Shown: positions 1 to 13,750, counted from the stretch's first letter. The stretch: DNA of 13,750 nt from Myxococcota bacterium (GCA_040752415.1 JBFMGU010000276.1:1-13750), one strand, 5' to 3'. Notes: generated from the letters alone by a model not told the origin. Numbers and translations are program-made.

Positions 1-2
1 CC

Positions 3-293
3 GAGCCCCAGCCCGCCCCGACGACGTCGACGGAGGCCGCCCCCGCCAAGAAGAAGGGCATGCCGGACTTCAGCGGCCTCATCATCTCCGCCGTGGGTGG
101 CGGCATGCTGGTGGTGGGCCTGCTCTTTGGCGGCGTGGCCGCGGGAATCACCGCGGTGCCGGACTTCCCCGGCGGGAAGGTGGAGCAGCAAGGCGCCATG
201 AATGCAGCCATCGTGGGAAGCGTGTTCTTTGGGCTGGGCGGCGTGGCGCTGGTGGCGGTGGGGCTCATCCTCGTCGGCGCGAGCATGATCTAG
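3..293 (+). CDS. Hypothetical membrane protein, 3' part only (begins before the window)
   Basis: The frame is open from base 3 (EPQPAPTTSTEAAPAKKKG) into the 60..293 ORF. A Pro/Thr-rich linker precedes two Gly-rich hydrophobic segments. Codon usage is GC3-rich and the stop is TAG at 291-293. Confidence 0.7.
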   Translation, partial: EPQPAPTTSTEAAPAKKKGMPDFSGLIISAVGGGMLVVGLLFGGVAAGITAVPDFPGGKVEQQGAMNAAIVGSVFFGLGGVALVAVGLILVGASMI

Positions 294-300
294 GGCGGTC

Positions 301-789
301 TCACCTCCGGATGGCACCAAGCTCCAACAGCCGTCCCAGGATGAACAACGCGTGCAGCCGCACCAGCTGCGAGATCTGCACAATCTCCTCGAAGCTGGTC
401 TTCCCGTCGACGAGCGACATCAGGAACCCGGCGCGGTGGTCCAGCTTCAGGCGCATGAGCTGATCCGGGGTCATGGCCAGGGACGGTGCGCGCTCCAAGG
501 CGCCCACCTTCCACTCACACAGCTGCATCAACATTCGTTCGTTCACGCGCAGGTAGGACTCCGAGACCTGGCCCAGCGTCGGGTGGTCCCGGGTCTGCAG
601 CGCCTTTTCCAAGGCCAGCCAGTACTCGCCCCGCTCGTGCAGGGAGCGCAGTTCCAGCGCGTAGGCCACCACGTCGGAGCGCAGCAGCGCCACTGGCGTC
701 TCAACCCGACCGCTCCCGCCTCGCAGGGTGATGTCCAACGCTCGAGCCACGGCGCCTCCGCAGTCTGCCCAAGGACTGCATCGGCTCAT
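301..789 (-). CDS. Hypothetical protein with a C-terminal winged-helix-like domain; start uncertain (ATG 789, TTG 795 or further downstream)
   Basis: The C-terminus LDHRAGFLMSLVDGKTSFEEIVQISQLVRLHALFILGRLLELGAI matches a wHTH-like module I recall from myxobacterial hypothetical proteins. Confidence 0.7.
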   Translation of the reverse strand: MSRCSPWADCGGAVARALDITLRGGSGRVETPVALLRSDVVAYALELRSLHERGEYWLALEKALQTRDHPTLGQVSESYLRVNERMLMQLCEWKVGALERAPSLAMTPDQLMRLKLDHRAGFLMSLVDGKTSFEEIVQISQLVRLHALFILGRLLELGAIRR

Positions 790-918
790 GGGCAACGATC
801 CTGAAGGGGCCGGATCCGCGACGTGGTGTGGGACGTGATTGGGTGCGGCTCTTGGCTTCCTGCCAATGAGGATGGGAGCGGCTCTTCTGGAACGACGTTC
901 TTGTCTCCCGCCAATGAG

Positions 919-1255
919 ATTGGGTGCGGCTCTTTGAGACGACGGTCGACGTCACCGGCGGCTCAAGCCGCGTGCTGGAAAGGCACCAAGCCTGGCCTCG
1001 CAGCCCGTTGGCCCACTTGGCCGCGCCAGGCTCTGCGTTGGCGGCACAGGTAGCGTGGTTCGCAGAATCCAGGTTGTCGCAAGAGCTCGAGAAACCACGT
1101 CGCAATCTCAAGCCTCGCTTCTTGTGGCCGCCGAGGCAGAGCCTGGCGCGGTCCAGCGCGGCAGGTGTGCCACGAGGCCAGGCTTGGTGCCTTTCGAGCA
1201 TGCGGCTTGAGCCGCCGGTGACGTCGACCGTCGTTTCAAAAGAGCCGCACCCAAT
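919..1255. repeat. Hairpin A: long, near-perfect inverted repeat
   Basis: 919-1000 against 1173-1255 gives 79 Watson-Crick pairs, 2 G-T pairs, 1 mismatch and 1 bulge. A further perfect 16 bp stem at 1021-1036/1136-1151 extends imperfectly to 1060/1111. Confidence 0.95.
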
Positions 1256-1258
1256 GAG

Positions 1259-1440
1259 ATTGGCAGGGATCAGGAATGGGTTACGTCCTGCTCACCGCTG
1301 GCCGCGTCGCCGAGTCGCAGGACTGGCCCTCGAAGAATGACACGCTGCGGGGCGGCGTCTCGGCGCTTCCACAGTCAGTCCTGCGAGGTGCCTCCGACCG
1401 CCGAGCGGTTAGGACGTAAGCCGTTCTCTTGCCTGCCAAT
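1259..1440. repeat. Hairpin B: imperfect long inverted repeat
   Basis: Paired segments: ATTGGCAGG 1259-1267/1432-1440; GGAATGG-G-TTACGTCCT 1273-1289/1411-1427; ACCGCT 1294-1299/1404-1409; TCGCAGGACTGGC 1315-1327/1374-1386. Confidence 0.85.
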
Positions 1441-1555
1441 CTCATTGGCGGGAGACAACAGCGTCGCGCCAGGGAGGCGCACCCAATCCATCGGCGGGAA
1501 GCCAAGGCCTCGTTCCGGAACAGCCGCACCCCACGTGAATCTCGACGGTGTGCCG

Positions 1556-2725
1556 TCATCCAAGTGTCCCCGGAGGCGGTGTTGACGGCGGGACAATCAG
1601 CGGGGACGCGCGCGGCTCCGGCGCCGGCGTGATGTCCTCGGTGTACAGCTCCAACACCGCGAAGAAGAGACTGGCCAACACCGGTCCAATGAAAAGGCCG
1701 GGAAAGCCCATGAGGTACAGCCCGCCAAAGATGCTGATGATCGCCACCAGTGGGTGCTGTCGACTTCCGCCGCCAATGACCAGCGCACGGACGATGTTGT
1801 CGGCAATGCCCGCCACGCAGCCCGCGCCCACCACGAGCGCTGCCATGGCCAGCTTGGAATTGGCCACGAGGTAGATGGCCGCGCCGGCGGTGACGGGGAT
1901 GACGCCCACCAGCGGCAGCAACGACGCCACGAACTGCACGAACACCCACACCAACGCGCCCGGCACACCGGCCACCAGCAGCGCCACGCACATGATGAGG
2001 CTCTGCACGGTGGCAACGGCGAGACTGCCCATCAGCGTGGCCACGCACGTCTTGCGCAGCTCCGTCAGGACGCGCTGACTGCGAGTGGGATGGAACGGGC
2101 TCTGCCGGACGAACCAGTCCCGGAGGCGGGTCCAGTCGACGAGGAGGTAGTAGAGCGCGACGAGGAGGATGAAGAGGAAGATGATGGTCTCCGGCAGGTC
2201 CTGGAGCACCCCGCCGGCGGCCTGGCCCACCTTGGGACCGGCTTGTTGCAGCAGGCTGACCACCTGGTCGCGGAGGGTCTGCTGGTCCACCGGGGAGAGC
2301 CGGTCCACGAAACGCATCAGGCGGACCATCCAGGGGATGTCCTGCACGTAGCGCGTGATGTCCTCCGCGGCACGGAACCGGGCCTGCAGCTCCTCGACGC
2401 CACGGATGGCGGAGCGCACGCCCCCCACGACGAGCAACGTGATGGGCAGCAGCACTCCCAGCGTCACCAACGCGGTGGTGATGGCCGCGGCCACGCTCCG
2501 CCCCAGCCCGGTGCGCGCCATGAACCACGTGAAGAGCGGAAACGCCGCGGCGGCGAGGATGGCGCCGAGGAACACGGGAACCGTGAAGGGGCCGACGAGG
2601 ACGGCAAAGCCCACCGTCGTCAACGCCATCACCAGGTGCAGGCGCAGGCTGCGATGCGTTGGTGACGTTGCTGCTTGATCCACGAGCGCCCCGGGTGTCC
2701 CACCGGGGAATGGGTGGTGCAGCAA
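1556..2725 (-). CDS. AI-2E family (PerM/TqsA-like) transporter; start uncertain (TTG 2725 or downstream ATG at MALTT)
   Basis: About 360-390 aa with multiple hydrophobic segments. Family-typical motifs include ADNIVRALVIG and HPLVAIISIFGGLYLMGFPGLFIGPVLASL. Confidence 0.9.
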   Translation of the reverse strand: MLHHPFPGGTPGALVDQAATSPTHRSLRLHLVMALTTVGFAVLVGPFTVPVFLGAILAAAAFPLFTWFMARTGLGRSVAAAITTALVTLGVLLPITLLVVGGVRSAIRGVEELQARFRAAEDITRYVQDIPWMVRLMRFVDRLSPVDQQTLRDQVVSLLQQAGPKVGQAAGGVLQDLPETIIFLFILLVALYYLLVDWTRLRDWFVRQSPFHPTRSQRVLTELRKTCVATLMGSLAVATVQSLIMCVALLVAGVPGALVWVFVQFVASLLPLVGVIPVTAGAAIYLVANSKLAMAALVVGAGCVAGIADNIVRALVIGGGSRQHPLVAIISIFGGLYLMGFPGLFIGPVLASLFFAVLELYTEDITPAPEPRASPLIVPPSTPPPGTLG

Positions 2726-2740
2726 TGCGCACGCGTTCGA

Positions 2741-4690
2741 TCAGTCCAGTCCCAGCTTCCGCATCTCGCGCACCGCGCTGCTCATGGCGTCCATGTCCAG
2801 GATGAGGCCGTCCAGCATGGTGCCAAGGCGCGTGTTCTCCTCGGGCGTGGTGCCCACCAGGGAGAGGTTCAGCCGCGCCGCGCTCCGCCCCAGCGCGTCG
2901 ATGATTCCCTGCAGGCGGTCGGTGTTCTCCTGCAACATGGTCTGCACCGTCCGCGCGTCCTTGAGCAGCGCTTCCTTGCGCATCACCGCATCCGGTGCGG
3001 CCCCACGCTGCCGCAACCCCATCAGCTCCCGCTCGACGTGGACCGGTGGGAACTGCTTGAGGAACTGGCGACCGAAATGCAGCGCCGTGCACAGCTGCAC
3101 CAGTCGCCGGGCCGACTCCGCCACGCGCGGTCGCAGCATCTCGGCGAGCATGGGGTCGGCCACGCCCTGGCGGAGCATGTCATCCATCTGGTGCAGCAGC
3201 TCCAGGCCCTTGTTGCCCAGGCGAGCCGCGTCGGGGTCCTGCAGCAACGAGACCTGGTGACGCAGCTGCGCCATCTCGTCGGGGGCTTCCTGCGCCTGGG
3301 GCTTGCGCAACCATCCCTTGACCTTGCCCATCAGCCCGCCCACGACGGGCGCGGGTTCCTCCGTGGGTCGCTGCGAGGCGGTGGGCGCGTGCAACACCTG
3401 CTGCATCACCATGGGGCGTGAGGAGAAGTTGCGCTCATGCCAGCGTCGCATCTCGCAGCCGTCCAGGTGCGCGGCCAGCGTGGTCTCGTCGGAGAACGGC
3501 TCCCCGCAGAACTCGCAGCGGACGCCATGGTGACGCACCGGCTCATGCGCCAGCTCCAGGGATTCCTCGACGGGGGGCGCGGGCGGGAGGAACGCTTCCG
3601 CGGGCACTTCACGCGCGGGCCGGTGGGGGATGGCGCAGTACGGTCCGTGCGCCTCCAGCTCCTCGGGGGTGTCGAACGTGGCGCCGCACTGGGGACACAC
3701 GCTCACCGGCTGCAGCGGCTCCGACGGAGAAGCCTCCAGCAGCGCGCCCATCACCGGCGGCAGGGACCTGCCCGAGGTGCTGGTGGTGACCTCGACAGGA
3801 GCGGGGAGCACGGCGAGGGGCAGCTCCGGCTCGTCGGGGAGGGCCTGCCAAAGGGCATCCAGCGCCGTGGAGAGCGCCTCCGCGGTGGGAATGCGCTGGT
3901 CCACCTCCGGCACCAGGGCCTTGCGCAACAGGTCCGTCACCGCCTCGGGAAGTGCGCCCTCCTCGACGCGCCGCAGGTCATCCCCCCTGGTCACGCCCTT
4001 GAACATGCCGCGCATGTCCTTCTGCGCGCGCAGGTGCTGGCCGGTCAGCGCATGGAACAGCACCGCCCCCAGCGCAAACACGTCGGCGCGCGCGTCGGCT
4101 TCCCCGTCAAGGAGCTGCTCCGGCGCCATGTACCGGATGGTGCCCACCATCTGCCCCGTCAGGGTGAGGTCCTGGTCCTCCGCGAACCGGCACACGCCAA
4201 AGTCGACGACGACAACCCTGCCCGCGTTGTCGAACATGATGTTTTCCGGCTTGATGTCCCGGTGGATGACGCCCGCCGCGTGCGCCGCCTGCACGCCCAG
4301 CGCGGCCTCCTTCACCACGCGCACCGCCTGACGCGCGGGCAGCTTCTTGTGCGCGCTCACCAGCTGCTTGAGCGTCCCCCCGCCAAGGAGCTCCATGGCG
4401 TAGAAGCCCAGCGCGCGTCCGGCCCGGTCCTGTCCCCTTCCTGCGTCCAGCACGCGCACCACGTTGGGATGCTGGATGCGCCGCACGGACTGCACCTCCG
4501 CCACGAAGCGCGCGAAGGTCCGCTGGTCGTCGTCCCGCGTGAGGTCGGCGAGCAGGGTCTTGAGCGCCACCGCGGCGCCGGTCTCGTCGTGGATGGCCTC
4601 CCACACGGTGCCAAAGCCGCCGCGGCCGAGCTCGCGCACGAGCCGGTAGCCGGCCAGGGTCTGTCCCACGTCGATCAACAGGGTGGCCAT
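2741..4690 (-). CDS. Hanks-type Ser/Thr protein kinase with two CCHC zinc fingers and a C-terminal helical/coiled-coil region
   Basis: Kinase motifs GRGGFGTV, VALK, HRDIKPEN, DFG, YMAPE and DVFALG are present. Two C-x2-C-x12-H-x3-C motifs lie at 3635-3697 and 3455-3517. No obvious TM segment. Confidence 0.93.
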   Translation of the reverse strand: MATLLIDVGQTLAGYRLVRELGRGGFGTVWEAIHDETGAAVALKTLLADLTRDDDQRTFARFVAEVQSVRRIQHPNVVRVLDAGRGQDRAGRALGFYAMELLGGGTLKQLVSAHKKLPARQAVRVVKEAALGVQAAHAAGVIHRDIKPENIMFDNAGRVVVVDFGVCRFAEDQDLTLTGQMVGTIRYMAPEQLLDGEADARADVFALGAVLFHALTGQHLRAQKDMRGMFKGVTRGDDLRRVEEGALPEAVTDLLRKALVPEVDQRIPTAEALSTALDALWQALPDEPELPLAVLPAPVEVTTSTSGRSLPPVMGALLEASPSEPLQPVSVCPQCGATFDTPEELEAHGPYCAIPHRPAREVPAEAFLPPAPPVEESLELAHEPVRHHGVRCEFCGEPFSDETTLAAHLDGCEMRRWHERNFSSRPMVMQQVLHAPTASQRPTEEPAPVVGGLMGKVKGWLRKPQAQEAPDEMAQLRHQVSLLQDPDAARLGNKGLELLHQMDDMLRQGVADPMLAEMLRPRVAESARRLVQLCTALHFGRQFLKQFPPVHVERELMGLRQRGAAPDAVMRKEALLKDARTVQTMLQENTDRLQGIIDALGRSAARLNLSLVGTTPEENTRLGTMLDGLILDMDAMSSAVREMRKLGLD

Positions 4691-4706
4691 GCGTGCTTCC
4701 CCCGCG

Positions 4707-5546
4707 TCAGAACCCGCGGATGGCGTCCTCCAGTGCCGCGCGAGCGCTGGTCTTCTCGTCGCGGTACTTCACGATGATCGGCGTGGCCACGGAGAGACCG
4801 TAGCGCTGGCCGAAGGCGCTGGTGAGCGGACGGGAGCCGGGCACCACGACGGCGCCAGGCGGAATCCGCAGCGGCTGGTCGGCGCTGGCCCGGTACACCT
4901 GCTCCTTCACGACGTCATACACGGCGGTGGACGCGTTGAGGATGACACCGCTGCCCAGCACCGCGCCCTTTCCCACCTGCACACCCTCGTACACGCCGGT
5001 GTTGCCACCGATGAACGCGTCGTCGTCGATCACCACGGGCACGGCGCCCACCGGCTCGATGACGCCGCCAATCTGGCATCCCGCGCTGAGGTGCACGCGC
5101 TTGCCAATCTGCGCGCAGCTCCCCACCAGCGCGTGGCTGTCCACCAGGCTTCCCTCGTCGACGTACGCGCCCACGTTCACGTACGCCGGCGGCATGATCA
5201 CCACGCCCGGGGCCACGTACGCACCGGAGCGCACGCTGCTGCCGCCGGGAACCACGCGCACGCGGTCCTTGGGCGAGAAGCGCCGCACCGGGTAGGTGTC
5301 CTTGTCCACGAACGCCAGCGTGCCCGCCTCCGACGCCACCAGCGCGCCACAGCGGAAGCCCAGGAGGATGCCTTCCTTGACGGCGGGATTGGCCTTCCAG
5401 GTGCCGTCGGGCTGCGGGGAGGCGGAGCGCAGCGCACCGGATTCCAGCGCGTCGCGGAAGCCCAGGAACGCCTCGCGCACGCGCGCGTCCTCGGGCGGGA
5501 GGGAGGAAACCTTGGACAGGAGCTCTTGCCACGCTTGCAGATCCAT
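4707..5546 (-). CDS. dapD: 2,3,4,5-tetrahydropyridine-2,6-dicarboxylate N-succinyltransferase
   Basis: 279 aa with DapD signatures [59 protein letters not shown] and [14 protein letters not shown], plus hexapeptide repeats. Confidence 0.93.
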
Positions 5547-5552
5547 GGGCCA

Positions 5553-5581
5553 ACCATGCTGGGGTCCGCCCGGGCCTGCAA
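5553..5581 (-). promoter_or_regulatory. Possible sigma70-type promoter for a leaderless dapD transcript
   Basis: The minus strand reads TTGCAG (5581-5576), 17 nt, CATGGT (5558-5553), 6 nt, then ATG (5546). No Shine-Dalgarno is visible. The -10 match is weak. Confidence 0.3.
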
Positions 5582-5674
5582 GCGCCTCGGAGGAGGCAGT
5601 GACGTGGGTTGTGAGGTGCTGGTGGTGCGCCGCCGCGTCAGGAGTGGACGGCGCTGGCGAGGTCGCGTTGTTCC

Positions 5675-7258
5675 TCAGCGACGGCGACGACGCCCGGCGG
5701 CGAAGAGCGCCAGGAAGAGGCCTAGGAAGAGCGCGCCATCGGTGGTGCCCGTGGCGGAGCAGCCGCCCGACTCCCCCGCCGGCCCTGGTTCACCCTGCGG
5801 TCCCTGGGGTCCGGCCGGCCCTTGCGGTCCCGTCGCGCCGGTCGCGCCGTCCTCCCCATCCGCGCCGTCCTGCCCATTCGCGCCATTCGGCCCATCCGCA
5901 CCGTCGGCTCCGGAGCTGCCCGCGGGGCCGGTCGGACCGGCGGGACCCTGCGGGCCGTCGGCGCCGTTCGCTCCGTCGCAGATCACGGTCGTGGCATCAA
6001 CCTCCTCGGCCTCCAGCGTGCCATTGTCGTTGTCGTCGACGCCGGAATCCACCCGGTGGCCGCCGTTGGGGCAACTACCCGAGTCGTCAGGCACGACGTT
6101 CATGACGGACGAGTGGCCATTGGAGCCATCAGTCCCGTTGGTTCCGTCGGCGCCATTCGCTCCGTCCCCGCCGTTGCACACGTAGCGCGTCTGGTCGATC
6201 TCGCCGGCCTGGAGCACCCCGTCGCCTGGCGTAGCCTGGCCCGATCCGTCGTCGAGCCCCGCGTCGATCCGAACACCACCGTTGGCGCAGTTGGCTCCCG
6301 CGGGCTCGTCCGAAAGCTGAGTGAGCGAGAGCGGGATGACAACGCGGATGGAGACGGTGGCCGGGTCCGAGCTGAAAGCGCCCTGTTCAGCATGGTAGGA
6401 GAAGGAATCCGTGCCGACGTAACCGAGAACCGGCATGTAGTCGAAGCTGCCGTCCGCGTTGAGCGTCAGCGCACCGTGGGACACGTTGGAGTCCAACACT
6501 GCCGTGGCGTTGGCGCCTGCGGTGTCGTTGCCCAGGACGCCACGTGCCGTCACGGTGAGCGTCCCGTCCATGACGGCCGTGTAGGCATCATTGGCTGCCA
6601 CGGGCGGCGTGCCGTCCAGGTAGATGCGGCCCGTGTCCATGGCATTGAGGACGTAGGTGCCCGTGGCCTCGTACTCAATCGTGTCAAACGGCGCACCGCT
6701 GTGCTCCAGCGTGGCGTAGGAGTAGCCACTGGGGTTGTGCGGAATGCTGGTGTTGGTGTTGTTCCATTCCTGCACCAGCGAGTTGCCAAGCAGCAGGCGC
6801 ACGGCCACGGTGCCGGTCCCCACCACATCGCCCTCGCTCATCACGGTTCCGAAGAACGTCGTCGAAGTCGTAGACCGGGTCACCACGGTCTTCTGGGTAT
6901 AGGTGTCCGGGTACCCCGACGTCGGGCCGAACGCGATCTGGACGAGCGACGCGCCCTTGCGGGGCCGCATGAACCCGTCCTGCGGGGTCACCAGGATGTC
7001 GTTGCCGTTTGCTCCGTCGAAGAAGAGGCCCGCGTAGTTGATCTCCGGCTGTGTCGGGAAGATGGTGCTGACGGGCGCGTATCCGCCGGAACATTCGGCG
7101 TAGTCGAAGATCAATCCGCAATCGCCCGCCGCGCCGAGCCAGTAGTTCGCGCGGGCATCCGCATCCGGAGGAGTGGCCACCTGCGCGGATGCCTGGGGGG
7201 AACCGAGGAATGCGACCAAAGCCGCAATCCCGGCGGGAACAAACGACCATCGCTGCAT
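5675..7258 (-). CDS. Secreted cell-surface protein: signal peptide, unknown N-terminal domain, Ig/cadherin-like (Big_9-like) domain, two Cys-bracketed acidic repeats, collagen-like Gly-X-Y tract and MYXO-CTERM-like anchor
   Basis: ATG 7258 follows AGAAAGG. Signal peptide [26 protein letters not shown]. Ig-like segment PPVAANDAY...GVLGND...[16 protein letters not shown]...GTDSFSY. Collagen-like [13 protein letters not shown] repeats. C-terminus [30 protein letters not shown]. Confidence 0.88.
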
Positions 7259-7553
7259 GGATGACGCCTTTCTGCGAGGAAGGGCGTGGCCGCTCCTCGT
7301 CGTTGGAAGTGGTCTCAAACGTGGAGCGCGGACATCCAACACTCGTTGGCCCGCGGATGCAAGCGCAATGTCACGGGGGCCTCCAGGCGAAATGGACGTC
7401 CCTTCGCGGGGCTCCCGAAAGTTGCACAAGGCTTCGGATGGTGGTGCGCGAAGGCCTTGAACATCCCGCTTCCGACGTCACGCAAGGCAGCGCGGGTTCG
7501 CCCTCCCGCCGCTTCGTGCTAACTGGAGGGCAACGAATTCCGAGGGGGCTCCT

Positions 7554-8487
7554 GTGCTGCGAAGCGCATGGTTTCTCTGGGGGATGACGCTGTTGCAGCT
7601 GCGCGCGTCGCCACCGCCACCGCCGCCGGCCCCGCCGTCACCATCGCCCCCGCGTGAAGCGGCCCATCAACCCGCCCGGTCCGCCGCCTCCCTGGAAACC
7701 CTCGAGCAGGAACGGAAGGCGCTGTTCAACGGCGTGGCGGACGCCGTGGTGTTCGTCAGCTGTGGGAAGATCAGCTTTGGTTCAGGGTTCATTGTCGACA
7801 AGTCGGGACTCGTGGTCACCAACCGGCACGTGGTGGACTGCAAGGAGAAGGTCAGCGTGGTCCTGCGCGGCGGCGCGCGCCGGGAAGCCACCGTGGCAAC
7901 GCTGGACCCGGTGTATGACCTGGCGCTGCTGCAGGTGGAGCTCTCGGACATTGCGGTGACCCCGCTGACGTTGGCGGACTCCGACGGCGTGGAGGTTGGG
8001 GGACTACGCCGCGGTGATCGGTCATCCCGTGGGCGGGGTGTGGACGTTGAACGAGGGCATCATCAGCAACCGGTATCCCGCGGAGAATGACCGCTACGCC
8101 GGCGTGCTGCAGACGCAGGTGCCACTCCAGCCCGGCTCGTCGGGGGGACCCGTCATCAACCGCGCCGGGCAGGTGGTGGGCGTGGTGACCGCCAAGCTGC
8201 GCAGCGGGGACAACACCGGCTTCTGCATCCAGTCCAACCTGGTGCGTCGCCTGCTGCTCCAGCACGAGATGAAACGCGGTGCGCAACTGGCCGTGGATGG
8301 CGCGGTGCGAGGTGCGGAGCTCTGGGTGGATGGACAGATGCGCGGCACGGTCCCGCTGCTGGTGGTCCTCCCGCCCGGAGCCCACGACGTGGAAGTGCGC
8401 CAATCCGGGAAGGTGGTGAAGCGCTCCGTCACCCTTGCCGCCGGAGAGGTCCAACAGGTCCTGCTGGGCGCCGGAGACATGCGTTGA
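7554..8487 (+). pseudogene. Trypsin-like (S1C/HtrA-type) serine protease with C-terminal PEGA domain, interrupted by one extra base at ~7996-8002 (true pseudogene or sequencing error)
   Basis: The first frame has a signal/Pro-rich N-terminus, GSGFIVD, TNRHVV (His) and DLALL (Asp). The second frame continues GDYAAVIGHPVG...QPGSSGGPVIN (Ser) and then the PEGA-like GAELWVDGQMRGTVPL...PGAHDVEVR. Removing one base from GAGGTTGGGGGAC joins them into about 310 aa. Confidence 0.85.
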
Positions 8488-9632
8488 AGGCAACGGCGCT
8501 CCTGCTGCTGGCCGCGTTGGCGGAGGTCCCGGATGCGGAAGCAGCCTGGGCCATCTCCGAGCACGCCCTCCCGATCCTCGAGCTGGTGGACGGCGTGGTG
8601 GAAGCACGCGTGGACGTGGTGGCGGTGGCGCCAGCGAATCCGGGCTGGGAACCCCTGGCGCGACAGCTGGAGCAGTCCCTGCGCGCATTGCTGCGTCTGC
8701 ATTGGCGGGTGGCGCGCGTGGAGGGCCTCCCCGACCTGGACCGGACGCTCGAGCCGGACCGGGAAATCGCGACGAAGCGGGTGCAACAGGGCGCGGTGCG
8801 GGTGGTGGTGGCGCGCCTCTATCCGGGCCCCGCGGAGGGAGATGTCCCGCGCGTTGTTCTCTCCGTTCACGACGACAAGCTGCGTTGCGCCTACCAGGCC
8901 GCCAGCATCGCCATCGCGGTTCCCCGTGGCTCCAAGGCCAACCGCGGCATGGTGCGCGTCTTTTCCTCCGTCGACGTCAACCTGAACTCCGACGCACCCG
9001 CCCCGCGCGACCTGGGCGACGTCCTGACCGACGAGGACATCCGGCGGCGGCGCTTTGAGTTCATGGCGGTTGAGCTGGTGCGGCTGCCGGGTGGGCGCAC
9101 GGAGTCCGGCGCGGCGGAATACCGGATTGCACGCGGTGGCAACGTGCTCTCCGACGACGAGCTGGAGCGGATGGGACTGCGTGGGGTCAGCCCGCGCGCG
9201 GTGGACCTCCCGACTCCAACGTTCCGCAAGCGGACGAAGGTGGCGCTGGCAGCGTTGTTGGGTGCGCCCTTGCTGGCGCTGGTGCCTGCCGCGGCCGTTT
9301 CCGCCTTGGGAACCACGGTCTTCGTCGGGTTCAACCTGGTGTCGGCGCTGATACAGCGATGGTCCGCCGAGCGCGCGATGTCAGCGATGGCGGTCAACGG
9401 CTTCTACGGCTTCCAGTTGGGCGTACCTGTCTTCACCCTCGGATGCGTGGTGGCGCTGCTGGTGGGCGCAGGCGGAGGACTGGTGTTCGTCGGGGATCGC
9501 CTGGAGGGGGTCCTCGCGGTGCATCCCTACGTGCGCGCGGTTGGCGAGGAGAACCGCCGCCTGGCCCGGGTGCTGGGTTTGAAGCCGTCCAAGCTGCCCC
9601 GGGAGTACTTCCCCGACGCATCCGCACCGTGA
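8484..9632 (+). CDS. Hypothetical membrane protein (signal-like N-terminus, C-terminal hydrophobic helices); paralog of 9644..10867
   Basis: 382 aa ORF whose TTG start overlaps the protease stop (TTGA). Shares colinear motifs with the convergent gene. Confidence 0.75.
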   Translation: MKATALLLLAALAEVPDAEAAWAISEHALPILELVDGVVEARVDVVAVAPANPGWEPLARQLEQSLRALLRLHWRVARVEGLPDLDRTLEPDREIATKRVQQGAVRVVVARLYPGPAEGDVPRVVLSVHDDKLRCAYQAASIAIAVPRGSKANRGMVRVFSSVDVNLNSDAPAPRDLGDVLTDEDIRRRRFEFMAVELVRLPGGRTESGAAEYRIARGGNVLSDDELERMGLRGVSPRAVDLPTPTFRKRTKVALAALLGAPLLALVPAAAVSALGTTVFVGFNLVSALIQRWSAERAMSAMAVNGFYGFQLGVPVFTLGCVVALLVGAGGGLVFVGDRLEGVLAVHPYVRAVGEENRRLARVLGLKPSKLPREYFPDASAP

Positions 9633-9643
9633 CCTGGGAGCTC

Positions 9644-10867
9644 TCAGGGGGCGTCGTCGGGTGGCTGTCGGCCTGCGGGGAAGTAGTCGTCGTCGAGGGC
9701 GTGGGGATCCAGGTTGAGCTGCTCCGCCAGCGCAAGGTTGTGGCGCGTGACCAGGGCCGCCAAGTCCCGTGGAGTGGCCGTTGGCTCCACGCCCTGGAGC
9801 AGCGTTGCCGCGACGAGGGTGGCGGCGGCCACGCCCACCGTGACCACCACGCCCGCGACGAATCCCACCCAGGTCAGCAGCCAGTGCGCGGGCACCGCGT
9901 AGACGAGCCCGTAGATCAGGATCACCGGGTCCACCCGGGTTGTGAACAGCAGCGCAACCAGGAGGGCGGGCAGCGGTACGGTGGCGATCCACGCCGTGCT
10001 GGCAAAGAGAAGTGGGATTGGCGCAAGGACGGCGAGAATCCGCCGGGACTCGGTCTTGACCCGGTTCCTCGTCCTCCAGGGCGCGGTGAACAGCTCGTCA
10101 CCAGGTCCGCCAGCCGCAATCTGCGCCAGGCGCTCGTCGCTCACGCGCTGTCGTTCGTCGTCGATGATCTCGTAGGTCCTGGCGCCCACTTCCTCGTCCG
10201 TGTCGCGCATCCGGGTGATCCACACGCGGACCCTCAGTGCGCGCCGGTAGAACTCCGCCACGGCGGCAGCGTCATTCTTTGACTGCGTTGCGGTGAAGGA
10301 GTTGTTCGCCGCGGACCGGGGAATCACCGCGTCCATGCTGCTCCGCGACGCAAGAACGCGCCCCCGGACGTCGACAAGGGACAGAACGCAGACGGGTACG
10401 TCGCCCATGCCCGCCGCTGGATAGAATCGCACCGTCACAACCAGGTCCGCGCCCGTTTTCACGGCCTCCCGCGCGAGCGTTGCGTTGGACCGGTCGGCGG
10501 CCACGGCCTTCCGGAACGCCGAGAGGACGATGCGTCCATCCTTCTCCAACAGGGCGTCCACTTCCTTGGTGACGAGGCCAGGCAGTTGAGCCCACGCGGA
10601 CCGGGGAGGCGCCACCGCCACCACGGCCACGGCGAGTCTCCCCGGCGGCGCATGCTTCATCAGCGCGGCGACGGGAAGGGCCTTGGCCTCAAGCCGGTAG
10701 GGTGTCCCGACAGGTTCCTTGGCCCCGACGGGGATGGGCCAAAGCGCCACGGCCAGGGTGCACGCGAGCCACGTGATGGCGACGCCGGTCACGTGTGTGT
10801 GCGCGTTCACGAGACAAGCGTGTGCGCACCAGCGGCGTTTCGCAAGTGTGGCGGCTGGCGGCGTCAC
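9644..10867 (-). CDS. Hypothetical membrane protein; paralog of 8484..9632 (start uncertain)
   Basis: 407 aa ORF whose GTG start overlaps the thioesterase stop (GTGA). Has a hydrophobic N-terminal segment, C-terminal hydrophobic helices and a YFP motif near the C-terminus. Confidence 0.75.
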   Translation of the reverse strand: MTPPAATLAKRRWCAHACLVNAHTHVTGVAITWLACTLAVALWPIPVGAKEPVGTPYRLEAKALPVAALMKHAPPGRLAVAVVAVAPPRSAWAQLPGLVTKEVDALLEKDGRIVLSAFRKAVAADRSNATLAREAVKTGADLVVTVRFYPAAGMGDVPVCVLSLVDVRGRVLASRSSMDAVIPRSAANNSFTATQSKNDAAAVAEFYRRALRVRVWITRMRDTDEEVGARTYEIIDDERQRVSDERLAQIAAGGPGDELFTAPWRTRNRVKTESRRILAVLAPIPLLFASTAWIATVPLPALLVALLFTTRVDPVILIYGLVYAVPAHWLLTWVGFVAGVVVTVGVAAATLVAATLLQGVEPTATPRDLAALVTRHNLALAEQLNLDPHALDDDYFPAGRQPPDDAP

Positions 10868-11274
10868 GCCATGTACTTGGTCATCCGCCCCTGCGCGACG
10901 AGGACATTGTCCTTCTCCCGTCGGATGTCGACGGTGACGAAGGCCAGGGTCTTGCCGGTCTTGAGCACCTGCGCTTCCGCCACCACGTGCTCACCCCCGG
11001 TCCCGGGCGCGAAGTAGCTCACATTGAGGTCGGTGGTGACCCCGGGTCGTCCGTCGCGGTCGGCGCTGATGATGGCCATGGTGCCCGCATTGTCGACGAG
11101 CGTGGCAATGGCGCCGCCGTGGAGCGTGCCGTTGATGTTCTGCACCTCCGGCGACACCAGCAGCCGCACCCGCGCGCGACCCCCCTGCGCCTCGACGAGC
11201 TGGATGCCCGGGAAGGCCTTGTCAAAGCCCACCTTGCCGAACTGCTCCACCCGTCCGCGCGTCTTCTCGTCCAT
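10864..11274 (-). CDS. PaaI family thioesterase (hotdog fold)
   Basis: 136 aa with NINGTLHGGAIATLVDNAG, GVTTDLNVSYFAP, VVAEAQVLKTGKTLAFVTVDI and VAQGRMTK. Confidence 0.92.
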   Translation of the reverse strand: MDEKTRGRVEQFGKVGFDKAFPGIQLVEAQGGRARVRLLVSPEVQNINGTLHGGAIATLVDNAGTMAIISADRDGRPGVTTDLNVSYFAPGTGGEHVVAEAQVLKTGKTLAFVTVDIRREKDNVLVAQGRMTKYMA

Positions 11275-11289
11275 GGCTTTGCTCCGTCG

Positions 11290-12537
11290 TCATTCCTTGC
11301 CGCTGGGCAGGGGCTTCAGCGTGCCGGCGTCCACGTAGGTCACACCGCCCTTCGCGGCTTCCGGCGACACCTTCGTCAGCACCGCGCCCGGCGGCGGGGC
11401 AATCACGCTGTTGTTGGGAATCTCACGCCCCGGCGCAATGAGGATGTCCGGACCCACGAACGTCCCGTGACCGAAGCAGCTCCCGATCATCAGCTCCTTG
11501 ATGGCCACCGTGCGCCCGTCAATGCGGACCGTGACGTCGTCGCGGTACTTCATGTCCATGGGGCGCACCAGGCTGGTCAGCGCGGCGTTCCGTCCCGCCA
11601 CGCAGTACTGCATGCCGTTGATGCACAGGTCCGCGTCCGGATAGCCCACGCAGGAGACCACGGTGGAGTTCTTGCTGACGAAGTCCCCGTCGTTGAGCAC
11701 GCTGTAGCAGACGTTGGCCCGCTCCTCGACGTGGACGCCCTTCCCCAGCACGCTCCCGCGCACGAGCGCGTATGGCCCCACGCGGCATCCCTCGCCCAGC
11801 ACGCTCAGCTCCACGCACGCCGTGGGATGGATGTCCACGTTGCGGGCCACGTAGCTGAAGTTGCGCGCCACGGCCCACTTGGTGGCGTTGACACCAGGCC
11901 GCAGGCTCATGAGCAGGCGCATCACCGTCGAGAGCGGCCGGCTGGTCACCCGCTCCACGAGCTCGATCTGGGGCCACAGGTTGTTCACCCAGAGCACGTG
12001 CACCCAGTGCTTGATGTGCAGGGCGACCGTCGTGGTGATGGGGTGCGGGAAGTCCGCGCGCGCCAGGATGTTCCGCGGCACCGGGAAGCGGAACACGATC
12101 TCCTTGAACTGCGGGAATACCGGCTGCGCCCCCTCGCGCGCGGCGCGGAAGCCACCGCGGGACACGCCCTTGGGGAAGAACCACGCGTCGTAGGTGGCAC
12201 CACCGTCGGGCGTGGTGCCCAGGTCCTGGTGCTGCCCGTACAGCTCCACGAAGCGGCTGCGCGGCAGGGCCACCTGCGTGACGTCGTCACGGGCCTGCGC
12301 AAGCTTCAACCACGAGTGGAGCAGCCGACGCGTGAGGAAGGTGTGGTCGGCCAGGACCAGCGCGGGCTCGGGGCTTTCCACGTCGTCAAACGAGGCGGCC
12401 TCGTGCCACGTCAGACCAGAGTGCGCGGCGAGCCAACGCTGGTGCTCCTCCAACGTGCGCAGTCCCACCTGGGCCTTGCCCACCGGGTCCTGGAACGGCG
12501 TCAGGACGCGGTGGGTCCGCACCACCACCATCCTCAC
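11290..12537 (-). CDS. Hexapeptide-repeat (LbH) putative acyltransferase with a degenerate nucleotidyltransferase-like N-terminus (GlmU-like architecture)
   Basis: Hexapeptide run VARNVDIHPTACVELSVLGEGCRVGPYALVRGSVLGKGVHVEERANVCYSVL and C-terminal GSCFGHGTFVGPDILIAPGREI. The N-terminus lacks the GxGxR loop. The GTG start overlaps the upstream stop. Confidence 0.7.
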   Translation of the reverse strand: MRMVVVRTHRVLTPFQDPVGKAQVGLRTLEEHQRWLAAHSGLTWHEAASFDDVESPEPALVLADHTFLTRRLLHSWLKLAQARDDVTQVALPRSRFVELYGQHQDLGTTPDGGATYDAWFFPKGVSRGGFRAAREGAQPVFPQFKEIVFRFPVPRNILARADFPHPITTTVALHIKHWVHVLWVNNLWPQIELVERVTSRPLSTVMRLLMSLRPGVNATKWAVARNFSYVARNVDIHPTACVELSVLGEGCRVGPYALVRGSVLGKGVHVEERANVCYSVLNDGDFVSKNSTVVSCVGYPDADLCINGMQYCVAGRNAALTSLVRPMDMKYRDDVTVRIDGRTVAIKELMIGSCFGHGTFVGPDILIAPGREIPNNSVIAPPPGAVLTKVSPEAAKGGVTYVDAGTLKPLPSGKE

Positions 12538-13439
12538 GACGCACCTCCCAACCCCGCCACCTGCGCCAGCGTCACCATCTGGCCGCCCAGCGTCTCCAGT
12601 CCCAGCGGCACCACGGAGCCGTCGCGCACCACCACGGCGGCACGTTCTCCGTCGAGGAAGTAGTCACCGGGCCGGGAGCCGCGCGGCGGGAGCGGACCGG
12701 GTCGTGCGCCGCGGATGATGAACGGGAGCCCGCGCACGGTGAGCAGCGGACCCGGCTGCGGCGTGGCGGCGCGGATGGCGCGGAGCACGTCGTCAACGGT
12801 GGCGCGCACGTCCAACTCCAGGTGCTCCGAGCGCGGCTTGGGGGCGTGGGTGGCACGCGTCTCGTCCTGGGGGACCGCGGGCAGGTCGTCGCCGTGCTCC
12901 AGCATCTCCAGCGCGTCCACCACCAGCGGCACGCTGATCTCGTTGAGCTGCTCCCAGAGCTGTCCGCTCGTCGTGGTGGGGGACACCGGGAGCGACTGCT
13001 GCAGGATGATGTGCCCGGTGTCGAAGCTCTCCTCGAGGTGATGCAGCGTCACGCCCGCCACCGGGTCTCCCGAGCGGATGGTCCAGTAATACGGGTTGTA
13101 GCCCCGGTGTCGCGGCAGCAGCGACGGATGCAGGTTCCACGCGCCGCCCTGCCCCAGCTCACGCGCCCACGCGCCAATGCGGCGGTCAAAGCTCATCACC
13201 AGCAGCACGTCGTAGGGACCGGCGGCGGCCACCTCGGCGCGATCGTCGTCGGAGGTCTCGTCGGTGAGGCGCCAGCCGGGCCACACCGGGACCTGGTTGG
13301 CGGTGCAATGGGAGAGCAGCGCCCAGATGTCCTCCTCGTCGTCGAGGTAGGGGAGCGCCACGCCGCCCAGCTCATGACCGGCGTCCAGGAGCTGCAGCGC
13401 GAATTGCGCCACACCGGCGAAGAGCAGCCTCAGGCCCAC
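12534..13439 (-). CDS. Formyltransferase family protein (Fmt/ArnA N-terminal-like, 10-formyl-THF dependent)
   Basis: Catalytic NLHPSLLPRHRG motif and GVTLHHLEESFDTGHIILQ, then QDETRATHAPK and an Fmt-like C-terminal domain (IRAATPQPGP). Confidence 0.88.
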   Translation of the reverse strand: MGLRLLFAGVAQFALQLLDAGHELGGVALPYLDDEEDIWALLSHCTANQVPVWPGWRLTDETSDDDRAEVAAAGPYDVLLVMSFDRRIGAWARELGQGGAWNLHPSLLPRHRGYNPYYWTIRSGDPVAGVTLHHLEESFDTGHIILQQSLPVSPTTTSGQLWEQLNEISVPLVVDALEMLEHGDDLPAVPQDETRATHAPKPRSEHLELDVRATVDDVLRAIRAATPQPGPLLTVRGLPFIIRGARPGPLPPRGSRPGDYFLDGERAAVVVRDGSVVPLGLETLGGQMVTLAQVAGLGGAS

Positions 13440-13476
13440 GCGGGTTTCCCTCCTGCCGCCGCGCCCACCACCGTCG

Positions 13477-13749
13477 TCACTCCTCTTCTTCCATCTTCTT
13501 CTGCCAACGCGGCAGGGCGTTGCGCGCCTTCTCCTTGAACGGCCCGTCCTCGGCGCGGTCGACGATGTCCTTGGCGATCTTGATGGCCGCCGCGTAGTCC
13601 TCGTCGCGCATCAGCGCGGTGGCGCGCGCAAAGGCCTCCCTGGCCTCGTCATTGGTCATGGCGCGCTTGGCGGGCTTGGCCGCGGGCTTCTGTTGCGGCG
13701 GCGGGCTCTTCTTGGGCGGTGGTGCCTGCTTGACCTGCTGCTTGGGAGG
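13477..13749 (-). CDS. 3' end of a larger protein: Pro/Lys/Gln-rich linker and a TPR-like helical hairpin (begins beyond the window)
   Basis: The frame stays open past ATG 13659 to the window end (PPKQQVKQAPPPKKSPPPQQKPAAKPAKRA). EAREAFARATALMRDEDYAAAIKIAKDIV resembles a TPR-like repeat. Confidence 0.7.
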   Translation of the reverse strand, partial: PPKQQVKQAPPPKKSPPPQQKPAAKPAKRAMTNDEAREAFARATALMRDEDYAAAIKIAKDIVDRAEDGPFKEKARNALPRWQKKMEEEE

Positions 13750-13750
13750 C

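Follow-up and report, generated by a model that had tools for sequence, protein, structure and literature searches.

A three-armed intergenic foldback in a Myxococcota genome is probably a pair of nested MITEs from a lineage-specific family that targets its own 13-mer

The window, meaning the whole stretch of 13,750 nucleotides that was analysed, is one complete contig (C197, 13.7 kb; C and a number denote a contig throughout) of a Myxococcota genome assembly of 11.0 Mb, 68.9% GC and 520 contigs. The feature of interest fills the intergenic region between two co-directional genes of the minus strand, an AI-2E-family transporter gene, whose stop borders it on one side, and a 162-codon gene, whose start borders it on the other. 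A preliminary description, made from the sequence, had presented positions 833 to 1536 as a single ordered foldback of three arms, an outer stem and two hairpins (A and B), whose junction is built from three copies of one 13-mer. The features of the locus as we now read them are listed below; positions are those of the window, and no strand is given where none applies.

301-789, minus strand: 162-codon gene (GC3 0.86)
834-838: left copy of the target-site duplication of the outer element, CGTGA, found directly before 839 and directly after 1533 (5/5)
839-1533: outer MITE, 695 nt with the nested element and 355 nt without it; termini TTGGGTGCGGCTCT ... ACAGCCGCACCCCA
839-910, plus strand: left long inverted-repeat arm (left half of the outer stem), seen as inverted and direct repeats in the sequence comparison
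843-862: short S-type unit in the left arm
863-875: degenerate 13-mer CCAATGAGGATGG in the left arm
876-910: S-type linker of 35 nt in the left arm
911-923, plus strand: M1, CCAATGAGATTGG; CCAA (left part of the original 13-mer), TGAGA (915-919) and TTGG (first 4 nt of the inner element)
920-1254: inner MITE (hairpin A), 335 nt; termini TTGGGTGCGGCTCT ... AGAGCCGCACCCAA, with TGAGA on both sides (5/5, direct)
953-1220: A-core, the long palindromic interior module of the inner element (15 aligned copies)
1251-1263, plus strand: M2, CCAATGAGATTGG; CCAA (last 4 nt of the inner element), TGAGA (1255-1259) and TTGG (right part of the original 13-mer)
1260-1439: B core of the outer element (hairpin B), two arms, each with a second hairpin GTCCTGC-N25-27-GCAGGAC
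1285-1323: second hairpin of the left B arm
1378-1415: second hairpin of the right B arm, degenerate
1436-1448, minus strand: M3, CCAATCTCATTGG; inverted-repeat partner of the original left 13-mer of the outer element, 100% over 17 nt
1449-1533, minus strand: right long inverted-repeat arm (right half of the outer stem), seen as inverted repeats
1449-1482: S-type linker in the right arm
1483-1494: degenerate 13-mer CCAATCCATCGG in the right arm
1495-1533: S-type unit in the right arm
1534-1538: right copy of the target-site duplication CGTGA
1556-2725, minus strand: AI-2E-family transporter gene (Pfam, 137.7 bits)

What had been seen in the fold is there. All three 13-mers are exact at 911-923, 1251-1263 and 1436-1448, and the claimed arm pairings are present as inverted repeats of 89 to 100% identity: 887-923 with 1436-1472 at 89%, 933-1000 with 1173-1240 at 96%, and 1251-1267 with 1432-1448 at 100% over 17 nt. 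Predicted folds of 820-1550 are far more stable than those of shuffled sequences, with z scores of -20 to -24. The plus strand as DNA has a predicted three-armed fold of -293.8 kcal/mol, while its 20 shuffles average -162.7 +/- 6.5 (z -20.1); the minus strand as DNA, again three-armed, gives z -22.6 against 20 shuffles, and RNA of the minus strand, the strand of the flanking genes, gives z -23.7 against 20 shuffles. In none of these three folds did any of the 20 shuffles do as well as the native sequence. The limits that had been proposed, 833-1536, nearly coincide with an element plus its duplications at 834-1538, and the statement that the contig encodes no transposase was borne out. An Rfam scan of 600-1800 at E <= 1 returned two weak matches at chance level, the better of them, MIR918, reaching 27.6 bits where the gathering score is 268, so that the foldback matches no Rfam family at gathering score.

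What did not hold is the idea of a single ordered element with a designed symmetric junction. The outer element, whose ends can also be written TTGGGTGCGGCTC.../...GCCGCACCCCA, has the 5-bp direct repeat CGTGA on both sides, and its two termini agree at 13 of 15 positions by manual count, the right terminus being degenerate. Termini of the same kind bound elements of 277 to 287 nt at C401, C135, C171, C254 and C99. The inner element has termini that are a near-perfect inverted match and lies in the centre of the left 13-mer of the outer element, with TGAGA duplicated at 915-919 and 1255-1259. These are two separate insertions, each with its own 5-bp duplication. When the region was compared with the genome by BLAST, each arm proved to be a dispersed repeat, and hairpin A, hairpin B and the units of the outer stem are each found separately elsewhere. 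Hairpin A has three copies at 91 to 95% identity, among them those at C357 (95%) and C29 (91%). At C357 it sits within outer S arms without hairpin B (93.7% identity over 399 nt), and this composite is flanked by CGGAA and CAGAA; the equivalent composite at C29 has CGCAA at both flanks. The S units, 49 nt long, recur in tandem arrays at C11, C247 and C24.

The palindromic interior of the inner element is likewise a module of its own, since in 12 of the 15 aligned copies of the A-core the outer arms are other ones. Its stem comprises 92 pairs (about 90 bp), with 96.2% of cells paired across the 15 copies. Changes on both sides of a pair occur in 36 of the 92 pairs, against 19.8 +/- 2.2 in shuffles and 3 to 10 in slid controls, a figure that reflects few independent covariation events because the copies form only three or four subfamilies. 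A search with a 15-mer of the A-core end at up to 2 mismatches gave mostly chance matches.

The 13-mer is built as CCAA, 5 nt and TTGG, that is, a right end of an element, a spacer of the length of the duplication, and a left end. In the commonest family member its place is within the long terminal inverted repeats. The genome holds 99 exact copies (52 in one orientation and 47 in the other), where 0.04 per orientation are expected. The loop reads GAG or CTC in 99 of 111 CCAATNNNATTGG sites. It reads GAG in all 56 sites where a B core follows the 13-mer, as is expected of inverted-repeat copies. There are five exceptions to the loop orientation, in which an S or Q linker follows a 13-mer reading CTC; these are consistent with insertions into 13-mers of the opposite orientation, although they do not prove them. 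The 13-mer is mostly outside genes. A GC3 rule under which 78% of the genome counts as coding places only 17 of the 140 sites with at most one mismatch in coding DNA, whereas the 2-mismatch sites, which are mostly chance, fall there in 135 of 200 cases. Sites of the 13-mer (39 of 140) lie within 300 nt of a contig end far more often than the 2.8% of the genome that such positions represent, which indicates that the family breaks the assembly and that the copy counts given here are minima. In related genomes the 13-mer is nearly absent, with 0 or 1 copies in each of 40.

Both elements belong to a larger set with common ends. The ends read NNGGG[CT]GCGGCTC... and its reverse complement in 19 elements, and the family end word is TTGGGYGCGGCTC. 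Terminal 14-mers with at most one mismatch number 147 in 101 contigs, and 86 of these have a family-type interior, some of which look like chance; the output of two looser end patterns was mostly chance. Element lengths run from 105 to 850 nt, and none contains a transposase gene. The interiors behind this one pair of ends are the B core, the A-core and a third, abundant module that holds the word CCGGCAATGGTCAGCC (merged count of its 16-mer, 94).

Family elements are flanked by 5-nt direct repeats that vary from site to site. Ten elements in unique DNA have left and right 5-mers that agree at 44 of 50 positions; a shifted control gives 12 of 50. Five of the ten are perfect (CGTGA at 839-1533, CCGAC at C401, TGAAG at C135, GCTCA at C480 and CGCAA at C29), four match at 4 of 5 positions, and one matches at only 3 of 5. 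Five further elements lie inside 13-mers and duplicate the middle five bases of the 13-mer, with agreement at 24 of 25 positions against 8 of 25 in the shifted control; at C317 it is a variant word, TTTCA, that stands on both sides, and this would be hard to account for except by duplication. Because the duplicated words differ between sites, they behave like real duplications. Four elements (the inner one at C357 and those at C42, C479 and C71) have inverted rather than direct flanking 5-mers, TGAGA and TCTCA; the 13-mers there belong to longer inverted repeats, and these four count against the model. The whole set of 19 elements was picked by hand as those with both ends placeable, and it leaves out C6 and C94, where runs of T blur the ends, as well as C90 and the chance pairs of the loose end search. 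An initial model, in which units were cut 3' of CCAAT in the manner of a Y1 enzyme, was dropped given these variable 5-bp direct repeats.

The preliminary description had asked for copies beside an HUH gene, and such a gene does exist elsewhere in the genome. A profile search with Y1_Tnp found two genes, on C24 and C12. The C24 gene lies between two inverted arms, each consisting of the 13-mer and then the second hairpin GTCCTGC-N25-27-GCAGGAC, so that a Y1/HUH gene is flanked by 13-mers and hairpin-B arms; these flanks are B-type inverted repeats (24 nt at 100% identity, 54 nt at 80%). There are 27 paired units bounded by B-type ends. Twenty-five are gene-less and 172 to 208 nt long, one of 502 nt contains another nested repeat, and one of 624 nt encloses the Y1 gene. 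No other gene was found between B-type ends in any of the 27. The second hairpin has 146 matches counted on both strands, or about 73 sites. A search with GTCCTGCTCACC at up to one mismatch gave 495 matches, against 68 exact ones, and its output was mostly chance. In sequence collections, an exact 19-mer of the B arm matched 11 metagenome and 5 viral stretches, none of the 16 beyond 23 nt, in unrelated low-GC sequence, and we regard these matches as chance.

The gene-less copies of hairpin B form subfamilies at 94 to 99% identity. The two partner arms of a copy are 0.76 identical, against a background of 0.75, whereas the best match of an arm in another B copy averages 0.92 and reaches 0.99. 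Since partner arms are no more alike than random ones, the B copies act as elements whose left and right ends are distinct and whose subfamilies are recent, not as co-evolving doublets. The copy at 1260-1439 is diverged, its arms being no more than 0.87 identical to any others. A 36-nt S-type linker, beginning G[CT]GCGGCTC, lies on the outer side of most of the 82 B arms, which places the arms inside elements with terminal inverted repeats (TIRs).

The C24 protein, of 134 aa and encoded at C24:5888-6292, scores 59.2 bits on Pfam Y1_Tnp, with both the HUH motif and the tyrosine present. It scores 51.7 bits on the NCBIfam IS200 model, just under the cut-off of 55, and 25.4 bits on the NCBIfam REP_Tyr_transpos (RAYT) model, whose cut-off is 80. 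Among solved structures the best relative is IS608 TnpA (2a6m), with HUH and Tyr aligned, and the tyrosine motif of the C24 protein is YVESQ, not Y-x3-NP. The gene is single-copy, and the second Y1 gene of the genome, on C12, is 39% identical to it. The two direct repeats that flank the C12 gene occur on only 3 contigs, and a genome search of those repeats found no second abundant repeat family tied to that gene. Both proteins carry Y-x3-Q-x2-HH (RYVESQRTHH and RYIRNQRSHH). Relatives at 41 to 42% identity are encoded in two MAGs titled Sandaracinaceae and Deltaproteobacteria, names with which the label Myxococcota agrees. In both, each flank of the gene is laid out as on C24, with a terminal hairpin separated by a spacer from a second one, and these flanking hairpins recur roughly 10 to 15 times per genome.

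We looked for an autonomous partner with family models for Y1_Tnp, Tn3-type transposases and rve, and found no autonomous element with family termini in the 520-contig assembly, which is 96.8% complete. Family ends that are widely spaced or unpaired border host genes and not a transposase. A pair of ends at C508 encloses a host gene with a VWA domain and was rejected as an autonomous element, as were three one-ended copies that adjoin genes for a histidine kinase, a TPR protein, a peptidoglycan-binding protein and a TonB receptor. No Tn3-type transposase (PF01526) was found in this 96.8%-complete genome. The single rve gene, on C518, was discarded as a partner, having unrelated ends and 4 motif matches where 3.9 are expected. 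Repeated IS copies often fail to assemble. A search for synteny or an empty site in the three nearest genomes found only matches of the 162-aa neighbour protein to 29 to 37% identical parts of much longer frames, too distant for the purpose.

The reading that we favour, with a probability of about 0.8, is that the foldback is a pile-up of two nested non-autonomous MITEs of one superfamily, present only in this genome among those searched. In the history that we propose, both steps can be seen in the sequence: an element with two S units and a 13-mer in each arm and a B core inserted at CGTGA between the two genes, and a 335-nt relative with an A-core then entered the centre of its left 13-mer, duplicating TGAGA. 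This second insertion split one 13-mer into M1 and M2, with M3 as the untouched partner in the right arm. From such a history the three-way junction, together with its ability to re-pair, follows automatically. Given the variable 5-bp duplications, the family would be moved in trans by a transposase of the DDE type, which makes staggered cuts. This enzyme would prefer the 13-mer of the family itself, each insertion regenerating two targets. The B core may derive from the Y1-encoding unit on C24, in which case the commonest element would carry Y1-type hairpin ends as cargo. Of all genes, only that for the Y1 protein is linked to the family. A host function would be unnecessary to explain the structure.

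The preliminary description had also suggested a REPIN- or MITE-like substrate of a trans-acting enzyme. The MITE-like half of this stands, in that the elements are non-coding, dispersed and probably mobilised in trans, and the notion of a REPIN-like single-stranded substrate is weakened by the target-site duplications. In its full form that alternative would have the single-copy C24 Y1 protein cut and rejoin 13-mer hairpins and B arms as single-stranded DNA, the cluster arising by mutual insertion of REPIN-like units. The protein does retain an HUH motif and tyrosine aligned to those of IS608 TnpA (at 59.2 bits on Y1_Tnp), its single-copy gene has 13-mers and B arms on both sides, a further B-type MITE with S arms has inserted in its left 13-mer directly upstream in a REPtron-like layout, and two homologues carry the JGI name RayT. 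However, the elements carry variable 5-bp target duplications, and we know of none for the Y1 enzymes of IS200/IS605 or for REP/RAYT systems. The B arms lack REPIN-like co-evolution (0.76 between partners, 0.75 background, 0.92 for the best arm of another copy), most of the 82 are within TIR elements as judged by the outward S-type linker, the protein falls far short of the RAYT cut-off (25.4 of 80 bits), and the GTAG foot is absent at the hairpins, in the flanks of both the 13-mer and hairpin 2. We therefore consider this account unlikely. Slightly less probable again is that the IS200-like Y1 (HUH) protein, alone or with a host function, moves the whole superfamily. This proposal draws on the protein's gene being the only one between family ends, on no DDE partner having been found in the 96.8%-complete genome, and on the resemblance of the preferred target 13-mer to a right end and a left end abutted across a 5-nt spacer. 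It would, if true, mean that a Y1 enzyme can transpose with 5-bp target duplications and restore the site at which it lands; to our knowledge such chemistry has not been described for HUH transposases.

Two further explanations deserve less weight. The three-armed fold might be a host signal, selected as a structure that ends or stabilises transcripts or as the large noncoding RNA that had been proposed. The predicted RNA fold on the strand of the flanking genes is indeed extremely stable (z -23.7), the foldback sits between the stop of one gene and the start of the next, the A-core stem has double changes in 36 of 92 pairs, and REPs and BIMEs are reported to influence mRNA stability and termination (PMC2817692, PMC3733652). 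Yet both strands fold equally well, every arm is a dispersed repeat in unrelated contexts, the insertion history accounts for the junction, the best Rfam match is 27.6 bits against the 268 of the gathering score, and covariation in a palindromic mobile element may come from constraints of transposition. Given independent repeats as its parts and equal folding of the strands, a noncoding RNA is unlikely, and we rate the host-signal explanation as a whole very improbable. Least credible is an artefact in which a short-read assembler wrongly joined dispersed repeat copies at the locus. The family does break the assembly (39 of 140 13-mer sites are less than about 300 nt from the end of a contig, a zone that makes up 2.8% of the genome), and hairpin A has a 95%-identical copy elsewhere. 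A chimera would not have matching 5-bp duplications at both the outer and the inner ends, however, and the B copy at the locus is effectively unique (at most 0.87 identity to any other arm), with unique coding DNA on both sides within one 13.7-kb contig.

We compared the elements with known systems. Bacterial MITEs are similarly short and non-coding, with TIRs, a duplication of fixed length and many dispersed extragenic copies, and they too may have varied interiors behind one pair of ends and copies inserted into copies. Nested MITEs are known, as are IS elements or MITEs that target palindromic repeats. The elements here have TIRs and a fixed-length duplication and are small, gene-less and dispersed. 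They differ from bacterial MITEs in that a cognate autonomous element was not found, in that the preferred target, a 13-mer resembling two abutted ends, is part of the arms of the family itself and becomes two with each insertion, and in that the core of the commonest member is a gene-less copy of a Y1-transposase unit. Among other families with 5-bp duplications are Tn3-derived miniature elements (TIMEs), which also have 38-bp ends tipped with GGGG, and a Tn3-family transposase in the host. The present family shares with them the 5-bp duplication and the character of mosaic non-autonomous elements with one pair of ends; in contrast, its tips are NNGGG, not GGGG, and PF01526 was not found in the 96.8%-complete genome. 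With IS200/IS605 the genome has in common a TnpA protein of the Y1 type that retains the HUH motif and the tyrosine, but its two genes (39% identical) are present once each instead of as several near-identical full-length copies, and the Y1 gene has inverted-repeat flanks whereas IS200/IS605 elements have no terminal inverted repeats.

The likeness to REPtrons and REPIN-RAYT systems is in the single-copy Y1 gene flanked by the abundant extragenic palindromes of its genome. As far as the portions of PMC3116915 and PMC5581495 used for this comparison go, it extends to gene-less doublets that form hairpins, to clusters formed by insertion into existing copies, and to lineage-specific repeats; the former describes REPIN clusters formed by insertion into or beside REPINs, arrays of more than 700 bp and compensatory changes in hairpins. 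The differences are an IS200-like protein that is not a class 2 RAYT, the lack of a GTAG foot, doublet arms no more alike than random arms, and 5-bp target duplications on the elements that spread. TIRtrons, with their TIRYTs (Di Nocera et al. 2013, PMC3733652), are similar, in the sections of that paper drawn on here, in that long terminal inverted repeats, members of a moderately abundant family organised in dimers and clusters, stand on both sides of a Y1 gene; their GGGGWSAS motif was not seen by eye in the arms here, and the main text of the paper contains none of the terms "target site", "duplication", "direct repeat" or "TSD". The TnpAY1 proteins of subclass 1.2 (Quentin et al. 2018, PMC6006769), in the passages that concern them, have the signature Y-x3-Q-x2-HH, are low-copy and close to IS200 but not IS-like, come mostly from Cyanobacteria and Bacteroidetes, and are generally without terminal hairpins. 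Both Y1 proteins here carry this signature and are low in copy number, and by the motif they are candidate members. The Y1 gene here differs in its inverted two-hairpin flanks that recur about 80 times, and the same passages of PMC6006769 report no repeat family. A literature search found no paper that links RAYT to myxobacteria, although supplements of the works cited above may list further taxa, and a search on repetitive extragenic palindromes together with "Myxococc" returned only papers that appear unrelated by title or abstract.

The single novel structured element that the locus seemed to hold is thus not supported. On our reading the locus holds two nested MITEs of a new family, specific to this lineage, whose 13-mer target would be restored by each insertion, and the junction is a by-product of transposition and not purpose-built. 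A three-way junction of 700 nt needs no function of its own; two insertions, placed in order of time, account for it down to the single base, and scans that pick out large ordered folds should bear this in mind. At least three unrelated interiors share one pair of ends, and the core of the commonest member probably comes from a unit of a Y1 transposase, of an enzyme class that is barely characterised. Since the assembly is broken at dozens of places, knowing the family would aid the finishing and annotation of such genomes. An insertion target that lies within the family's own arms and is doubled by each insertion would explain both the arrays and the pile-ups of several arms.

The termini of the MITE family, NNGGG[CT]GCGGCTC... 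and its reverse complement, were also found around a third type of interior, which contains the word CCGGCAATGGTCAGCC (16-mer count, 94). In contig C42 of the source genome, the stretch formed by this interior is 630 nt long and 86% self-complementary. The third interior type lies at the following positions.

C42:18034-18645, third interior type
C479:1398-2180, third interior type
C71:186-1035, third interior type
C317:4805-5525, third interior type

The B element, the gene-less hairpin-B-type unit, occurs in a nested arrangement, in which an element of subfamily 1 lies within another pair of inverted ends (GAGTGTGGCTCTCATCCTGACGCC...). This composite is present at 3 to 4 sites in the source genome, and the copy on C94 is flanked by the direct repeat TTTCGTT.

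C6:26423-26800, B element in GAGTGTGGCTCTCATCCTGACGCC... ends
C94:16299-16650, B element in GAGTGTGGCTCTCATCCTGACGCC... ends
C505, B element in GAGTGTGGCTCTCATCCTGACGCC... ends

The 13-mer found inside the arms (CCAA, five nucleotides, and TTGG) also occurs as a tandem array in the same genome, where seven copies of the variant TCAATCTCATTGG occupy C42:169-386, next to a B arm at the contig end. Six of the seven copies follow a 24-nt period, each of the six being followed by CGGGAACCAGC, and the seventh lies 44 nt beyond the sixth.

At locus L002 (C24:4400-7732), the Y1 transposase unit and its adjoining MITE are located between ORFs that, from their translations read by eye, may encode a FlgE-like flagellar hook protein on one side and FlbD- and MotA-like proteins on the other. 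A second Y1 gene of this genome, at a contig edge (L001, C12:1-1877), encodes a protein that is 39% identical to the C24 Y1 and has the motif Y-x3-Q-x2-HH in common with it. Two direct repeats of ~105 nt follow the C12 gene, each with two GC hairpins, and these repeats are present on only 3 contigs of the genome. The Y1-gene flanks in two further MAGs carry the heptamer CA[AG][TC]GAG directly after the terminal hairpin, and this heptamer resembles the CAATGAG within the 13-mer of the source genome.

L013:1378-1450 and 1898-1970, heptamer-bearing Y1 flanks
L014:1392-1460 and 1925-1991, heptamer-bearing Y1 flanks

Elsewhere in the window, the Ser/Thr protein kinase encoded on the minus strand at 2741-4690 scores 161 bits for Pkinase and shows weak C2H2 zinc-finger matches at residues 331 to 348.

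The A-core, the palindromic interior of the inner MITE, was aligned across 15 copies (window 953-1220 and loci L021-L034). Read on the aligned strand, and with cells that are not independent of one another, the alignment contains ~54 G.T wobble cells versus ~27 A.C mismatch cells. This excess of G.T over A.C in the aligned sequences may hint that one particular strand of the A-core is the folded strand.
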